Assembly (NCBI GenBank): GCA_964394555.1
Contig: CAYMXW010000001.1
Coordinates: 16,692 to 80,691 of the forward strand
Length of the DNA stretch: 64,000 nt
Direction of reading: 5' to 3'
Source: an uncultured Candidatus Saccharibacteria bacterium
GTDB taxonomy: Bacteria; Patescibacteriota; Saccharimonadia; Saccharimonadales; Saccharimonadaceae
Shown: piece by piece, positions 1 to 64,000 of the stretch
Layout of the letters: every line of letters begins with the position of its first letter
Numbering within the stretch: the stretch's first letter is position 1
Made by a program: the position numbers and the translations under genes
Notes under the pieces: generated by a model
What the model saw: only the letters and a program-made list of their open reading frames with translations
Database searches by the model: none
What the model was told of the DNA's origin: nothing

Positions 1-390
1 GTGGTGTTTTTTCCAGAATTTGCTAGCACGACGAGGCTTGCCTTTGGACTGAATTTGTTGGCGGAGCTCGGTGGCGGGGTCGGTGGGCGCGGGCTCTTCT
101 TCTTCGATGCGACGTTTGGCTTTGAGTTTTTCGTTGGCGATATAATTGCGAGCGGCATTACGATAATAGTCGCCGTAATATTTTTGATAATAATTTTGCC
201 AAGCTGAGTGGTATTTTTGCCAATCTTCTTTGTTAATATGGTCTTTGATGGGTTTTTCAGATTTTTCGGCGGCATCAGAAGCATAATGGCTTTGTTTTTC
301 ATAAGCCTCGAGAACTTTTTTTCTGGTGATTTCGGCGGCGGTTTTACGTTGACGCTCAGTCGGAGAAAGCCCACCGTTACTATTATCCAT
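1..390 (-). CDS. N-terminal part of a protein running off the left edge; possibly a Saccharibacteria-type membrane-anchored sortase
   Basis: Missed by the ORF track because there is no stop in the window. Open frame from ATG at 390 (MDNSNGGLSPTERQRK...DWQKYHSAWQNYYQKYYGDYY...KFWKKHH), with TGGTATAAT 6 nt upstream. The sortase guess rests on recalled similarity of the YHSAWQNYYQKYY motif; no catalytic domain is visible here. Confidence 0.55.
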   Translation of the reverse strand, partial: MDNSNGGLSPTERQRKTAAEITRKKVLEAYEKQSHYASDAAEKSEKPIKDHINKEDWQKYHSAWQNYYQKYYGDYYRNAARNYIANEKLKAKRRIEEEEPAPTDPATELRQQIQSKGKPRRASKFWKKHH

Positions 391-407
391 AATTTTATTA
401 TACCATA

Positions 408-2608
<2,201 letters not shown>

Positions 2609-2639
2609 AAGATAAGTAGTGTTGTCTTTACTAAATCAA

Positions 2640-2726
2640 TGGTGGGCGAGAAGGGACTTGAACCCTTACGAACCGAAGTTCACAAGATTTTGAGTCTAGC
2701 GCGTCTACCAATTCCGCCACTCGCCC
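2640..2726 (-). tRNA. tRNA-Leu (CAA), long variable arm, encoded CCA
   Basis: Reverse complement GGGCGAGTGGCGGAATTGGTAGACGCGCTAGACTCAAAATCTTG...GGTTCAAGTCCCTTCTCGCCCACCA folds as a cloverleaf with anticodon loop CT-CAA-AA. Confidence 0.96.
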
Positions 2727-2789
2727 AGTAGGTATATTATACCACAGAATAGAGATATGCGCGGAGAAATATGCTATAATTAAAAGGTA

Positions 2790-5700
2790 ATGTTTAAATG
2801 TTTAAGGAAACATAAAGTTTTTGGTTTAGTGTCGGTAGTTTTTTTGGCGTCTGCCGTAGTTGTGTTTGGCGGTGAATTGGCAAGGACTATCGTGGGGGTA
2901 GTTGACCCGGCGGCTGAGAAGTCATGTTTTACTAAAGATATGGCATTTGCAGAAGATAGCCCGTTAACCAAAGAAGAACAGACGGTGTTTTCGCAAAATA
3001 ATATTGTGTTTTATGAGCCATGTACAGCAAGTAGTGATACTACGCTGAGTGGTGACATCAAAATATCTGGTACTACGGCAGAAGAAAAAGTGTGGTCAGG
3101 GTTAACAAGCTTTATGTCTAAAGAACAGGCGGCGGGGGTAATGGGCAATATGGTGGGTGAAAGTGGACTAGGGCCTACTCGACATCAAGGCTCTGGCAAT
3201 GGTTTTACTGGATCTATATGGGACAATGGCTCTGGCAAAGGTTTGGGCTTAATTCAATGGGATGGTGGTCGTAGACCGAAAATGGCTAATTATGTTAAAC
3301 AGCGAGATATGAGTTTAATAAATTATCTGGAAGATGGCTCAAATTACGGAGGTTTGTCAGGAGATCAGTTGATTGAAAAAGTTGGACATGAGATAGCGAA
3401 TAAGCTATACCAAGCAGAAATTGAGTTTTTAAAACAAGAACTTGATAAGAGCTATAAGGAGCTTTACGATCAGCAATCAGTGGACGATGCAACAAATTAT
3501 TTTGCTAAACATGTAGAACGCTGTGCTGACTGCGTAGATCCTGCAAAAATAAATGGCGACAACATGACGAATCGTCGCAAGAAGGCTAATGAGATATACA
3601 ATAGACAAAGCGGAAAGGGGTCTTATGTAAGTAATGGCGTAACGTCTTCGATATCTGGTGTGGCAAATAGTGATGTGACGTCGAGTGTACACGATAAGGC
3701 GTGGGAGTTGGCGGATCAGCCTGGGGGCGGTCAAGGCCCAACTGATGCTTATTTGAAAGCTCAACAAGAAGTAAAATGTCCTGATGACTGTGTGAATCAT
3801 GGTCAAAGCTGTGATCGTTATGTAGGGGTGACTTTGCGTGCTTCTGGCGTGGATTCAGAAGCGCCGCTAGAGGGACATGTTGGTAATTTTGAAGATCATA
3901 TTCTTGCGCATCCAGAAATTTATACTCCAGTGGAAGGTGATCCTTGGGATGAATCTACCTATCAGCCTGGTGATATACGAGTAAGATTAGATAAAAATAA
4001 AGGGCCAAATTATCGTGGGCACATTGAAATTTATGGTCAGCGCGAAGGCAAGGGCTATATATTGTCAGCGTCAAATGGTGACAGGTGGGCAGGTTATCAA
4101 ACTTTCTTTGCTGCAGACAAGAGCAAACATGACTATCACATTTACCGTACGCAGAGTACGCCGAAGTGTATTACTAACGATGGTGGGTGCGCGCAGAATA
4201 GTATGGACGTAGTGGGAACGGCGATATGCTTGGCGCATCCGCTAGGGACTAAAAATTCGGTGCGATCATTTGATGGTGGTGCACCGACGGATAATTTTAA
4301 GACAGCGATTGATGCTGTATTTCCTCTTGATAAAGGACGTAAAAAATGGAATGCTAGATCTAAGGCTGGCTCTTCATGTGATGTAGGAGCTGCTACGGTA
4401 GTTCGCTATTCGGGCGTAGATAAAAAATTTGGGCGTGGCCTTGACGAGCAACACAAGGTAAAGACCAACGATAAATGGGAATTAATAAAGCCAGCCAGCA
4501 GAAGTGATTTGCAGCCTGGCGATTTAGCATATTGGCAACACGGAAACAGTGGACATGTTTGGATTTATCTTGGCAAGATAGGTAAAAAGTTATATGGTGC
4601 GCACGCTCATTATAATGGTAGACAATATCTAGGCATCGAGGACAGCACGAATGAAGCAGTAGACTGGATTTTGCGACCGAAAAATGCTCAAAATACTACC
4701 CAAATTACTATGGAAATGTTAAAAAATGCTGGTAAAAATAGTGTGGTAAATGAGAGTAGTTCGTCCGGGAGTTCAAGTTCTGTTAAAATCGGTGACGCTC
4801 AGGGTAAAAAAGATATCAATGCGGCAGCAATTGAGTTGGCATGGCCAGCGGATGCGAGCAAATCATCGTCAAATTATCCTGGTGGCGATTGGAATGAAGC
4901 TGGTAAAAAAGCTGCAAGTGAATTTGTTAAGGAGACGGGTGCGCACCTATCTGATAGAGGCGCCGACTGTGGTGATTTTGCTAATGTAGTATTATGGTAT
5001 GCCGGTATAATTAAGGATAAAGAAGATATGGGTGGTCCAGCTAGCCTTTATAAATATATGAAGAAAGATACAGCAAATTGGGAAGAAGTCGAGATAAAGA
5101 GTAAATCAGATTTACAGCCTGGAGATATAGGCATAAGATTTAATTCACTAGACCTCTGTGCTCCATATAAGGGTGGTTGCCATCAGCATATTGCATTTTA
5201 TGTTGAGCAAAATGGTGAAGCTTATACTTCGCAAGCATCACATGGTGGTTTCTTTGGGCGTTTGAGTAAGGGAGTGAGTGATATATTTACCAAGGATCAT
5301 GTGATGAGATACAAAGGTGGCGCTTCTACTGACGATAATTGTGATCGGTGTGGAAATGGTGAAGGTGATGACGCAAATGGGACTGGGTTGAAGGAAGGTG
5401 GCATGACACTTGAGGAGGCTAGAGCTTGGATGGAGGCATATAAAAAAGAGGCATCCAAAAAGATACCCGGTGGTTTTCAGGCTGACCATGTTTTTCAGGG
5501 GGCCTTTATCAACTACACTACATCTAGAATTCATTGTAAGGATGGTGCGATGAATAATTGCGTAGGTTTTTCGCAATGGTTTTTAAATAGGTATACTAGT
5601 ATAAAGGGTGCTCCGAATTGGAAAAGTACAGCTCCCGGAAATGGAATGGTTAGCAGATTATCGGATTTTGGATTAAAAACTGGTAATGAACCACGGCCTT

Positions 5701-5951
5701 ATGCTATATTTAGCGAACACCCTGCTAATCATACTGGGGTGGTAATGGGCGTTAAGGGTGATAATGTAATAATTTGCGAAGCGGGATGTGGGCCTGGTTA
5801 TGTCAAGGGTTCTCCAGATACTGAGTGGCCTGGATGCAGATCGTGGTCTAAGGCAACTACTAAGTCTAAAGGTATGGACTATGCTTATACTGATAATATT
5901 TTGAAGGGGGTTGGTTCTGGTCAAGGTGGGGGTGGTGGAGATAGCTTTTAA
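2790..5951 (+). CDS. Large secreted/anchored multi-domain cell-wall hydrolase (phage-tail-lysozyme-like domain, three NlpC/P60-like Cys-His modules, C-terminal CHAP-like domain)
   Basis: N-terminal hydrophobic segment; AAGVMGNMVGES...GLGLIQW (lysozyme-like); three repeats of C...(SDL)QPGD...H; C-terminal NCVGFSQWF...NHTGVV...ICEAG. Confidence 0.75.
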   Translation: MFKCLRKHKVFGLVSVVFLASAVVVFGGELARTIVGVVDPAAEKSCFTKDMAFAEDSPLTKEEQTVFSQNNIVFYEPCTASSDTTLSGDIKISGTTAEEKVWSGLTSFMSKEQAAGVMGNMVGESGLGPTRHQGSGNGFTGSIWDNGSGKGLGLIQWDGGRRPKMANYVKQRDMSLINYLEDGSNYGGLSGDQLIEKVGHEIANKLYQAEIEFLKQELDKSYKELYDQQSVDDATNYFAKHVERCADCVDPAKINGDNMTNRRKKANEIYNRQSGKGSYVSNGVTSSISGVANSDVTSSVHDKAWELADQPGGGQGPTDAYLKAQQEVKCPDDCVNHGQSCDRYVGVTLRASGVDSEAPLEGHVGNFEDHILAHPEIYTPVEGDPWDESTYQPGDIRVRLDKNKGPNYRGHIEIYGQREGKGYILSASNGDRWAGYQTFFAADKSKHDYHIYRTQSTPKCITNDGGCAQNSMDVVGTAICLAHPLGTKNSVRSFDGGAPTDNFKTAIDAVFPLDKGRKKWNARSKAGSSCDVGAATVVRYSGVDKKFGRGLDEQHKVKTNDKWELIKPASRSDLQPGDLAYWQHGNSGHVWIYLGKIGKKLYGAHAHYNGRQYLGIEDSTNEAVDWILRPKNAQNTTQITMEMLKNAGKNSVVNESSSSGSSSSVKIGDAQGKKDINAAAIELAWPADASKSSSNYPGGDWNEAGKKAASEFVKETGAHLSDRGADCGDFANVVLWYAGIIKDKEDMGGPASLYKYMKKDTANWEEVEIKSKSDLQPGDIGIRFNSLDLCAPYKGGCHQHIAFYVEQNGEAYTSQASHGGFFGRLSKGVSDIFTKDHVMRYKGGASTDDNCDRCGNGEGDDANGTGLKEGGMTLEEARAWMEAYKKEASKKIPGGFQADHVFQGAFINYTTSRIHCKDGAMNNCVGFSQWFLNRYTSIKGAPNWKSTAPGNGMVSRLSDFGLKTGNEPRPYAIFSEHPANHTGVVMGVKGDNVIICEAGCGPGYVKGSPDTEWPGCRSWSKATTKSKGMDYAYTDNILKGVGSGQGGGGGDSF

Positions 5952-5959
5952 AAAGCTAT
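5941..5959. terminator. Short palindrome spanning both stop codons of the convergent hydrolase/metK pair
   Basis: ATAGCTTTT-A-AAAAGCTAT. The stem is weak and AT-rich, so function is uncertain. Confidence 0.3.
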
Positions 5960-6921
5960 TTATCCCAGTCAAACCCTTCGCCAAAGTGGCCGTAGCGGGC
6001 GGTGGCTTCGTAGATGGGGCGAAGCAAGTCTAAGTATTTAGTAATTCCCTGCGGGGTGAGGTCGTAGCCCGTGATAACCTCGGGCTTGCCATCGACAATT
6101 ACAGTCTGTTCTAGTGGTTCAGCGACGCCGATAGCATAGGCGAGACGGACATAGACTTCGTGAGCTTGACGTTTTTTGAGATAGTCAACGGCGATGCGGC
6201 GTGCCATGTAGGCGGCGGAGCGGTCGACTTTGCTAGGATCTTTGCCGGAAAAAGCACCACCACCGATGGGAATGCGGGGGCCGTAGTTATCAACGATGAG
6301 TTTGCGGCCGGTAAGACCAGTATCGGCAGCAAAACCACCTTGTTGCCAGTCACCAGCAGGGTTGAGATGCATGATGGGTTTTTCGGTGATATGGTTTAGT
6401 GCGAAGAATTCTTCAACGCGGGCTTTTAAGTCTTTTTGGCTGACGTTTTGAAAGCTGGCAACGATAGAGTCGACCTTGCCATCTTTTAGCGTGAACTGAG
6501 TTTTGCCATCGTAAGGGTATTTTTCGTAGATAAACTGGTTAAGACGGCGAGCGAGTACGACTTCGCGTGGCAGCATCTCGGGAGTTTCATCGGTAGCGTA
6601 GCCAATCATAATTCCCTGGTCGCCGGCGCCGCCAGTATCGACGCCTTGGGCAATTTCGGGTGATTGCTTGACAAGATTGATGAAAATTTTGTAGTTTTCG
6701 CCGGTAATGCGGTCGACGATGGCGCGGATTTCGTTATCAGAAACTTGAGCCTTGGAAGTGACTTCGCCGGTGATGAAAACTTGGCCGTGACCGCCACAAA
6801 CTTCTACGGCAACGCGAGAATTAGGATCTTGTTCAAAATGGGCGTCCAAAATAGCATCGCTAATTTGGTCGCATAGTTTATCTGGGTGTTTGGGTGAAAC
6901 GCTTTCGGCGGTCTTGTACAT
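5956..6921 (-). CDS. metK: S-adenosylmethionine synthetase (compact form)
   Basis: ESV..HPDKLCDQISDAILD, GAGDQG, TGRKLIVDNYG, GGGAFSGKDPSKVDRS and YGHFG. Confidence 0.96.
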   Translation of the reverse strand: MYKTAESVSPKHPDKLCDQISDAILDAHFEQDPNSRVAVEVCGGHGQVFITGEVTSKAQVSDNEIRAIVDRITGENYKIFINLVKQSPEIAQGVDTGGAGDQGIMIGYATDETPEMLPREVVLARRLNQFIYEKYPYDGKTQFTLKDGKVDSIVASFQNVSQKDLKARVEEFFALNHITEKPIMHLNPAGDWQQGGFAADTGLTGRKLIVDNYGPRIPIGGGAFSGKDPSKVDRSAAYMARRIAVDYLKKRQAHEVYVRLAYAIGVAEPLEQTVIVDGKPEVITGYDLTPQGITKYLDLLRPIYEATARYGHFGEGFDWDK

Positions 6922-6975
6922 ATAACTCCTTTTATTACTGTTATATTATAACCTGAAATGTGGTAAAATAAAAGT

Positions 6976-8214
6976 ATGAAAATTGCGGTTTTTACCGACG
7001 CTTACCTAGAAGTAGCAAGCGGTATCGCTTCATCGATTAGAGCACAAAAACAGGATTTGGAACGCTTGGGGCACGAAGTGGTATTGTTTTGCCCGGGCTT
7101 GAAGGGTTCGCTAGCGAAGTTGCCTGCTAAGGAGCGTAAAAACGTGGTTGTGGTGCCAACTTGTAAAGTGTGGCATTTTGGTGGTGTGCCGATGGCGCGT
7201 AACCCCGAGTGCGTAAAAAATTTTGTGATCCGGAAGTTTCCAAATTTTGCTAGTTTCGATATAGTACATGTGCATTATGAGGCGGGTTGTAGTTTGGCGG
7301 GCATATTGTTGGCAAAGCAGTTTGATAGACCGTTGGTGCAGACGATGCACGGGCGAGAGGACTCGGCGATTGCGGTGAATGTGCCACATCCGTTTAAGGC
7401 TTTGGCAGCGATAGTGTTGAATAAAGCGCATGCGGATTATATACCACATACGATAAAGATACATAAAGATAATTATTTAGCAACCAGTTTTACGAGGGCT
7501 AAGATGTGGGAATTGATGGTAAATCATGCCAACGTAGCGGATGTCGTGGTGACGCCCTCGAAGCATTTTGCGCGCAAGTTGAAACATTATGGGGTTAGTA
7601 AACCAATTCGGCCACTGTCAAACGGAGTGGCAGATGATTTGCTGGTGAGCGAGGCCAAAGTGCGCGAATTGCGTGAAGGTGAGCCGTTGAAAATTATTTG
7701 GCATAGTCGAATTTCGCGAGAAAAACGGTTTCGGGGGTTTTTGTTGGCGTTGAAAGATTTAGATGTGCCGTATGAGTTGTATGCTTATGGTAATGGCAAT
7801 GATTTTTTGGTGGCGCAAGCGATGATTCTAAGCTGGGGGCTAAATGCGAAATTGTATGGTTCAATGGGACGCAAGGAGATTTTTGCTAAAATGAGTGAGT
7901 GTCATATCAGTGCGCTGACGTCGTATAATTTTGATACGCAGTCGATGACGTTGTTAGAAGCAGAGGCGACGGGGTGCCCGGTGTTTTTCTGCGATCCAGA
8001 TATGAAGGAGGTGGTGCCGAGTGGTAGCTATGTGTGCGCTAAAGAGCCGTCGGTTAAGGCAATAGCAGAGGCGCTAAGTGATTTGGCGAAGCATCCAGAA
8101 CGGGTAGCGAAGATGAGCGAAATAATGTTGAAGCACCGCAAAGAAATCTTACAATCCGCTAAAATCAATGAATTGTTAGAAATTTATAAAGAAGTTATAT
8201 ATACCTGCCGCTGA
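6976..8214 (+). CDS. GT4 glycosyltransferase, similar to diacylglycerol glucosyltransferases
   Basis: MKIAVFTDAY...SGI N-terminus, SRISREK, and a D-x7-E variant (DTQSMTLLE) of the GT4 E-x7-E motif. Confidence 0.85.
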   Translation: MKIAVFTDAYLEVASGIASSIRAQKQDLERLGHEVVLFCPGLKGSLAKLPAKERKNVVVVPTCKVWHFGGVPMARNPECVKNFVIRKFPNFASFDIVHVHYEAGCSLAGILLAKQFDRPLVQTMHGREDSAIAVNVPHPFKALAAIVLNKAHADYIPHTIKIHKDNYLATSFTRAKMWELMVNHANVADVVVTPSKHFARKLKHYGVSKPIRPLSNGVADDLLVSEAKVRELREGEPLKIIWHSRISREKRFRGFLLALKDLDVPYELYAYGNGNDFLVAQAMILSWGLNAKLYGSMGRKEIFAKMSECHISALTSYNFDTQSMTLLEAEATGCPVFFCDPDMKEVVPSGSYVCAKEPSVKAIAEALSDLAKHPERVAKMSEIMLKHRKEILQSAKINELLEIYKEVIYTCR

Positions 8215-8988
8215 GCTTTCTAAGATTTTACCAGGATTGTAGAGATTCAATGTCGCGATGTTAGCAGCTAGTTGGCCGTTCCAGAGGGAGATGGGAGAGT
8301 AGCTAGTGTTTTTGATCGGGGTAGTGATGACTTGACCGTCATAAGCGGTGATGATTTGGCCGGCGTGAAAGGTAGTGATACAGCATGGGTAGCTGAGGGT
8401 AAATTTGTGAAGGGCTTCGATAACCGGGAGAATTGGTTGCGAAAGTAGCAGCATCTTGGGAAAATAGACAGCGCGAAAGAGTTTTTGGAGTTGTACTAGT
8501 GAGGCTATGAGGTTGATGTTTTCCTGTTCAATCCAATCAGTGGCGTCTGGTGCGACGAGATCGACGGTATCGCGAGTGAGATAGAGTGAAGTAGTGGTGT
8601 TTTTAATAAGTTCGGTGAGCGCGGTGGTGGTTTCAGAATTCTTAGAAAAGTCACCAAGCAAGATAGCGGCATCGGTGTTTTCAAGCGCGCTCTGGTTATG
8701 AAAATTAGTAAAACGAGCTGACTTAGCAAACGAGCCACTAGTGGTGGAAGGCATGAAATGGATATTTTCGAGGGGCGGGAGTTTTCTTTCGAGGCTATCA
8801 GGGAGGATAATTTCGACAGATTTAAGGGGAAATTGGTTAGCGAGATAGCTAGCGATGCGCTCAATAGTGCGGAAATTTTGGCTACTGCCGCCGATGAGCG
8901 CAATAATTCCCTGTTTTTGCTCAGGGATATTCCAAGTGAGGTTTTCAAAAAGTGGTTGGTCTTGTTTTTGCCAATAATCGGGTTTCAT
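8176..8988 (-). CDS. Degenerate YjeF-C / NAD(P)HX-dehydratase-like protein
   Basis: IIALIGGS segment and the overall ribokinase-like layout are present, but the GPG and GxGD motifs are not. ATG at 8988 overlaps the xth stop (ATGA). Confidence 0.5.
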   Translation of the reverse strand: MKPDYWQKQDQPLFENLTWNIPEQKQGIIALIGGSSQNFRTIERIASYLANQFPLKSVEIILPDSLERKLPPLENIHFMPSTTSGSFAKSARFTNFHNQSALENTDAAILLGDFSKNSETTTALTELIKNTTTSLYLTRDTVDLVAPDATDWIEQENINLIASLVQLQKLFRAVYFPKMLLLSQPILPVIEALHKFTLSYPCCITTFHAGQIITAYDGQVITTPIKNTSYSPISLWNGQLAANIATLNLYNPGKILESSAAGIYNFFINF

Positions 8989-9785
8989 AATGGTAGGTCC
9001 AGCGTGATTGAAACCGGACAATGGTCGGAGCCGGCGATGTGTTCGTGAATTTCGGCGTTTTTAAGATAAGGCAAAAGTTTTGGTGAAATAAAGAAATAGT
9101 CAATGCGCCAACCAACGTTGTTGGCGCGGGCGTTACCCCAGTGAGACCACCAAGTATAGCGCTGAATCCCGGGGTAAAAATAACGAAAAGTATCGACAAA
9201 ACCGGCTGAGAGGAGGTTTTTAATTCCCTGGCGCTCTTCTTCGGTGAAGCCGGCATTTTTAGTATTAGCATCAGGGCGGGCGAGGTCGAGCGGGGTGTGA
9301 GCGGCGTTGAAGTCGCCGCAAGCGATGACCGGCTTAGTCTGTTCTAGGTGGCGTAGTAGATTTAAAAATTGCGGGTCCCAAAAATTTTCGCGGAGTTTGA
9401 GGCGCGAAAGGTCGCGCTTAGAATTAGGAGTGTAGACATTAACGAGGTAAAAATACGGAAATTCGGTGACTAGGATACGGCCTTCGGTGTCGGTGAGTTC
9501 GGCGTTCTTCTCGGCGCTTTCGCTAGGTTTACAGAGGTGCTGGGTGGCGCCGCCAAGACAATTTACGTTGTTGGCAACAAAAGTAGCGGTGCCCGAATAG
9601 CCGGCGCGGTCGGCAGGATTCCAATATTCGACAAATTCGGGAAAATCGACTTCGACTTGGTCTTTTTTGGCTTTGATTTCTTGAAGGCAGACGATATCGG
9701 GTTTTTCGGTGGCGAGAAAGTCTTGTAAGGCGTTTTTGCGGAGGACCGCTCTGAGGCCATTGACATTCCAAGAGTATATTTTCAT
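8985..9785 (-). CDS. xth: Exodeoxyribonuclease III / AP endonuclease
   Basis: SWNVNGLR, CLQEIK, EGR, NVYTPN, CGDFN, YTWW, GWRIDYF and SDHCP. Confidence 0.96.
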   Translation of the reverse strand: MKIYSWNVNGLRAVLRKNALQDFLATEKPDIVCLQEIKAKKDQVEVDFPEFVEYWNPADRAGYSGTATFVANNVNCLGGATQHLCKPSESAEKNAELTDTEGRILVTEFPYFYLVNVYTPNSKRDLSRLKLRENFWDPQFLNLLRHLEQTKPVIACGDFNAAHTPLDLARPDANTKNAGFTEEERQGIKNLLSAGFVDTFRYFYPGIQRYTWWSHWGNARANNVGWRIDYFFISPKLLPYLKNAEIHEHIAGSDHCPVSITLDLPL

Positions 9786-10198
9786 TAGTATCTTCCCCTT
9801 TCTAGGTCGCGACGCTTAATAGTTTCGCGTTTATCATATTTTTTCTTTGATTTACCAGTAGCAATGACGAGCTTAATATAACGACCGCCGGCGAGCAGGC
9901 GTACTGGGACTAACTGAAAGCCGTCTTGACGGGCGCGCTCTAAGCTAGTAATTTGCTTTTTAGTAGCGAGCAGTTTGATGTTTTTGGCGGTGTCGGCCCC
10001 GAGAGTGAGGTTGTTTAGCCAGAGTTCGTGATCTTTGATAGTAACAAATGAGCCTTTGAGTTGGACATGATGGTCGCGAATTAGGCGGACTTCGTCGCCA
10101 GTTAGGCTCAGCCCACAAGAAAGTTCGTCGCCGAGATGATAATCGTAATGCGCACGGCGATTAACGGTGATAGAGGCTGGTGTTTTGGGCTTACTCAT
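9785..10198 (-). CDS. smpB: SsrA-binding protein
   Basis: NRRAHYDY, GLSLTGDEV, LKGSF, KLL, GKSKKKYDKRETIK. Start moved to 10198 because TGCTATAAT lies 6 nt upstream. Confidence 0.92.
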   Translation of the reverse strand: MSKPKTPASITVNRRAHYDYHLGDELSCGLSLTGDEVRLIRDHHVQLKGSFVTIKDHELWLNNLTLGADTAKNIKLLATKKQITSLERARQDGFQLVPVRLLAGGRYIKLVIATGKSKKKYDKRETIKRRDLERGRY

Positions 10199-10215
10199 GC
10201 TATTATTATAGCATG
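10196..10215. promoter_or_regulatory. Overlapping divergent extended -10 promoters for smpB and the glutaredoxin gene
   Basis: CATGCTATTATTATAGCATG: TGCTATAAT-N6-ATG on the minus strand and TGCTATTAT-N6-ATG on the plus strand. Confidence 0.7.
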
Positions 10216-10419
10216 ATAAAAGTATATACAACGAGCACTTGTGCGTATTGTCACGCTTTGATGGCTTGGCTAGACGAGCAAGGTATAAAATATAAAGAAG
10301 TGAGCGCTGAAGAAGACCCTTCAATTAATGTGGTGCCGGTGACCGAGATTAACGGTGAGCGCATTGTAGGGTTTGACCGTCCGGCGATTAAAAAAGCGTT
10401 AAAATCGCTCGAAAAATAA
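10213..10419 (+). CDS. Glutaredoxin / NrdH-like redoxin
   Basis: MIKVYTTSTCAYC (CxxC), VVPVTEING..IVGFD. Confidence 0.88.
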   Translation: MIKVYTTSTCAYCHALMAWLDEQGIKYKEVSAEEDPSINVVPVTEINGERIVGFDRPAIKKALKSLEK

Positions 10420-10431
10420 GTTGGAGCGCGC

Positions 10432-11181
10432 ATGAAAATGCCGAAAAAACAGAGGCCGACGCTGCTTTTGCTTCACGGTTTTAGGGGGACTAATGAGGGA
10501 TTAGAAGATGTGGCGGATGCTTTAATAAAGCGGGGGTTTAAAGTTGATGTGCCGGATTTGCCGCCGTTTGGTAAGGCGGGGGCGATGAAGGAATATACGC
10601 CTCAAGCTTATGCGCATTATGTGAAAGATTATATAGTAAGTCAAGGGTTGAAAAAACCGGTGTTGGTGGGGCATTCGATGGGGTCGATAGTGGCAGCGGC
10701 GACAGCTTTGGAATACCCCGAAGTGATGGCGGATAAGTTGGTACTGCTGGCGCCGATATCAGATAAACCACATGGGGTGTTTGCTGGATTGGCGCCCTTG
10801 ATTGCGATAGCGCCGAGTGATTTGGTGACACTAGTTTGTACGCTATATTTGAAACGGACTAATGATTGGGGCGAATTTTGGGAGATGCTGGCGGTGTCGT
10901 GCCTTAGTGGGCGTAAATTTACTAGCCGGACTGATGTACTGAAGGCGGCGAAGTTTTCGATGCGGTATAGGGTAGGCGATTTTAAGTTTAGGCAAGAAAC
11001 CTTGCTGTTAGCTGGCGACAAAGATCGTTTAATTAAAAAAGTAAAAACTGAAAAGCTTGCGGCGGAGTTGAAAAAGCAAGGCGTTAAATGCAAAACCGAA
11101 TTCTTGCCAAACGAAGGACATCTACTAAACTACGAGGCACCAGAGTTAGTGGCGGAGAAAATCGCCGAGTTTATTTCTTAG
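10432..11181 (+). CDS. Alpha/beta hydrolase
   Basis: LLHGFRG, DLPPFG, GHSMG nucleophile elbow, GDKD and EGH. Confidence 0.88.
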   Translation: MKMPKKQRPTLLLLHGFRGTNEGLEDVADALIKRGFKVDVPDLPPFGKAGAMKEYTPQAYAHYVKDYIVSQGLKKPVLVGHSMGSIVAAATALEYPEVMADKLVLLAPISDKPHGVFAGLAPLIAIAPSDLVTLVCTLYLKRTNDWGEFWEMLAVSCLSGRKFTSRTDVLKAAKFSMRYRVGDFKFRQETLLLAGDKDRLIKKVKTEKLAAELKKQGVKCKTEFLPNEGHLLNYEAPELVAEKIAEFIS

Positions 11182-12424
11182 CGTCAATAACCGTTTGGTA
11201 GATTTCCTCGAAACGCTCGATAGTGTTATTGAGGTCGTGCTCTTTGGCGAATTTAAGGCTGTTTTGACTAAAGCGGTGTTGGCGGTCTTTGTTCGTCAAG
11301 ATTTTTTTCATACCTTGATAGATGCCGTCGACATCCTTAGGTTGGCAGAGATAACCGTTCTTATCATTATGGCAGATTTCGCTGACGGCGCCAGCGTCAA
11401 CGGCGACTAAGGGTAAGCCGGTAGCGGCAGCTTCAATTAAAACGATACCTTGAGTTTCAATTTCGCTAGCAGTGACAAAAAGTGAGCCGGCGCGATAAAT
11501 ATCGGTAATAGCGGGCGGTAAAATACGGCCGAGAAATTTGATATTTTTAGTAATACCGAGATATTTGGCGTAATCTTCGAGGTGTTCGCGGTCGGTACCC
11601 TCGCCGACAACCACTAGCAAGGCCTCGGGGATGTCATCTAGGAGTTTAGTAAAGGCTTCGAGAACTAAAGAGACGCTTTTTTCGGGGTCGACACGGCCGA
11701 CATAGAGGACAATGGGTTGGTCGGTCGGTAGTTTATAGCGTAGATAAGTTTTGATATTAGTCTTACCCGGTTTAAAACAAGATAAATCAACGCCGTTGCT
11801 CAGAGCCTCGATGGGTACTTTGAAACGACGCTTGTTTTTAGGAGTTAAGTCGGTGATGGCGATTTCGGTGGGCATAGTGGCGTAGTCGCTGTGTTTGAGG
11901 TAGCGCGCCATATATTTAACCAGAGCAGCATCGACCGGGCGTTTGATGGGTTTAAGCAGTTTAAATTGACCAGTCACGGTGTCAGGGTAAGTATGGCCGG
12001 TAGCAACTAGAGGAATATGGTGGTGTTCGGCGTAAGTTTGTACGGCTTGACCAATCATCTCAGAAGTTTGACTATGGATGACGTCGGGTTTGAATTTTTT
12101 CAGGGCGCGACGGATGCCAAAATAAGGGTTGGGGGATACCCAAAGCCCGTAGCGATAGGCTAGGCGCGGCAGGTCTTTACCGAGAATTTCCTTCTTGTCA
12201 GGGACTTTGTTGATTTGGTCGGGGTAAAATGGAATACGAATAGATTTGAGATAAACGGTAGTGACGCCATCACGTTTGACTTGGTGGGCTTTGCCGGTAA
12301 AACTGGGGCAAATCACCATAACTTCGTGACCGTTTTTGGCTAAACCGAGGGCTAAATTATGAGCAAAAGTGGCAATACCGTTGGTCATCGGATAGTAAAC
12401 TGCGGAGGTGATGGCGATTTTCAT
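11171..12424 (-). CDS. GT4 glycosyltransferase, similar to monoglucosyl-diacylglycerol synthases
   Basis: MKIAITSAVYYPMTNGI, YVGRVDPEK, SEIETQGIVLIEAAATGLP. Start moved to 12424; the longer ORF-track start overlaps ctpA. Confidence 0.88.
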   Translation of the reverse strand: MKIAITSAVYYPMTNGIATFAHNLALGLAKNGHEVMVICPSFTGKAHQVKRDGVTTVYLKSIRIPFYPDQINKVPDKKEILGKDLPRLAYRYGLWVSPNPYFGIRRALKKFKPDVIHSQTSEMIGQAVQTYAEHHHIPLVATGHTYPDTVTGQFKLLKPIKRPVDAALVKYMARYLKHSDYATMPTEIAITDLTPKNKRRFKVPIEALSNGVDLSCFKPGKTNIKTYLRYKLPTDQPIVLYVGRVDPEKSVSLVLEAFTKLLDDIPEALLVVVGEGTDREHLEDYAKYLGITKNIKFLGRILPPAITDIYRAGSLFVTASEIETQGIVLIEAAATGLPLVAVDAGAVSEICHNDKNGYLCQPKDVDGIYQGMKKILTNKDRQHRFSQNSLKFAKEHDLNNTIERFEEIYQTVIDAKK

Positions 12425-12440
12425 GTATCTTCCTATTATA

Positions 12441-13619
12441 TCACAGTTGCTTAGCCTTGTCAAGCTGGGGGTCGCGGCCGTGGTTGGTGTCATCGTAGGT
12501 GTTCTTAACTTCGACGTCGGGTTTGATGCCGTCGCCATCGATGTTGTTGTCGTGCGGAGTATACCAACGGGCGGTAGTGACTTTGAGCAGTGAACCACTA
12601 GATAGTTCAAGCAGAGTTTGAACTACGCCTTTGCCGTAGGTGGTTTCGCCGACGAGCTTGGCCTTGCCGTAATCTTGGAGGGCGCCGGCGGTAATTTCAG
12701 CGGCTGAGGCAGTAGTACCATCTACTAGAACGATGGTTTTAATATCTTTTAAGATAGCTTTGCCGCGTGAGGCGTAGGTAGTGCTATCGTCAAAATGGAT
12801 GGATTTCTGAGTGACAATGGCGTCGCCGTCGAGCCAGAGACTGAGAACGTCTTTAGCGGCATTGACATAACCGCCGCCGTTGCCACGTAGGTCGAGGATG
12901 ATTTTATCGCAACCCTTGTCCTTAATTTCTTTGGCGAGGTCTTGGACGAGAGCGCCGGTGCTATTGTCAAAACGAGTGATTTTCAAAATAGCTGTCTTGC
13001 CATCATAGGTGACGTAGGCAGAGACGTTGTTGATTTTCTCGCGTTTCATAGTGAAAGATTTTTCTTTGCCATCGCGGACGATGGTGACGGTGACCTCAGT
13101 ACCCTCTTCGCCGCGGATTTTGTTGGCGATATCTTCGCTAGACCAGTCGTAAACTTCTTCGCCGTCGATTTTGTAGAAGATGTCACCAGCGAGGATGCCG
13201 GCTTCGCGCGCGGGGTTGTCAGGCAGCGTGCGAAGCACGCGAACGTAGCCATCGCGAGTGGAGATTTCGACACCGATGCCAGAACCAACATCGCCTTCGA
13301 GGTCTTGTTTGAATTCTTTGGCTTCTTCGGCGGTCATATAGTCGGTATAAGTATCACCGACGGCTTCGACTAAGCCCTTTTTGGCACCTTCGGTGAGTTG
13401 CGTTTTATCGAGTTCGCCGTCGTAATTGCTAGAAAGGGCGGAGTAAACTTCGTCGAGCGCTGACCAGTCTTCTTCCTTAACTACATTAATACCGAAATAA
13501 GGTAGAAAATCGGTGAAAAAGTGCCAGTTGATACCAACAAAAATGCCGATGACGAGAGTGACTGTGCCACCAATAATAGCGCCACCGAGGCTGACTTTGT
13601 GTTCTACGGGTTTTTTCAT
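12441..13619 (-). CDS. S41 carboxy-terminal processing protease (CtpA-like, PDZ domain)
   Basis: N-terminal TM, GIGVE PDZ domain, LDLRGNGGG, TASAAEI and TYGKGVVQ. Confidence 0.93.
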   Translation of the reverse strand: MKKPVEHKVSLGGAIIGGTVTLVIGIFVGINWHFFTDFLPYFGINVVKEEDWSALDEVYSALSSNYDGELDKTQLTEGAKKGLVEAVGDTYTDYMTAEEAKEFKQDLEGDVGSGIGVEISTRDGYVRVLRTLPDNPAREAGILAGDIFYKIDGEEVYDWSSEDIANKIRGEEGTEVTVTIVRDGKEKSFTMKREKINNVSAYVTYDGKTAILKITRFDNSTGALVQDLAKEIKDKGCDKIILDLRGNGGGYVNAAKDVLSLWLDGDAIVTQKSIHFDDSTTYASRGKAILKDIKTIVLVDGTTASAAEITAGALQDYGKAKLVGETTYGKGVVQTLLELSSGSLLKVTTARWYTPHDNNIDGDGIKPDVEVKNTYDDTNHGRDPQLDKAKQL

Positions 13620-13638
13620 CTTCTTATTTTAGCACAAA

Positions 13639-14757
13639 TTAGTTGAAATGAATATAGCGATAAGCGCTGGCGGGAACGCCACTACGACGTGAAAAGTCAC
13701 CATAGACATAGTTGTATTCGGAGAGGGTGATGGTGTCGCCATGGACGGCTTCAACCCACATGACATGGCCATAGATACCGGCGGTGGAGTAAGCGACGGT
13801 GCCGGGAGCGGGGTTGCTGTCAACGCGAAAACCATGGGCGGCGGCGCTGTTACCCCAGTTGCTGGCGTTGCCCCAAGCCGAGATGGAGTAGCCGTAAGTT
13901 TTGGCGACCATATAGCCGGCGTAACTGGTACACTGGCAGACATAGCCACCGGTGTAAATAAACGAAAGGTTGATGCCGGGGCATTTGGTACGATAGGGGT
14001 AATAATTGCCGTTGGCGTCAGCACCGGTGTTGGCAACGGCGCCGTAATTGTTAGAGGCGCGGATGGCTTTGTTAATTTCTTCGGCCTTAATCTTGCGGGC
14101 GGCTTCGGCATCGGCGCTGTAGGCGTCGGCGTTGTCCTTGTAATTAGCGATAAGAGTGCTTTGCTCATTGCGCTTGGCGGCGATTTCAGAACGCTTAGAG
14201 TTTTTATTAGTAATAATAGCGTCGTTGCTGGCCTTTTTCTGGGCGAGGTCTTCCTTGACGCGGCGAACTTCCTTGGCGGCAGCGACTACTTGTTCTTGAA
14301 CAGTTTCTTTGCGAGATTTGCGTTCGGTGAAATCGCCGAGATTGTCGCTACTGGCGAGGATGGTGATGGCGTCAGGGTCTTCGTTTAAGTGCATCTCAAC
14401 GGTGAGATCAACGAGGGCCTGTTGTTGTTTTTCAAGTTTGGCTTCGGTGGTTTTAATCTGGGTGGCGAGGTCCCTAGCGATGGCTTCATAAGAAGCGATT
14501 TCGGCCTCGACGGCGGCGATTTCAGCGTTTAAGGCGTCGACTTTGCCCTGTAAAGTATTGGCTTGGCTAGAAAGCTCATCGGCCTTAGCCTGAGCGGCAG
14601 CTTCGCGGTCGGCGGCGTCACGGCAAGTTTTGCTAGTACAATAGGGTGAGTAAGTGGTGGCATGGGCGGGTTTGGTAGTGTTTACAAACTGGAAAATAGG
14701 AACTGCTAGCAGAGCAGCAACTACGGGGTAAATTAAGTGTTTGTGTTGAAGTCTCAT
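13639..14757 (-). CDS. Secreted coiled-coil + CHAP peptidoglycan hydrolase (PcsB/CwlO-like FtsEX partner)
   Basis: Signal peptide, long coiled coil, CQCTSYA, WGNASNW, YGHVMWVE, SEYNY; directly downstream of ftsEX. Confidence 0.88.
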   Translation of the reverse strand: MRLQHKHLIYPVVAALLAVPIFQFVNTTKPAHATTYSPYCTSKTCRDAADREAAAQAKADELSSQANTLQGKVDALNAEIAAVEAEIASYEAIARDLATQIKTTEAKLEKQQQALVDLTVEMHLNEDPDAITILASSDNLGDFTERKSRKETVQEQVVAAAKEVRRVKEDLAQKKASNDAIITNKNSKRSEIAAKRNEQSTLIANYKDNADAYSADAEAARKIKAEEINKAIRASNNYGAVANTGADANGNYYPYRTKCPGINLSFIYTGGYVCQCTSYAGYMVAKTYGYSISAWGNASNWGNSAAAHGFRVDSNPAPGTVAYSTAGIYGHVMWVEAVHGDTITLSEYNYVYGDFSRRSGVPASAYRYIHFN

Positions 14758-14763
14758 AACCTC

Positions 14764-14792
14764 ATTATATCACAGATAAGCACAAGAGTCAA
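14764..14792 (-). promoter_or_regulatory. Sigma70 promoter of the CHAP hydrolase gene
   Basis: TTGACT-17 bp-TATAAT (extended TG), 6 nt before the ATG at 14757. Confidence 0.7.
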
Positions 14793-14820
14793 GAAAGCCA
14801 AAACAACTTTTTGGCTTTCT
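14792..14820 (-). terminator. Hairpin at the ftsX 3' end
   Basis: 12-bp inverted repeat AGAAAGCCAAAA-5 nt-TTTTGGCTTTCT overlapping the ftsX stop codon. Confidence 0.6.
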
Positions 14821-15871
14821 ACCTTAGATATTTATGGATAGCGAGGCGGGCGGAGATGGAGCCGATGATGATGCCGAGAGCGATCATGGCGAGGAAAATC
14901 AAGATAACGAGACTGGAGTCAATGATGTTAGAGATAGGTATGATGTCGACACCGAAGTTTTGGAGGTTGGGGGCGACGAGTTTGAAGCCAAAGACTGCAA
15001 TGAGGCTGGCGAGCACGCCAGAGATAATACCGCAAAATTCGGCTTCGACCAAGAAGGGCCCACGAATAAAGGTATTGTCGGCGCCGACCAGTTTCATCAT
15101 ATAGATTTCTTCGCGCCGCGAGAAGATAGCCATGCGGATGGTGTTGAAGATGACAAGGATGGAGATAATCAAGAAGATGCCGCTAAGGATGAGGCCACCA
15201 TTTTTAGCGACATTGGCCCACTTGGTGATGGTGTTGATTTCGTTTTGATTGGCAGCATAAGAAGGCTCTTTAGTATCGAGGTTTTCTTTGAAAGTGGGGT
15301 CGTTTTCAACGATGTTTTTAACGCTATCAAGGTTATTAGGTTCATAGACTGAGATGCGCATGGTGGCGGGCATGGCGCTTAAGAGGAGTTCTTTAACGTC
15401 GTCACTTGAGAGGATGTCGGAAACGTCGGAGTTGCTACCCTGTTCTTCGAGGGCTTTTTTGGTTTCTTCTTCAGAATTGGTAGTGGCGACCTCGCGGACG
15501 TTGCTGTCTTTTTTCATGATATCTGAAAGTTCGGATAAAGTTTGGTCAGAGGTGGTAGGTTTGAGATAGACGGTGATGTCGATTTTCTCTTTCATGCTGG
15601 CGGCGGTACTAGAAAGAACGACGCTAGCAAAAACAGTAATCATTAAAATAACTAGCGTAACAGTCATCACGAGGGTAGCAGCGGCCGAGAGCCAAATATT
15701 GCGGAAAAAGCTAAAAGTGCCGTATTTGATAATGCGACCGTAAGTGAGGAAAAAGTGTGAATTAGAATTGCGCGATAAAGTCTTGAGGTGGTCGCGAACC
15801 ACGGACTGTTCGTGCCGGATGGCGTGCTTGATTTCTTTGTTGCTGATGTTTTTAGACATGACAGGCCTCAC
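14819..15871 (-). CDS. ftsX: Cell division permease FtsX
   Basis: SFFRNIWLS, ITVYL, NTIRMAIFSRREEIYMMKLVGA...FIRGPFLVEA; coupled to ftsE. The start may be 15859. Confidence 0.93.
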   Translation of the reverse strand: MRPVMSKNISNKEIKHAIRHEQSVVRDHLKTLSRNSNSHFFLTYGRIIKYGTFSFFRNIWLSAAATLVMTVTLVILMITVFASVVLSSTAASMKEKIDITVYLKPTTSDQTLSELSDIMKKDSNVREVATTNSEEETKKALEEQGSNSDVSDILSSDDVKELLLSAMPATMRISVYEPNNLDSVKNIVENDPTFKENLDTKEPSYAANQNEINTITKWANVAKNGGLILSGIFLIISILVIFNTIRMAIFSRREEIYMMKLVGADNTFIRGPFLVEAEFCGIISGVLASLIAVFGFKLVAPNLQNFGVDIIPISNIIDSSLVILIFLAMIALGIIIGSISARLAIHKYLR

Positions 15872-16623
15872 AGAGTTTTAATTCTTTTAGCGGCGGACTG
15901 ACGATAAACGGGGTTGGTGCGGGCGGGCCCGGCGGTTTCAAGACGATAAACGCCGTGGCGTTTCTGGTCGCTGATAATACGGCCGTCTTTCAGAGTGATA
16001 ACACGTTTTTGAAGGTGGTTGACAATGTTTTCATCGTGAGTGGTGACGAGAACGGTGGTACCAAAATCGTTGATTTTCTGGAGTAAATCGATGATTTCGG
16101 AGCGGGTGAGTTTGTCAAGGTTGCCAGTAGGCTCGTCGGCGATGAGAATTTTCGGTTGGCGGGCGACCGAGCGGGCGATTGAAACGCGCTGTTGTTCCCC
16201 GCCTGATAGTTGATCGGGAAACTTGTTGCCCTTGTCGGCGAGACCGACGAGTTCTAAGACCTTTGGCACAGTGCGACGAATTTCTTTGTTGCTCATGCCG
16301 GCGATTTCGAGCGCAAAGGCGACGTTTTCATAAACGGTGCGCATGGGTAAAAGTTTGAAATCTTGAAAAACTACACCGATACGACGGCGATAGTGCGGAA
16401 TATGGCGTTTTTTGACGTAATCAAGGTCGATGCCGCCGATGATGATTTTGCCACTGTCGGGAATTTCTTCTTTGGTGATCATTTTCATTAGAGTAGATTT
16501 ACCAGCGCCAGATTTACCGACGAGAAAGACAAACTCGTTGGGTTCAATATGAATTGAGACATTATCAAGGGCCGGCTCATTATCGCCCGGGTACATTTTC
16601 GTGACGCGGTCAAGTAGAATCAT
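15868..16623 (-). CDS. ftsE: Cell division ATP-binding protein FtsE
   Basis: [32 protein letters not shown] and ADEPTGNLD. Confidence 0.95.
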
Positions 16624-16632
16624 ACTGTTATT

Positions 16633-17703
16633 TTAGCATAAGCGTAAGTAGGCGTCAATAAACTCATCAATTTTGCCGTCTAGGACACTATCGGGGTCCT
16701 TGCTTTCATATTTAGTGCGGGTGTCTTTGACTAATTTGTAAGGTTGAAGAACGTAGTTGCGAATTTGTTGACCCCAACTGGCGGACTCGCCGGCGCGTAA
16801 TTCGTTGATGGAGGCGGCGTTTTGTTCTTGTTGTAGCTGAATTAACTTACCTTTTAAGATTTCCATAGCCTTGGCGCGATTTTGGATTTGTGAACGCTCG
16901 TTTTGGATGGCGACGACGGTGTTGGTCGGGAGGTGAGTGATACGAACGGCAGAGTCGGTAGTGTTGACGCCTTGGCCACCGTGGCCGCCACTACGATAAA
17001 CATCGATACGGAGGTCCTTGTCGTCAATTTCGAGGTCCTTATCGTCAATAATAGGCAAGATTTCCACTAGCGCAAACGAGGTTTGGCGGAGATTGTTAGC
17101 GTTAAAGGGGCTAAGTCTGACGAGGCGATGAACACCGTGTTCGGATTTGAGGGTACCGTAGGCATCTTTGCCTTCGATTTCATAAACGGCGGTCTTGATG
17201 CCGGCTTCTTCGCCGGCGGTGCGGTCTAAGAGTTTGGCTTTGAAATGGTGATTTTCGCAAAATCTTAGATACATACGTTCTAACATACCAGCCCAGTCCA
17301 TAGCCTCGGTGCCGCCGGCACCAGAGGTGATGCGCAAAATAGCGCCTTCGTGGTCGTATTTGCCGGTGAACCTAAGAGTTTGGCTAAGTTCGTCCAACTT
17401 AGTAGCGATAGCGCCTAGCTGCTCGGTAATTTCGGTTTTTAAATCGGCGCTTTCGAGGTTTAATAGTTCGTTGATGTCATTTAGCTGGGTTTTTAACATT
17501 AGAAAGTCGTGGGTTTCTTCTTGTAATTTGGCGAGCTGAGTGTTTTTTTGTTTGGCGTTTTCGGGATTGGTCCAGATTTCGGGTTCACTAACTTCGGCTT
17601 CGAGTTTGGCGATTTCGTCAAGTTTAGCATCAATATCTAGCCTTCGCCAAAGATCGGTTAGTTTGGTGTTTAGCGTTTCGGCTTGTTTTTCTAGTTCGCG
17701 CAT
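16633..17703 (-). CDS. prfB: Peptide chain release factor 2 (continuous frame, no programmed frameshift)
   Basis: GAGGTEA, SPF anticodon-mimic tripeptide, GGQGVNTTDSAVR and QIRNYV. Confidence 0.97.
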   Translation of the reverse strand: MRELEKQAETLNTKLTDLWRRLDIDAKLDEIAKLEAEVSEPEIWTNPENAKQKNTQLAKLQEETHDFLMLKTQLNDINELLNLESADLKTEITEQLGAIATKLDELSQTLRFTGKYDHEGAILRITSGAGGTEAMDWAGMLERMYLRFCENHHFKAKLLDRTAGEEAGIKTAVYEIEGKDAYGTLKSEHGVHRLVRLSPFNANNLRQTSFALVEILPIIDDKDLEIDDKDLRIDVYRSGGHGGQGVNTTDSAVRITHLPTNTVVAIQNERSQIQNRAKAMEILKGKLIQLQQEQNAASINELRAGESASWGQQIRNYVLQPYKLVKDTRTKYESKDPDSVLDGKIDEFIDAYLRLC

Positions 17704-17751
17704 AGAGTAATTATATCATACGTGCTATAATTGAGAGAAAGGAGTAGATGT

Positions 17752-19020
17752 ATGAAAATAGCGATTTTGGGTAATGGTAAAGAGGGACAAGCGGTAAAGG
17801 AATATTTTGAGGCGCGCGGTGACGAATGTGAGGTGTTTAGTGATTTTAAAGATGAAGATGTAAAGGGTTTTGAATTAGAAAACTATGATTTAGTAATGCG
17901 CAGTCCGTCGGTGCGGCCGCAGGGTGATTGGAGTAGTAGTACTAAGTATTTCTTGGAGAATTGTCCGGCGCGGGTGATTGGTGTGACTGGCACTAAGGGC
18001 AAAGGGACGACTTGTTCGCTGATTAAATCAGTATTTGAGGCGATGGGGCGCAAAGTGTGGCTAGTCGGTAATATAGGTGTACCGGCGATTTCGGTGCTAG
18101 ATGAGGTTGAGGCTAGCGATGTGGTGGTGTATGAAATGTCGAGTTTTCAGCTGTGGGACGCGTATCGTTCGCCAAGTGTAGCGGTGGTAGTAGGGATTGA
18201 ACCCGACCATTTGAATGTTCATACCGATTTTGACGAATATGTAGATGCTAAGAGTAACATTGTAAAATGGCAGAGCGAGGGCGATGTTTGTGTGTATTAC
18301 AAGGATAATGAGAAATCAGTGGCAATCGCTGAACAGTCACCGGCAGAAGAAAAACTTGCCTATCCGGTAGGCGAATTAATTGAGACGGTGGCAGATAGTG
18401 AGCAAGAAAAAAATGAACTGTTAGATAAGTTGAAGACGGCGCTTAGTTCCCTGTCGATAGTGGGTCGTCACAATATGGAAAATGCGCAGGCGGCTTTGCT
18501 AGCAGTTGGAGGGTATCTGGGCATAGACATCAAAGAACTGTTAAATGAGCATTTGGAAGAAATCTGCCAAGGGTTTAAAGAATTTAAGGGTTTGCCGCAT
18601 CGCTTACAGTTGATACGTGAATTGGACGATGTAAAATATTATGATGATAATTTTGCGACCAATGTCGCTTCGACCAAGGTGGCGATTGAAGCTTTTAATG
18701 TACCAATGGTGATGATAGTGGGTGGACGCGACAAGACTGATTATGCGGATCTGTCAGAGCTAAATGAGTTATTAAGTAAAAATGATTTAATCAAAAAGGT
18801 GGTAATGATTGGCGAGTCGGGAGCAGAACTGGTCAAACGGTATGGCGAGGAAAAGTATGTGCTAGCCGAAAGTTTGAAAGAGGCGGTGAAAAAGGCGCGC
18901 GAATTTGCGCAAGCCGGCGAAGTGGTGCTGATGAGCCCAGCGGCAGCAAGCTTTGATATGTTTGAGAATGTTTATGACCGCGGGGCGCAGTTTGTGGAGC
19001 TAGTAAAGGCGCTAAAATAG
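17752..19020 (+). CDS. murD: UDP-MurNAc-L-Ala--D-Glu ligase
   Basis: GVTGTKGKGTT, EMSSFQL, PDHL, GLPHRLQ, YYDD, GGRDK, SPAAASFDMF.N..DRG. ATG at 17752 has an AAGGAG SD. Confidence 0.94.
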   Translation: MKIAILGNGKEGQAVKEYFEARGDECEVFSDFKDEDVKGFELENYDLVMRSPSVRPQGDWSSSTKYFLENCPARVIGVTGTKGKGTTCSLIKSVFEAMGRKVWLVGNIGVPAISVLDEVEASDVVVYEMSSFQLWDAYRSPSVAVVVGIEPDHLNVHTDFDEYVDAKSNIVKWQSEGDVCVYYKDNEKSVAIAEQSPAEEKLAYPVGELIETVADSEQEKNELLDKLKTALSSLSIVGRHNMENAQAALLAVGGYLGIDIKELLNEHLEEICQGFKEFKGLPHRLQLIRELDDVKYYDDNFATNVASTKVAIEAFNVPMVMIVGGRDKTDYADLSELNELLSKNDLIKKVVMIGESGAELVKRYGEEKYVLAESLKEAVKKAREFAQAGEVVLMSPAAASFDMFENVYDRGAQFVELVKALK

Positions 19021-20289
19021 CGTGCGTAAGCGTTCTTCGAGTTCGTTGATGAGGGTTTTCTCGCAAGAGCTGACTGCGACAAGCCCGTTGATACCGGAGC
19101 CCGCAAATTCGCGCGCCAAATCTACGATGTTGGATTTATCAATGTTTTTGATAAGGGTAGGAGCGTGATTGTAAGGCGAGAGTTCGTGACCGAGGAAATA
19201 ACCATCGGCGTAGTAATCGGCGATTTGGCCGACAGTTTGAGCGCCCATTTGGTAGCGACCGAGAGCATAAGATTTAGCGATATTAAGGTCATGCTCGCTG
19301 ATATCACCGTTTAGAACTCGGCTAAGCTCAACACAAATTAGATCAAAAAGTTCACCGGCGCTCTCTAAATTGACCTCGCCATCAAAATCCCAAGAAGTGT
19401 GGTGAAAACTTGGTGCGAGGCTACTACCCATGCTATAAACGAGACCGCGTTTTCTGGCTTTACCAAAAATACGACTGCTGAGAGTGCCATTTAAAATGTA
19501 ATTAAGTGCGTTCATTTCGTAGATTTCGGAAACGTTAAGACGACGAGGGGTGGCCATGGAAAAGCCAAAGGTAATATTAGAAGCATCTTTGCGTTTAATT
19601 AAAACTGAGGGTGAGCTGTGAAGCGTGTCTTCGGGGATAGTGAAACGTTCGCCGGGTTTGAGCTCCCAATTTTCAAGCATGCGAATCAGCTCGCGCCTGC
19701 GACCACGAATCCGTCCAGCGATAATAAAGCGCATATTATTGGCGGTATGAGTGCGGCGATAATGTTCACGGATGTCTTTGAGTTCGATATTAGGCAGCGT
19801 TTTGAGGCGAGCGCTGAGACTAGGGATATCTTCGCCAAGTGCGTTTTGGAGACGCGGCCAAAGCAGGCGCTGATATTCGTTCATATAACTGGTAAGTTCG
19901 GAGCGAACGGTAGATTTTTCGGATTTTAATTCTTCCTCGTTGAAGCGGGGTTGGGTGATGGAAATGCGTTGTAAGTCCATAATGCGTTTCCACTCAAAAT
20001 CGGCGCATTCAGACTCATAGCAGACTGAAAAATCCGAAGTCCAAGCATTGTGATAAGCACCATTTTTGGCAAATTCGTGTTCAAAAGCTTGCTCGTCTTT
20101 GAACTTGGCATTGGCGCCAAAACTAAGGTGCTCAACAACATGGGCGATTTCGTAAAGGTCGGGAGTTTTGGCATAGCGCATACCGGCACGAAATTGGATG
20201 CGCGTATCCATCACACTAGCGCCGGGAACGTGAATAAACAGGCCTTTGGCGCCGTTTTTGAGAGTGATTTCTTCGAGGGAGTGTTTCAT
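19012..20289 (-). CDS. M16 family zinc peptidase
   Basis: Inverted zinc motif HVVEH, NAWT, and SSRIFGKARKRGLVY. Confidence 0.88.
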   Translation of the reverse strand: MKHSLEEITLKNGAKGLFIHVPGASVMDTRIQFRAGMRYAKTPDLYEIAHVVEHLSFGANAKFKDEQAFEHEFAKNGAYHNAWTSDFSVCYESECADFEWKRIMDLQRISITQPRFNEEELKSEKSTVRSELTSYMNEYQRLLWPRLQNALGEDIPSLSARLKTLPNIELKDIREHYRRTHTANNMRFIIAGRIRGRRRELIRMLENWELKPGERFTIPEDTLHSSPSVLIKRKDASNITFGFSMATPRRLNVSEIYEMNALNYILNGTLSSRIFGKARKRGLVYSMGSSLAPSFHHTSWDFDGEVNLESAGELFDLICVELSRVLNGDISEHDLNIAKSYALGRYQMGAQTVGQIADYYADGYFLGHELSPYNHAPTLIKNIDKSNIVDLAREFAGSGINGLVAVSSCEKTLINELEERLRTLF

Positions 20290-20301
20290 AAAATGAGAAA
20301 A

Positions 20302-23007
20302 CTATTTCTTGCGGCCTTTTTTCTTGTTTTGACGCTGCTGCTTGCGCTTTTTGGCGGTAGATTTTTTAGCCGAGGAACGTTTGACGGTAGTCTTGGTTTC
20401 GGTTTTCTTAAATTCGCTATCTAAGTTTTTCTCGCCGGCGCTGATTTCGTTGACACCCTTTTCGGTGGCCGGTTCGGCCATCTTGGTGAGTTCAGATTCG
20501 TATTCTTCGCCATCGGTGGCGTTTTCGTTAACAGCCTCTTGTGGGGTGATGGAAAGGAGGATCTTTAATACTTCTTCGCGTAAGGTGCGCTCTAAGCCGT
20601 CGAAAAGTTTTTGCGATTCGGAGCGGTATTCGACTAATGGATCACGCTGACCGATAGAGCGCCAATGGATACCTTCGCGGAGATGTTGCATGTTTTCGAG
20701 GTGCTGCATCCAGAGAGTATCGACGACGCGGAGGTAAATCTCGCGCTCAAGTTTACGCATAGTGTCGGAACCAAAGCGTTCTTCTTGTTCGTGATAAAGT
20801 TCACGGATGGCTTTTTTGGCAGCTTTGACGCGGTCTTTTTCTTTGCGCATTAGACCGATTTCGTCGATTGTCTTATCGTCAAGATTAAAGAGAGCTTTGA
20901 AATCTTTTTTGAAGTTTTTATTACTACGAGAACTAAGAGCCGTAAGTTGCTCGGCAGAATCGTCAATCAAACGGTTGATTTCGTCGGTGATGGACTCACC
21001 TTCGAGAATACGACGACGAATAGTGTAGACGACCTTGCGGTGACGGTTGATGACGTTATCGTACTGGACGACGTGCTTACGGGAGTCGAAGTTGAAGCCC
21101 TCGATGCGTTTTTGAGCGGCCTCGAGAGTCTTAGAAACGGAACGGGTTTGGATGGGGGTAGTTTCATCGACGCCAAGACGGTTCATGAGCGAGGCGACCT
21201 TTTCGCCTTGGAAAATGCGCATCAAATCGTCTTCACAAGAGACAAAGAACTGAGTGGTGCCGGGGTCACCTTGACGACCACCACGACCGCGTAGCTGGTT
21301 ATCAACACGGCGAGAGTCGTGACGTTCAGAACCGATAACTACTAAACCACCGAGCTCGGCGACACCCTTACCAAGTTTGATATCGGTACCACGACCGGCA
21401 AGGTTAGTGGCAAGTGTGATAGCGCCCTTTTCGCCGGCTTTGGCGATGATGGCGGCCTCGCGTTCGTTATTCTTAGCGTTTAAGATTTCGTATTTGATGC
21501 CCTCGTGGTCAAGGTAGCGGGCGATTTCTTCGTTGTTAGCGATAGAACCGGAGCCCACGAGTACCGGCTGACCGTTTTTGTGGTATTTCTTAATTTCGTC
21601 GGCGATGGCGCGAAGTTTACCGGCCTTGGTCTTGTAAATCAAATCGTCTTTATCAACACGAATAATTGGTTTGTTGGGTGGAATTTGGATGACATCGAGT
21701 GAGTAGATTTGTTGGAACTCTTCAGCTTCAGTGAAGGCGGTACCGGTCATACCGGAAAGTTTGCGGTACAAGCGGAAGAAATTCTGGAACGAAATGGTAG
21801 CTAGCGTCATAGATTCTTGCTTGACAGCGACCCCTTCTTTGGCCTCGATGGCTTGGTGAAGACCTTCGTTGTAGCGGCGACCTTGCATTAAGCGGCCGGT
21901 GTGCTCGTCGACGATGACGACTTCGCCGCTGTTAGTGACGACGTAATCTTTGTCGCGCTTGAAAACGACTTCGGCGCGCAGAGCCTGCTCCATATGATAA
22001 ACCAGGCGGGTGTTATCAGTAGAATAGAGAGTTTCGATGCCGAGCAGTTTTTGTACCTTATCGACGCCCTTGTCGGTGAGAGCGACCGAGCGGCGTTTCT
22101 CGTCGTGGACGTAATCTTCGGGGGTGAGTTTAGACGCGACTTTAGCAAACTGGTAGTAAGCGTCGGGGTTATCACCGGCGGGAGCAGAGATAATCAAAGG
22201 CGTACGAGCTTCGTCGATTAAGATAGAGTCGACCTCATCGACGATAGCGAAGTTGAGTTCGCGTTGGCGGAGGTACTGAACTTCGTTGACCATGTTGTCG
22301 CGGAGGTAGTCAAAACCAAATTCGTTGTTAGTGCCATAGGTAATATCAGCGGCGTAAGCCTCTTTGCGAGTACAAGGCTTGAGGTGGCGCATGCGCTCGT
22401 CAGCGTGGCTTTCGTTGAGATAATCTTTGTCATAAATAAATGAGGCCTGGTTGATGATGACACCGACTTTGAGCCCGAGAAAATCATAAATTGGGCCGTT
22501 CCAACCGGCATCACGCTGAGCAAGATAATCGTTGACGGTGACAACATGGACACCGCGGCCCGAGAGGGCGTTAAGGAAGGCCGGGAGCATGGCGACGAGA
22601 GTCTTGCCTTCGCCGGTTTTCATCTCGGCGACGTTACCTTCGTGAAGAGCGATACCGCCAATTAACTGAACATCATAAGGGCGCATCCCGAGAATGCGGT
22701 TACTGACTTCGCGGGCGAGCGCAAAAGCTTCTGGCAAAACAGTATTAAGAGCTTTGGTATCATCACCGTTTTTGTCGGTGAGTTTTTCGACGCGTTCTTT
22801 GAGTGCGTCGGCTTGTTCTCTGAGCTCTTTTTTGCTCATCTTCTGGTATTTAGGCTCGAGCTTGCCAATTTCAATGGCTTTTTTGCCCATGCGTTTTAAG
22901 GTTTTCTTTTGGGCGTCACCAAAAACACCCTGTAAAAATTTAGTGAGAGCAGTTTTGTCGGCCAATTTATCAGTAGGTTTTTTTGGCCTGCGTTTAATTT
23001 TAGACAT
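20302..23007 (-). CDS. secA: Preprotein translocase ATPase SecA
   Basis: MKTGEGKT, VTVNDYLA, DEVDSILIDEARTPLIIS, AGRGTDI and QLRGRGGRQGDPG. The C-tail is Lys/Arg-rich and lacks the CPC zinc motif. Confidence 0.98.
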   Translation of the reverse strand: MSKIKRRPKKPTDKLADKTALTKFLQGVFGDAQKKTLKRMGKKAIEIGKLEPKYQKMSKKELREQADALKERVEKLTDKNGDDTKALNTVLPEAFALAREVSNRILGMRPYDVQLIGGIALHEGNVAEMKTGEGKTLVAMLPAFLNALSGRGVHVVTVNDYLAQRDAGWNGPIYDFLGLKVGVIINQASFIYDKDYLNESHADERMRHLKPCTRKEAYAADITYGTNNEFGFDYLRDNMVNEVQYLRQRELNFAIVDEVDSILIDEARTPLIISAPAGDNPDAYYQFAKVASKLTPEDYVHDEKRRSVALTDKGVDKVQKLLGIETLYSTDNTRLVYHMEQALRAEVVFKRDKDYVVTNSGEVVIVDEHTGRLMQGRRYNEGLHQAIEAKEGVAVKQESMTLATISFQNFFRLYRKLSGMTGTAFTEAEEFQQIYSLDVIQIPPNKPIIRVDKDDLIYKTKAGKLRAIADEIKKYHKNGQPVLVGSGSIANNEEIARYLDHEGIKYEILNAKNNEREAAIIAKAGEKGAITLATNLAGRGTDIKLGKGVAELGGLVVIGSERHDSRRVDNQLRGRGGRQGDPGTTQFFVSCEDDLMRIFQGEKVASLMNRLGVDETTPIQTRSVSKTLEAAQKRIEGFNFDSRKHVVQYDNVINRHRKVVYTIRRRILEGESITDEINRLIDDSAEQLTALSSRSNKNFKKDFKALFNLDDKTIDEIGLMRKEKDRVKAAKKAIRELYHEQEERFGSDTMRKLEREIYLRVVDTLWMQHLENMQHLREGIHWRSIGQRDPLVEYRSESQKLFDGLERTLREEVLKILLSITPQEAVNENATDGEEYESELTKMAEPATEKGVNEISAGEKNLDSEFKKTETKTTVKRSSAKKSTAKKRKQQRQNKKKGRKK

Positions 23008-23056
23008 TAAATAGCCTCCGGAAAATATAAAGTTATACTCTCCTTATTTTAACACA

Positions 23057-23419
23057 TTAACCTCTTTTAATAAAGAGATTTTTCAGGCTTTTCTTGCCAG
23101 TGTGATTAGTAGCTTCGAGTTTATAACGGCTAATTTGACCTTTGAGCTTGGCTTCGAGGATGTCGATACCAGCAAAAACATTGGAACATTCGTCTTTGGC
23201 AGCAAAAACCTTACCACCGGTGGTCTCCATGGCGGCGGAGATACTATACTTGTTGTTGTGAGGGCGATTAACTTCAGTAACGACGATTTTAACAACGACA
23301 TCTTTTTTGCTACCTTTGGGCAGATAGCGGTCGAGTTTGCCGATGCGCTTAGTAGCGTATTTATGAAATCCCTCAGAGATTTTGTAATTATTGCCGCTGA
23401 TTTCAATTTTTTCGATCAT
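23057..23419 (-). CDS. hpf: Ribosome hibernation factor HPF/RaiA
   Basis: IEISGNN...YATKRIGKLDRY and AGIDILEAKLKGQISRYK; strong AAGGAGG SD. Confidence 0.85.
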   Translation of the reverse strand: MIEKIEISGNNYKISEGFHKYATKRIGKLDRYLPKGSKKDVVVKIVVTEVNRPHNNKYSISAAMETTGGKVFAAKDECSNVFAGIDILEAKLKGQISRYKLEATNHTGKKSLKNLFIKRG

Positions 23420-23429
23420 AATTCCTCCT

Positions 23430-24671
23430 TTATAGTTGATCTTGGCCTAAATAAGGTTTCAAAACATCGGGAACGGTGAGTTTGCCACCCTCCGTAGCAT
23501 AATTTTCAATCACCGCGACTAGGGTGCGAGCAAGCGAGATAGCAGTGCCATTTAGAGTATGTAGAACTTCAACGTTACCATCTTCGCGACGGACGCGGAT
23601 ATTGAGATTGCGGGCTTGAAAATCGGTACAGTTAGAACAACTGGTAATTTCGCGGTAGGTTTGGTCGACCGGTGACCAATATTCGATATCGTATTTCTTG
23701 GCGGCGGGAGCGCCGAGATCGCCAGCAGCGATATTGATGATGTGATAGGGGATGTTGAGTTCTTGCCAGATTTCTTCTTCGATACTCAAGAGTTTTTCGT
23801 GAATTTCTTTGGACTGTTCGGGAGTACAAAAAACATACATTTCTAGTTTATTAAACTGATGGACGCGAAATAGGCCGCGTGTGTGTTTGCCGTAGGCGCC
23901 AGCTTCTTTACGGAAACAGGCGGAAAGCCCCGCATAAAACAACGGTAAATCTTTTTCGTCGATAATTTCGTCCATGTGGTAACCGGTAAGCGGAATCTCG
24001 GCGGTGGCAATTAAGGCCAAATCTTCACCTTCGATAAAATATTCGTCGGACTGATCAGAAGTGCGAGGATTAAACCCGGTACCTTCGAGGATTTTAGAAG
24101 AAACTAAATCGGGGACGGTGGTAAAATGAAAGCCGTGCTCTAGGACTTTTTTCAGACCAAACTGAATCAGGGCGTTCTCTAAGAGAGCAAGGCCATCTTT
24201 AAGATAGTAAAATTTAGCACCGGCAACTTTGGCGCCACGTTCAAAATCAACCCAACCGCGCGCAGTGGCATAATCGAGGTGGTCGACGCCGGTCTGTTTA
24301 TTGTCGCCCCAGCGTTTGATTTCGACACTGTCTTCTTCGCCACCAAGGGGTACATCGTCGAGGATGACATTAGGGACGGACTTTAGCATACTGTAAAATG
24401 AATTGGACAGTTCGTCAAGTTTATTTTCTAGTTTAGATAGTTCGGATTTGATAGCCTTTCCCTGTTCAATGAGTTCGGGCGAAGGTTTGCCGCCTTTCAT
24501 CTTGCTAGCGATGTCGTTGCGCTTGGCGCGGAGTTTTTCGACTTCGCTGAGGGATTTCTTGCGTTGGTCGTCTAATTTGAGTAGTTTTTTGAGATCAATT
24601 TTGTAACCTTTTTCCTTGGTAGATTTCTCTACTAGGTCAAGATTTTCGCGAATGAAGTTTATGTCTAACAT
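23430..24671 (-). CDS. serS: Serine--tRNA ligase
   Basis: MLDINFIREN, LIATAEIPL, FRKEAG, GLFRVHQFNKLEM, EITSCSNCTDFQAR and HTLNGT. Confidence 0.98.
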   Translation of the reverse strand: MLDINFIRENLDLVEKSTKEKGYKIDLKKLLKLDDQRKKSLSEVEKLRAKRNDIASKMKGGKPSPELIEQGKAIKSELSKLENKLDELSNSFYSMLKSVPNVILDDVPLGGEEDSVEIKRWGDNKQTGVDHLDYATARGWVDFERGAKVAGAKFYYLKDGLALLENALIQFGLKKVLEHGFHFTTVPDLVSSKILEGTGFNPRTSDQSDEYFIEGEDLALIATAEIPLTGYHMDEIIDEKDLPLFYAGLSACFRKEAGAYGKHTRGLFRVHQFNKLEMYVFCTPEQSKEIHEKLLSIEEEIWQELNIPYHIINIAAGDLGAPAAKKYDIEYWSPVDQTYREITSCSNCTDFQARNLNIRVRREDGNVEVLHTLNGTAISLARTLVAVIENYATEGGKLTVPDVLKPYLGQDQL

Positions 24672-24689
24672 ATATATTATATTATAGCA

Positions 24690-26114
24690 CTAATTTTTGC
24701 TTTTGATAATGGGAAATGGCACCGCTTCGCGACCAGAAACGCCCTCAAGGAGCCAGAAATTGCGTTCGGAATTACCCCAACCGCAGGCGGGAGGCATACC
24801 ATATTCGAGCATTTCGACGAAATCCATATCAAGCATTTGGGCTTCGTCGTCGCCGTTGTCGCGCATCGCTTGCTGCTCTTCGAAGCGTTCTAACTGGTCA
24901 AGCGGATCATTAAGCTCGGAGAAGCCGTTACCCATCTCGGTACCGGCAATTACAGGATGGAAACGCTCGGTGACAAGAGGATTCTCGGTAGATTTCTTGG
25001 CGAGCGGGCTAAGTGACAAAGGCTCCTCGATAAGCCAGTAAGGACCAGCAGAAGTCTTGCGAATGAGTTTCCAGACGTTGTCAAGCATGCGGCCAACCGA
25101 TACATCGCCGGAAAGTTCAACGTGATTATCTTTAAGAATCTGGCGAAGTTGTTTTTCGTCAGGATTGAAGACATCGACACCGTATTTTTCTTTCATGATA
25201 TCGGAGTAGCGGATGCGAGGCCATTTTTGGTCAAGATTAACATCAAAATCGCCAACGTGAAACTGTAAAGTACCCCAAGTTTCCTTGGCGACATATTTAA
25301 TCATCGCTTCGTAAAGTTCGAGACCGTCTTCGTAATTTTCGTAGGCGGCGTAAGATTCAAAAGCAACGTGTTCGGGCAAGTGCTCGTCATCGACGCCTTC
25401 GTTACGGAAACGCACACCGATATCAAAGACTTTATCAAAACCGCCGCCAAGCAAGCGCTTCAGGGGCAACTCGTGGCTAATACGGAGGTAAAAATCTTCG
25501 TCGAGCGCGTCCATGTGGGTGACGAAAGGATTGGCGTCGGCGCCACCGGTGGTGTGTTCGAGTACGGGGATATTAATTTCGACAAAACCATGATCCATCA
25601 TAAATTCGCGGGTGGCTTGCCAGAACTTAGAGCGGCGCACCAAGCGCTCGCGTACCTCGGGGTTGACGTTCATATCGACATAGCGACGGCGGTAACGCTC
25701 TTCTTTGTTGGTGAATTTTTCGGGGAGCGGACGTAGTGATTTAGTGAGTAAGCGAACATTGTCGGTAAAAACGGAAATTTCGCCAGTTTGAGTCTTATCG
25801 ACGGCGCCTTTGGCTTCGATGAAATCGCCGGTGTCGAGAAGTTTGAAAAACTTGATAGTATCGGCATCTTTGATAAACAATTGAACTTCGCCAAAATAGT
25901 CACGAATTTTGACAAATAGGAGCTTACCAAAAGAGCGGATGGCGGTGATACGACCGGCCACGCAGACTTCTTTACCTTTGAGTTTATCAAAGTCGTTAAT
26001 AACTTTGTCGATGTGGGTGTCGCGATGCGACTTAGAGGGATAGGGGTCAATCCCGAGTTTTCTAATTTCTGCTAATTTGCGCAAACGTTCTTTGCGATAA
26101 TCTTCTAATATCAT
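24690..26114 (-). CDS. lysS: Lysine--tRNA ligase (class II)
   Basis: OB-fold anticodon domain, GGADANPF, YLRISHEL, FRNEG and EMGNGFSELNDP. Confidence 0.97.
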   Translation of the reverse strand: MILEDYRKERLRKLAEIRKLGIDPYPSKSHRDTHIDKVINDFDKLKGKEVCVAGRITAIRSFGKLLFVKIRDYFGEVQLFIKDADTIKFFKLLDTGDFIEAKGAVDKTQTGEISVFTDNVRLLTKSLRPLPEKFTNKEERYRRRYVDMNVNPEVRERLVRRSKFWQATREFMMDHGFVEINIPVLEHTTGGADANPFVTHMDALDEDFYLRISHELPLKRLLGGGFDKVFDIGVRFRNEGVDDEHLPEHVAFESYAAYENYEDGLELYEAMIKYVAKETWGTLQFHVGDFDVNLDQKWPRIRYSDIMKEKYGVDVFNPDEKQLRQILKDNHVELSGDVSVGRMLDNVWKLIRKTSAGPYWLIEEPLSLSPLAKKSTENPLVTERFHPVIAGTEMGNGFSELNDPLDQLERFEEQQAMRDNGDDEAQMLDMDFVEMLEYGMPPACGWGNSERNFWLLEGVSGREAVPFPIIKSKN

Positions 26115-26135
26115 AGTTATATTATACCAGTTTTA

Positions 26136-26594
26136 TTAGTTAATAGATAAAATTTTGTATTTAGTAGTGCCCTTGGGGGTTTTGAGTTCGGCGATTTCAT
26201 CGACTCGGCGGCCCATCAAGGCTTTGCCAATAGGTGATTCGTTGCTGATTTTACCCTCCAAAGGGTTGGCCTCGACGGGACCAACGATGGTAAAAGTTTG
26301 CTTTTTATTAACTACCTTTACTTCGACAACGGAACCCATAGTAACCTTGCCACGCGAGGCGCCGGCGCGGATGACGTTGGCGTTTTTGAGGATATCTTCG
26401 ATTTCCAAAATTCGGCTTTCGACGGTTTTTTGTTCGGCGCGAGCGTCGGAATATTCTTGATTTTCGGATAAATCACCAAAAGCACGAGCAGTAGCTAGAC
26501 GTTCGGCGATGGCGGGACGGCGTGAAATTAAACTTTTAAGCTCAGTTTCGAGCTCAGCCTTCCCTGTTTTAGTTAAATTCACACTCTTTTTCAT
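26136..26594 (-). CDS. greA: Transcription elongation factor GreA
   Basis: GDLSENQEY and ISNESPIGKALMG. Confidence 0.97.
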   Translation of the reverse strand: MKKSVNLTKTGKAELETELKSLISRRPAIAERLATARAFGDLSENQEYSDARAEQKTVESRILEIEDILKNANVIRAGASRGKVTMGSVVEVKVVNKKQTFTIVGPVEANPLEGKISNESPIGKALMGRRVDEIAELKTPKGTTKYKILSIN

Positions 26595-26597
26595 AGG

Positions 26598-27827
26598 TTA
26601 GAGTTTAGCAATAAATTCATCAATTGTCAAGAGACTAGTTTGGCTGGTAAGGCGGTTAGTAATTTCAATTTTGTTGTCGGCGAGGGTTTTGTCGCTAATT
26701 ACCGCGCGGTAAGGTAGGCCGATGAGGTCAGCGTCGGCAAATTTGGCACCAGGACGACTACTGGTATCGTCAAAATAGAATAAATCGGGGTGTTGGTCGT
26801 GAATACTACTGGCGATTTTGTCGGCTTCGCTACCGATGGCGATGAGATAATAGCGGAAGGGGGCGACTGATTCTGGCCAGATTAAGCCCTTGTCATCGGC
26901 AAACTTCTCGGCGATGACACCCATCAGACGCGAAACACCGATACCGTAACAGCCCATAGTGACGTATTCACGCGCGCCGTCTTGGTTGATAAACTCGAGA
27001 CCGAGAGGTTCAGAATATTTATATTTGAGGGTGAAGATATTAGCAACTTCGGCGGCCTTGGTAGATTCGAGTTCGTCTCTAGTGACACCCATTTCGTCTA
27101 GAACTTCGTCGTTTAGGACTTCTTCGTTTAAAACAACGGATTTATCTTGGTTGTAATAAATGGTGTCTTCGCCGATGGGCAAGACGGTCTGAAATTCGTG
27201 GGAATATTTGGAAAAAATACCACCCGAAGCAAAAGTTTGATAGGTAGAATCGCCGATACTGAGGTGGTCAAAAATGTTGCGATAGACTTGTTCGACTTGG
27301 TGGTAAAATTGGTCGTGTGAGGCTTGGTCGGCGGAGAAGGAATAAAGGTCTTTCATCAAGAATTCGCGACCACGCAAGATGCCAGATTTGGCGCGGAGTT
27401 CGTTGCGGAATTTAGTTTGGAATTGATAGACATAGGCGGGCAAATCTTTATAGCTGCTGATGTATTTTTTCATCATGTTGGTAATGGGCTCTTCGTGAGT
27501 GGGAGCGAGGCCTACTTCGCCACCAGCGGCGAGCTCGGTTTTAAACCAAATATCGATATCTTGATCGGCCCAACGACCGGATTTTTGCCAAGGCTCGGGG
27601 GTTTGAAGGGCGGTCATGGAGATTTCTTGACAGTTGATAGCGTTTAATTCTTCACGAATGATGGATTTGATGTTTTCGATGACTTTGAGGCCGAGTGGTA
27701 AATAAGTATAAACACCGGCCATTTCTTTGTGGATGTAGCCGGCGCGGAGTAAATACTGGGCGCTAACGGCAGTTTCGTCTTTGGAAATGTCTTTAAAAGT
27801 TTTGACAAAAGTTTCAGATGCTCTCAT
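26598..27827 (-). CDS. proS: Proline--tRNA ligase (short; editing domain apparently absent)
   Basis: LLRAGYI..EMAGVY, LAPTHEE, QFQTKFRNELR, GREFLMKDLYSF and MGCYGIGVSR; 409 aa. Confidence 0.96.
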   Translation of the reverse strand: MRASETFVKTFKDISKDETAVSAQYLLRAGYIHKEMAGVYTYLPLGLKVIENIKSIIREELNAINCQEISMTALQTPEPWQKSGRWADQDIDIWFKTELAAGGEVGLAPTHEEPITNMMKKYISSYKDLPAYVYQFQTKFRNELRAKSGILRGREFLMKDLYSFSADQASHDQFYHQVEQVYRNIFDHLSIGDSTYQTFASGGIFSKYSHEFQTVLPIGEDTIYYNQDKSVVLNEEVLNDEVLDEMGVTRDELESTKAAEVANIFTLKYKYSEPLGLEFINQDGAREYVTMGCYGIGVSRLMGVIAEKFADDKGLIWPESVAPFRYYLIAIGSEADKIASSIHDQHPDLFYFDDTSSRPGAKFADADLIGLPYRAVISDKTLADNKIEITNRLTSQTSLLTIDEFIAKL

Positions 27828-27834
27828 GAGTTAA

Positions 27835-28755
27835 TTATATCACATTGATAACGTAGAGGATGTAGAAAGCGATGCCGTTTTTGAGCATGTGGAGAAGAAT
27901 GCCGCTGTGGATGGTACCAGTGGCTTCGCGCAAGGCGCAAAGGACGAGACTGAGACAGAAAACATTGACACCGACATTCCATTGGAGGTGAAGTAAGCCA
28001 AAGAGGGCGGAGACGATGAATATCGACAGTACTAGTGATAGTGGGAAGTAGGCATAACTTATAAACGGCAGTCTAACTTTTTCAGGAATAAGAGCGCGGA
28101 GTTTGCCATAGAGCCAACCGCGAAAGATAATTTCTTCGGCCACTGGGGCGACCACAACGAGCGCAAAGAAGGCGGCGAGGCGGTCAAAACCGCTATATAG
28201 AGAGTTGAAGCCAACATCTTGGGCTTGACCGGCGTCAAACCAGGGGAAAATGGCGGAAAAAGCAAAAGTAAAGATGGCGGCGATAAGAAAATAGGCGATG
28301 AGGCCGACCGGTGCGAGACCGATGTCGAGCCAAGTAGGAAGACCATTTAGCCCAAGATTCTCACGGGTGACTTTTAAATCTTTAAATTTTTGAGAGATTT
28401 TGTGGGTTTTGAAAAATAGATAGGGTATGCCAACATTAAGGGCTACCATCAAAGCATAGACAATGAGGTCGTAGATGGCAAGGTTGAGTGGTTCTTGGAG
28501 CTGAGCGCTAGTGAAGCCAAAGACGCGGATGGCGAGAAAAGCGATGAAGTACTGCGAAAAGAGAAAACAAAAGCCAGTCCAAGCTAGCATTGCGATTATA
28601 ATGGAAAAAAGAAGTAAATGAGTTTTTGGCGGGCATCCGCAGTTACGACGTTCGCCCCTTGGGACGCGTGAGCGAAGCGAAGGACGCAGCGACGAGGCCC
28701 GTGACGACGGGCCCGAGGAGCGTCCGCCAGAAACTTCGTTTACTTCTTTTTTCAT
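27835..28755 (-). CDS. CPBP family intramembrane metalloprotease carrying a palindromic insertion near the N-terminus
   Basis: APVAEEIIFRG, FGLLH and HMLKN motifs; multiple TM segments. Confidence 0.88.
   Translation of the reverse strand: MKKEVNEVSGGRSSGPSSRASSLRPSLRSRVPRGERRNCGCPPKTHLLLFSIIIAMLAWTGFCFLFSQYFIAFLAIRVFGFTSAQLQEPLNLAIYDLIVYALMVALNVGIPYLFFKTHKISQKFKDLKVTRENLGLNGLPTWLDIGLAPVGLIAYFLIAAIFTFAFSAIFPWFDAGQAQDVGFNSLYSGFDRLAAFFALVVVAPVAEEIIFRGWLYGKLRALIPEKVRLPFISYAYFPLSLVLSIFIVSALFGLLHLQWNVGVNVFCLSLVLCALREATGTIHSGILLHMLKNGIAFYILYVINVI
28621..28735. repeat. Palindromic element copy 1 (within the CPBP reading frame)
   Basis: Terminal arms AGTTTTTGGCGG / CCGCCAGAAACT; core hairpin GGCCCGT-GACG-ACGGGCC at 28696-28713; GC-rich relative to its surroundings. 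Confidence 0.75.
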
Positions 28756-28756
28756 A

Positions 28757-29992
28757 TTAAAACAGCCTTGTGATGTCTAACACGGTAATGATGACGATGA
28801 GGGCGAGAAGAACGATGAAGGCGCGTGAGACGATGCGCTCTTCGGTGTCCTTGGTGAGCTTTTTGCGACGTAGGCGGAAGATAGCGATAAGTAGCCAACG
28901 ACCACCGTCAAGCGCTGGGATAGGAATAACGTTCATACAGGCGAGTGAGACTGAAATGAGCGCAGCGAGAAAAGCGACATTGGTCGGGCCGGCTTCGGTA
29001 AAGGCGGGAAAAACGGTACCAACGATACCAACGGGGCCAGAAACCGAATCGCCGGCGGCGCCGATAGCTTCCCTACCCTGCTCACGCGTATCGCCGTCAA
29101 AACTGACTTGACTGACGATACCGGAGCACAAATTCCAAAGTAGATTGCCGAGACCTTCAAAAGTCGCGCCGGTGAGCTGAATAGTGGTAGCAGCGCCAAC
29201 AATGGGTGCCGACCAAGTTGAGCGGTAGAGCGCTTGACCGTTTTGGCTCATTGAAATACCGAGTAGATAGCTAGCATCTGCGGTGCCAAGCGTAGCGGAA
29301 AGTTGCTTTTCAGTATTGTCGCGCATGATATTGTAATATACCTTCTCAGAAGGGTGAGATTTATTGAAGCCAGTGACGCTAGTGGCATCAACAACATCGA
29401 TAGCGTCGGTACAGCTGGGATCGTTTAGACAATCTTCACTTGGGGCGGCGCGTAAAATTTGGTCGCCTGGTTCAAAACCAGCTTTTTCGGCGGGTGAGTC
29501 TTTGACAACTTCTCGGACGGTGACGATACCCGGAGCGACAGAGGTGTCGCCCTGAATAGTAAATTGATTATCGACAAAATGTGGCATACCGGTAATAGCA
29601 AGGACGGTAAGGATGATGAATGCCACAAGCCAGTTGGCGGCGACACCAGCAAAGAGAATTTTAGTTTTTTGCCAAAACGAGGCAGCACCAAAAGTACCCT
29701 TACGAGTATCGGCGTCGGACTCGCCATCCATGGAACAAAAACCGCCGATAGGTAGCCAGTTGAGGCTTAAAATTAGGGATTTTTGTTCCTTTTTCCAGTC
29801 TTTGCGGGGGAGGCGGTGCCATTTGCCATCTTTGCCCTTAACCCAAGCAAGAGCTTTGGGCGGAAAGCCGATGCCAAATTCTTTGACCGTTACGCCGTTT
29901 CTGCGGGCGGCGATAAAGTGGCCGAGTTCGTGGGCAACGATGAGCCCCATGAGCACGAAAATACCAATGATGATACCAAAAACAATATTCAT
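28757..29992 (-). CDS. rseP: RseP-like M50 site-2 protease with PDZ domain
   Basis: HELGH, LPIGGF, AGVAAN and NVIPIPALDGG. Confidence 0.93.
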   Translation of the reverse strand: MNIVFGIIIGIFVLMGLIVAHELGHFIAARRNGVTVKEFGIGFPPKALAWVKGKDGKWHRLPRKDWKKEQKSLILSLNWLPIGGFCSMDGESDADTRKGTFGAASFWQKTKILFAGVAANWLVAFIILTVLAITGMPHFVDNQFTIQGDTSVAPGIVTVREVVKDSPAEKAGFEPGDQILRAAPSEDCLNDPSCTDAIDVVDATSVTGFNKSHPSEKVYYNIMRDNTEKQLSATLGTADASYLLGISMSQNGQALYRSTWSAPIVGAATTIQLTGATFEGLGNLLWNLCSGIVSQVSFDGDTREQGREAIGAAGDSVSGPVGIVGTVFPAFTEAGPTNVAFLAALISVSLACMNVIPIPALDGGRWLLIAIFRLRRKKLTKDTEERIVSRAFIVLLALIVIITVLDITRLF

Positions 29993-30004
29993 ATGCTTAT
30001 TATA

Positions 30005-30547
30005 CTATATTTTGAGGATTTCTTGTTCTTTAGTTTTGAATTCGGTATCAATCTTGTCGGTGAATTCGCGAGTGAGATCGTCAATTTCCTTTTCGGCGCG
30101 TTTTTTGGCGTCTTCGGGAAGCTCGGCGGTTTTGAGAGCTTTGCGAGCATCCTCGCGGACATTGCGAATGGCGACTTTGGCGTTTTCAACCTTAGTGCTG
30201 GCGTTTTTGATGATTTCTTTGCGACGCTCTTCGGTGAGTGGCGGAATCGGAACGCGAATCACATGCCCATCATCGGCAGGGTTGAGGCCGAGTGCTTGGT
30301 CGGCGCGGATGGCAGTAGAAATAGCCTCGATACTGTTAGGATCAAAAGGGGTGATAACGAGCAAAGTAGCGTCACTCGCAACGACATTAGCAACTTGGTT
30401 TAAGGGCATCATTTGACCATAAACTTCGGCTTTGACACCGGCAAGCATATCAGGATGAGCACGGCCGGTGCGAACCTTTTTCATTTCATCGAGAAAACGG
30501 TCGACCGCAGCCTCCATTTTTTGGCGATAATTATTACTATCAAACAT
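30005..30547 (-). CDS. frr: Ribosome recycling factor
   Basis: VRTGRAHP, GLNPADDG and IPPLTEERRKE. Confidence 0.97.
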   Translation of the reverse strand: MFDSNNYRQKMEAAVDRFLDEMKKVRTGRAHPDMLAGVKAEVYGQMMPLNQVANVVASDATLLVITPFDPNSIEAISTAIRADQALGLNPADDGHVIRVPIPPLTEERRKEIIKNASTKVENAKVAIRNVREDARKALKTAELPEDAKKRAEKEIDDLTREFTDKIDTEFKTKEQEILKI

Positions 30548-30564
30548 AGTACCTCCTAGTTAAA

Positions 30565-31152
30565 TTATTCGGTGACGCCGAGTTCAATGCGCTTGAATTG
30601 GCGGACGGAAATGTTTTCGCCGGTTTTGGCGATGTTATCTTTGATGTAGTCGGCAACCGTCTTAGTGTCGTCAAGAATATAAGGTTGGTTAAGTAAGATT
30701 TTATCGGCAAAGGCTTTTTTAATTTGACCTTCTAAAATCATATCTTTTTTGTCTTCGGGACCTTTAAAGTTGGCTTCGAGTTCTTTTTTCTTGGCTTTCA
30801 TAACATCTTCGGGGATGTCGTCTTCGCTGACATAAAGGGGCGCCATGCTAGCGATTTGCATAGCGAGTTTGTGAGCGAGGTCTTTAAATTCATCGGTTTT
30901 GGCAACGAAACTAGTTTCGCAGTTGACTTCAACGATAGCGCCGAGACGACCATCGTGGATGTAGGCTTCGACAAGACCTTCGCGAGTTTCGCGGTCACCG
31001 CGTTTTTCAGCTTTGGTGAGGCCTTTTTTGCGCATCGCTTCGAGGGCTTTATCAAAATCACCGTTGGCTTCAACGAGCGCTTTTTTAGCATCAGTCAAAC
31101 CAACACCAGATAATTCTTTAAGTTTTTTGATTTCTTCGATAGATACAGTCAT
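30565..31152 (-). CDS. tsf: Elongation factor Ts (short form)
   Basis: IKKLKELSGVGLTDAKKAL and EVNCETSFVAK. Confidence 0.97.
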   Translation of the reverse strand: MTVSIEEIKKLKELSGVGLTDAKKALVEANGDFDKALEAMRKKGLTKAEKRGDRETREGLVEAYIHDGRLGAIVEVNCETSFVAKTDEFKDLAHKLAMQIASMAPLYVSEDDIPEDVMKAKKKELEANFKGPEDKKDMILEGQIKKAFADKILLNQPYILDDTKTVADYIKDNIAKTGENISVRQFKRIELGVTE

Positions 31153-31838
31153 TATTTTTTGCCCTCCTTAATGGCCTCGACGAAATAGTCGAGAATTAGT
31201 TTGACGGACTTAACGGCGTCGTCATTAGCCGGAATTACGTAGTCGATGCCGGTAGGATCGACGTTGGTGTCACAAATAGCATAGACCGGGATGTGCAGAG
31301 TCTTGGCTTCTTTGATAGCGTTTTTATCGACGATGGCGTCGGTGACGATGATAGCAGATGGTTTTTCCATCATATCTTTGATGCCGCCGTAGCGTTCGTT
31401 GAGTAGGTCGATTTCGTCTTGAAGGCGTTGAACTTCGAGCTTGGAATAACGACTTTCTAGTTCGCCCGATGCCATGCGGCGCTCCAAATCTTTCAGTTTT
31501 TTAATTTGACGATTGATGGTAGATGAATTAGTCAGAGTACCACCGACCCAACGCGAAGTGACATAAAACATGCCAGCATCTTCAGCAGCAGCTTTAGTGA
31601 TGTCTTTAAGTTGTTTCTTAGTGCCGACAAACATAACCTTTTTGCCGTCTTTGGCAAGCTTAGTGATGCTTTCTAGTGCATCATTCAATGCCTCGACGGT
31701 TGCTTCTAGATTAATAATGTGGGCGTTTTGGCGCTTGCTATGAATATAAGGCGCCATTTTAGGATGCCAGCGGCTAGTGCGATGACCAAAATGAGCACCA
31801 GCTCCGAGCAAGTCCTTAATATCGACTTTTACAGCCAT
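31152..31838 (-). CDS. rpsB: 30S ribosomal protein S2
   Basis: GAHFGH..SRWHPKM, RWVGGTLTN and DTNVDP. Confidence 0.98.
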   Translation of the reverse strand: MAVKVDIKDLLGAGAHFGHRTSRWHPKMAPYIHSKRQNAHIINLEATVEALNDALESITKLAKDGKKVMFVGTKKQLKDITKAAAEDAGMFYVTSRWVGGTLTNSSTINRQIKKLKDLERRMASGELESRYSKLEVQRLQDEIDLLNERYGGIKDMMEKPSAIIVTDAIVDKNAIKEAKTLHIPVYAICDTNVDPTGIDYVIPANDDAVKSVKLILDYFVEAIKEGKK

Positions 31839-31845
31839 AGTTTCC

Positions 31846-31884
31846 TTTCCTGCGCTACGGGTTTAATCAGGAAATCTCCCGTAG
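31846..31884 (-). promoter_or_regulatory. H-type pseudoknot in the rpsB leader (putative S2 autoregulatory element)
   Basis: Minus strand CTACGGG-AGA-TTTCCTG-ATTAAA-CCCGTAG-CG-CAGGAAA-GGAAACT-ATG: two perfect, crossing 7-bp stems. Confidence 0.7.
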
Positions 31885-31960
31885 TTGATTCATTAAAATT
31901 GATAACTACTTCTATTATAGCACAGATTGAGAAAAAATTCAAGGTTTTAAAAAGGATCGT

Positions 31961-31987
31961 AAAAAAAGGCCCCCTTAAAAGGAGCCT
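31961..31987 (-). terminator. Intrinsic terminator after the 32004-33350 gene
   Basis: Minus strand AGGCTCC-TTTTAA-GGGGCCT followed by a T run. Confidence 0.7.
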
Positions 31988-32003
31988 GATTACGTTAGCA
32001 AGT

Positions 32004-33350
32004 TCAATCTGCTTCTAATTTCTTCAGATATTCTTCATCTGCGTCATGTTCTTTTAGTGCTCGGTAGATACCAAAACGTTCACCGCTGGTTGCTAACCGT
32101 TCATAATCTAAGTGCATCGCAATTGCATCTGCTGTCGTCACTTTGATTCCGGCGTCTAGCAATTCCAGCGCAATTCGCACGTGGGCGTCAGACCAGATTT
32201 CGTCCTCGTCTTCAAATCTTTTAGCATAACTTAGGTAAACCAAATCTGCTTCTATATCGGCACCATGCCAGGTTAAGGTTAGCATTCGCCTTAGACAGTC
32301 CATCGTGCCAATTTTATCTTGATGCTCACGGCAATAGGCGTAGAAACTCCGCCCCAGCGCTTTGATAATATCTTTTTGCTTAAAACGACGCAAAAACTCA
32401 TCAAAGTCTTCCGGATATCCTTGATGATATTCGAACAAGATTTCTCCCGGAAAATATTCCAGTAATTTGTCGAGCTTTAGCCTAAAATTATCAGCGTATT
32501 TTACTAAATCTTCATCGTTACGACAATCGAAGATGTCAAAAATCTTCAACATTAAGGTGTTACTGATCAGCCATTCGGGTGTGATTTTGACCCCAGCAAA
32601 CTCTTTACCAGAGCACTCTATGAAAGTTCTCTTATTAAGATGGTCACAACTACGTTTTACCAAGTACCTAACTTCGTCGTCGCCTATTAGTTCCTTGTCT
32701 CGCAAGAAAGCCAGATTTTCTTCGTATCTTGATCCCAATACTAAATCGCTTCTTGCTGCTCTATTTTTTAATATGTCCCATAACCGTTGCTCAAGCATCA
32801 TTTTGGCGTCAAAACCGATTTCATCCACTAGCCATTTAAGATTACGCCCAATTATGACGTAGTTAATTTCTTTAATCAAAAGCTCTTCGCTAGCACCAAG
32901 CTTCTTAAATATGACGATTTCTGTCAAATCGTGGGGTTCGGTATGATCAACAACTAGCCAATTAATATCAGCGCCAGTTGCTACCAGCTTGTATAGATTA
33001 TTATGAGTTACATTATTTGTTTCAAAATATTCTCTACACACTGCCGTTGATGGATGATTTACGGCTTCATAAAGTAGCGTTTTTAAGTCAATTTCTGCTC
33101 CATATGATACCAGCTCAGAATGCCATTTAATAATATCATTATAGGTCATCATAGTTGCTACTTTGTTAGGATTTACACCGGCTTTCAAAAAATCCAAACA
33201 GTATACAGCTAAGATTTTTTGAACTTGCCGTCGCTCATAGTCGTCGCTATTGATAAAAAATATCTCCAAATATTCAAAAAACTCCGCATAATTATCCTTG
33301 ACTTTCATAAACTCTGCCAACATTTGTTTTAATTTTTCCGAAATAGACAT
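32004..33350 (-). CDS. Hypothetical helical-repeat protein (ankyrin-like motifs)
   Basis: ATG at 33350 with a GGAGGTGA SD. Recurring L..G(A/V)(D/E/N)I-like motifs: KAGVNPN, SYGAEID, ATGADIN, WHGADIE, DAGIKVT. Confidence 0.55.
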   Translation of the reverse strand: MSISEKLKQMLAEFMKVKDNYAEFFEYLEIFFINSDDYERRQVQKILAVYCLDFLKAGVNPNKVATMMTYNDIIKWHSELVSYGAEIDLKTLLYEAVNHPSTAVCREYFETNNVTHNNLYKLVATGADINWLVVDHTEPHDLTEIVIFKKLGASEELLIKEINYVIIGRNLKWLVDEIGFDAKMMLEQRLWDILKNRAARSDLVLGSRYEENLAFLRDKELIGDDEVRYLVKRSCDHLNKRTFIECSGKEFAGVKITPEWLISNTLMLKIFDIFDCRNDEDLVKYADNFRLKLDKLLEYFPGEILFEYHQGYPEDFDEFLRRFKQKDIIKALGRSFYAYCREHQDKIGTMDCLRRMLTLTWHGADIEADLVYLSYAKRFEDEDEIWSDAHVRIALELLDAGIKVTTADAIAMHLDYERLATSGERFGIYRALKEHDADEEYLKKLEAD

Positions 33351-33469
33351 TCTATCACCTCCGTCAAAACTAGAACTCACTAACGTTAAAGAACGAGAAT
33401 ACCCCCCAATCCTTTCTGTAATTATAACATAAAATCTCCTATTTGAAAACCCCATGTTATAATAGATTT

Positions 33470-36400
33470 ATGAAACTAAACCAAGCTCAGCGTGCAGCGG
33501 TAGAATACTTAGATGGCCCTCTGCTTGTCCTGGCTGGTCCTGGTACCGGCAAAACCCAACTCCTTAGTAGCAAGGTAGCTTATATCTTAGAGCACACCGA
33601 TACTAATCCCGAGAATATCCTCTGTATCACCTTTACCGAGAGTGGCACTGCTAACATGCGCGAACGCTTAAAGAGTATCATTAAAAAATCTGCCAATAAA
33701 ATTCATATTAGCACCTATCATCAATTTGGTACCGACATTCTTTTTGAATATCAGCAATACAGCACCGAGCTTACTCGCAAGCTCGACGATGTCATCAGCG
33801 AAGTCAGCGCCTACAAAATCATCAAAGATATCCTCAAAGACCTTCCGCCTCGCGATATTCTCAAAAACGATAATATAAAAGACATTATTAGCACCATCAG
33901 CGAAGCTAAGTCCGCTCGTCTTACTAGCGACGACCTTGCTAAAATCTCCGAACATAATGAAGCTGAAAGCGCGTCTTTAAACGCCGAAATCGCCCCTGTT
34001 CTAGCCCTTACCACCGGCAAAACCCTCAAATTCGACACCGCCCTAAACGAAGTCTACCAACCCCTTGGCGAAATCCTCGCCAAGCACACTACTAATAAAC
34101 CCATCACCAAGCATATTGAGCCTCTCACCAACCATCTCGCCCGCACCCTTAATGAAGCGATCGCTACCGAACTCGCTAAGGACAAGCCGTCTATGAAATC
34201 CCTCACCAATTGGCGTAATGCTAATTTTGAGCTTGACCGACAACATAATTGGCGTCTCAAAAATATAGTCGCCAACAAAAAGCTCATCAGCCTTGCCAAT
34301 GTTATGAGTCAATATCAGGCCCACCTCGAAAAAAATGGCCTTTATGATTTCGATGATATGATTGAACTCGCTATTCAGGCATTAAAAAACGACCGCGGCT
34401 TTCGCCTTACTCTTAGCGAAAAGTATCAATACATCCTACTCGACGAATTTCAGGACACCAACCCGGCTCAATTTGAACTAATCAAACTTCTCACCGACTA
34501 CGAAAAGCCCAACATCATGGCAGTCGGCGATGACGATCAAGCAATTTTCGCTTTTCAGGGCGCTAATGTTTCTAATCTCTTTGATTTTAAAGAACATTAT
34601 GAGGCCAAAACCGTCGTCCTCACCGAGAACTATCGTAGCACGCAGGATATTCTCGACCTCTCCCGTAATATTGCTAATCAATTGGATGAGAGTTTTGCAA
34701 AAAATCACCAAATCACGAAAAATTTGTTGGCCAAAAACCCAGCTACACCAAACACCATTGAACGTCACAGTTTTCCCGAAGCTAATACTGAATACGCCTG
34801 GGTCGCTGAACAGATTCAAGCGCTTATTAGCCAAGGCGAGAATCCTGCAGATATTGCCGTTATTGCCCCTAAGCATAAATATATTACTCCACTTTTGCCG
34901 CATTTTAAGATTCATAATCTCCCCATTGCTTACGAGAAAAAAGATAATATTTTTGACGATCTTGCCATTCGACAATTAATCAAACTCGCTCGTTTTGTTT
35001 ACAAACTTGCTCAAAACGAGCCAACTTCTCATCTTGCCCTCGAAGTTCTATCTTTTCCGTTTTGGGAGATAGATCCTTTAACTGCTATCAAAATTACTCA
35101 CAAAGCTCACATCGACAAGCGTCCCATCCTTGAGGCTCTAGCACATTCCGACGATCCCGCCATCATCAAAATCCGTGATTTTATTACTGGACTCATAACT
35201 CAAGCTTATGATGCTCCGCTTGAACTTTTTCTTGACTATCTCATCGGTACTGCCGCAATGCCAAATTACAATCCCTCGCCATTTCTTAGCTACTACCAAA
35301 ATCACCAGACCGACTACGATATTTATCAACTTTACAATTACTTACACGTCCTTCGCGATGCTTGCATCAAGCATACTAAGCCGCTTACTTCGCCTCGCCT
35401 TAAAGAGTTTATTAGCTTTGTCGATGATTACGAGGAAGCTAAATACCAACTTATTAATACCAGCCCTTACCAGACTGCCAGTCAAGCCGTTCAACTCATG
35501 TCTGCACACAAAGCCAAGGGGCTTGAATTTAAATATGTTTTTCTAATTGCCGTGGATGATCGTGCCTGGGGTAACTCCAAGGGTAATAATAATATGCTCT
35601 CTCTACCGAAAAATCTCATCCAAATTCGTCATACTGGTGCTACTGATGACGAGTGTATTCGTCTCTTCTTCGTCGCTATCACTCGCGCCAAATCGCACCT
35701 TTATCTCACCAATTCTGATGCTGACTTCTCTGCTAAGTCCGCCGACTCACTCGAATATCTAAATGAGCACGATAATCTCTCACCATTTTTACCAGTTAAC
35801 AACCAAACTATTATCAGGCATGATCAAAATTCGGATCAACTTTTGCAAACTCTCCACACCGGCTGGGTAGCTGCCTATCAAAAACTCGATACTAACCTCA
35901 AAGATTTGCTAATCAAATCGCTTGATAATTATCGTCTCACCGCTACCGATCTCACCACCTTTATTGATCTCAGATACGCCGGCCCGCAAACTTTTTACCA
36001 AAATTGCGTGCTTAGAGCGCCGAAGGAGCCCATGAGTAACAACATCATTCTTGGAAACCTCATTCATAGTGTTTTTGAACGTGTTACAAAAGAGAAAATT
36101 GACGATTCAGAAGCGCTTGAATATTTTAGAGAGCGCCTAGACGAGCAGCCACTCACCGCTACAGACCGCGCTGAAATACTCGAAAATGGCACCCATGCGC
36201 TCGAAATTTCTCTAAAAGAGTTCGGCGTTTTGCTACGCGCTTCCACCGCTATGTCAGAAGTCGATTTTCGCACTCATCATATTCAGGCCGACAATGTCCC
36301 TATTACTGGCAAAATTGACCACATGCAAATTGACAAACCTCACAAGGTCATAAGCATTTACGATTTCAAGACTGGCAATCACCACGCACCAGGCAAACGC

Positions 36401-36751
36401 GCCGGTTGGCAAAGTAATCTCTCTCTCTTCAAATATTCTCTCCAGCTTGAATTTTATAAACTCTTGCTCAAAAATTCACCCGAATACCAAAATTATCAAA
36501 TCGACGAAGGACACATTCTCTTTATCAACCCCAGCAAAGAGGACGACGCGGTTTATGACGAAACTTACACCTTTACTGATGATTCCGCTAAAGAATTTCT
36601 TGAACTTGCCAAGGCGGTCTATCATCAAATTAAAACTCTTGATTTTGTCAATGATCCAGAATTCAATCTCCCCACAGATGACGACGCCACGCTCAAAGAT
36701 GTCAAAAATTTCATCGCGCTCTTGCTTGCAAAATCTGCTCAGTTATCGTAA
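33470..36751 (+). CDS. UvrD/PcrA-family helicase fused to a C-terminal PD-(D/E)xK nuclease (AddA/AdnB-like)
   Basis: LAGPGTGKT, LLDEFQDTN, VGDDDQAIF, NYRS, SAHKAKGLEF and FFVAITRAK; C-terminal GKIDH...IYDFKTG...QLEFY. Confidence 0.92.
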   Translation: MKLNQAQRAAVEYLDGPLLVLAGPGTGKTQLLSSKVAYILEHTDTNPENILCITFTESGTANMRERLKSIIKKSANKIHISTYHQFGTDILFEYQQYSTELTRKLDDVISEVSAYKIIKDILKDLPPRDILKNDNIKDIISTISEAKSARLTSDDLAKISEHNEAESASLNAEIAPVLALTTGKTLKFDTALNEVYQPLGEILAKHTTNKPITKHIEPLTNHLARTLNEAIATELAKDKPSMKSLTNWRNANFELDRQHNWRLKNIVANKKLISLANVMSQYQAHLEKNGLYDFDDMIELAIQALKNDRGFRLTLSEKYQYILLDEFQDTNPAQFELIKLLTDYEKPNIMAVGDDDQAIFAFQGANVSNLFDFKEHYEAKTVVLTENYRSTQDILDLSRNIANQLDESFAKNHQITKNLLAKNPATPNTIERHSFPEANTEYAWVAEQIQALISQGENPADIAVIAPKHKYITPLLPHFKIHNLPIAYEKKDNIFDDLAIRQLIKLARFVYKLAQNEPTSHLALEVLSFPFWEIDPLTAIKITHKAHIDKRPILEALAHSDDPAIIKIRDFITGLITQAYDAPLELFLDYLIGTAAMPNYNPSPFLSYYQNHQTDYDIYQLYNYLHVLRDACIKHTKPLTSPRLKEFISFVDDYEEAKYQLINTSPYQTASQAVQLMSAHKAKGLEFKYVFLIAVDDRAWGNSKGNNNMLSLPKNLIQIRHTGATDDECIRLFFVAITRAKSHLYLTNSDADFSAKSADSLEYLNEHDNLSPFLPVNNQTIIRHDQNSDQLLQTLHTGWVAAYQKLDTNLKDLLIKSLDNYRLTATDLTTFIDLRYAGPQTFYQNCVLRAPKEPMSNNIILGNLIHSVFERVTKEKIDDSEALEYFRERLDEQPLTATDRAEILENGTHALEISLKEFGVLLRASTAMSEVDFRTHHIQADNVPITGKIDHMQIDKPHKVISIYDFKTGNHHAPGKRAGWQSNLSLFKYSLQLEFYKLLLKNSPEYQNYQIDEGHILFINPSKEDDAVYDETYTFTDDSAKEFLELAKAVYHQIKTLDFVNDPEFNLPTDDDATLKDVKNFIALLLAKSAQLS

Positions 36752-36841
36752 AATAGCAAAGCTAGCACTAACCAGTGTTAAAATTGCATGATGAATACGT
36801 CCGCTATTGTCGTATTAGTTCTTTGAAAGGAGGTGAGATGG

Positions 36842-37021
36842 TTGACTTACACTTGCAAATATTGTGGTCAAATCCACTTGACCGAAAGAGATATGCACGA
36901 CTGCCCCTGCCGGAAGCGCAAAAGCACTTGTCCGCGCTGTAACGGCACCGGTGTTATCGCTGGCGGATTTCTGTCCCCCAATATCGAATGCCCACGCTGT
37001 CAAGGCACCGGCAAAGTCTAA
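36842..37021 (+). CDS. Small Cys-rich zinc-finger protein (two DnaJ-type CxxCxGxG repeats)
   Basis: TTG start 5 nt after AGGAGGTGA; CKYC, HDCPC, CPRCNGTG and CPRCQGTG. Confidence 0.7.
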   Translation: MTYTCKYCGQIHLTERDMHDCPCRKRKSTCPRCNGTGVIAGGFLSPNIECPRCQGTGKV

Positions 37022-37036
37022 GCCATCACTCCAAAA

Positions 37037-37161
37037 AGCAATCTAAACTACAAATTTGCGAAATCATAAAGGAAGTTCTCACGAGAACTTCCAAGTGAGC
37101 ATCGCCCGTAACGACGGGCCGATGCGAACGAGATTGAGAAAATTTCGTAGTTTAGGTTGCT
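37037..37161. repeat. Palindromic element copy 2 (intergenic, three-way junction)
   Basis: ~28-bp imperfect outer arms enclose a perfect 10-bp hairpin (37071-37092) and the family core hairpin GCATCGCCCGT-AACG-ACGGGCCGATGC (37099-37125). Confidence 0.8.
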
Positions 37162-37501
37162 ATTTTTCAGCTTCGGATTCCTTAGCCGCCTTCTTTGCTG
37201 CTTCCTTAGCAGCTTTGGCGGCTTTATTGCTTAGTGCCGCCTTGCGCTCGGCCGCTTTCGCGGCGCGTGCCTTAAAGCGATCTACGCGACCCTCGGTATC
37301 GATAATCTTCTCTTCACCAGTGAAGAACGGGTGTGATGCCGAAGAAATCTGAATTTTTACCAACGGATATTCTTTGCCGTCTGTCCACTTAATAGTCTCC
37401 TCGCTTTTGGCGGTGGACTTCGTCAAAAACGAAAACTTTGCCGCTTCGTCAGAAAATACGACATAGTTATAATCTTTAGGGTGTAACTCTTTATTGCTCA
37501 T
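37160..37501 (-). CDS. rpmE: 50S ribosomal protein L31 (type B, Cys-free) with an Ala/Lys-rich tail
   Basis: KELHPKDY, ISSASHPFFTG and IDTEGRVDRF. Confidence 0.95.
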   Translation of the reverse strand: MSNKELHPKDYNYVVFSDEAAKFSFLTKSTAKSEETIKWTDGKEYPLVKIQISSASHPFFTGEEKIIDTEGRVDRFKARAAKAAERKAALSNKAAKAAKEAAKKAAKESEAEK

Positions 37502-37566
37502 AATTCCTGCTATTATATCAAACTTCCTCAGATTTGACAACTGCGACTTTGAGATTTTGCCTGAAG

Positions 37567-38835
37567 CTAAGTGGCAGTTTTACGTTGTAGCACAATTAGG
37601 TTCTCGATGTGGGGAGTGCGGGGGAAGAAATTGAAGGGCTGGAGATGAGTAATTTGGTATTTTTGCTGGAGAATCTGGACATCGCGAGCTTGAGTGGCGG
37701 GGTTGCAAGAGAGGTAAATGATAGTAGGCGGGTGCTCGGCTAGGAGTTTGTCTAGAAGTTTGGCGTGGCAACCGGCGCGAGGGGGATCGAGAATTACGGT
37801 GGTGTCGTTTTCGATAAAATCAAGTGCGTCTTCAGATTTACTAAGAAATGTTGAAATGTTACTCTTGGGGACGCGTCCGGTCGGCCCGTCGCCACGGGCG
37901 ACCGGCGCTGCTTCTCGCGCTGCCGCGCTCCGAACGCCCCCAAGAGCAGCATTTCCAACATTTCTAACCAGTTCCGAATAGGCGGATTTGTCGACTTCGA
38001 CGAGAGTTAAAGTGCGGTCGCGAGCAACTGAGAGACCAATGGTGCCGACGCCAGCGTAAAGATCAAGTACTTTATTAGTAGTAATATGGCGTTTAATTTC
38101 GGTAAGGGCCATTTCGTAAACTGGTAGGTTGATTTGGAAAAAGCCGTTGGGTGAATAGGAATATTCGTAGCCGAGAATAGTGTCGGTGAGGGGTGTAAAA
38201 GTAGGGTGGGGCTGACCGTTTTCGTAGAGGCCGCCGCTGACAGTTCCCTGCTGGTTGCAACGCAGGAGCAGAGATTGAAAGCGACGCGCTTCGGCATGCT
38301 CGGCATTAAGCTGGTCGACGATTTCAGTAGCCTTTTTGAAAATCTCGGGGCGTTCTAGGCTAGACTGAGTAATCGGGATTTTGTAATGGGAGCCGCGTTG
38401 ATGAAAGGCAAGGCTGATTTTGCTCGTCTCGTTATCCCAATAAAGCGCATATTCCATTTTATTGCGATAATGAAAATCTTTATTATCAGTTACAGGAAGT
38501 CTTTCAAACATGTCTGTTTGAAAGACTTCTTTGACCAACAAAGACTTTTGTTCTAGTTCATAATCGTAATCCATAATTTGCCAAGGCGAGGTGGAGAGGT
38601 AGCAAGCGTCACGAGGTTCGACGCGGTGCAAAGAGTGGTCAGCGGTTTTGGCAGCGATGGCTTCGATGTAGTGGGTTTTAATTTTGGTGGGTTTGAATTC
38701 GATGACGGTTTCGCCTGGCAGAGCGTTCCAAAACATGGCTTTTTTACCATCGGAAAGTGTGCCGATTCCCTGTCCACCAGGAATCAAGCTAGTAATCTTG
38801 ACTTTTTCGGAAGATATGTTCTGATATTTATTCAT
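37567..38835 (-). CDS. RlmD/TrmA-family RNA m5U methyltransferase with an in-frame palindromic insertion
   Basis: TRAM-like N-terminus, YRNKME, FFQIN, LDLYAGVG, LDPPRAG, YLSCNP and FFPRTPHIE. Confidence 0.92.
   Translation of the reverse strand: MNKYQNISSEKVKITSLIPGGQGIGTLSDGKKAMFWNALPGETVIEFKPTKIKTHYIEAIAAKTADHSLHRVEPRDACYLSTSPWQIMDYDYELEQKSLLVKEVFQTDMFERLPVTDNKDFHYRNKMEYALYWDNETSKISLAFHQRGSHYKIPITQSSLERPEIFKKATEIVDQLNAEHAEARRFQSLLLRCNQQGTVSGGLYENGQPHPTFTPLTDTILGYEYSYSPNGFFQINLPVYEMALTEIKRHITTNKVLDLYAGVGTIGLSVARDRTLTLVEVDKSAYSELVRNVGNAALGGVRSAAAREAAPVARGDGPTGRVPKSNISTFLSKSEDALDFIENDTTVILDPPRAGCHAKLLDKLLAEHPPTIIYLSCNPATQARDVQILQQKYQITHLQPFNFFPRTPHIENLIVLQRKTAT
37844..37965. repeat. Palindromic element copy 3 (inside the methyltransferase reading frame)
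   Basis: ~27-bp arms AGAAATGTTGAAATGTTACTCTTGGGG / CCCCAAGAGCAGCATTTCCAACATTTCT; core CCGGTCGGCCCGT-CGCC-ACGGGCGACCGG at 37877-37905. Confidence 0.8.
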
Positions 38836-40135
38836 AACGAAGGGCATCAATGGGGTTTTTGCGAGCGGCTTTGATGGCTGGTAAAGTGCCAGATATAAAA
38901 GCGACGAGCATAATAATTACGGTAATGATAATTACATTAAGTGGCGTAAATTCGGCAAGCGAGAAGGTGGGAAAATCGGCGAGGAAAGTTTGGTGGGCGA
39001 TGCCGTTACCGGCAAATCCAGCCAGCATTGAGATAGCGATACCGAAGACCGAACCCCAGAACCCGAGCAAGGTGGCTTCAAGCGAAAATAGGAGAAAGAT
39101 TTTGCCACCCCCCATACCGAGTGCCTTCATGAGGCCGATTTCGCGGGTGCGTTCTTGGACGGACATAAACAAAGTGTTGATGATGCCAATGGAAGCGGCG
39201 AGCAAGGCAATGGCGCCAAATAGAGTAAAGACAATGAGCACGACGTCAAGGAAAGTGCGAATCATACCGACAGTGTCGTCGATAGTCATGATAGAAAAGC
39301 CGAGTTTTTCAAATTCGTCGCGAATTTGGTCGAGTTTGTCGGGATCGACATTGCCGACAGCGATGATGTTGGCTTGGGCTTTGGTTTCGGCGGGAACGCC
39401 TTCCATCGATTTATCGTAAATGGCGTTGTCGAGAGCAGAATTAATATGAAGTTCGCCACTCATTGCGAGGATGCCGGGAGCTTGAACGCCGGTGATGGTA
39501 GCTTTGACAGTAGCGATACAGTTGTCAGGCTGAGTGTAACAAAGCGCGGTCTGCTTGAAGCCGATAGTGACGGTTTGATTGATAGCATCTTCGGCGCTCG
39601 CGAAACCAAGCGGTTCTAGATAATCTTCGGTGAGAAGAATTTCGTATTTGTCAGAACTAGAGTCGGGCATACGGCCAGTAGTGAGGTCAACATTGAAATT
39701 TTCGGTAGGTAGATATTCAAGCGAAACGTTATATTTTTGGTCGGTATCGTTACTAGTAATCCATTCGGGCGAAAGGATGTGAAAAATTTCCAGATCCTCG
39801 ACGCCTTTGACAGCTTTGAGTTTTTTGAGATCGTCAGCAGTAATGCGTGAAGAAGAGGCGGCACCAGTGTCGGGATTATATTCGGTGGCTGCAGTACCGC
39901 TTTGCATGGCGGAATTGATTTGCTCGTACATGGCGGCGGGAAAAACTTCCACAAAACCATCACCACCGATAGAGGCGACTTGTTTATCGATGAACGAATT
40001 GACGCCGGTATTGATAGCGGTGTTTAAAACAATGGTAAAACTGCCGATAAAAATCGCGAGGATGGTAAGAAAAGTGCGAATTTTGTTTTGGAAAAGGTTG
40101 TGATTGGCGGTTTTGATAATATCAATAAGTTTCAT
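38828..40135 (-). CDS. MacB/FtsX-family ABC permease
   Basis: RTFLTILAIFIG, large periplasmic domain, and GIINTLFMSVQERTREIGLMKALG. Confidence 0.9.
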   Translation of the reverse strand: MKLIDIIKTANHNLFQNKIRTFLTILAIFIGSFTIVLNTAINTGVNSFIDKQVASIGGDGFVEVFPAAMYEQINSAMQSGTAATEYNPDTGAASSSRITADDLKKLKAVKGVEDLEIFHILSPEWITSNDTDQKYNVSLEYLPTENFNVDLTTGRMPDSSSDKYEILLTEDYLEPLGFASAEDAINQTVTIGFKQTALCYTQPDNCIATVKATITGVQAPGILAMSGELHINSALDNAIYDKSMEGVPAETKAQANIIAVGNVDPDKLDQIRDEFEKLGFSIMTIDDTVGMIRTFLDVVLIVFTLFGAIALLAASIGIINTLFMSVQERTREIGLMKALGMGGGKIFLLFSLEATLLGFWGSVFGIAISMLAGFAGNGIAHQTFLADFPTFSLAEFTPLNVIIITVIIMLVAFISGTLPAIKAARKNPIDALRYE

Positions 40136-40818
40136 TTGGCAACCTCCTTGGTGATTTTACCATCTTTCAAGTGAATTTGACGCTGACATTTACTAGCAAG
40201 CTCTAGGTCGTGAGTGACGATAATAAGAGTAACATTTTTCTGCTTGTTGAGGTCAAAAAGGAGTTTGATGATTTTGTCACCGGTGACTGAGTCAAGGTTA
40301 CCAGTGGGTTCGTCGGCAAAGATAATTTTGGGATTATTAACGATGGCGCGAGCGATACAAACACGTTGTTTTTGACCGCCTGAAAGGTCGTTAGCTTTGT
40401 TTGAAGCTTTGTCGTCAAGCCCGACGGTTTTTAGAGCGTCGAGGGCGAGTTTTTTGCGGGTGCGACGACGCGTACCGGAAATTTTGAGCGGCAAAAGCAC
40501 GTTGTTTAATACGGTATCGTTAGCGTTCATAAAAAATTGCTGAAACACAAAACCGAACTCGCGGTTGCGCAAGCGATTGAGTTGGCGGGGTTTTAATTTA
40601 TGACTATTGATATCGTTGATTTTAATAGTGCCGGTGGTGGGTTGGTCGAGTAAAGCAAGCAAGTGCATTAAAGTAGATTTGCCCGAACCGGATTTGCCAA
40701 CGATGGCGATGGTCTCGCCGACGTTGATGGTGAGATTGATATCTTTGAGCGCCCGAAAGGCGGTAGATTTTTTGCCATAAGTCTTGGACAGATGGCTAAC
40801 TTCAATTAGCGGTTTCAT
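40132..40818 (-). CDS. ABC transporter ATP-binding subunit (MacB/LolD type)
   Basis: GKSGSGKST, LSGGQKQRV and [10 protein letters not shown]. Confidence 0.93.
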   Translation of the reverse strand: MKPLIEVSHLSKTYGKKSTAFRALKDINLTINVGETIAIVGKSGSGKSTLMHLLALLDQPTTGTIKINDINSHKLKPRQLNRLRNREFGFVFQQFFMNANDTVLNNVLLPLKISGTRRRTRKKLALDALKTVGLDDKASNKANDLSGGQKQRVCIARAIVNNPKIIFADEPTGNLDSVTGDKIIKLLFDLNKQKNVTLIIVTHDLELASKCQRQIHLKDGKITKEVAK

Positions 40819-40836
40819 ACTGTATATTATAACACA

Positions 40837-41514
40837 CTAGCGTTTGTGAGATTTGGGAGTTTTACGTGGTTTAGTAATGTGACGCATATGGGGATAGGCG
40901 GAGAGTAGACGGCGAAAATGCCAACCGCGTTTCATCAAAGTCTGCCTAACTTCGTGGGCAAGTTCTTCGCTGGCATCGTAATCGAGTGTCTTGCCGACTT
41001 TGCGGACTTCAATGAGAACAGTGATGGAGATAATGGCGTCGGTGGCAAGAACAATGGCAAAAATTATAGATAGGGCGTGCAAGAGTGCGGGTGGAAAAGC
41101 GTCGAATAAGTCGAAAAATATGGGGTTAATACAAGTGATGACAAAAGTGCAGACGACGCCAAAGATAAGTAAAGTTTCGGCGCAAATGCGACCATTGAGA
41201 TTGAGTGGGCGTTGGCTATAGTCCCACCAACGAGCGTGGAAGATTTTTTCTAGAATAAAACTAGTAAGGTATTCAAGCGTGCCGCAAACTAGAATAGAAA
41301 AACCAAATAGTAGGGGTAGATTGTCCATAAAGGGATCAAGCAAAACGGTGGCAAGTAAAACGCCGGTGCCGTAAATTGGTAAGTAGGGGCCGATGAGGAA
41401 TCCACGATGAACGAAATGGCCAGCCTTAACAGATTTGATGATTGTTTCCATACACCAACCGATGATAGAGTAGGCGACGAAGAGAAGAAAGTATTTTTCG
41501 AGGTCGGTTAACAT
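40837..41514 (-). CDS. Putative ABC-permease-like membrane protein (DUF1113/TMEM229-like)
   Basis: YSIIGW..E, RGFLIGPYLPIYGTG and WWDYS..PLNLNGRIC. Confidence 0.8.
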   Translation of the reverse strand: MLTDLEKYFLLFVAYSIIGWCMETIIKSVKAGHFVHRGFLIGPYLPIYGTGVLLATVLLDPFMDNLPLLFGFSILVCGTLEYLTSFILEKIFHARWWDYSQRPLNLNGRICAETLLIFGVVCTFVITCINPIFFDLFDAFPPALLHALSIIFAIVLATDAIISITVLIEVRKVGKTLDYDASEELAHEVRQTLMKRGWHFRRLLSAYPHMRHITKPRKTPKSHKR

Positions 41515-41579
41515 AAGATTATTATAGCACAAGCAGGAGTTGAATTTCTAGAGTGGGTATGATATTATAATGGTGGCGA

Positions 41580-41654
41580 TGGACCGTCGCCAAGTGGTAA
41601 GGCACTGGGTTTTGGTCCCAGCATTCGCAGGTTCGAATCCTGCCGGTCCAGCCA
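41580..41654 (+). tRNA. tRNA-Gln (TTG), encoded CCA
   Basis: TGGACCGTCGCCAAGTGGTAAGGCACTGGGTTTTGGTCCCAGCATTCGCAGGTTCGAATCCTGCCGGTCCAGCCA folds as a cloverleaf. Confidence 0.96.
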
Positions 41655-41666
41655 AGAGGAGGGCAA

Positions 41667-42353
41667 ATGATTAATTTTATAAGAAATCATAAAATTATTA
41701 GTGCCGTGATAGCGGCGAACTTAATAGCAATAATTGTGATTATGGTGGCGTTTGTAATCCACAATTCTAAGACTGCAACGATTGATATTCGTGCCGTACC
41801 GACTGAGGCCACAGTGAAGTTAAACGGTCAAGTGTACGAGAACTATACTTCACAAAATCTGATTCCCGGTAAATATACCGCTGAAATTTCGATGGAAGGT
41901 ATGGAAACCAAGACGGTTGAATTAGATTTGGCAACCGATGATTTTTATAAGTTGTATGTTTATCTGCTAGATGCGGATGGCACATTCTCCTATTACGAAA
42001 CGCACCCAAGTGAAGTGGATGCGTTGGAGCAGTTAGGGATTAATGACGCGGCGTTGACTAATTTTGTGGATAGGTATAATAGTATATATAGTATAGTGGA
42101 TAAGTTACCGCTTCAGTTATATAATCGCACCGATGATCCAGCGACTACTTGGGGTGTGTATGTAGATCAATATGGTGTTTCGGCGAGTGATGAGATGGAA
42201 AATACTGAAGATAATTTGGCGGCCAAATGCCAGACGATTGTGTGTTTGGAAGCGTATGTTAATAATACCAGTAATGAAGTGGTGTATGATTTGATTCGCG
42301 AGGCGGGGTATAATCCCGATGACTATCAGATTACGTTTGGTAAAAGTGACTAG
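41667..42353 (+). CDS. Membrane-anchored surface protein with a PEGA-like domain
   Basis: N-terminal TM, then IRAVPTEATVKLNG...LIPGKYTAEISMEG; GAGGAGGG SD. Confidence 0.6.
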   Translation: MINFIRNHKIISAVIAANLIAIIVIMVAFVIHNSKTATIDIRAVPTEATVKLNGQVYENYTSQNLIPGKYTAEISMEGMETKTVELDLATDDFYKLYVYLLDADGTFSYYETHPSEVDALEQLGINDAALTNFVDRYNSIYSIVDKLPLQLYNRTDDPATTWGVYVDQYGVSASDEMENTEDNLAAKCQTIVCLEAYVNNTSNEVVYDLIREAGYNPDDYQITFGKSD

Positions 42354-42358
42354 TTGAA

Positions 42359-42844
42359 CTATTTCTTTTTATCGTCGTCGGTGTTTTTAGAGTTGGGGAG
42401 GCTGTTTTTGCCGTATTCGCTAGACGAGCCGGCGGTGGGGGTGGAGGTATTACAAATGTCGCCACCATTAAAAGCGCCACCTGGAATCAGCCAAGAAGCA
42501 ATACTCCACATAGCGGCGTAGATAGCGAGACCAATGACAATTTCAAGGATGCGAGTTTTAGCTTTGGCCAGTTGTCCTGTATTGTCATGGGCCGTGATAT
42601 ACATAATGGCAGTAATAACCAGACCAATAACAGCTGCTATACCTACACCATAGGTTAGAATGGTTAGACCTAAATTAATAACCATCCAGACGCCACAACC
42701 ATCATTGTCGTCTTCAACGCAACCGAAAAAATTAGTCTCTACTTGGCCTTCGGGGCAGGCGGCGTTTGCTGGTGTGGTAAAAACTAAAAAACTGCCAAGA
42801 AAAATGATTGGGAGTGCTAGCAGAGTTAGTTTTAGATATTTCAT
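42359..42844 (-). CDS. VirB2/TrbC-like pilin-family membrane protein
   Basis: Signal peptide ending ANA, Cys-containing N-region, and two TMs flanking YITAHDNTGQLAKAK. Confidence 0.65.
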   Translation of the reverse strand: MKYLKLTLLALPIIFLGSFLVFTTPANAACPEGQVETNFFGCVEDDNDGCGVWMVINLGLTILTYGVGIAAVIGLVITAIMYITAHDNTGQLAKAKTRILEIVIGLAIYAAMWSIASWLIPGGAFNGGDICNTSTPTAGSSSEYGKNSLPNSKNTDDDKKK

Positions 42845-42906
42845 CTTACTTAAGATTATATAAAAAATACTTTGAATAGTCAATCTGTGATATAATTTTT
42901 ACAGAG

Positions 42907-43800
42907 ATGAAGAAGATAATTCCGGTTATAATCTTGGTTGCGTTAGTAATGCTAGTGGGGGGATTTTGGTGGTGGAAAAGTAGTGATTCTACTGATGGTA
43001 ATGTTGTAATAATTACAACATCTTTTCCAGAATATGATGCAGTGCGGGCGGTGACCGGTGAAGCACCAAAGATGTTATTAAAACCCGGTAGTGATATTCA
43101 TCATTTTGAGCCGACTCCGCAAGATGTGATTGATATCAAAAAAGCTGATTTTATTTTGTATGGTGGGGGTGAGTCGGAAACTTGGATGGATGATCTGTTG
43201 TATAATAACGATATTGATGATGATAAGGTTTTGAGCTTAGTTGATATAATAGAGCCAGATGTGGTTGGTGATGAAGAAGATGAGCACGTATGGACTAGCC
43301 CGGTAAATATGGTGGAGATTGTGGGGGAGGTGTGTGACGAATTAAGTGAAATTTGGCCGGAGCGGGCGGCGGAATTTGAAGAAAATGCGGCTAAATATAT
43401 CGCTGAATTAGAAAAGGTTGATGCAGATTTGCGTGGTGTAGTGGATGGCGCAAGGGTAAAAACGTTGGTGTTTGCCGATCGGTTTCCGTTTTATTATTTT
43501 GTAAAAGAGTATGGGCTAAATTATGTGGCGGCGTTCCCCGGTTGTGCGGAGGAGACGGAAGCGAGTAGTAAAACGGTGGCGGAGTTGATCAATAAAATCA
43601 AGGCGGATAAACTGGGAGTGGTGTTAAAAATTGAACTTAGTAATGGTAAATTAGCAGAGACGATTGCAGATGAGACGGGCGTAAAAGTGATGGAACTGCA
43701 TAGCGCACACAATGTGTCGCAGGCGGATTTTGATAGTGGTGTGACTTATGTCGACTTGATGCGGCACAATACCGAAGTCTTAAAAGAGGCGCTGAAATGA
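42907..43800 (+). CDS. znuA: Zn/Mn ABC transporter substrate-binding protein
   Basis: GSDIHHFEPTP, DEHVWTSP and FPFYYF..EYGL. Confidence 0.88.
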   Translation: MKKIIPVIILVALVMLVGGFWWWKSSDSTDGNVVIITTSFPEYDAVRAVTGEAPKMLLKPGSDIHHFEPTPQDVIDIKKADFILYGGGESETWMDDLLYNNDIDDDKVLSLVDIIEPDVVGDEEDEHVWTSPVNMVEIVGEVCDELSEIWPERAAEFEENAAKYIAELEKVDADLRGVVDGARVKTLVFADRFPFYYFVKEYGLNYVAAFPGCAEETEASSKTVAELINKIKADKLGVVLKIELSNGKLAETIADETGVKVMELHSAHNVSQADFDSGVTYVDLMRHNTEVLKEALK

Positions 43801-44468
43801 AAAGCGAAATTTTGCGGTTAGAAAAGCTGACGTTGGGGTTTGGTGAAAATATTGTGATTCGGAAGGCAGATTTAAAAGTCGAGCAAGGCGATTTTAGTTG
43901 TGTGGTGGGGGCGAATGGTTCGGGTAAAAGTACTCTAGTAAAGGGAGCGCTAGGATTAATCAAGCCAGTGAGTGGTAAAGTGGTTTTAAGACCAGATGTT
44001 AAAGTTGGCTATTTACCACAAGAGACCAATTTTGAGTTGAATTTTCCGGCGACAGTACGGGAGATAGTGTTATCGGGAGCGTTAGGCAAGATGGGGCGAC
44101 GAATTTTTTATAATGATGCCGACCGCGAGATGATGCGAGCGCAGTTGAAGCTATTAAAAATTGCCGGGTTGGAGAAAAAGGTATTTAGCGAACTTTCGGG
44201 CGGACAAAAACAAAAAGTACTACTGGCGCGAGCGTTGATGGCGACATCGGAATTATTGGTGTTAGATGAGCCGTCGAATAATTTAGATTATGAGTCGAGG
44301 CGGGAGTTTTATGAGATTTTGTTGAAGTTGAATCGTCAGGGTTTAACAATTATGATGATTACACATGACCTCGATGCCGAAGATTTGATTGGCAATAAGG
44401 TGGTGGCGATTCAAAACGGCCTTGTTAAAACTTATGATACACATGAATATTTGGAGCAGTTTAAATGA
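43797..44468 (+). CDS. znuC: Metal ABC transporter ATP-binding protein
   Basis: GANGSGKST, YLPQ, LSGGQKQK and ITHD. Confidence 0.88.
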   Translation: MKSEILRLEKLTLGFGENIVIRKADLKVEQGDFSCVVGANGSGKSTLVKGALGLIKPVSGKVVLRPDVKVGYLPQETNFELNFPATVREIVLSGALGKMGRRIFYNDADREMMRAQLKLLKIAGLEKKVFSELSGGQKQKVLLARALMATSELLVLDEPSNNLDYESRREFYEILLKLNRQGLTIMMITHDLDAEDLIGNKVVAIQNGLVKTYDTHEYLEQFK

Positions 44469-45274
44469 GCGCACTGATGGAAATTTTTTCGTATGATTTT
44501 ATGGTGAGAGCACTAGTGGTGGGTGTGATGATAGCTTTGGTAGCGGCGCTAATTGGCGTGCCGTTGGTGCTGAGACGTAGTTCAATGATTGGCGATGGTT
44601 TGTCGCATGCGGCGTTTGGCGCATTTGCGGTGGCGTTGATGGTGGGGGTACTGCCGACGGTTTTGGCGCTTATCATAGTCTTGATAGCGGCATTTGGAAT
44701 TTTGTGGCTGAGCCGGCGGCGCCAGGTGTATAGCGATGCGATGATAGCAGTGCTGTCGGTATCAAGTTTGGCAATTGGGGTGTTAGCGATTTCGTTAGCG
44801 GGGGGTGTAAATATTGATTTAAATAGTTACCTGTTTGGCAGTATTTTGGCGGTGGGGAGTGCGGATGTGATAATGAGTTTAGTATTAGCGGTAACGGTGG
44901 TTATATTATATATAGTGTTTTTCCAGAAGATTTTTGCGGTGACTTTTGACGCAGAGTTTGCGCGGTCGGTGGGCGTAAGGGTCGGTTTTTATGATGCGAT
45001 ATTTGCGATGATTTGTGCGGTAGTGGTAGTGATCGGGATGAAACTGTTGGGCGCTTTGTTAATATCGGGGCTAATCATCTTCCCTGCCTTAACAGCGATG
45101 AGGTTGACAAAATCGTTTAAGTGTGCTATAATAGTAGGATGTATAGTGGCGGTGGTGGCCTTCTTGATTGGACTAGTATTATCTTATTTATTAGCTTTGC
45201 CGACGGGGGCAACGGTGATAGTGGTGAATTTAGTGATTTGGCTGTTTGCGGTAGTTTTCAATCGCTTTTTCTAG
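44465..45274 (+). CDS. znuB: Metal ABC transporter permease
   Basis: GDGLSHAAF, YLFGSIL and GALLISGLIIFP. Confidence 0.88.
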   Translation: MSALMEIFSYDFMVRALVVGVMIALVAALIGVPLVLRRSSMIGDGLSHAAFGAFAVALMVGVLPTVLALIIVLIAAFGILWLSRRRQVYSDAMIAVLSVSSLAIGVLAISLAGGVNIDLNSYLFGSILAVGSADVIMSLVLAVTVVILYIVFFQKIFAVTFDAEFARSVGVRVGFYDAIFAMICAVVVVIGMKLLGALLISGLIIFPALTAMRLTKSFKCAIIVGCIVAVVAFLIGLVLSYLLALPTGATVIVVNLVIWLFAVVFNRFF

Positions 45275-45643
45275 AGCTTCGTGACCGAGGACTGAACAAT
45301 GGAATTTATGTTTAGGAAGATTGCCGAGATAATCATCGATAGTTTTGGCATCGATTTTTAGTGCTTCGTCGAGAGTTTTGCCTTTGGCGAGTTCCGAAAG
45401 TGCGCTAGTACTGGCAATAGCACTGGCGCAACCGTAAGTTTTCCATTTGATGTCGATGATTTTTTCGTCTTTTATCTTCAAAAACATTTTCATTTGGTCG
45501 CCGCAGATAGGGTTACCAACGACGCCTTCAGCGTCGTGGGTGTATTTAGATTCATCGCCCATGAGGAAGTTGCGAGGGTTTAAAAAATGTTCTTTGACTT
45601 TTTCAGAATAAACCCAGTCTCTAGATTCTTGTTTGGTGGTCAT
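45230..45643 (-). CDS. iscU: Fe-S scaffold IscU/NifU
   Basis: EHFLNPRN, GNPICGD, YGCASAIAS and KFHCS (three Cys). Confidence 0.93.
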   Translation of the reverse strand: MTTKQESRDWVYSEKVKEHFLNPRNFLMGDESKYTHDAEGVVGNPICGDQMKMFLKIKDEKIIDIKWKTYGCASAIASTSALSELAKGKTLDEALKIDAKTIDDYLGNLPKHKFHCSVLGHEALEKAIENYRKQPNH

Positions 45644-46782
45644 TTGACTCCTTTCGTTTTGATGGTGCTGATTTGTTGGAGGCGGTGGATAATTTTTGGT
45701 AGAGTTTTCATTACTTCATCGATATCTTGTTTGGTAGTATCAAGACCGAGTGAAAAACGGATAGAACTATGGGCGACTTCGGCGTCATTTACGGTAGCCA
45801 TGATGACGTGGCTGGGTTTGCCATCGCCCGAAGCGCAGGCGGAGCCGGTGGAGATGGCGATGTTGGCCTGAGCATCAAGATAGAGCTGAATCGATTCGCC
45901 CTCGGCAGCCTGAAAAGAAACATTTAGGATGTTTGGCAAAATTGACGATAGGTTGCCATTGACATTGCTGAAGGGGATTTCTTTCAAGATGCGGTGGGCG
46001 AGTTCGTCGCGGAGCGAGGCGATTTTTTCGGCGTAAATTTTGGGGGTGTCGTGTTCACGGGCGTATTTGGCGGCGGCGCCAAAGCCGGCGATATTGGCGG
46101 TAGCATAAGTGCCGGCGCGGTGGCCGTGTTCTTGGTGGCCACCAATAATCAGAGGTTTGAATGGTGCGCCATCTTTGACATAGAGAGCGCCAATGCCGAT
46201 TGGACCGCCGATTTTGTGAGCGGAGATGGTCATATAATCAACGCCTAAATCTTTGACATCGATAGGGATTTTGCCGAGAGCTTGGGTAGCGTCGGTATGG
46301 AAAAGTGTGCCGTGCTTGTGGGCGAGATGAGCGAGGCGTTTGATGTCTTGAATAGTGCCAAGCTCATTGTTGGCAAGCATAATGGAAATTAGCTTGGGGG
46401 ATTTTTTGAGAGTTTTTTCGAAAAAACTATCTTTAATTTTTCCATACTTATCAACGGGGATTTCGAGGCAGTGGCAGCGGGCGCGAGCGGACGCGAGCAC
46501 GCTTGCGTGCTCGATGGCGGAAACCGCCACGCATTGCTCGGCGAAAATGTTGGTAACAGTATTGTTAGCTTCGGAGCCGCCGGAGGTGAAGATAATCTCA
46601 CTTGGTTTAGCGCCGATAAGCCGAGCAATGTCCGCTCGCGCTATCTCAATCACTTCGTGGGCGCGGTGCCCCGGAGTGTGAAGCGCTGAGGCATTGCCGG
46701 GAAAATTATCCATCACGTCAAGCATGGCTTTTTTAGCTTCGGGAAGTAAGGGGCTGGTAGCGGCGTGATCGAGATAAATCAT
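45640..46782 (-). CDS. iscS: Cysteine desulfurase (NifS/IscS type)
   Basis: YLDHAAT, FTSGGSEANN, HTDATQ, SAHKIGGP and STGSAC. Confidence 0.94.
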   Translation of the reverse strand: MIYLDHAATSPLLPEAKKAMLDVMDNFPGNASALHTPGHRAHEVIEIARADIARLIGAKPSEIIFTSGGSEANNTVTNIFAEQCVAVSAIEHASVLASARARCHCLEIPVDKYGKIKDSFFEKTLKKSPKLISIMLANNELGTIQDIKRLAHLAHKHGTLFHTDATQALGKIPIDVKDLGVDYMTISAHKIGGPIGIGALYVKDGAPFKPLIIGGHQEHGHRAGTYATANIAGFGAAAKYAREHDTPKIYAEKIASLRDELAHRILKEIPFSNVNGNLSSILPNILNVSFQAAEGESIQLYLDAQANIAISTGSACASGDGKPSHVIMATVNDAEVAHSSIRFSLGLDTTKQDIDEVMKTLPKIIHRLQQISTIKTKGVK

Positions 46783-46783
46783 A

Positions 46784-47269
46784 TTATTCGGTCTTGATAA
46801 TTTTACCGTGGTCGAGGTGGAGCAAGCGTTGATTACGAGAACCGCGGAATTTGCAGGTTAAATCACGCTGAGCGAGGATAAAAGGTCCGTCAATCAAAGC
46901 ATCCAAAGAACAAAGAAAATCCCACTCATCACCGCCACGTTCGCGGATTTTTTCGTAAGTGTAGCCGGTAAATGACCAGATATTCCAACCGAGTTCTTTG
47001 CGCGCCCAGTCAGCAATCTCTTTACAGGCGACAGGTTGAAGAAATGGTTCCCCACCACAGAAAGTGATGCCGGCTTGGCCTTTGAGTTTGCTTAAACGCT
47101 CTTTAACTTCATCAATATCAACTAGAAATCCACCATCTAGGTCCCAGGTTTCGGGGTTCTGACAACCCGGGCAATGGGTGCGGCAGCCTTGGGTCCACAA
47201 GACTGCACGCAAGCCATAGCCGTTGACAATATTGTCATGTTCAATAGGACCCGATAGCCTGATTTTCAT
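46784..47269 (-). CDS. nrdG: Anaerobic ribonucleotide reductase activase (radical SAM)
   Basis: CRTHCPGC (CxxxCxxC), GGEPF, IDGPFI and FRGSRNQR. ATG overlaps the nrdD stop (TAATG). Confidence 0.95.
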   Translation of the reverse strand: MKIRLSGPIEHDNIVNGYGLRAVLWTQGCRTHCPGCQNPETWDLDGGFLVDIDEVKERLSKLKGQAGITFCGGEPFLQPVACKEIADWARKELGWNIWSFTGYTYEKIRERGGDEWDFLCSLDALIDGPFILAQRDLTCKFRGSRNQRLLHLDHGKIIKTE

Positions 47270-49617
47270 TACTTCTTCCCTTTCGATGAGGTTTGCTTGG
47301 CTTTGGCGGCTTCGCGGGCGGATTTCTCGGCGACGGTGTAGCAACCATCGACATTGTGTTTGACGCGGACGGCCTCTTCAGCGCGTTTGCCATCATTCCA
47401 ACGTTCAAGTGAGCCGACGAGATAACCGGTGATACGGCGGAGGCGTTCAAATGGTACTTCGCCGTCGGTTTCGAGGCGACCACAAGACGGACAACGCTTG
47501 CCTTCGATGATGCCAGAAAAACCGCAGATAGGATCACGATCGACTGGATGATTAACCGAGCCGTAACCAATGTTGCAGTCGTGCATTTTACGAATTACTG
47601 CTTCAAAAGCTTCGATATTGTCGCTAGGATCACCGTCTAATTCAATATAGGTAATGTGACCGGCGTTACAAAGGTTATGGTAAGGAGCTTCAATTTCAAT
47701 CTTATCGAAGGCTGAGATTGGATAATACACTGGCACATGGAAGGAGTTAGTGTAAAAGTCGCGATCAGTGACTCCTTTGATGGTGCCAAATTCTTTACGA
47801 TCGATACGAGTGAAGCGACCAGCTAGACCTTCGGCTGGAGTGGCGAGTAGGCTAAAATTGAGTTTGTATTTTTTACTAAATTCATCGCATCTTTCGCGCA
47901 TGTGAGTAATAATATCTAATCCGAGCTCGCGCGAGTCAGCGTCTTCGCCGTGATGCTTGCCAGTCATGGCAACTAGGGTTTCGGCGAGACCGATAAAGCC
48001 AATACTCAGGGTGCCATGTTTGATAACATCACGAAGTTTGTCGTTTGGTTTCAACTTTTCGCTGCCAAACCAGTTGCCTTCGCCCATTAAGAATGGGAAA
48101 TTGCGTACATGTTGGTTAGCCTGAAATTCAAAGCGCTCTAGAAGTTCGTCTTTAACTAAATCCATTTTTTCGTCGAGCTCTTTATAAAAGCCTTGCCAAT
48201 CAGCTTCCTTGCGTTCTCCTAGGCAGATGCCGTGTTTGATGCCGATGCGAACGAGATTGATAGTGGTAAAGGAAAGGTTGCCACGACCAGTAACAATGCC
48301 GTCACTTTCGGGAAATACGGAACCAAAGACGCGAGTGCGACAGCCCATAGTGGCAATTTCGGTACGATAATCACCTGGCTTGTAATATTGAAGATTAAAT
48401 GGTGCATCGATGAAGGTGAAGTTAGGAAAGAGACGCTTGGCGGAAACTTCCATGCTGCGTTTGAAAAGATCGTAGTTGGGGTCTTCGGGGTTGTAATTAA
48501 TTCCCTCTTTGACTTTAAAGATGCTAATCGGAAAGATTGGAGTTTCGCTGTGACCGAGACCGTTCATGGTAGCTTCGAGTAAGTTCTTGCTAACTAGGCG
48601 ACCAGATGGGCTGGTATCGGTACCGAAGTTAATTGAGGTGAATGGAACTTGAGCGCCAGCACGTGAGTGCATGGTATTGAGATTATGGACAAAACCTTCC
48701 ATAGCTTGTAAAGTTTCGCGTTCGACATCTTCGTTAGAGGCTTCAATAACTTTTGCGGGAACTTTAGCTTTTTTTAATTTTTCATCGTCACCGAACTTGG
48801 TATCATCGGCGATTTCAGCTTTTACTGGTTTATCAGCAAATTCGTTATATCTTTTGAGGTTGCGTTTTAGAGCTTTGCGGTAAGATTTGTCAACACCAGG
48901 TGCCATGGCGTAGTCAAAATTTGGGATGGATTGGCCACCGTGCTGTTCGTTTTGATTAGCTTGAAGAATGATGGCGGCGAGTGCAGCGTAACTACCAATA
49001 GAATTTGGGGTGCGTAAATGCCCGTGACCAGTGTTAAAGCCACCGTCTTTAAATAGTATAAGTGGGTCAGTTTGGCAACAAGTTAGAGTACCAGTGGCGT
49101 AAAAGTCAAGATCATGGATATGGATGTCGCCATTCTCGTGAGCTTTGGCGTGTTTAGGGTCGAGCAACATAGATTTAGCGAAGACTTTGGAGCCTTCGGC
49201 GCCGTATTGGAGCATTTTACCCATAGCAGAGTTGCCGTCGACATTAGCATTGCCGCGCTTGACGTCAGAATCTTCGGAAGCATCGGCACAAGAAATAGTA
49301 TAATAAATTTTCATAAGATCTGATTTAGCGTCACGAATGCGACTGCGTTCTTGACGGTAAGAGATGTAAGCCTTAGCGGTTTTTTTGAATGAAGATTCAA
49401 GAAGAATTTGTTCGACTATATCTTGAATTTGCTCGATGCTAGGGGTGCGAGTTTTGATAGTTTCTTCGGCGCGTTTAATAACTTTGTCTGTTAGGGCTTT
49501 GGCGCGGTCGTGTTTAAATTCACCAGTAGCAAGACCGGCTTTGGCGATAGCGTCAGTGATTTTTTCGGAATTAAAGTCGACAATTTTGCCGTCTCGTTTG
49601 ATGATTTTTTTGAACAT
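47269..49617 (-). CDS. nrdD: Class III anaerobic ribonucleoside-triphosphate reductase with ATP cone
   Basis: IIKRDG ATP cone, HIHDLD, CCQ, MGCR, ATPAEG and RRITGYL glycyl-radical loop; AAGGAGG SD. Confidence 0.97.
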   Translation of the reverse strand: MFKKIIKRDGKIVDFNSEKITDAIAKAGLATGEFKHDRAKALTDKVIKRAEETIKTRTPSIEQIQDIVEQILLESSFKKTAKAYISYRQERSRIRDAKSDLMKIYYTISCADASEDSDVKRGNANVDGNSAMGKMLQYGAEGSKVFAKSMLLDPKHAKAHENGDIHIHDLDFYATGTLTCCQTDPLILFKDGGFNTGHGHLRTPNSIGSYAALAAIILQANQNEQHGGQSIPNFDYAMAPGVDKSYRKALKRNLKRYNEFADKPVKAEIADDTKFGDDEKLKKAKVPAKVIEASNEDVERETLQAMEGFVHNLNTMHSRAGAQVPFTSINFGTDTSPSGRLVSKNLLEATMNGLGHSETPIFPISIFKVKEGINYNPEDPNYDLFKRSMEVSAKRLFPNFTFIDAPFNLQYYKPGDYRTEIATMGCRTRVFGSVFPESDGIVTGRGNLSFTTINLVRIGIKHGICLGERKEADWQGFYKELDEKMDLVKDELLERFEFQANQHVRNFPFLMGEGNWFGSEKLKPNDKLRDVIKHGTLSIGFIGLAETLVAMTGKHHGEDADSRELGLDIITHMRERCDEFSKKYKLNFSLLATPAEGLAGRFTRIDRKEFGTIKGVTDRDFYTNSFHVPVYYPISAFDKIEIEAPYHNLCNAGHITYIELDGDPSDNIEAFEAVIRKMHDCNIGYGSVNHPVDRDPICGFSGIIEGKRCPSCGRLETDGEVPFERLRRITGYLVGSLERWNDGKRAEEAVRVKHNVDGCYTVAEKSAREAAKAKQTSSKGKK

Positions 49618-49676
49618 AAAAATGACCTCCTTCACATACGTTCGTTTAGTTATTATTTTTTAGTTTTTTGACCTTG

Positions 49677-49730
49677 ACACTATATTTAGCGTCTTAAAGG
49701 TATTATATGACACTATATATAGCGTGTCAA
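49677..49730 (-). promoter_or_regulatory. nrdD promoter with two NrdR boxes
   Basis: TTGACA-17 bp-TATAAT (49730-49702). ACACTATATTTAGCGT (49677-49692) and ACACTATATATAGCGT (49710-49725) match the NrdR-box consensus and are 33 bp apart. Confidence 0.85.
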
Positions 49731-49758
49731 TACAAAAATGGCTGTAAAATTTACAACA

Positions 49759-52017
49759 TTAAACAGATTCGAGGATGGTTTCGCCGGCGGATTTATCAAT
49801 AATTTGGAGATTGGCCATGAGACGTTGGTCTTCAAGAAAACGTTGGTACCATTTGCCTTCGGTTTGCCAATAGTGACTGTCGCTAGCGACGCAATAACTG
49901 CCATTAACCCAGCCCTCCAAGTCTTTGTCATTCGCAATTTGAATAAGCTGAGCGATGTCACCGACGGCAGTTTGAGAAGCGATCGAGTTAGAAGCGAACC
50001 AGTCAATTAGCGAATCACCGGCGGTTTCGTTGTGAAGATATTCGGCGGCGGCGCCGTTATACATACCCGGGTGGTCAATCATGGTGCCGCAGATTTTGAG
50101 TTGTCTTTCAAGATTACTACCAGATTTGATGGTGGGAGTGAGGGTGAATTTATCGGATTCAAATTGACCGCCGATGGCGATGATATGCTTAATGACATCT
50201 TCAATATCTTCGTTAAGTGTATCGGGGTCGGTGCCACCGTGTGGCAAACAGTCGCTGTTACCGGCGGCATTGTTGGCGCTGGCGAGCCAAGGGCAAACGC
50301 CGAGCTCACTATCAACACTAGTTTCGGCGATAGCAGAAGCAGAAGGCAAGATATTAGTAAGACTGGTAGATAAAAGTGAACTAGTTTGCGCGACGATACC
50401 GATGGCGGGATTGCTATAATTGGCAACTGCTAGTGGTACAAGATTATTGTAAAGCAGGCTGCCAAGAAAAGTGTATTGACTACTGGTGTCAAAGGGGCTA
50501 AGATGGGCGCGCTCATAGGCGGCTTGGTCGTCGATGGTGGTTTGTTTAACTTTGTTGTATTCGGCGAGTTTTTCAACACTCATGTATGAACTACCGCCGG
50601 CGCGAGCCCAAGCGTTAAGCTCGCTATTGGCGCCATTGACAATGCCAGCACCAACGGCAGGACCGGTAAGAGTATCTAGGGCGGCGTATTGCTGATCGAT
50701 AGTGTTGGTAGCATCGTCGATATATTGGTCAATCCATTCCTGGACGCCAATGGTAACAAGGGCGCCACCGATGATACCAGTACCGATTTTAACGAAAGAT
50801 GAGGTGCCGGCGGTAGCAACTGAGACTAGGATACCAGCGCCACTGGCGATAGTGGTGGCGGTGGTACAGGCGTGGAGGTCATCGACAGTGTTTTTGGCTT
50901 GGCTAGTAAGTTTTTCAATATTATAGTCAGAATTGGCGGCCACAGTATTTCCGTGAAGGCGCTGAACTTCTGGGGCGTCCATGGCAGTTTTACCATTTTC
51001 ATCTGGTGTGGTGAGAAGATTAGATACTTGATTGATAGGGCTATAATTACCGGCTTCGGCTTGGGCTTTTTGGATGGCTTCTAAAATTGGTAAGAGTGAA
51101 TATGAAGTGGCTCTTTGCGATTCCATGGTGTGGGCAGCAAGGGCGGTGGAAACGGCGAATTTGGCGCACTTATTACCAGCGTTAATACCGAGGCCAACTA
51201 ATGATAAATGTTTTTTGATTTGTTCTCTAGTACTTTTTTTAGAAATAGAACTATCTTCGGAGCGTTGTTCAGATTCGCCTTCGGCGATAGTCTGGCCGTG
51301 AAGCTCAGGGCTGCGTTTTTTGACGGTTTCTCTGACCTCTTCTAATCTGGCGTTTTCATCGACATTGTCTTTGGTATTATCCCAGTCGGTAAAAACGTCG
51401 CGACTGATACCGAGACGTTTTAAGACTTTGGCGGTGATGGCGTCATAGGCGGTACTATAATGGCCAGCTGTAGACTCGGTGGCGGTAGTAAATTTATCAA
51501 CAAATACCGCATCGTCAAAAGCTTCGTCGACGTTAGTGGTGCGAGTGTTATTATTGCCATCAGTGTAAGTAAAGGTTTGGTTTTTAGTATCGACTTTGAT
51601 GCCGGCGGTAGTAAAATCTTGTTTCATTTTATCGCTGAGTTGATTGGTCTTGACAGCATACTTAGTGACCAACTTAACGCGGGCGTGATTGGCGACCCAA
51701 GCGACATCGTATTCTTCAATTAGGCGCATCGCCAGTGAAGTTGGCATAATGGTTTGAGCGAGCAAAATTAGACTACCACCGCCTAGCAAGATAGTGATTA
51801 AAATGGCGGTAATAAGAGGAGCTTTACGGTGAGCTTTAGGTTGATTTTTAGCGTTTTGACGCTTGCCAGTGCCGGTATAGATAAAATTAACGCTTTCGGT
51901 GACTGGATTGTCGAAAGGTTGCTCAAGATTACGCAAATTTTGCGATTTTCGAGAATTTAAAACTTTGGACTCTTGTTTTTTGAGGCGAGAAGCGGCTTTA
52001 TCGATACGAGGGGACAT
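49759..52017 (-). CDS. Large membrane-anchored hypothetical protein
   Basis: Basic N-tail, TM (ITAILITILLGGGSLILL), internal Gly-rich hydrophobic hairpin, several Cys. Start moved to 52017 (TGGTATAAT upstream). Confidence 0.7.
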   Translation of the reverse strand: MSPRIDKAASRLKKQESKVLNSRKSQNLRNLEQPFDNPVTESVNFIYTGTGKRQNAKNQPKAHRKAPLITAILITILLGGGSLILLAQTIMPTSLAMRLIEEYDVAWVANHARVKLVTKYAVKTNQLSDKMKQDFTTAGIKVDTKNQTFTYTDGNNNTRTTNVDEAFDDAVFVDKFTTATESTAGHYSTAYDAITAKVLKRLGISRDVFTDWDNTKDNVDENARLEEVRETVKKRSPELHGQTIAEGESEQRSEDSSISKKSTREQIKKHLSLVGLGINAGNKCAKFAVSTALAAHTMESQRATSYSLLPILEAIQKAQAEAGNYSPINQVSNLLTTPDENGKTAMDAPEVQRLHGNTVAANSDYNIEKLTSQAKNTVDDLHACTTATTIASGAGILVSVATAGTSSFVKIGTGIIGGALVTIGVQEWIDQYIDDATNTIDQQYAALDTLTGPAVGAGIVNGANSELNAWARAGGSSYMSVEKLAEYNKVKQTTIDDQAAYERAHLSPFDTSSQYTFLGSLLYNNLVPLAVANYSNPAIGIVAQTSSLLSTSLTNILPSASAIAETSVDSELGVCPWLASANNAAGNSDCLPHGGTDPDTLNEDIEDVIKHIIAIGGQFESDKFTLTPTIKSGSNLERQLKICGTMIDHPGMYNGAAAEYLHNETAGDSLIDWFASNSIASQTAVGDIAQLIQIANDKDLEGWVNGSYCVASDSHYWQTEGKWYQRFLEDQRLMANLQIIDKSAGETILESV

Positions 52018-52042
52018 ATTATATATATTATACCACAAAATA

Positions 52043-54070
52043 CTACTTTTTACCAGAGTTTGGAATGCGCACAACACTAGTAGAACCAGTAGCAGTGAGG
52101 TCGGTATCGGAGAGAGTAGTGTCGATGTGTAAGTCATTAAAATTAATCTTGGCGGGGCGAATTTTGTCGCCAATAGTGACTACACTAGAAGCGCCGCGAG
52201 TGCCGGAGCTAGAATAAGGTATGAGTTTAAGCTCGCTGGTATACTCAATGTCTGAAATAGTTAAACTATTATCGTTGGTGAAGCCTAAAATAGTATCATT
52301 TAGAGTAACTAAAGTTTTTTCAGCATTTTCGGTGTCAAAATTGATTTTATAGGTAGTGCCGTCTAGGGGTTCGGCTGAAGCATTATTGATGGTAGCGGTA
52401 AGCTCTAGAGTTTCGGTGATTTCAACATTAGCCGACATAGTACTGGAGTAGCCTTGGCTATCGGTAACTTTAACTTGAACAAAACCTGATGTGGGGGCAG
52501 TATAAGTGCGCGTGACGACTGGTTCGGTGCTGTTGGTCTCAAATTCGCCGTCAAAATCTAAATCCCACTCGTAGTGATCAATAGGATTAGTGGCGGTACT
52601 AGAAGAAGCGTCAAAAGTGATAGTATCGCCAATTAGGCCGTAATAATTGTCGTTTGAGAGCATGGCGATGGGGCGCTGAAGGATATACTGAGTGGAAGTG
52701 CTGTAATTATCGGTAGAATTAAAGACCGCGCCACCGGTAGCAGTGGTGATTTCGGTATAAGCGTCGGTTTCAGGAGTAATCATATAAAGATTGACTGGGT
52801 CAATTTCGAGGCTACGAGCGATTACCATTTTTTTAGTGACGCCGTTATGATCAGGGTCGTGAAAACCGGCGTCTGAAATACCGATGATAGTTTTGTTGGC
52901 GCCACGATGCCAACTGACTTGCCCCATTGTATAGTAAGCACAAGAAAGGTAGGATTCGGGTGAGTCGCCACCGCCTTCGGCTTGAAGATTATAGAGTTCG
53001 CGTTCGAAATCAGCTAGTGTACAAGTATCGAGGTCGCAATGAACTACTGGTAAAAAGGGGTCATGGAGATCGCGGTATTCAACGAGGGCGATATGACCGC
53101 CTTTGTCGAGAGTTTCACGAGCAAGTTTGATGGCTTCTAGCCGATAGCTATCAATTACTCCGGCCATTGAACCAGTAGTATCGAACATGATGACGGTGTC
53201 TTGATTAGTTTTAATATTAGTGTTGGCGCCGCTAACGGTTTCGGCGGGAAAGGCGATGGCGATTTTGTTGGCGATAATATAACTAGCATGAATATAGAGA
53301 TTATTGGAAACATAGCTTAAATGATCATCAAGACTAGACTTAGTGCTACACATAATGTCGTTGTTATGGCACCAAGTGCCGATTCTAGTAAAATATTGGG
53401 GCGGCATATAGGGTTGGTGACTGCCTAAGATGCCTTCATAGTCATAACAATTAGGTGCGTAAGCTCGATAACTAGAAAGATTTTCGCCCTTACAGGCGTC
53501 TGGTATGCTACCGCGCTGGGGTTTGCCTTCGGGTAGGTAGATTTTAGGGTCGCCAAAAGTGGCGGCGTAGATAAGTTTATCAGCCGGGATGAGGGATTTT
53601 GAGATGGCTTTGCTAACAACTTGCGCACCTTGTGAGTAACCGCCGATGACAAATTTAGTGTATGGACAAGCTTTATTGGTTTTTTCAATGTAGTTTTGCA
53701 GTTCGGCGACGCCTTCGTCGACGCTGTCGCCGTAGGCGTAGGAGTCGCCACCACTGATGGCGGCGCCGATGAGATTAAAATAACCACTGATAGAACCGCT
53801 GACTGCGGTAGCGGTGTATTGATGGCCGTTTTGTTCGGCTGAGCCGAGTTCGTAAAACTCATATTGAAGTTTAGTGTTCTTAAACATATTGTCGAGTGAG
53901 GTGCGCCAAGCCGTGGCGTCACTAGCACCAAGATCGGCGCCCGAGCCACGAGCAAAAATAAATTTAACGTCATCACAACTAGATGCGTAAGTATTGTTAG
54001 GCATAAAATGAACAACTGGTGCTAAAGCGATGATGCTAGCTAAAATGATTTTGAAATAGTTTATCTTCAT
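52043..54070 (-). CDS. Secreted cutinase-like esterase + vWA + PKD/Ig-like domains
   Basis: Signal peptide; FARGS, CP.TKFVIGGYSQGA, FGDP, C...DIMC and HLSY; DTTGSM MIDAS; TITFDASSS...YEWDLD.DG; ends IPNSGKK. Confidence 0.85.
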   Translation of the reverse strand: MKINYFKIILASIIALAPVVHFMPNNTYASSCDDVKFIFARGSGADLGASDATAWRTSLDNMFKNTKLQYEFYELGSAEQNGHQYTATAVSGSISGYFNLIGAAISGGDSYAYGDSVDEGVAELQNYIEKTNKACPYTKFVIGGYSQGAQVVSKAISKSLIPADKLIYAATFGDPKIYLPEGKPQRGSIPDACKGENLSSYRAYAPNCYDYEGILGSHQPYMPPQYFTRIGTWCHNNDIMCSTKSSLDDHLSYVSNNLYIHASYIIANKIAIAFPAETVSGANTNIKTNQDTVIMFDTTGSMAGVIDSYRLEAIKLARETLDKGGHIALVEYRDLHDPFLPVVHCDLDTCTLADFERELYNLQAEGGGDSPESYLSCAYYTMGQVSWHRGANKTIIGISDAGFHDPDHNGVTKKMVIARSLEIDPVNLYMITPETDAYTEITTATGGAVFNSTDNYSTSTQYILQRPIAMLSNDNYYGLIGDTITFDASSSTATNPIDHYEWDLDFDGEFETNSTEPVVTRTYTAPTSGFVQVKVTDSQGYSSTMSANVEITETLELTATINNASAEPLDGTTYKINFDTENAEKTLVTLNDTILGFTNDNSLTISDIEYTSELKLIPYSSSGTRGASSVVTIGDKIRPAKINFNDLHIDTTLSDTDLTATGSTSVVRIPNSGKK

Positions 54071-54166
54071 TAAGATACTCCCGATTATTTTTTAATTTTC
54101 GGGAGTGTAGCAAAACGAACTGCAAAAATCAAGCTCTAGCTCGATAAATTGTCTAAAAATAATGTT

Positions 54167-55270
54167 TTAAGATTCTTGAAGTTCTTTGAGCTTAGGATAT
54201 TCTTCGATAAGAACCTTGATACAGCCGGCGATGGGGATAGCAATGATGGCGCCGAGTAGACCAAAGACATACATACCAATGGTAATAGCGATAAGGACGA
54301 TAACTGGTGGTAACTGCAGAGCGTTTCCTTGAATTTTGGGGGCGATAAAGTTGTTTTCGACTTGTTGGTATAGAATGTAGAAGATAGCAAAGACGACGCC
54401 GGCCAAGGGGTTACTAAAGAAGATAATTAACGAGACGAGGACACAGCTGATGATGGGGCCAAACATCGGAATAAGGTAGAAGATAATCATAATGAGGCCC
54501 ATTGGGATCGCGAGGTCGCTTGAAAAGCCAAAGATGAGTGACATAATAAAGACAGCGAGAGCGGTCACACAACCGTCTAGTACGGCTACCAAGAGTTGTT
54601 TAGAAACATAAGTGGCGATGACGTCTTTCATGCGGCTAACGACATGTCTGGCGGCTAAGACCTTTTTCTTTCTATTAGAGTCGCGACTTTCGGAGCCAAC
54701 GAGCTTCCAAAAACCGGCCATCAAGCTCTTCCCTTCTAGAAGGAAGAAAAGTGTTAAAACTAATGCAAGGATAGTAGCAGTGACGATAGACGCTACGGTA
54801 CCAATACTATTGACAATGGTGCCACCGACATTGCTAAAGACTGTAGTGGAAAAGTTTTGCAAAGCGTTGAAAATTTCGCCGTGCAAATCTTTGATGCCGA
54901 TGCTTTCGCCGAAACTGTTGATGCCCTCCCAGCCACCAATGGTGTTTTGGAAAGTGTCGGGAAGTTGGGAGATAAACTTGCTAGTTTCACTAACTACCAC
55001 TGGGCCGATGACTGAAATAATTAAGACAATTGCTACCATGACTACAGAAAAAGCGGCAATGGCCGAGAGTGCGGGGCGATCTTTGTCTTTGTCGATTTGA
55101 TCGATACGCTTAGCAAAGGGTTGAATAGCGATTGCGAGAAAGGCGGCGATGCCAACGATAATCAGGCCGGTAAAAGCCTTGGCGATGAACAACATAGCCA
55201 GAACAAAACCTAAAATTACTAACCAAAAACGGATAAAGGTTTTAGTGTCGACTTCAATCTTCTTGCTCAT
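54167..55270 (-). CDS. AI-2E (PerM) family transporter
   Basis: Multiple TMs, LIPMFGPIIS and YQQVENNFIAPKIQGNALQLPP. Confidence 0.9.
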   Translation of the reverse strand: MSKKIEVDTKTFIRFWLVILGFVLAMLFIAKAFTGLIIVGIAAFLAIAIQPFAKRIDQIDKDKDRPALSAIAAFSVVMVAIVLIISVIGPVVVSETSKFISQLPDTFQNTIGGWEGINSFGESIGIKDLHGEIFNALQNFSTTVFSNVGGTIVNSIGTVASIVTATILALVLTLFFLLEGKSLMAGFWKLVGSESRDSNRKKKVLAARHVVSRMKDVIATYVSKQLLVAVLDGCVTALAVFIMSLIFGFSSDLAIPMGLIMIIFYLIPMFGPIISCVLVSLIIFFSNPLAGVVFAIFYILYQQVENNFIAPKIQGNALQLPPVIVLIAITIGMYVFGLLGAIIAIPIAGCIKVLIEEYPKLKELQES

Positions 55271-55291
55271 GTGATTATTATACCATAAATC

Positions 55292-55324
55292 TTTTAGGAA
55301 TTTTTAAGAAAAGTGTTATAAAAT
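55292..55324 (+). promoter_or_regulatory. CiaR-like direct-repeat site plus -10 box of the response-regulator gene
   Basis: TTTTAG-N5-TTTAAG-N10-TAAAAT-N6-ATG. Confidence 0.7.
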
Positions 55325-55330
55325 AAGGTT

Positions 55331-55999
55331 ATGAGAATATTGTATGTAGAAGATGAAAAATTATTAGCCGATGCGGTAATCCACTTATTAAATAAAGCCG
55401 AGATTGCGGTTGATTGGGCGAGTGATGGTGAAACTGGATTAGAACTAGCGATGAAACCAAATTACGACTGTATAGTATTAGATATTATGCTACCAAAGTT
55501 GTCGGGGATAGAGATTTTAAAAACAATTCGTCAGCAACAAGTAGAAACGCCGGTGATTATGCTATCAGCACTGAGTGAAGTTGATGATAAGGTGCGCGGG
55601 CTTGAACAAGGAGCAGATGATTATTTAGCGAAGCCTTTTAAAACTACTGAGCTAATCGCGCGGATTAATGCTTTGTGCCGTCGACCACCACTTCAAACTA
55701 CCAAAACTTATAGTTTCGGCGATTTAACTTTTGACGTCGATAATCGAACCTTAAATGACCGAGCATTGACTAGTAAAGAAGCTGATTTAATGGAGATTTT
55801 AATTAAAAATCCTGATCAAGTACATAAAAAAGCGGCTTTATTAGCACACATTTGGGGTAATGAAGCAATAGCCGAAGATAATTATGTGGAAGTTTATATT
55901 AGCTATCTGCGTAAATGTTTAAGAGGGCTAAACTCAAAAGTGCAGATTAAAAGTTTACGCGGACTAGGATATAAATTAATTTTAAAAGACGATGTTTAG
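55331..55999 (+). CDS. OmpR-family response regulator (CiaR-like)
   Basis: ILYVEDE, LDIMLP, GADDYLAKPF and VEVYISYLRK...LRGLGY. Confidence 0.93.
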   Translation: MRILYVEDEKLLADAVIHLLNKAEIAVDWASDGETGLELAMKPNYDCIVLDIMLPKLSGIEILKTIRQQQVETPVIMLSALSEVDDKVRGLEQGADDYLAKPFKTTELIARINALCRRPPLQTTKTYSFGDLTFDVDNRTLNDRALTSKEADLMEILIKNPDQVHKKAALLAHIWGNEAIAEDNYVEVYISYLRKCLRGLNSKVQIKSLRGLGYKLILKDDV

Positions 56000-56927
56000 A
56001 AATTTACGTAATAATTTTGTTTTAACTAATGTGATTTTTTCGACAGCAATCTTGCTGGTTTCGTTTGGTAGTATCTATTATATTGCGGCGGTGACGGCAG
56101 GTAACCGACCGCCAGAGCTAGACAATTATACTAGTTATACTAATGACGTACATAATATTATTAATGAAAGGATTGATGCCGAAAGACAGGCGGCGCTCAA
56201 TACTTTGTTAATTACACTGATTGTGGTGGGTGGATTGATTGAGTTTCTAGTGGTGGCATTTTCGTATTATTTTGCCGAAAAAGCGATTGCGCCGGTTAAA
56301 AAAGCTTATAATCTACAGAAAACTTTTATTGCTAATGCGAGTCACGAAATTAAAACACCATTAGCTAGCATTCAGGCCAATTTGGAGGCGGCGGATATCA
56401 CAGGCAATCGTTTTATTGACAATATTGAATATGAGACCACTAAATTAGCACAGCTCAACCAAGAACTATTGGAACTTGCTAAAGCTGATAATATTAGTGA
56501 AAATGTCGAGGTGGTAGAAACTGATTTAAATAAATTAATTGAAGACAATATTAAACCTTTGATGCCGCGGATTGAAGAGCGCAAGATAAAATTGGATTAT
56601 AAAAATAATAAAGCGAAAAAAGTGAAGTTAAATCAAAAAGATCTAGCGCAGATTTTTAATATTTTGCTAGATAATGCGATTAAATATTGTGATCATCAGA
56701 TTAAGATCAAATTAACTGACAATACTTTGACGATTGCCAATGATGGGGTAAAAATTAAAAAAGCTGATGAAATGCAGATATTTGAACGATTTTATCAAAC
56801 CGATAAATCTAACGATGGCGTGGGGTTGGGGTTAGCAATTGCAAAATCGTTAGCAGAACGTAACCATTGGGAGCTTACTGCTTCGAGTGGTAAACTGACG
56901 ACATTTTTAGTTCGTTTTAAGGTTTAA
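55992..56927 (+). CDS. Sensor histidine kinase (two TMs, small extracellular loop)
   Basis: FIANASHEIKTPL H-box, ILLDNAIKY, IFERFYQ and GVGLGLAI. Confidence 0.93.
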   Translation: MFRNLRNNFVLTNVIFSTAILLVSFGSIYYIAAVTAGNRPPELDNYTSYTNDVHNIINERIDAERQAALNTLLITLIVVGGLIEFLVVAFSYYFAEKAIAPVKKAYNLQKTFIANASHEIKTPLASIQANLEAADITGNRFIDNIEYETTKLAQLNQELLELAKADNISENVEVVETDLNKLIEDNIKPLMPRIEERKIKLDYKNNKAKKVKLNQKDLAQIFNILLDNAIKYCDHQIKIKLTDNTLTIANDGVKIKKADEMQIFERFYQTDKSNDGVGLGLAIAKSLAERNHWELTASSGKLTTFLVRFKV

Positions 56928-56937
56928 TGAATATAAT
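56905..56937 (+). promoter_or_regulatory. Second CiaR-like site plus -10 box, embedded in the kinase 3' end, upstream of the ABC permease
   Basis: TTTTAG-N5-TTTAAG-N10-TATAAT, with the same spacing as the 55292 site. Confidence 0.72.
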
Positions 56938-56965
56938 AGAGTAGTTAATTAAATGAAGGGATACT

Positions 56966-58414
56966 ATGTTTAAAAATCTTTTTAAGCGTTCGTGGCTGTC
57001 GGTGACGCGGAAATTGAGCCGTACAATTATCATTGGCTTGGTGTTGTTTGCGATGGGAAGCCTGATGCTGGCCACAATAATTATTAAATCGGCTGTTAAT
57101 GAATCTACGGAGTATGCTAAGGAGACTCTGGGAGCCACGGTTTCTTTACAGGCTGATATGTCGAAGTTGCGCGAAGAGCGTAAATCTAGCGATGATAAGG
57201 ATTTTGATCCTAGCAAAATGTTTGAACGTCCAGCGGTGACTAAATCTACGGCTGACAAAATTGCCGATTCTGACTATGTTAAAGATTACACATATAGCAT
57301 TTCTGCTACTGCTGATGCTGATAGTTTGACGGCAGTGGAAAGCAAGGGCCCTAGTATGGGTGATAATAAGGGTGGTTCATTTGGTAATTTTGGCGGTAAG
57401 ACTGATGATTCGTCTGAAACAACTACTGGTGATTTTACGATTTCTGGTATCAATGGTTATGCCTATATTGATGGCGTGAGTTCGGGTACACTTACCATTA
57501 GTGACGGTACTTATTTTAACGAGGGCGATACCGACAAGATAATGGTTTCGGCCGATTTAGCGGAAGCCAATAATTTAAGTGTGGGTGACAAGATTACCTT
57601 TAAGAATGTTTACACTAACAAAACTGCGCAATTAACTATTATAGGGATTTATGATTCGTCATTGAACTTTAGTAACGCCAATACTATTTATATGAATATT
57701 GACACAGCGGCGAAGTTTTTGAGTAATGATGATTATAATAAGGGTGATTTTGATGTTGAAAGCGTGAGTTATACTATGAATAACGCCGAAGATATAGAAG
57801 CCTTTATCAGCGAGATTAACGAAAATTATCCGGAATTAGCTGAGGCTAATATTACTGCAAGTGAAGACACTAGGGTTTATGACCAAATGGTGGGACCGAT
57901 TGAGTCGGTGGGCTCGTTTGCGACGACGATTCTAATTATTGTGACAATTGCGTCAATAATTGTAATTACATTAATTGTGACAATTAATGTAAAAGACCGT
58001 CGTTATGAAATGGGTGTACTACTTTCGCTTGGCGCCAAGAAGATTAATATTATCGGTCAAATTTTCGTCGAGATTGCAATGATAGGAGCAGTAGCATTTG
58101 GGTTAAGCGCTTGCGTGGCTACTGCGCTAGCGGACGCAATGGGGCAAACGATTCTTGAAGCGCAAGTTGCCAATACTACCGAGAACTTTGGGCGCCCGAG
58201 TGGTGGTCCTAGTGGCGATATGTCAATTCCGAGTGATTTTAAAGGCGAGATGCCTGACGATAACCAAAATTATTCTATTGATATTCATGCGCAACCAATT
58301 GATTTCTTGCTACTCTTTGTCTGTGGCTATGGTGTGATTATTCTGGCTCTACTGGTGCCATCGATTAATATCTTACGTTATCAACCTAAACAAATCCTTC
58401 AAGGAAAGGAGTAA
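56966..58414 (+). CDS. MacB/FtsX-family ABC permease
   Basis: KRSWLSVTRK, large extracellular domain, and KDRRYEMGVLLSLGA. Confidence 0.9.
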   Translation: MFKNLFKRSWLSVTRKLSRTIIIGLVLFAMGSLMLATIIIKSAVNESTEYAKETLGATVSLQADMSKLREERKSSDDKDFDPSKMFERPAVTKSTADKIADSDYVKDYTYSISATADADSLTAVESKGPSMGDNKGGSFGNFGGKTDDSSETTTGDFTISGINGYAYIDGVSSGTLTISDGTYFNEGDTDKIMVSADLAEANNLSVGDKITFKNVYTNKTAQLTIIGIYDSSLNFSNANTIYMNIDTAAKFLSNDDYNKGDFDVESVSYTMNNAEDIEAFISEINENYPELAEANITASEDTRVYDQMVGPIESVGSFATTILIIVTIASIIVITLIVTINVKDRRYEMGVLLSLGAKKINIIGQIFVEIAMIGAVAFGLSACVATALADAMGQTILEAQVANTTENFGRPSGGPSGDMSIPSDFKGEMPDDNQNYSIDIHAQPIDFLLLFVCGYGVIILALLVPSINILRYQPKQILQGKE

Positions 58415-58417
58415 ACT

Positions 58418-59080
58418 ATGTCAAATAAGAAAATACTTGAAATTCAAGATTTAAATTATACCTATAACGATCAGGCTGAGCCGACTGAGGTACTAAAAAA
58501 TATCAATGCTAAATTTGAACCCGGTAAACTCTATGCGATTCGGGGTGAGTCAGGTTCGGGTAAAACCACCCTACTATCGCTACTTTCGGCGCTTGACCAA
58601 ATTCAATCCGGTGATATTACCTATGGTGGTAAATCGATTCGTGAAATTGGTCTGGATAATTTTCGTCTGCATTATGCTAACATTGTGTTTCAAAGTTATA
58701 ATCTAATTAAATATATGACTGCTAAGGAAAATGTGGAGGTGGCGATTGATTTTGCTAAAAGTCAAGATGACCCAAATAAATATTTAAAGCAGGTAGGATT
58801 GACGGAAGCCGAGGGCAAGCGTCTAATTAATAAGCTTTCGGGTGGACAACAGCAACGCGTGGCGATTGCGCGGGCGCTGGCTAGTAATACGCCGATTATA
58901 TTTGGTGATGAGCCCACTGGTAATCTCGACGAAGATACGGAAGCCAAAATCATTAAGATTTTTAAAGATTTGGCCAAAAAAGATCATAAAATTGTGATTT
59001 TAGTAACACATTCCAGCAAGGTTGCTAGCCATGCCGATGTGGTTTATAAACTTTCGCGTGGTAAATTAACTAAAGAATAA
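58418..59080 (+). CDS. ABC transporter ATP-binding subunit
   Basis: [18 protein letters not shown] and GDEPTGNLD. Confidence 0.92.
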
Positions 59081-59728
59081 TTACCACTCGATTTCGGGGA
59101 GGTGATTGACCTTTAGGAATTCGTTGGTTTTGCTAAAATGGTGGTTGCCAAAAAAGCCGGCGTGAGCAGATAAAGGTGAAGGGTGGACGCTTTCTAAAAT
59201 AAGATGTTTAGAACTATCAATTAAAGGTTTTTTACTGCGCGCATCGCGTCCCCACAGAATAAATACTAGGTGAGGGCGGGTATCGTTGAGATATTTAATG
59301 GTGGCTTCGGTGAAAATTTCCCAACCTTTGCCACGGTGACTGCCGGCTTTGTGTGCTTCTACGGTCAAGACGTTATTTAGTAGCAAAACGCCTTGTTCTT
59401 GCCAATGGCCGAGATAGCCGGAATTATTATGATGCTGGCCGATATCGTTATCGATTTCTTTATAGATATTAATTAAGGAAGGGGGGATAGGTTGTGATGG
59501 TGGTACAGAAAAAGCTAGACCATGCGCGGCGCCCGGAGTATGATACGGGTCTTGACCAAGAATTACTACGGAAACTTTGTCTAGGTCAGTGGTGAAAGCG
59601 GAGAATACTAAGGATTTTTTAGGAAATACTGTAGTGGTTTCGTAGGCTTGGTGGAGAAATTCACTTAATTCCTTGAAATAAGGTTTGTCAAATTCAGCTT
59701 TTAAAAATGGTTGCCAACTTTCGTGCAT
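59081..59728 (-). CDS. ung: Uracil-DNA glycosylase (family 1)
   Basis: ILGQDPYH, PPSL.NI, GVLLLN and HPSPLS. Confidence 0.97.
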   Translation of the reverse strand: MHESWQPFLKAEFDKPYFKELSEFLHQAYETTTVFPKKSLVFSAFTTDLDKVSVVILGQDPYHTPGAAHGLAFSVPPSQPIPPSLINIYKEIDNDIGQHHNNSGYLGHWQEQGVLLLNNVLTVEAHKAGSHRGKGWEIFTEATIKYLNDTRPHLVFILWGRDARSKKPLIDSSKHLILESVHPSPLSAHAGFFGNHHFSKTNEFLKVNHLPEIEW

Positions 59729-61078
59729 TTAGATTTTGTACTCCCAGATTGGACCGTTAGCGGTGTCGTTAATGATGACGTTTTGCTTTTCTAACTCGGC
59801 GCGGAGTTTGTCGGCGGTAGCAAAATCTTTGTCTAGGCGAGCCTGCTCGCGTTGCTTAATGAGATCTTTTAAGCTATCGGCAATATCGGGTGTATCTTCA
59901 ATCAGATTTAAACCAAATAGTTCGTCGACTGTTTGCCAGTCGGCGAAACTTAGGTTGCTGTTGTCAATTAATGAGAACGCGGCGGCGGAGTTAAGGTTGT
60001 CATTGAGATGTTTAAGGAGCGAGGATTTGAAGGTTTTTTCGTGAGAAGCATTGTCAGTTTGATATAGTAAAGCAATTCTACTACGCCAATTGAGACGGCG
60101 TTGTTTGGCGGCGGCGAGGTCTTCAAAAGTGAAATTACGCTCGCTTTGGTAATGCCCTTGCAAAATCCACATTTTGAAATCGAGGGGTGAAAATCCGCGT
60201 TCTTTTAAATCTTCCAGGGTGTAAATATTACCAAGAGATTTGGAAATTTTGTGACCGTCAATAGTGATAAAATTACAATGAAGCCAAAAATTGCTGAGTT
60301 TAGTATCAAAAGCGGCTTCGCTTTGAGCGATTTCGTTAGTGTGATGTACTGGCACGTGGTCGATACCGCCGGTGTGGATATCGATAGGTTCACCGAGTTC
60401 GGTGTGGATGATGGTGGAACATTCGAGATGCCAGCCGGGGTAACCGGGACGACCAAGATAATTCCAGCGCATGGCGTGAGTTTCGCCCGGTTTAATAAAT
60501 TTCCAGACGGCAAAATCGGAAGGATGAAGCTTGCCGGCGTTAAACTCGACCCGAGCGCCGGCTTGTAGGTTTTTAAGATCTAGTTTGGCAAAATCGGCAT
60601 AACGCGGAAAGTGATCGGTGTTAAAATAAACGCCATCGGGCAATTCGTAAGTAAAACCCTTTTTGGTTAGCAAATCAACTAGTTTGATGTCCTCTTCGAT
60701 ATAGTCAGTGGCGCGGGTGATTTTGCTAGGTTTGATTAGATTGAGACTGTAAAAACTGGTGAGAAAATCTTCAATATAGTAATCAGCGATTTCCCAAACA
60801 GTTTTGTGTTCGCGCGCAGCGCCTTTTTCAAGTTTATCTTCGCCCTCGTCAGCGTCAGATGATAAATGGCCGACGTCGGTGATGTTAAGAATACGATTGA
60901 CATTGTAGCCGTTAGCTTGAAGTGTGCGGATAAGTAAATCCCAGTAGATATAAGAAGCGTAGTTGCCAATGTGGGGGTGACTGTAAACGGTGGGGCCGCA
61001 AGTGTAAATTTTGACTTCGTCCTTATTAATAGGGACAAAAGTTTCAATTTTGCGGGTAAGGGTGTTATATAGTTTCAT
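59729..61078 (-). CDS. cysS: Cysteine--tRNA ligase
   Basis: CGPTVY..PHIGN, PGWHLECS, DIHTGG.DH..HH.NEIAQ and KISKSLGN. Confidence 0.97.
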   Translation of the reverse strand: MKLYNTLTRKIETFVPINKDEVKIYTCGPTVYSHPHIGNYASYIYWDLLIRTLQANGYNVNRILNITDVGHLSSDADEGEDKLEKGAAREHKTVWEIADYYIEDFLTSFYSLNLIKPSKITRATDYIEEDIKLVDLLTKKGFTYELPDGVYFNTDHFPRYADFAKLDLKNLQAGARVEFNAGKLHPSDFAVWKFIKPGETHAMRWNYLGRPGYPGWHLECSTIIHTELGEPIDIHTGGIDHVPVHHTNEIAQSEAAFDTKLSNFWLHCNFITIDGHKISKSLGNIYTLEDLKERGFSPLDFKMWILQGHYQSERNFTFEDLAAAKQRRLNWRSRIALLYQTDNASHEKTFKSSLLKHLNDNLNSAAAFSLIDNSNLSFADWQTVDELFGLNLIEDTPDIADSLKDLIKQREQARLDKDFATADKLRAELEKQNVIINDTANGPIWEYKI

Positions 61079-61904
61079 GTTCGAGATATTCCTTTAGTGC
61101 TAGTTTTATTTTATCACGTTTTGAGGGTGAAATGTCGTGTTGGGCAGTGACCTGTTCGAGTTTAACAAAATTAGAATTGGTTTTGGCGATATCGCTGAGG
61201 TTGGCTTGAATGACTAGAGGGTCAAAACGACCGTGTATGATGACAGTAGGGATGGTGAGATGTTTGAATAGTTGGTAGTTTTGATGGTTTAAAACGATGT
61301 TTTTCATGGAGCGTTCAAAAGCGGTAGTTTTGAGGTATTCGGCGCGAAAGCTGGAAACTTTTTGGACGAAATTAGCGAGAGTTTTAATAATTGGATCTTC
61401 GGCGATTTTGGGTAGAGTGTCGTAAGATTTTTGATAAAATTTGTCGGGTAGTTTGGCGGCTTCGCTGGCTTTGAGTACGGGTGGTGATACGAGAATCAGG
61501 CGAGCGATTTTTCCGGGATGGTTAGTAGCAAAGTTAGCAGCGATGAGTGAGCCCATAGAATGCCCGACCAGAATAATAGGCGTTTTAATGCGTAAGTGCC
61601 GAATAGTTTTTAAGAGAGCTTTGTTATATTCGTCGTAATCGTAATTTAGCCAATCAGCGCGCAAGGCTTTACCAAACCCGAGCAAATCAAGCGTGATAAA
61701 ACGAAAATTTTTGAGACCACTATCTTTAACAAAAGTGTTAGTAGTGGGATACCAAGTGGCGGAGGTGGCGGCGATACCGTGTAAAAAAATGACCGTGAAT
61801 TTAGCATCTTTGTTACGTGAATCGAAAGTGCGTTTGAGTTTGATGGGATTTTTAAGAATTTTGTACCAAAAATAAGTGATGAGATTATAAAGTTTAGTTT
61901 TCAT
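61065..61904 (-). CDS. Alpha/beta hydrolase
   Basis: FLHGI, DLLGFG, GHSMG, HGRFD and AQH. Confidence 0.86.
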   Translation of the reverse strand: MKTKLYNLITYFWYKILKNPIKLKRTFDSRNKDAKFTVIFLHGIAATSATWYPTTNTFVKDSGLKNFRFITLDLLGFGKALRADWLNYDYDEYNKALLKTIRHLRIKTPIILVGHSMGSLIAANFATNHPGKIARLILVSPPVLKASEAAKLPDKFYQKSYDTLPKIAEDPIIKTLANFVQKVSSFRAEYLKTTAFERSMKNIVLNHQNYQLFKHLTIPTVIIHGRFDPLVIQANLSDIAKTNSNFVKLEQVTAQHDISPSKRDKIKLALKEYLEHETI

Positions 61905-62880
61905 TTTGAGGTAGGAGCTTAGGAATTAAGTTGATTAAATCGGCCAAGACAGTTTCGTAGTTAGTGTCATAAGTGCGAAAACCGGCAGCGTAAGGATGGC
62001 CGCCACCGCCAAAGAATTCGGCGATTTGGTCGGCAATGGGGGCTTCGGTATTAGTACGAATTTTGCCGGTAAGTTTGCCGTCGGGATAAGTTTTGATGGC
62101 GATACAAACTTTGACGTTTTCGACCATGCGCATTTCTTCAATTATCAGCACGCCTGGATTGTATTCGTCGGAATAATTTTTGATATCATCAAACGGAATA
62201 AGTACTGTGGCGAGAGCGTCGTCAAGTGAATAATCGATGCGCTTGATGAGATCGGCTTTGTAATCGAGAATGCGCTTGGATTTTTTCATAAATTCGTGGC
62301 GACGTTCTTCGAGCTCGCTGATATTGGCGCCAAGGTCGACTAAGTTTGCGACATCGAGGAAAGTTTGAGAGGAGACTGAGGCGCTAGTGAGGCCTAGAGT
62401 GTCAGAAAGGATGCCTTGTAGTAAGACTTCGGCGGTAGGTTTATCGATAGGGAGATTTTCGGCGAGAGCAATTTTATAAATTAGGCTACAACAGGCCGGT
62501 AGGGTTTCAATGATAGATTGGTGCGGAAAATCTAAATCATCAGCAGTTTCGTGATGGTCTAATACTAGGACGGGAGCAGAATAAAGGCGATTTTTAGCGG
62601 CTGGATCTTCGAGAACTTTGGAAAGGAGAATCTTAGCTGCGGTATCAACAATAATGTAACCATCGGCTTTGTAGTCGAATTCGTTGGTGACTAGTCCCCA
62701 GTCGGAAAAATAGCGTAAGTATTTGGGAATATCAACCGGACAGTAAAGAGTGGTCTCGATGTCTTTGAGTAAATAACTGAGTGCGATGGCCGAACCAAGC
62801 GAATCACCATCGGGATTCTCGGCCTGAATGATGCAAATTTTTTGCTTACCCTTAATAAAATCGGAAAACATATCGTACAT
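61894..62880 (-). CDS. DHH-family phosphoesterase (NrnA/c-di-AMP PDE-like)
   Basis: PDGDSLGS, VDT, LDHH, GILSDT and GGGGHPYAAG. Confidence 0.9.
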   Translation of the reverse strand: MYDMFSDFIKGKQKICIIQAENPDGDSLGSAIALSYLLKDIETTLYCPVDIPKYLRYFSDWGLVTNEFDYKADGYIIVDTAAKILLSKVLEDPAAKNRLYSAPVLVLDHHETADDLDFPHQSIIETLPACCSLIYKIALAENLPIDKPTAEVLLQGILSDTLGLTSASVSSQTFLDVANLVDLGANISELEERRHEFMKKSKRILDYKADLIKRIDYSLDDALATVLIPFDDIKNYSDEYNPGVLIIEEMRMVENVKVCIAIKTYPDGKLTGKIRTNTEAPIADQIAEFFGGGGHPYAAGFRTYDTNYETVLADLINLIPKLLPQNEN

Positions 62881-62919
62881 ACTCTGTTATTATAACACAT
62901 TTTATGTTATACTAAAAAT

Positions 62920-64000
62920 ATGGAAATAGTTATGATTATAATTGGGATGGTAATAGTTGGTTTGCTGGTGGTGTTATTGATACGCAAACCTAAGGCTAAT
63001 ATTGATACTTCTAAACTGGAAGAGCGCTTGATTCGAGTGGAGGGGCAACTCGATAAGATTAATCCAAAAATTGAGCAAGAGTTTCGCGAAAATCGCAAAG
63101 AAATCACCGAGAATTTGCGTCACATAGAGAGTAGTAATGAGAAGAAGCTAGATGAGATGCGTGAGACAGTGGATGAAAAATTGCAAAAATCGGTTGAAAA
63201 ACGATTCAATGAAAGTTTTAAGACAATATCAGGTCAGTTGACACAAGTATATCAGGGACTGGGCGAGATGAAGAATTTAGCGAGCGGAGTGGGTGATTTG
63301 AAAAAAGTGATGGAAGGTGTGAAAACGCGTGGGATTTATGGTGAAGTGCAGTTAGGGGCGATTATCGCGGATGTTTTGACGGCTAGTCAGTATGAAGAAA
63401 ATATTGTGACGAAAAAAGGCTCAAATGATCGAGTGGAATTTGCGGTGAAGATGCCTGGTAAAGAAGAAACAGTGTATTTGCCAATAGATTCAAAGTTTCC
63501 GGTAGAAAATTATTCGCGGCTAATTGCGGCTTATGATGCTGGTGATAAGGAGTTGATTGTAAAATCGCAAAAAGCTTTGGCGACTGATGTTAAAGAGCAG
63601 GCAAAAAAGATTTCAACTAAGTATATTGACCCACCGATGACAACGGATTTTGGTATGATGTTTGTGCCGACTGAGAGTTTATATGCGGAGATTTTGCGGA
63701 TTCCGGGACTTTCGGACGAAGTGCGACAAAAATATCATATTGCGATTGCAAGTCCGTCGACTTTGCCGGTGATGTTATCGGGACTTTTAATGGGCTTTAA
63801 GACGGTAGCTATTGAAAAGCGTTCTTCGGAGGTATGGCAGACTCTAGGCGCAGTAAAAACGCAGTTTGGTAAATTTGGTGATTTGTTGGAAGGTGTACAG
63901 AAGAAATTACAAGAGTCGGCGAACAAGATTGAAAATGCCAAGACGACTTCGCGGCAAATCGAGCGTAAACTCAAAGACGTTGAATCACTCCCAGAAAGCG
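62920..64000 (+). CDS. rmuC: DNA recombination protein RmuC (runs off the right edge)
   Basis: Missed by the ORF track. N-terminal TM, coiled coil, KTRGIYGEVQL, LPIDSKFP, KYIDPP.TTDF..MFVPTESLY and SPSTL. Confidence 0.93.
   Translation, partial: MEIVMIIIGMVIVGLLVVLLIRKPKANIDTSKLEERLIRVEGQLDKINPKIEQEFRENRKEITENLRHIESSNEKKLDEMRETVDEKLQKSVEKRFNESFKTISGQLTQVYQGLGEMKNLASGVGDLKKVMEGVKTRGIYGEVQLGAIIADVLTASQYEENIVTKKGSNDRVEFAVKMPGKEETVYLPIDSKFPVENYSRLIAAYDAGDKELIVKSQKALATDVKEQAKKISTKYIDPPMTTDFGMMFVPTESLYAEILRIPGLSDEVRQKYHIAIASPSTLPVMLSGLLMGFKTVAIEKRSSEVWQTLGAVKTQFGKFGDLLEGVQKKLQESANKIENAKTTSRQIERKLKDVESLPES

Follow-up and report, generated by a model that had tools for sequence, protein, structure and literature searches.

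The genes of an RseP-like M50 site-2 protease and of a CPBP/Rce1-like intramembrane protease follow each other on the minus strand of a contig from an uncultured Saccharibacteria bacterium, and the DNA beginning at the start codon of the second gene is predicted to fold into a long hairpin. An earlier note on this DNA had proposed that the hairpin belongs to a repeat family and that it forms the N-terminus of the CPBP protease. Is this palindrome translated as part of the protease, and what kind of element is it? The window, by which we mean the whole stretch of DNA analysed, is 64 000 nt long; coordinates without a contig name refer to it. This genome (628 kb, 45% GC, 31 contigs) is designated G000, and a sister species G015.

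Architecture of the palindromic element

Both genes were recognized by the protein families to which their products belong (Table 1). The CPBP protein scored 60.8 bits with PF02517, for which the cut-off is 22.4 bits, and the residues of the CPBP motifs, EE..FR (EExxxR) and His, are invariant in 35 orthologs (E207, E208, R212, H256 and H289). The order rseP followed by CPBP is kept in all relatives examined. Read from the ATG at 28755, the CPBP ORF begins with MKKEVNEVSGGRSSGPSSRASSLRPSLRSRVPRGERRNCGCPPKTHLLLFS....

The element at the junction of the two genes is a Y-shaped palindrome of ~150 nt, in which AT-rich inverted arms surround a GC-rich core. All strings quoted in the earlier note were found in the window where the note had placed them. 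The inverted arms that it described are present, but the two 12-mers by which it defined them, AGTTTTTGGCGG (28621–28632) and CCGCCAGAAACT (28724–28735), an inverted repeat with one mismatch, do not give their extent: the real arms are 28604–28626 and 28731–28753, or ~30 nt each if the GGCGG/CCGCC ends are included, and they touch the ATG. The lower stem of the conserved hairpin B pairs GGACGC (28682–28687) with GCGTCC (28720–28725). GAGCGAAGCG occupies 28670–28679 and reads CGCTTCGCTC on the minus strand. The string CTTGGG(G)ACGCGT, which the note had found to be common to this element and to a copy in a methyltransferase gene at 37844, is indeed shared; it reads CTTGGGACGCGT here (28658–28669) and CTTGGGGACGCGT in the 37844 copy.

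Table 1. Features of the rseP/CPBP junction (window coordinates)
Feature	Position	Strand	Remarks
RseP-like M50 site-2 protease gene	28757..29992	-	PF02163 at 4e-39, and PDZ; stop predicted to be coupled to CPBP start
CPBP/Rce1-like intramembrane protease gene, 306 aa	27835..28755	-	PF02517 at 1.6e-16; residues 2–51 would be element-encoded
CPBP ATG start	28753..28755	-	1 nt after rseP stop, at outer edge of palindrome; partner CAT at 28601–28603
Alternative in-frame ATG (Met56)	28588..28590	-	only candidate start downstream of element; 3 codons before conserved Trp
Whole palindromic element (arms and core, three-way junction)	28604..28753		inverted-repeat search and folds, z ~ -6
Left arm, + strand GAAAAAAGAAGTAAATGAGTTTTTGGCGG	28604..28632		3′ arm on gene strand; would encode PPKTHLLLFS, beginning of TM helix 1
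Right arm, + strand CCGCCAGAAACTTCGTTTACTTCTTTTTTC	28724..28753		5′ arm on gene strand; would encode KKEVNEVSGG straight after start codon
GC-rich core, 91 nt, 64% GC	28633..28723	+ ('forward' orientation)	antisense to CPBP gene; covariance-model match C1:45313-45426, + strand
Extra ~30-nt internal module GTTCGCCCCTTGGGACGCGTGAGCGAAGCG	28650..28679	+	nested in hairpin A region; edges uncertain by 1–2 nt; from alignment of copies
Conserved hairpin B	28682..28725	+	lower stem GGACGC/GCGTCC around GGCCCGT-GACG-ACGGGCC (28697–28714); invariant columns of family and compensatory pairs lie here

A region of 164 nt was folded as RNA and as DNA. The RNA fold had an energy of -68.9 kcal/mol, compared with -43.4 ± 4.3 kcal/mol for shuffled sequences (z = -6.0), and the DNA fold gave z = -6.6; the fold of the element was not equalled by any of 200 shuffles. 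The predicted structure is a long stem with a three-way junction on top. An Rfam 15 scan of positions 28400–28950 returned only two chance-level matches, both outside the core (E = 6 and E = 8), which rules out a known ribozyme, riboswitch or small RNA. A promoter and terminator scan revealed neither kind of site over the element.

Probable translation of the element as the protease N-terminus

The position of the CPBP start was assessed by comparing 79 orthologs. These proteins have a short Lys-rich tail followed by the first transmembrane helix (TM1), always with at least ~9 hydrophobic residues before a conserved Trp. In 74 of the 79 relatives the first in-frame CPBP start falls between -4 and +3 nt relative to the rseP stop, and the ATG at 28755 is at +1. 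Between this ATG and Met56 there is no in-frame ATG, GTG or TTG. A protein starting at Met56 would have only two hydrophobic residues before the Trp, and would be shorter there than every relative. The earlier note had suggested such a comparison of ortholog N-termini; none of the 79 starts less than ~9 residues before the Trp, and a downstream start is thus not supported.

The element was found at the rseP/CPBP junction of G000 and at only two of ~100 related loci, those of G015 (goat jejunum RGIG2539) and L114 (sheep ileum RGIG5781). In G000 and in G015 just one of the six frames, the gene's own, is open between the start codon and the Trp; in the third species two of six are. Frame and openness at this site have been retained across the three species despite an inversion, described below, and an insertion of 30 nt (10 codons). 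The claim of the earlier note that both strands can be read through was borne out by the inverted G015 ortholog, but not by the CPBP copy taken alone, with its single open frame. An open frame across GC-rich DNA is, when taken alone, weak evidence.

A structure predicted with AlphaFold2 (35 orthologs, pTM 0.82) had residues 1–43 as coil (pLDDT ~50) and helix 1 as residues 44–78. The onset of helix 1, Lys44, falls within the arm-encoded KTHLLLFS. The tail encoded by the element is net positive in both orientations, as is expected of a cytoplasmic N-terminus.

These data bear on a different reading, in which the element lies between the two genes or forms a 5′ leader, the protein starts at Met56 or at a non-canonical codon downstream, the open frame is fortuitous, and the hairpin serves as a terminator, attenuator or mRNA-stability element. 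Such a leader would be consistent with the in-frame ATG three codons before the Trp, which G015 has as well, with the burial of the upstream ATG in a very stable predicted hairpin, and with the intergenic location of six other copies of the family in G000. However, L114 lacks an ATG equivalent to that of Met56, and in many orthologs that start upstream the equivalent Met is internal, as Met56 itself is judged to be within TM1 from these alignments. The conserved abutment of the CPBP start on the rseP stop, the distance of all 79 starts from the Trp, the survival of the one open frame through inversion and insertion, the lack of a terminator-like site over the element and the placement of arm-encoded residues in helix 1 also speak against an untranslated leader, and we consider it quite unlikely.

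The element is very probably translated as the N-terminus of the CPBP protease, as the earlier note had it; the start positions in 74 of 79 relatives and the retention of the frame argue for this. Translation would begin at the ATG at 28755 and would be coupled to the termination of rseP translation 1 nt upstream. The product would carry a disordered, positively charged cytoplasmic tail of ~40 residues, and the distal arm would encode the first turns of TM helix 1. Enclosure of the start codon in a hairpin of -69 kcal/mol should impede initiation. Since the start codon is buried in the predicted stem, synthesis of the protease should depend on ribosomes that terminate at rseP.

A repeat family confined to one genus

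Copies of the element in G000 were sought by scanning the entire genome for GC islands and motifs, and then with a covariance model built from the copies. The scan detected 17 copies, the covariance model 16. All 17 have a common core hairpin, CCCGT-NNNN-ACGGG, and the same predicted Y-shaped fold; they are 115–150 nt in length, and a long hairpin is predicted for each. The CPBP copy matched the model with 62 bits (E = 8e-14). What the earlier note had counted as the third family member is therefore one of 16–17 copies in the genome, and its similarity to the others is not at the level of chance. The note was also right that its orientation is opposite to that of the 37844 copy: the CPBP copy is antisense to its host gene, the 37844 copy sense.

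Each copy consists of a conserved core, semi-conserved inner arms (TTTTTYGRGGGGC / GTCCCCYCRAAAAA) of ~12 nt, and outer arms of 10–25 nt, which are AT-rich inverted repeats and differ from copy to copy. The core comprises a variable hairpin A and the conserved hairpin B. The stem of hairpin B has compensatory changes, and the hairpin and its loop are nearly invariant. The ~30-nt internal module is present in the G000 and G015 copies at the CPBP locus and absent from the orthologous L114 copy; its motif recurs in the G015 copy in a UvrD-like gene and at two further sites in G000 (C14:8517 and C29:4278).

With the covariance model 34 copies were detected in G015, for which long hairpins are likewise predicted. 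In the genus, which comprises Ca. Nanosyncoccus-type gut Saccharibacteria, 73 of 81 genomes had matches, 1–33 copies each, and 8 had none. A search of the phylum, in which 130 genera were sampled, gave no match in the 129 other genera; the repeat family is genus-specific. It recurs in dozens of metagenome-assembled genomes that are independent of one another and come from different studies, which rules out an assembly artefact. Several contigs of G000 end at a copy. One scan of viral contigs with the hairpin B pattern yielded a single chance match (11.9 bits) and no phage copy. In a full-text search of the literature no account of elements of this kind in Saccharibacteria came up.

Copies within protein-coding genes

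ORFs of 255–1038 aa contain at least 10 of the 17 G000 copies, in frame and without a stop. Both orientations are represented among them, each with two or more frames. The host genes encode Der, a 1038-aa class I aminoacyl-tRNA synthetase, UvrB, AlaRS, a UvrD-like helicase, RNase HII-YraN, two methyltransferases, PheT and a pseudouridine synthase. Alignments with the orthologous genes of relatives showed empty sites at the positions of in-gene copies. The inter-domain linker of Der and one loop of UvrB are insertion hot spots, where the versions of the element differ by species.

Only ~30% of the reading frames across the copies are open, yet the in-gene copies are all stop-free and in phase. 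The elements are thus read through and not spliced out, and for the same reason an intron or another excised element was ruled out.

Inversion and conservation of orthologous copies

The L114 copy at the CPBP locus has a core of 84 nt, which is sense to the CPBP gene, and the G015 copy has a core of the L114 type with the 30-nt (10-codon) module added. The G000 core does not align with this composite in the same orientation, but after reverse-complementing it is identical at 87 of 91 positions. The asymmetries of the arms (AAACGAAG versus AAATGAG) are on swapped sides in G000 and its relatives, which indicates that the inversion took in the entire palindrome and broke within the outer arms. 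The encoded peptides are unrelated (SGGRSSGPSSRASS... in G000, FLAGIRSHDVRPLG... in G015). Since the sister species reads the reverse complement in frame, as an unrelated peptide, the peptide itself is not under selection.

Two other copies are inverted between G000 and G015, that in the aminoacyl-tRNA synthetase gene (94/98 after reverse-complementing) and that in the UvrD-like helicase gene, which makes three of the ~8 shared copies. The copies in UvrB, AlaRS and RNase HII-YraN and one intergenic copy have the same orientation in both species.

Core identity between G000 and G015 amounted to ~510/530 (96%) in six pairs, compared with ~83% for 365-nt flanks. Cores in the same orientation were 92–99% identical, their flanks 70–95%. 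The UvrB copy is identical over 115 nt (100%), whereas the gene itself is 84% identical. As judged from these alignments, what is conserved is the DNA of the element and not its peptide. The core is 4–5 times better conserved than the adjoining coding DNA, and simple junk would not predict that. The high conservation could reflect a host-level function or recent exchange between lineages instead of self-correction of the hairpin.

The closest paralog of the CPBP copy in G000 is 84–91% identical to it over 45–67 nt. Orthologs are thus closer to each other than paralogs, which argues against homogenization among copies. For ~20 of the G015 copies the site is empty in G000, and some G000 copies, the 37844 copy among them, are absent from G015; so many filled/empty differences between the two species imply fast turnover. 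The empty-site comparisons cover few loci, at ~80% identity.

Remodelling of the arms and possibly of the start codon

Both arms of the CPBP copy have changed in concert between G000 and G015 (GAAGTAAAC/GTTTACTTC versus GAAACAAAC/GTTTGTTTC). Two loci, L110 and L104, have a copy in G015 but an empty site in G000. There one arm consists, in its outer part, of host sequence that G000 also has, and the opposite arm repeats this sequence in inverted form. In the aminoacyl-tRNA synthetase gene of G015 a second copy (L092) has arms ~85% like those of its neighbour; the element can therefore also carry its arms along, and these need not always stem from the host. An apparent relation between the outer arms of the G000 and G015 copies in the aminoacyl-tRNA synthetase genes was indistinguishable from low-complexity similarity, and was dropped.

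At the CPBP locus the 3′ arm overlaps sequence required for TM1. The start codon of G000 is the ATG at the edge of the arm; G015 and L114 use GTG AGT AA. The arm repeat of G000 runs through the ATG, with the partner CAT within TM1 codons, and the start codon may therefore be arm-derived.

Template switching between imperfect inverted repeats homogenizes the arms, inverts the spacer and expands the repeat (PMC8604942, PMC13100816, PMC8794818). We propose that the hairpin is maintained and remodelled as DNA by template switching between its arms during replication. This would explain the inversions in situ, the concerted changes of the arms, and outer arms that are the inverted host flank. The account that we hold to be probable as a whole is that of a genus-specific family of palindromes, located in frame or between genes, whose CPBP copy is translated and which is remodelled by template switching. 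The CPBP locus would then be an example of an element that remodels the N-terminus and the start codon of a protein, and the family a natural system for studying the template-switch evolution of hairpins inside essential genes.

Strand asymmetry and the nature of the family

The two strands of the element differ in their predicted folding. For 28 of the 31 copies a better fold is predicted for the forward strand than for its complement (mean -77.4 versus -68.9 kcal/mol), and the forward strand has about twice as many G-U pairs (105 versus 52). Arm mismatches favour wobble pairs on the forward strand by 17 to 4 (p = 0.007, from copies that are not phylogenetically independent). The forward strand coincides with the C-rich strand in 13 of 17 copies, which rules out mutation bias due to GC skew as the source of the G-T excess on the forward strand. 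These asymmetries may be a sign of a single-stranded stage that is specific to one strand, or of selection acting on one strand. The template-switch model does not require such a single-stranded stage.

A hairpin with a conserved stem-loop, strand-asymmetric folding and a weak replication-strand bias, together with the 'REP-like' tract seen in the earlier note, could suggest a REP/REPIN-type or IS200/IS605-derived hairpin, moved as single-stranded DNA by a RAYT/Y1 HUH transposase. A search for the Y1_Tnp domain (PF01797) gave no hit in G000 or G015 and was positive in 7 of the 81 genomes of the genus, as it was in six control genomes; across the genus, copy number does not go with the presence of this domain. 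The copies are mostly in genes, they have a three-way core of ~85 nt and copy-specific arms, and their flanks contain no consistent motif. The idea was rejected on the absence of a Y1/RAYT transposase from G000 and G015, and we give it very little probability. The label 'REP-like' was given up with it, as G000 has no such transposase and the architecture is different.

Alternatively, the core may be a structured nucleic acid under host selection, such as a protein binding site, a folded single-strand signal or a forward-strand RNA; coding would then be a side effect, and the family not mainly selfish. All the strand asymmetries described above could be accommodated in this way, as could cores at 96% identity beside flanking genes at ~83%, the near invariance of hairpin B and its loop, and a peptide that, owing to inversion, is not conserved. 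Host function is harder to reconcile with copy numbers that range from 0 to 33 within the genus, or with the 8 of 81 genomes that have no match. The ~20 sites filled in G015 and empty in G000 imply that no individual site is needed. The copies lie in unrelated genes and flip their orientation relative to transcription, and the element matches no Rfam family. Moreover, the strand counts are phylogenetically non-independent, and arm-to-arm correction could also slow divergence. On balance, we regard a core kept for the host as unlikely.

The template-switch account can be extended. In a bolder and doubtful form, which we put forward tentatively, the element would be a 'flip-flop' coding palindrome that maintains itself and is under selection as a folded nucleic acid, recognized or processed strand-specifically, and able to invert in place without breaking its host gene, while growth of its arms rewrites host coding sequence. 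At the CPBP locus an arm-derived ATG would have replaced the ancestral GTG, and the element would have supplied the lysine-rich tail and part of TM1. If this were true, such a palindrome would give rise to termini and loops of proteins in reduced CPR genomes, instead of being passive junk.

Relation to known systems

By description, the closest analogues are the Rickettsia palindromic elements (RPE-1 to RPE-10; Ogata et al. 2000, 2002, as summarised in PMC10969869). They too are dispersed palindromic repeats of 100–150 bp in a small, host-dependent genome (PMC10969869). Many of them lie in frame in unrelated housekeeping genes, which they leave unbroken, adding a peptide at tolerant sites, and no transposase is known for them. 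The family described here is confined to one genus of Saccharibacteria, and is therefore treated as an analogue of the RPEs and not as a member. Apart from lineage, it differs from them in being GC-rich in a genome of 45% GC and in having a three-way-junction core. Set against the RPEs as described, it also has copy-specific outer arms, which stem in part from the insertion site; either orientation and two or more frames are read, orthologs are inverted in situ, and the nucleotides of its core are more conserved than the host gene.

Quasipalindrome mutagenesis by template switching predicts the inversion of the spacer, the concerted change of the arms and their outward growth, as observed here (PMC8604942, PMC13100816, PMC8794818, PMC7202029). 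It differs in that it has been described for short repeats, of a few to tens of nt, in yeast, E. coli reporters and primates, and not as the upkeep of a dispersed and translated repeat family, whose arrival at new sites it does not explain.

REP/REPIN-RAYT systems and MITEs (ERIC, Correia, BOX) are likewise small, hairpin-forming, non-autonomous bacterial repeats, and copies of ERIC and BOX can have open frames or sit within genes (PMC10969869). Beside the REP/REPIN elements, the present family is set apart by its three-way core, its mostly in-gene location and the lack of a RAYT/Y1 gene in G000. It differs from both groups in that its conserved part is the interior and not the termini, and in that most of its copies are coding. 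A crude check of the flanks, which were too short to be informative, found no consistent direct repeats of the kind left by target-site duplication.

Insertions of this kind inflate and distort CPR gene calls and protein alignments, and copies break contigs in metagenome assemblies. The probable translation of either orientation in sister species, with the nucleotides better kept than the gene, makes the constraint on the DNA separable from that on the protein. In-frame 'selfish' palindromes have until now been regarded mostly as a Rickettsia peculiarity; they also fill the housekeeping genes of a CPR genus with genomes of 0.6–1 Mb. The Saccharibacteria family, which we treat as unrelated to the RPEs, would be the second family of in-frame palindromes of this type.

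Junction of rseP and the CPBP protease gene

Almost every genome of the group has an rseP stop that overlaps or abuts the start of the CPBP protease gene (window 28753-28759; loci L113-L192). The spacing between stop and start in these loci is -1 nt in 36, -4 nt in 16 and 0 to +3 nt in 18. The site-2 protease and the CPBP protease are linked by a conserved, predicted translational coupling.

Element sites in other genes

The inter-domain linker of Der (orthologs L056-L081) and one loop of UvrB (orthologs L030-L055) are hot spots for insertion of the palindromic element; in many species of the genus they carry element-derived peptides, which vary in frame, orientation and length. A further Der insertion site, at approximately residue 320, is occupied in several species.

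The methyltransferase copy at window 37844-37965 is missing from the sister species G015 (RGIG2539; locus L209). The same gene of G015 instead carries a copy about 600 nt farther on, where G000, the genome holding the window, has an empty site. The methyltransferase-gene site G000 C7:8167-8250 (G015 L206) is filled in both species. The L206 copy resembles the one in G000 PheT (89%), not the G000 copy at C7:8167-8250. The element subtypes at this site differ between the two species, and the comparison suggests replacement or independent insertion of the element.

Contig ends and associated repeats

Several G000 contig ends fall at or beside an element copy; in G015 the sequences on either side of such a copy run on without interruption. 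Apparently, short-read assemblies are broken by the hairpins of the element. A second GC-rich repeat (GGGTGGCGCCGCTTGGGGGACCCC...GTGGGGGAAAATGCGGCG), unrelated to the palindromic element, has at least seven copies in the 628-kb G000. At G015 locus L104 a copy of this repeat, 93% identical to G000 C9, adjoins a palindromic element.

A short module, GTTCGCCCCTTGGGACGCG..., was found at four sites across G000 and G015. The G000 ortholog of the G015 UvrD-like copy lacks the nested module. The recurrence of the module in four different settings makes the palindromic elements look modular or nested in build.

Positions of the second GC-rich repeat, element-associated contig ends and the GTTCGCCCCTTGGGACGCG... 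module
Feature	Position	Setting
Second repeat	G000 C4:19849-19910	outside window
Second repeat	G000 C7:27499-27616	outside window
Second repeat	G000 C9:6539-6622	outside window
Second repeat	G000 C9:7307-7399	outside window
Second repeat	G000 C14:6227-6298	outside window
Second repeat	G000 C14:12376-12463	outside window
Second repeat	G000 C26:121-275	outside window
Contig end	G000 C20:11708-11839	at or near element
Contig end	G000 C5:1-650	at or near element
Contig end	G000 C21 end	at or near element
Module	window 28650-28679	within hairpin A of rseP/CPBP-junction copy
Module	G015 L200, about 1560-1590	nested in UvrD-like copy
Module	G000 C14:8460-8570	inside another kind of palindromic element, whose arms are copy-specific
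Module	G000 C29:4259-4329	spacer separating two tRNA genes

Follow-up and report, generated by a model that had tools for sequence, protein, structure and literature searches.

A palindromic three-way junction between rpmE and a zinc-finger gene belongs to a dispersed family of hairpin repeats in Saccharibacteria

The Rickettsia palindromic elements (RPE), reportedly described by Ogata et al. in 2000 and 2002, are said to be ~100-150 bp long and to lie, in many instances, in frame within housekeeping genes; to our knowledge, they have no transposase of their own. The repeat family that we describe here from Saccharibacteria resembles them in being made up of short palindromes in a reduced genome, inserted in frame and read through. 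However, RPE share their sequence along their full length, whereas the Saccharibacteria copies have only a centre of 66-75 nt in common, enclosed by a stem that is locus-specific; flips in place, an orientation linked to GC skew and a host from another phylum set the two further apart, by description only.

Other described systems share one or another of these traits. The palindromic GC clusters known from mitochondria, those of yeast included (e.g. GC42; PMC4478555), and the hairpins of sponge mitochondria (PMC2800124) are GC-rich and mobile-like, with no encoded enzyme. As in our family, GC clusters occupy a small, AT-richer genome, are constrained in structure, merge and shuffle their units and leave footprints after loss (PMC4478555), but they are ~40 nt long, mostly intergenic and accompanied by a direct AG target duplication, they reside in an organelle, and they have no long copy-specific stem. 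REP, BIME and REPIN sequences are likewise multi-copy palindromes, extragenic and often found at the 3' ends of genes, where they may serve as terminators or mRNA stabilisers; these are 20-40 bp in length, conserved in sequence, end in GTAG or CGTC and depend on a RAYT (PMC3733652), whereas the Saccharibacteria repeats measure ~120 bp, form a three-way junction, are mostly intragenic and come without a RAYT. The MITEs, such as Correia/NEMIS, ERIC and Coxiella QMITE1/2 (PMC5896051), are also non-autonomous long hairpins (100-400 bp) that may overlap ORFs and may act as terminators or sRNAs, but their terminal inverted repeats are conserved and flanked by direct target duplications; in our family the termini vary and the centre is conserved. 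Finally, the locus studied here recalls an ordinary Rho-independent bidirectional terminator, with an A-tract, stem-loop and T-tract between convergent genes, and relatives have such terminators at the same place; it differs in that the stem encloses a 68-nt branched core of a dispersed family, and in that an AT-rich stem adjoins the T-tract.

Within the window, by which we mean the whole 64,000-nt stretch of a Candidatus Saccharibacteria genome analysed here, the element at 37037-37161 is a Y-shaped palindrome of 125 bp between a zinc-finger gene and rpmE (Table 1). As RNA, its + strand is predicted to form a three-way junction with a minimum free energy of -59.1 kcal/mol (z -8.4, with none of 200 shuffles as good); the - strand folds too (-52.3 kcal/mol, z -6.2), as does the segment when treated as DNA (-36.5 kcal/mol, z -7.9). 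The arms, both hairpins and the Y shape had been proposed in a sequence-only reading of this DNA, with which the coordinates and folds agree, and one arm does begin inside the rpmE stop codon, as had been stated (CTA, at 37160-37162). The outer arms pair at 21 positions, one of them T.G, and have a single bulge.

Table 1. Coordinates of the element, its parts and associated features, as positions in the window
Feature	Start	End	Strand	Remarks
Second copy, long core variant	28604	28753		37.3 bits; -82.6 kcal/mol (z -9.4)
Low-divergence tract versus G015	36713	37174		5 differences in 462 nt (1.1%), sharp edges; covers zinc-finger promoter, gene and element
Zinc-ribbon gene, 62 aa, CxxCxGxG type	36833	37021	+	Convergent on element; weak Pfam matches to Anti-TRAP and DnaJ_CXXCXGXG
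Left A5 tract	37033	37037	+	U5 3' of hairpin for rpmE-sense transcripts; just outside left arm
Outer arm, 5' half, AGCAATCTAAACTACAAATTT	37037	37057		AT-rich, copy-specific; pairs with 37140-37161
Inner closing stem of core, 5' half (G..AATC)	37059	37065		From fold
Hairpin 1, GGAAGTTCTC-AC-GAGAACTTCC	37071	37092		Variable junction branch; from fold
Hairpin 2, family signature	37095	37129		GCATCGCCCGT-AACG-ACGGGCCGATGC core hairpin at 37099-37125
Inner closing stem of core, 3' half (GATT..C)	37132	37138		From fold; followed by core A-run
Outer arm, 3' half, AAATTTCGTAGTTTAGGTTGCT	37140	37161		Copy-specific; final 2 nt within rpmE stop codon
rpmE (ribosomal protein L31)	37160	37501	-	Convergent on element; PF01197, E 2.3e-20
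Right T5 tract	37163	37167	+	3' of hairpin for zinc-finger-sense transcripts; within last rpmE codons
Third copy	37844	37965		In frame in RlmD-like methyltransferase gene; 65.1 bits; -83.3 kcal/mol (z -7.8)
Orphan arms	38496	38529		Perfect 15-bp inverted repeat with 4-nt loop, in methyltransferase gene; G015 has arms and core

The surroundings of the element have a history of their own. The sister genome G015, which is 80-95% identical in DNA and whose signature sites we mapped onto this genome, has the opposite orientation over a block of 5.6 kb that extends here from 31962 to about 37524-37584; the block comprises one minus-strand gene, a UvrD-like helicase, the zinc-finger gene, the element and rpmE. 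GC skew in the block is reversed (-0.21 to -0.25, and -0.087 in rpmE) relative to the +0.07 to +0.43 found elsewhere, which implies a recent inversion in this lineage. The element had been thought to mark the right end of the skew-reversed block, a claim that we correct: rpmE, to its right, is still reversed, and because the block with rpmE runs to about 37540, the element lies ~380 nt inside it. No inverted repeats longer than 9 nt were found at the two ends of the block. The G015 sequence beyond it is unmatched here, so the rearrangement was not a simple inversion. A direct repeat, AGATTGAGAAAA, was considered as the block boundary and dismissed as chance-level, being one of 96 12-mers that recur within 6 kb in the window.

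The tract of low divergence that covers the element (Table 1) has flanks that are 10.8% divergent on both sides; with its sharp edges, this tract of ~460 bp suggests a recent exchange between lineages, in which recombination would have brought in the zinc-finger gene and the element as one piece. Left of position 36713, the last 250 nt of the helicase gene are hyper-divergent (29-36 differences per 100 nt). At the orthologous site, G015 carries the element without a difference, and so does a strain from another sample (99.9% identical); since the adjoining zinc-finger gene is equally undiverged, the element's 100% identity with G015 is not evidence of constraint. That strain furnished the only contig with an identical L31, and the element is present there. 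An empty allele of the site was not found, the 28 same-genus relatives having other rpmE neighbours; the 3' end of the zinc-finger gene, scanned against metagenomes, gave no match, scans with hairpin 1 returned unrelated palindromes only, and the exact zinc-finger protein was not found in database records. Nor was that protein found beside other element copies in 1.3 Mb of element-centred loci, and we rejected it as an element-associated factor on account of this absence.

The window holds two further copies, 28604-28753 and 37844-37965, in which the arms are again paired and peculiar to the copy; both were located by an inverted-repeat scan and folding, and have GC-rich centres. The inner hairpin had been said to be conserved among the three copies, and this holds for hairpin 2 (GCCCGT-N4-ACGGGC), which all of them share; it does not hold for hairpin 1, the GGAAGTTCTC/GAGAACTTCC hairpin, which occurs only in the 37037-37161 copy and two sister-genome copies. 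Across the 628-kb genome, CCCGT-N4-ACGGG was found ten times in a GC-rich context, and each occurrence folds with a long stem of its own. An alignment (A3) of 40 cores from 25 genomes was the basis of a covariance model (R1) that carries the hairpin 2 pairs only, because hairpin 1 varies in sequence and length and thereby defeats automatic structural alignment. R1 gives 37037-37161 a score of 65.1 bits (E about 7e-16), equal to that of the 37844-37965 copy, and detects at least 14 copies in the genome; over the window, nothing beyond the three copies scored below E 0.09. Searched across Saccharibacteria, this custom model found other copies, and the wider claim of the sequence-only reading, of a multi-copy palindromic family in which the inner hairpin is kept and the outer arms are copy-specific yet paired, is supported by the model, the folds and a comparison of the arms.

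The shared unit is a core of ~66-75 nt, around each of which lies an AT-rich, locus-specific stem of 15-30 bp. The core reads as a short T-run, a G-rich closing stem, the variable hairpin 1, the conserved hairpin 2, a C-rich closing strand and an A-run. All of these are found at 37037-37161, where hairpin 2 stands on its covarying lower stem and the 21-bp AT-rich arms are common to no other locus, but the core there is AT-richer (47% G+C). RNAalifold recovered hairpin 2 from the 40 cores, with six covarying pairs. In its lower stem, 67 double-change cells were counted against 19.4 +/- 3.6 after shuffling (none of 500 shuffles as high) and at most 15 in slid controls, while the five apical pairs are invariant in 40/40 sequences; all 67 covarying cells pass from one Watson-Crick pair to another, and no G-U intermediates occur among 437 paired cells. 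The core closest to that of 37037-37161 belongs to a second sister-genome copy (G015:C26:19889-19961), 82% identical and with the same hairpin 1, whose arms are unrelated. Between the two, the inner closing stem differs by two compensated pairs (AATC/GATT against GACC/GGTC), and the lower stem of hairpin 2 differs by two more between 37037-37161 and the copy after tuf (CATCG/CGATG against CCACG/CGTGG). The copy after tuf, the EF-Tu gene (G000:C5:560-720), carries an extra 55-nt segment on its 3' side here, absent from the sister genome.

The family is narrowly distributed. Of 301 genomes that sample the class, R1 matched 18, and these belong to three genera of a single family: among 160 sampled genera, only the organism's own (Ca. 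Nanosyncoccus-like) and two neighbouring ones match. Within the own genus, 13 of the 18 sampled genomes have R1 matches and 59 of 121 match by core BLAST; copies number ~10-25 per genome, and many genomes of the same genus have none. A 19-mer of hairpin 2, CGCCCGTAACGACGGGCCG, is found almost exclusively in gut and rumen Saccharibacteria among 185,579 GTDB species represented by one genome each. The element has no match in Rfam, whether at the gathering threshold or with E relaxed to 10 (the highest sub-threshold score over 37037-37161 is 22 bits, with a cut-off of 70 bits; the window's matches are tRNAs only), and the literature searched has no description of such repeats in Saccharibacteria. 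As a family, these GC-rich DNA hairpins of gut Saccharibacteria are apparently new to the literature.

Comparison with the sister genome reveals a turnover of sites. G015 has 21 signature sites, against one for a reversed control pattern; five or six sites are occupied in both genomes and at least nine in G015 alone, where the insert amounts to 84-117 nt net. Conversely, the methyltransferase copy at 37844-37965 is present in this genome only (net +87 nt versus G015). Its closest homologues are 70-74% identical by local BLASTP and about 80% identical in an alignment; in three insertion-free relatives (80% identical), a native loop of 12 residues, KNCxxxxAxxVL, runs uninterrupted, and here it is replaced by 41 residues, which are the 122-nt palindrome. 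As the site is occupied only here, and the sister and these relatives keep the native loop, at least one new site has arisen recently.

Existing sites change as well. At two of the six shared sites the core is reversed between similar arms: one is at window position 28698, within the 28604-28753 copy, and the other is in the gene for an aminoacyl-tRNA synthetase of class I, probably IleRS; the two genomes' cores there differ at 2 of 74 nt. The same core in opposite orientation between similar arms, at two sites, shows that cores flip in place. The arms at 28698 also show at least two fully compensated changes between species (GAAGTAAA/TTTACTTC versus GAAACAAA/TTTGTTTC). The pairing of arms had been read as a sign of structure-level selection, which is not required: flipping in place offers a neutral route, by arm-to-arm conversion, to compensated changes. 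Cores can also be lost with the arms left behind, given that the arms at 38496-38529 have no core here and enclose one in G015; these orphan arms encode EVFQTDMFERL in place of the native sequence of insertion-free orthologues, a change of about 10 residues.

Several further copies and edges deserve mention in their own right. In G015, the methyltransferase gene is occupied at a second site (C26 8120-8340, L104), and a further copy lies between convergent genes whose stop codons abut here (C26 19850-19973, L104); both of its arms begin inside the two stop codons. Several contig ends of the present assembly (C7:76, C20:11668-11753 and C21:11105) fall in or beside copies that are intact in G015, and the repeats probably break the assembly there.

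Among 143 copies, 14 non-orthologous pairs have cores at least 97% identical over at least 60 nt and none of these pairs share arms; resemblance between arms is almost confined to orthologous sites. An identical 71-nt core occurs in three G015 copies with the flanks TTTGAGG, TTGCGGG and TTCTTGGG. At the synthetase site, by contrast, 14 of 57 species are occupied and their arms are mutually similar (e.g. GAAGAATACTCTTTCGAGG), while core type and orientation vary. Unrelated arms around identical cores, together with related arms at the synthetase site, indicate that arms are locus-specific and long-lived, and that cores are exchangeable.

Where the arms come from may differ between sites. In the 37844-37965 copy, the left arm is native up to AATGCT and the right arm mirrors it, displacing about 12 native nt; the net insert of 87 nt corresponds to the core plus one arm, as against a palindrome of 122 nt, and is consistent, on comparison of the sequences, with the mirroring of a native arm to the opposite flank. 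Elsewhere the net insert is 102-117 nt, nearly the entire palindrome. Only the outer 8-10 nt of one arm are native, and mirrored opposite, at three G015-only sites, and at an intergenic site, where this genome has abutting stop codons (ATCAAATAATTATTGC) and no hairpin, the G015 insert brings 15-nt arms without counterpart. No direct target-site duplication is evident in pairs of filled and empty sites, whose comparators are just 80-90% identical.

Placement and orientation point to a process acting on DNA. Counting as in-gene any copy with a frame open for 150 nt on both sides, 96 of the 144 distinct copies lie inside open reading frames, several frames being used, with 60 in the same orientation as the gene and 36 in the opposite one; the in-frame insertion and read-through known from RPE are thus found in the family, while the 37037-37161 copy is itself intergenic. 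The strand with the purine-rich hairpin-2 loop is the C-rich strand in 78 of the 95 copies with a clear local skew, an orientation that makes a replication-linked process on single-stranded DNA plausible. GC skew in the window is of the replication type, the + strand being G-rich irrespective of gene direction. About three quarters of the long ORFs in the whole window lie on the C-rich strand, though the + strand is G-rich: one possibility is that the lagging strand carries most genes here, the other that G-richness does not mark the leading strand in this lineage as it usually does.

Taking these observations together, we consider it likely that 37037-37161 is a DNA-level copy of a palindromic family whose core is selfish and transposase-less, and that it probably serves as a local terminator. 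The core would be a selfish hairpin that passes from locus to locus, as a copy or in exchange, through a single-strand process linked to replication, and the stem would be built or maintained locally; this particular copy would sit within the A5...T5 remnants of an old terminator and act as the hairpin for both genes. We also entertain, as a speculation more doubtful than not by a good measure, a new kind of bacterial mobile DNA, in which a transposase-less, GC-rich junction core of 70 nt would be copied at the replication fork without its long stem; the stem would arise at the target, by snap-back (self-primed) synthesis in which one flank is mirrored over the other, and would then persist as a locus-specific 'landing pad' on which cores flip, go and are replaced.

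The alternative that fares best supposes old loci with no current transposition. Arms would be long-lived and specific to their locus, gene conversion via the short conserved ends would homogenise or swap the cores, alleles would spread by transformation and homologous recombination, and absences would be due to hairpin-stimulated deletion; we regard this as unlikely. Related arms across species at the synthetase site, with varying core type and orientation, speak in its favour, as do the core loss seen in orphan arms, the identical cores between unrelated arms and the ~460-bp near-identical tract around 37037-37161, itself a sign of recent recombinational exchange between lineages. However, 37844-37965 is occupied here only, with the loop of 12 residues uninterrupted in the sister and three relatives, copy number ranges, within one genus, between 0 and more than 14 per genome, and the bias of orientation with GC skew is hard to obtain from conversion alone.

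Could the element instead be selected as RNA? A structured ncRNA, as the sequence-only reading had offered among its options, or a cis-regulatory RNA (e.g. a 3'-UTR or ribosomal-protein regulatory motif) would account for the strong + strand fold and for the covariation of hairpin 2, but we think it very improbable: both strands fold, Rfam holds no match even with E relaxed to 10, copies lie within genes in both orientations, the changes in paired positions are Watson-Crick only, with the G-U intermediates missing, and cores flip in place between sister species. We give equally little credence to a functional DNA site, kept for the cell's benefit, for instance as a binding site or landmark for a nucleoid, replication or DNA-uptake protein. 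The invariant apex of hairpin 2, the genus-wide distribution and the skew-linked orientation would suit such a site, but not a load of ~10-25 copies in some genomes and zero in many others of the same genus, a scattered placement that includes in-frame insertions in housekeeping enzymes, or an occupancy that is highly variable between sister species.

A REPIN-like mobile unit was another option of that reading; to a REP/REPIN or IS200/IS605-derived palindrome, moved by a Y1 transposase (RAYT/TnpA), we assign a very slim chance. The elements are indeed multi-copy palindromes, and their skew-type orientation bias resembles that of HUH single-strand transposition; the enzyme, however, is missing, PF01797 being absent from this genome, from G015 and from 114 of the 121 genus genomes in searches whose positive controls matched. 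It is present in the other seven, five of which have no element match, so that it is unlinked to the presence of the element. Terminal sequences are not conserved either: the conserved 20-40-bp palindrome of REPs and REPINs, with its GTAG/CGTC end and inverted doublets, was not found, and neither were the terminal inverted repeats that MITE copies have in common. The arms are copy-specific and differ everywhere, and a search for a hidden arm consensus gave weak composition signals only, of at most 0.26 bits per position outside the T-run.

That the element is nothing other than an intrinsic terminator, large and bidirectional, which arose on the spot to serve the zinc-finger gene and rpmE, we find barely credible, for although the genes converge, A5/T5 tracts are present and relatives have terminators at the same position, its core is homologous to dozens of copies, mostly coding and without T-tracts, a G015 copy of the same subtype sits at a point where, in this genome, two stop codons abut with no hairpin between them, and the family data contradict this as a full explanation, leaving it to survive as a local role only.

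Such a local role is part of our preferred reading, of a family copy with a selfish core. In 28 same-genus relatives, rpmE is followed on its 3' side by a short GC-rich hairpin and T-tract, and in G020, which has the only other zinc-finger homologue found, the gene is followed by a textbook bidirectional terminator, AAAAAGCGGAGC-TAGA-AGCTCCGCTTTTT. Here, AAAAAGC...GCTATTTTT brackets the whole element, which is the sole copy among 39 intergenic ones to have a run of at least four Ts after the stem on both strands: a stable hairpin followed by a U-tract, as in intrinsic terminators, is found in both directions, with U5 on the 3' side of the outer stem. Hairpin 1 together with UUUAUGAUUU was likewise picked out, on the minus strand, as terminator-like. 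The A5...T5 flanks look like the remnant of the ordinary bidirectional terminator seen in relatives; it is from the T-runs on both sides, and from the relatives' terminators at the same position, that we place the element, as far as sequence comparison can tell, probably inside the old rpmE/zinc-finger terminator, where it plausibly now supplies the terminator hairpin for both convergent genes. A terminator role general to the family was rejected, as T-runs after the stem are no more frequent in intergenic copies (8/39) than in coding ones (10/68), and most family members have no T-tracts.

Other hairpins are seen at this position too. The rpmE terminators of five relatives (L010, L016, L023, L024 and L026) share the loop motif CTCATAACTGCGAG on stems that differ in sequence, which may reflect either orthologous compensatory evolution or a second small hairpin family. 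In G022 (C9, L029), the position of the rpmE terminator is taken by a different, perfect long hairpin of 150 nt centred on GGGCCATATCCGGAATTACAGTTCCGGTCTTAGGCCC, which suggests that sites of this kind are in use by other palindromic families as well.

Regardless of how the cores are moved, the picture is one of ultrasmall, host-dependent bacteria, with genomes of ~0.6 Mb that are thought to be streamlined, tolerating dozens of putatively selfish hairpins. Most of these are translated inside essential enzymes, and some, like 37037-37161, take over terminator positions; if the terminator reading of this locus is true, a repeat has been absorbed into a working terminator that separates the gene of a ribosomal protein from the next one. 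The family turns the usual logic of small mobile elements around, its centre being conserved and its ends locus-specific, and flipping in place and a replication-strand bias are found without any recognisable transposase. The mechanism, if worked out, would add a new route of DNA mobility, and would also explain the recurrent insertions, assembly breaks and annotation artefacts in the genomes of Saccharibacteria.

Follow-up and report, generated by a model that had tools for sequence, protein, structure and literature searches.

Introduction

To our knowledge, in-frame 'protein-coding palindromes' have so far been considered peculiar to Rickettsia. As summarized in PMC10969869, each of the Rickettsia palindromic element (RPE) families RPE-1 to RPE-10 encodes a conserved peptide (Ogata et al., 2000, 2002). 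Among other small repeats, those of the REP/BIME-RAYT system and the IS200/IS605-derived elements are defined by hairpins, leave no target-site duplication, and presumably operate as single-stranded DNA in its folded state; REPs are 20–40 nt long, extragenic, clustered, and marked by a conserved 5' tetranucleotide, and IS200/IS605 elements insert beside a fixed 4–5 nt target. Fungal mitochondrial GC clusters, double-hairpin elements, and byps are GC-rich mobile hairpins of AT-rich, compact genomes that invade coding regions and nest, and byps are skipped by the ribosome, such that the frame need not hold. Finally, quasipalindromes are reportedly subject to template-switch mutagenesis or snap-back synthesis, as set out in the Ripley model and in studies of E. 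coli by the Lovett laboratory.

Here we compare these systems with a palindrome in a window of DNA (the whole stretch analyzed, 64,000 nucleotides) from an uncultured Candidatus Saccharibacteria bacterium. The palindrome belongs to a large and apparently undescribed family in Saccharibacteria, for which we propose the name Saccharibacteria palindromic elements. The explanation that we favor, with a probability of about 0.78, is that it represents one copy of a mobile DNA that is non-autonomous, defined by its structure, and selfish, and that is RPE-like in its behavior but is not an RPE. Like RPEs, members of the family are dispersed palindromic repeats of ~100–150 bp with no known transposase, are found in host-dependent bacteria with reduced genomes, lie in frame in unrelated housekeeping genes in a manner compatible with the protein fold, and recur at one and the same position in orthologs from several species. 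However, they occur in another phylum and are set beside RPEs by description; given a host in Saccharibacteria rather than Rickettsia, homology to RPEs is unlikely.

The Palindrome and Its Host Gene

The host ORF matches Pfam PF05958 (tRNA_U5-meth_tr, E = 2.4e-18), the closest solved relatives of its product are 2jjq, 5xj1, and 1uwv, and the AlphaFold2 model of the protein has a mean pLDDT of 89.8. The gene and the parts of the palindrome, with the ends of arms named in gene sense, are as follows:

37567..38850 (-): ORF of 427 aa, RlmD/TrmA-like class I SAM-dependent RNA (uracil-C5) methyltransferase
37826..37983 (-): whole palindrome, 158 nt, an AT-rich outer stem with a GC-rich center (from fold and inverted repeats)
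37867..37959 (-): extra DNA relative to empty-site relatives, 93 nt or 31 codons, VGNAALGG...TGRVP (from codon-by-codon comparison)
37867..37941 (-): family core, a three-way junction of 75 nt, with P1 formed by 37867-37873 and 37935-37941
37873..37908 (-): long hairpin P3, with the invariant core CCCGU-NNNN-ACGGG at 37884-37897 (from covariation and pattern search)
37917..37928 (-): short, variable side hairpin P2, GCGC-GGCA-GCGC in sense (from alignments)
37942..37959 (-): 5' outer arm, missing from empty alleles
37843..37866 (-): 3' outer arm, encoding KSNISTFL (from codon comparison)

A first-pass annotation, made from the letters of the window, had placed a palindrome with inverted arms at 37844-37965. 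The palindrome is real and reads on the + strand as described. Its arms comprise an inner pair (37853-37873 / 37935-37955, 21 nt, 86% complementary) and a weaker outer pair (37826-37856 / 37953-37983, 31 nt, 71%), and the outermost pairs of the palindrome at 37826..37983 overlap host codons. When folded as single-stranded RNA, 37826-37983 yields -85.9 kcal/mol compared to -53.3 +/- 4.1 for shuffled sequences (z = -7.98). The core hairpin GGCCCGTCGCCACGGGC is located at 37883-37899, and the highest G+C content of any 60 nt in the window (0.82, compared to a window mean of 0.45) falls within 37849-37960. As had also been proposed, the palindrome is translated in silico as VGNAALGGVRSAAAREAAPVARGDGPTGRVPKS between ELVRN and NISTF, with the frame of the host ORF intact.

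In the closest relatives the site is empty and the linker comprises 10 aa; the references used were L201 (P0002; CQASNAYAVL between N and SKSE) and L203 (P0003; CKNTTASPVL between N and SKSE's counterpart AKSE). The annotation had assumed a short linker in normal enzymes and roughly 25 extra residues. The former was borne out, since RlmD orthologs without the palindrome have linkers of 8–17 aa (mostly 8–11) and none of equal length, whereas the latter was too low, the net gain being ~29 aa (93 nt, 31 codons).

Structure and Size of the Family

The conserved unit of the family is a GC-rich three-way junction of ~75–85 nt that comprises a closing stem (P1), a short variable hairpin (P2), and a long hairpin (P3; CCCGT-NNNN-ACGGG). 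Variants of P2, which include GCCU-GGCA-AGGC, GGC-UGCU-GCC, and GGU-UACG-ACC, define subfamilies. Each copy caps a longer, AT-rich palindrome of ~90–130 nt overall (median span 115 nt). Homology between copies stops ~43 nt before and ~20 nt after the core hairpin; thus, in a departure from RPEs, it is an internal junction that is conserved, with outer arms that vary between loci.

The pattern GGCCCGTNNNNACGGGC (<=1 mismatch) was detected three times in the window (at 28696, 37103, and 37883), a count for which 0.05 matches are expected by chance and which was reached by 0 of 100 shuffles. The covariance model R1 matches the RlmD insert at 37861-37947 with 79.7 bits (E = 1.8e-19). Searches with nhmmer placed family matches at 36 positions, R1 identified 41 matches across 1.4 Mb of related genomes, and a pattern scan of low-GC metagenome contigs revealed at least 118 further copies. 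Copy number per genome is low, at ~12 copies outside of the selected RlmD site in 1.3 Mb, and a check for carriage by phages yielded 0 matches to the family pattern among 2.9 million viral contigs. The proposal of a palindromic repeat family inserted in frame is therefore supported, and the family, with its many housekeeping genes and recurrent hot spots, is wider than had been proposed.

Two other elements in the window are related to the RlmD insert:

28623..28733 (+): second copy of the family, its P2 containing a nested module (from nhmmer and the covariance model)
37055..37141 (+): weak or partial relative that comprises two hairpins, with the P3 core CGCCCGTAACGACGGGCCG in the second

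Both had been annotated as copies, at 28621 and 37037. The first is a true member with a nested module; it folds with z = -6.5 and is matched by the covariance model at E = 1e-4 (the nhmmer E of 8.6e-34 is a self-match), and its nearest relative is the RlmD insert of L041 (~91% identity over 110 nt). It is located at the extreme 5' end of a CPBP/Rce1-like protease gene (27835-28755, -) and, because orthologous proteins begin at approximately residue 47-53, represents an N-terminal extension or a 5' leader. The second did not hold up as a full copy, with a covariance model score of 24.3 bits (E = 0.0016 for all sequence searched and 7e-5 for the window alone). It is intergenic between convergent neighbors, a small Cys-rich zinc-ribbon-like ORF (no Pfam match) and L31, is kept in the relative L201, and may double as a terminator.

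The RNAalifold consensus comprises 22 pairs, 13 of which show compensatory changes; in the P3 helix such changes are found in 9 of 14 pairs and 97.5% of cells are paired. Across the consensus, 96.5% of cells are paired compared to 76% in shuffles and 33–46% in slid controls, and the covariation score (0.514 vs. 0.149 in shuffles) was reached by 0 of 500 shuffles. G-U pairs account for only 6 of 372 cells in the family alignment, which indicates that both strands fold equally well. When the window was screened with the Rfam 15 covariance models, only two tRNAs reached the gathering score and no model did so on the element, where the best sub-threshold match in a permissive search was CRISPR-DR29 (15 bits, E = 1.4). 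A tRNA-like or group II domain V core was considered and rejected by eye, as the AGC triad is not conserved and Rfam found only the two true tRNAs.

Placement in Genes and Reading Frame

Among the 118 metagenome copies listed, 89 (~75%) are inside open frames of >=150 aa, compared to the roughly 40% of RPEs reported as genic (PMC10969869). The genic share is near the expectation from coding density. Host genes include RlmD, ValRS, LepA, TatD, TrmD, Der, and a UvrD-like helicase, and hot spots recur. The other 29 listed copies are intergenic, with all classes of neighboring-gene orientation represented. The 89 genic copies listed are divided between sense (43; 26, 11, and 6 in the three frames) and antisense (46; 17, 9, and 20), and at the RlmD site itself the core is read in three frames, as PVTTG, xRNDG, or PWRRAG. 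The use of both orientations and all six frames indicates that the DNA is conserved and not the peptide, and the encoded peptide is incidental. The likeness to RPEs drawn in the first-pass annotation thus extends to behavior but not to a conserved peptide, with which RPEs are described.

The same data bear on whether the element is a functional structured RNA within mRNAs (e.g., a hairpin with a regulatory or translation-pausing role, a site for RNase III, or the gene of a small RNA), with its structure kept for a role as RNA. Strong covariation in three helices and a very stable fold are in keeping with such a role, as is the recognition of copies at RlmD site A nearly all in sense. However, the near-even split between sense and antisense, the scarcity of G-U pairs with both strands equally stable and conserved, the absence of an Rfam match, the occurrence of intergenic copies in every gene-orientation class, and the decay of copies in place (L027, L057) all argue otherwise, and we consider an RNA function very improbable. 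Near-exclusive Watson-Crick pairing and the lack of strand bias instead point to mobility at the level of DNA, which would act on folded single-stranded or cruciform DNA and not on RNA.

To evaluate the frame, RlmD linkers were retrieved from 81 species representatives by a procedure that is independent of frame. All 81 linkers are a multiple of 3 in length and free of stops, including the 32 that are long; the remaining 49 representatives lack the long insert (linker <=51 nt). More generally, genic copies that persist keep the frame and contain no stop codons. Frame preservation in 32 of 32 long inserts suggests that the insert is translated. In the AlphaFold2 model of the host protein, residues 304-327 are the sole segment with pLDDT <50 and lie between a helix (287-301) and a strand (331-335), the insert-bearing linker joining helix alpha-B and strand beta-3 of the Rossmann fold. 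At this one modeled site, the insert is thus predicted to be a disordered loop, rich in Arg, Gly, Ala, Pro, Ser, and Glu, within a surface linker.

Open frames also speak against the element being an intervening sequence whose peptide is never made, whether removed as a small intron, excised by an RNase plus ligase, or bypassed as byps are, since removal would free the frame from constraint and yet it is open in every one of the 81 RlmD linkers, the 32 long inserts included. A GC-rich hairpin in an AT-rich gene does recall mitochondrial GC clusters and byps, but those are organellar, and the Saccharibacteria inserts always keep the frame across the 81 RlmD linkers. Moreover, loops that would create stops (TAAC, TGAC) were not seen in the frame concerned, PWRRA being found only with GGCG loops, and decayed copies remain as ordinary coding sequence. 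We regard removal or bypassing as the least probable of the alternatives.

The insert could also be a lineage-specific protein loop that is kept for a function of the protein (e.g., RNA contact via Arg/Gly), with the DNA hairpin as a by-product. The insert is widespread in orthologs, being present in most of the 120 closest RlmD proteins, and it is Arg-rich and could touch RNA. It is nevertheless absent as a long insert from 49 of 81 species representatives, encodes unrelated peptides in three frames at one site, is predicted to be disordered, and recurs as the same DNA in unrelated proteins and between genes. A protein-level function is, in our view, extremely improbable, if not quite to the degree of removal from the transcript.

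Probable Mobility and Insertion Sites

The identity of elements does not track that of hosts (Spearman 0.11). For example, the elements in ValRS of L078 and RlmD of L032 are 92% identical while the RlmD proteins of the two hosts are 68% identical. L071 harbors two copies that are 94% identical and ~5 kb apart, and copies in L152, L170, and L199 share 96–97% identity at different sites; copies are therefore dispersed both within and between genomes. Filled and empty RlmD sites are interspersed in the host tree, which is based on neighbor-joining of p-distances at ~65% identity and is too crude for counts of gains and losses. Recurrent sites could also reflect a few ancient insertions with later replacement or inversion of the core instead of repeated insertion.

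Of 150 copies, 101 have no direct repeat beside the ends of the palindrome (0 nt); in the others the repeat measures 1 nt (35 copies), 2 nt (10), 3 nt (2), or 4 nt (2), lengths that match chance and reveal no target-site duplication. Given this absence, insertion appears to proceed without a staggered cut. The comparison with close orthologs suggested by the first-pass annotation did define the empty site. No target motif stands out in the flanks of the 150 copies (the top 4-mer, GTGA, is found in 5), whose ends are blurred by the arms, and no conserved terminal repeat was found across copies.

A mobilizing enzyme was sought by screening the 56 window ORFs of >=70 aa against Pfam, which identified housekeeping genes only and no transposase, and by a crude scan for the HUH...Y..Q motif in 4,890 ORFs of all loci (2.1 Mb, genome fragments), which identified no HUH-Y1 transposase. 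The RAYT or IS200/IS605 transposase that the first-pass annotation had suggested looking for was accordingly not encountered in the window or the loci. The family is like REPs and IS200/IS605-derived elements in being defined by hairpins and in lacking target duplications, but its copies are mostly genic, have no standout flanking motif, and are not accompanied by an HUH transposase in the sequences so screened. ERIC, Correia, and BOX elements are likewise small repeats that at times lie in frame within genes; these are mostly intergenic, however, have defined termini or, for Correia, a TA duplication, and are unrelated in sequence.

These observations also bear on the possibility of a classical MITE, in which an insertion sequence with a DDE transposase has been shortened by deletion and is mobilized in trans via conserved terminal inverted repeats. 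The element is a small, dispersed palindrome with no coding capacity of its own, and fragments of an IS3-family element (rve_3, HTH) are located 1.5 kb from RlmD in L201. On the other hand, there is no target-site duplication and no transposase in the window, and the outer repeats are locus-specific while the conserved part is internal. An origin as a MITE is accordingly very unlikely, although of the alternatives it is the one that we find the least so.

Origin of Arms, Nesting, and Decay

Comparisons of filled and empty sites were anchored on protein sequence; automated placement of gaps (49 pairs) was set aside, the gaps being scattered at 75–80% flank identity. Empty ValRS alleles read WDIAY-TYDGG-EIIVSTTRPETLF and the filled allele of L008 reads WDIAY-Q-VVETISS-[core]-PR-EIIVSTTRPETLF. 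By eye, a short stem can be drawn in the empty ValRS alleles, with its center a few bases off the insertion axis.

The left arm of the L008 element (GTAGTAGAAACTATTAGTTC) matches the conserved EIIVSTT codons in reverse complement at 17 of 20 positions. In the window, the 3' arm (37843..37866) recalls the host's original linker (xSNxxx[V/F]L), with moderate by-eye similarity to the linker of L201, and the 5' arm (37942..37959) was, by analogy to the clean ValRS case, probably copied in inverted orientation from the downstream linker. These cases, one clean (ValRS of L008) and one moderate (RlmD of the window), suggest that arms arise by snap-back: a strong hairpin would promote snap-back or template-switch synthesis, such that adjacent host flank is copied in inverted form and becomes the outer arms. 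The host-derived arm is on the P3 side in both. Quasipalindrome mutagenesis would account for the conversion of sequence beside a strong hairpin into its reverse complement, as seen for the ValRS arm, but it is a mutational process and not a mobile element, and on its own leaves the arrival of the core at new loci unexplained.

Alternatively, the core may prefer the loops of hairpins that already exist. A search for pre-existing hairpins in empty RlmD linkers revealed weak and inconsistent folding. Both arms of L065 look imported, and the trio L078, L032, and L005 shares arms at three sites, indicating that arms can also travel with the element.

Modules are nested in the P3 loop in L001 and L015 and in P2 in L041, L011, and the second copy of the window; nesting within hairpin loops is a further difference from RPEs. 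Decayed copies have AT-rich loops (L027, L056, L060, and L057), and in L025, L029, and L177 the core is gone and the arms are left. Following insertion, copies drift toward host base composition, drop the core while keeping the arms, or gain a module in a hairpin loop.

Conclusion

A more far-reaching reading, which we offer tentatively and consider doubtful, combines these processes into a new kind of self-propagating palindrome that lacks a dedicated transposase and spreads by template switching, a self-built stem, and loop re-entry. The three-way-junction hairpin would spread through Saccharibacteria genomes, and between species via natural competence. Template switching at replication forks would copy it into new sites, snap-back copying of host flank would build its outer stem, and preferential re-entry into hairpin loops would lead to nesting. 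If true, this would provide a steady supply of new disordered loops for the core proteome of ultra-small bacteria.

The family represents a second, independent case of in-frame palindromes, on a larger scale and in a CPR/Patescibacteria lineage. With roughly three quarters of the copies listed being genic and hot spots recurring, it suggests that selfish DNA of this kind generally has ready access to genomes that are reduced, AT-rich, and host-dependent. Many unusual insertions rich in Arg, Gly, Pro, and Ala, and many differences in length, are thereby explained in the proteins of Saccharibacteria, and annotators and structure predictors are cautioned that such loops derive from a DNA element and lack any protein-level function themselves. 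As fast-evolving markers, the elements also lend themselves to strain typing. The absence of target duplications, together with host-derived inverted arms, makes the family a tractable system for hairpin DNA movement and palindrome growth, and the series of fresh, decayed, and arms-only copies at one site is a snapshot of selfish DNA turning into ordinary protein sequence.

Results

A palindrome in the RNA methyltransferase gene

The first-pass annotation placed an in-frame palindrome at 37844-37965 within an RNA methyltransferase gene. The plus-strand sequence matches this description, and both the inverted arms and the central hairpin GGCCCGTCGCCACGGGC were found within the following reading frame, which confirms the observation.

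37567..38850 (-): RlmD/TrmA-like tRNA/rRNA uracil-C5 methyltransferase, ORF of 427 aa; Pfam PF05958, E = 2.4e-18

The palindrome holds the peak 60-nt G+C content of the window (up to 0.82 versus a mean of 0.45), and folding of 37826-37983 as a single strand yielded -85.9 kcal/mol (z = -7.98). Three window loci carry the core pattern, as compared to 0.05 matches expected by chance. An AlphaFold2 model of the RlmD-like protein (63 homologs, mean pLDDT 89.8) contains only one segment with pLDDT < 50, residues 304-327, preceded by helix 287-301 and followed by strand 331-335. This segment is the linker after the second Rossmann-fold strand, and sequence matches to solved RumA-type enzymes are interrupted precisely over it.

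The proteins closest to this RlmD were all from Candidatus Saccharibacteria. Ortholog loci comprised 80 species representatives, mostly Candidatus Nanosyncoccus or Saccharibacteria MAGs, chiefly from guts of ruminants and other animals. Linkers, measured from invariant Asn296 to the SKSE motif in 81 sequences, were short in 49 (24-51 nt) and long in 32 (72-240 nt). All 81 linkers had lengths that were multiples of three and maintained the same frame with no stops; because loci were retrieved using peptide patterns flanking the site, retrieval did not favor intact frames. The linkers of palindrome-free (empty) orthologs were short rather than equally long, in agreement with the first-pass suggestion that the palindrome adds residues. 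The two nearest relatives are empty (N-CQASNAYAVL-SKSE and N-CKNTTASPVL-AKSE) and the window linker is filled (N-VGNAALGG...TGRVP-KSNISTFL-SKSE), a comparison that identifies 93 nt (37867-37959) as extra. Empty and filled RlmD sites were intermingled on a crude host tree. At the same linker site (RlmD site A), L067:10001-11257 instead carries a 162-nt AT-rich tandem triplication that encodes (K)NISLNRLLPAESDK about three times and has no hairpin core.

Conservation of a DNA fold

Insert peptides at the RlmD site comprised PVTTG, (A/P)RNDG, or PWRRAG, which are one hairpin, GCCCGTNNCGACGGGC, in three reading frames. Hairpin variants were compensatory (CCCGT/ACGGG, CCTGT/ACAGG, and CCCGC/GCGGG). 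The conserved entity is DNA rather than peptide.

Alignment of 17 copies revealed a common plan: a closing stem (P1), conserved (U)CCGGAG, a short variable hairpin (P2), GAG...AGCG, a long hairpin holding the core (P3), GAC(G/C)CG, and the P1 return strand. RNAalifold predicted 22 pairs, with double compensatory changes in 13. Pairing was observed in 96.5% of cells versus 76% in shuffles, falling to 33-46% in a slid-partner control, and the covariation score (0.514 versus 0.149) was reached by 0 of 500 shuffles. Since G-U pairs accounted for only 6 of 372 cells, both strands fold equally well. No similar family was found in Rfam.

Distribution of copies

As the first-pass annotation anticipated, further copies exist: nhmmer searches with the inserts recovered copies in other genes and in intergenic DNA, and a covariance model identified 41 copies in 1.4 Mb. 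The window contains exactly three matches to this model:

37861-37947: family copy in the RlmD-like gene, 79.7 bits
28623-28733: window copy 1, full score of 28.1 bits in the filtered search only
37055-37141: weak copy, 24 bits

Thus, both additional copies proposed in the first pass (at 28621 and 37037) lie in regions that match the model, the latter weakly. In the unfiltered search, only the P3 core (28693-28717) of window copy 1 scores.

The weak copy consists of two neighboring hairpins, kept in the related contig L201, between two convergent genes, a small Cys-rich ORF and L31; these may be a bidirectional terminator as well as a degenerate element copy. The surrounding block (31962-37524: a 483-aa ORF of unknown function, a UvrD/AddA-like helicase-nuclease, the Cys-rich ORF, and L31) shares 90-95% identity with L201, versus 79-82% for 37584-40834 (RlmD and adjoining ABC/FtsX genes). 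The block is rearranged relative to L201, with IS3-family fragments at the L201 junction, and together with the identity contrast this suggests recent inter-lineage recombination or transfer.

The annotated start of a CPBP/Rce1-like protease gene (27835-28755, -) falls in the left arm of window copy 1, and its orthologs start ~47-53 residues further downstream. Window copy 1 may have contributed a new start codon, lengthening the N-terminus by 46 aa; alternatively, the protease may truly start downstream.

A metagenome scan with one exact sub-pattern of the family detected at least 120 loci, with at least 118 matches in low-GC contigs (0.39-0.55 G+C). Among the matches listed, 7 were chance matches in contigs > 0.67 G+C. 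Of the 118 listed in low-GC contigs, 89 (75%) fell within open frames that were at least 150 aa long; orientation was sense for 43 and antisense for 46, and all six reading frames were used. The remaining 29 occupied intergenic DNA flanked by divergent, convergent, or tandem genes, and none represented a split gene. Host proteins were assigned by visual recognition of conserved motifs and included ValRS at two sites, RlmD at a second site, LepA, TatD, TrmD, Der, and a UvrD-like helicase. A given site was often filled in different genomes, in either orientation. Viral contigs yielded 0 matches to the family pattern.

A higher-GC subfamily (L094, L095, L103, L105, L134, L144, L147, L152, L170, and L199; contigs of 0.51-0.55 G+C) is highly homogeneous (94-97% identity), with GGGCGGCAGCCC as P2 and the peptide SEGGSPREKRDRPVATGAGD. 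One 441-aa ORF in L170 holds two oppositely oriented copies. This subfamily appears to have expanded recently in a separate lineage.

Movement, nesting, and decay

Element identity was uncoupled from host identity (Spearman 0.11), as in the following comparisons:

L078 (ValRS) and L032 (RlmD): elements 92% identical, hosts' RlmD proteins 68% identical
Two L071 copies: 94% identical, ~5 kb apart in one genome
L152, L170, and L199: elements 96-97% identical, different sites
Window copy 1 and the L041 RlmD insert: ~91% identical, different genes

At RlmD site A, identical outer arms (AATATTACCATTGAGGAC) enclose cores of four P2 subfamilies. Nested modules occur in the P3 loop (L001, L015) and in P2 (L041, window copy 1, L011). 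Decayed AT-rich copies that keep an open, putatively translated frame were identified in RlmD (L027, L056, L060) and ValRS (L057), and arms-only alleles in RlmD (L025, L029) and LepA (L177). Collectively, nesting, decay, and arms-only alleles indicate that structure is conserved among spreading copies and is not maintained in place, which is a prediction of a selfish element.

A second type of nested module, in the P3 loop of the RlmD inserts of orthologs P0099 and P0114, encodes DH(R/Q)R(N/S)RAK(N/E)(E/K)L...(T/I)(G/D)GR(R/L)(L/Q)S and interrupts the core hairpin between PV(A/I)(T) and TG, unlike the CGCCCCTTGGGACGCG module elsewhere.

Origin of the arms

Homology between sites spans a median of 74 nt, stopping ~43 nt before and ~20 nt after the core hairpin. 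Flanks beyond it are locus-specific yet mutually reverse-complementary, and the whole palindrome spans a median of 115 nt. No target-site duplication was found at copy ends. At ValRS site 1, the sequence is WDIAY-TYDGG-EIIVSTTRPETLF or a near variant in five empty alleles and WDIAY-Q-VVETISS-[core]-PR-EIIVSTTRPETLF in filled L008. The L008 right arm comprises conserved host EIIVSTT codons, to which the left arm is reverse-complementary (17/20), so that at this site at least, one arm duplicates host flank in inverted orientation. The main RlmD copy appears to fit this pattern: its right arm (KSNISTFL) shows moderate similarity to the ancestral linker, and empty alleles lack its left arm. L078, L032, and L005 have common arms at three different sites, indicating that arms can also move with the core. 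The arm-origin model draws on few clean cases.

Discussion

The family is a dispersed, structure-conserved DNA element whose genic copies are in frame and stop-free. It occurs in both orientations and all frames, with locus-specific arms, nesting, and decay and with no target duplication. We infer that it is selfish DNA that would work as folded single-stranded or cruciform DNA, with genic copies persisting only in tolerant loops where frame and stops permit. Arms might be generated when the strong hairpin provokes snap-back or template-switch synthesis; alternatively, the core might target pre-existing hairpin loops, a possibility favored by nesting. Pfam identified no mobilizing enzyme among 56 window ORFs of at least 70 aa, and an HUH-type transposase, which the first pass suggested looking for, was not detected when all loci, covering genome fragments only, were scanned with a crude motif.

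The likeness to Rickettsia palindromic elements drawn in the first pass holds for behavior (PMC10969869). However, the Saccharibacteria family lacks a conserved peptide, is conserved in an internal junction, and has variable arms. Classical MITEs, REP/RAYT, Rfam RNAs, and introns were also considered, and the family failed the defining tests of each. The trait identified in common with IS200/IS605 derivatives is the absent target duplication. Full-text literature searches retrieved no paper on MITEs or palindromic elements in Saccharibacteria or CPR.

Elsewhere in the window, two candidate cell-wall hydrolases might bear on an epibiotic lifestyle: a protein of 1053 aa (2790-5951, +) containing a phage-tail-lysozyme domain (PF18013), and a CHAP-domain protein (13639-14757, -) adjoining FtsE/FtsX.

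Overall, the first-pass interpretation is supported and extended, and the family is of clear interest to the fields of mobile DNA, CPR genomics, and protein evolution.
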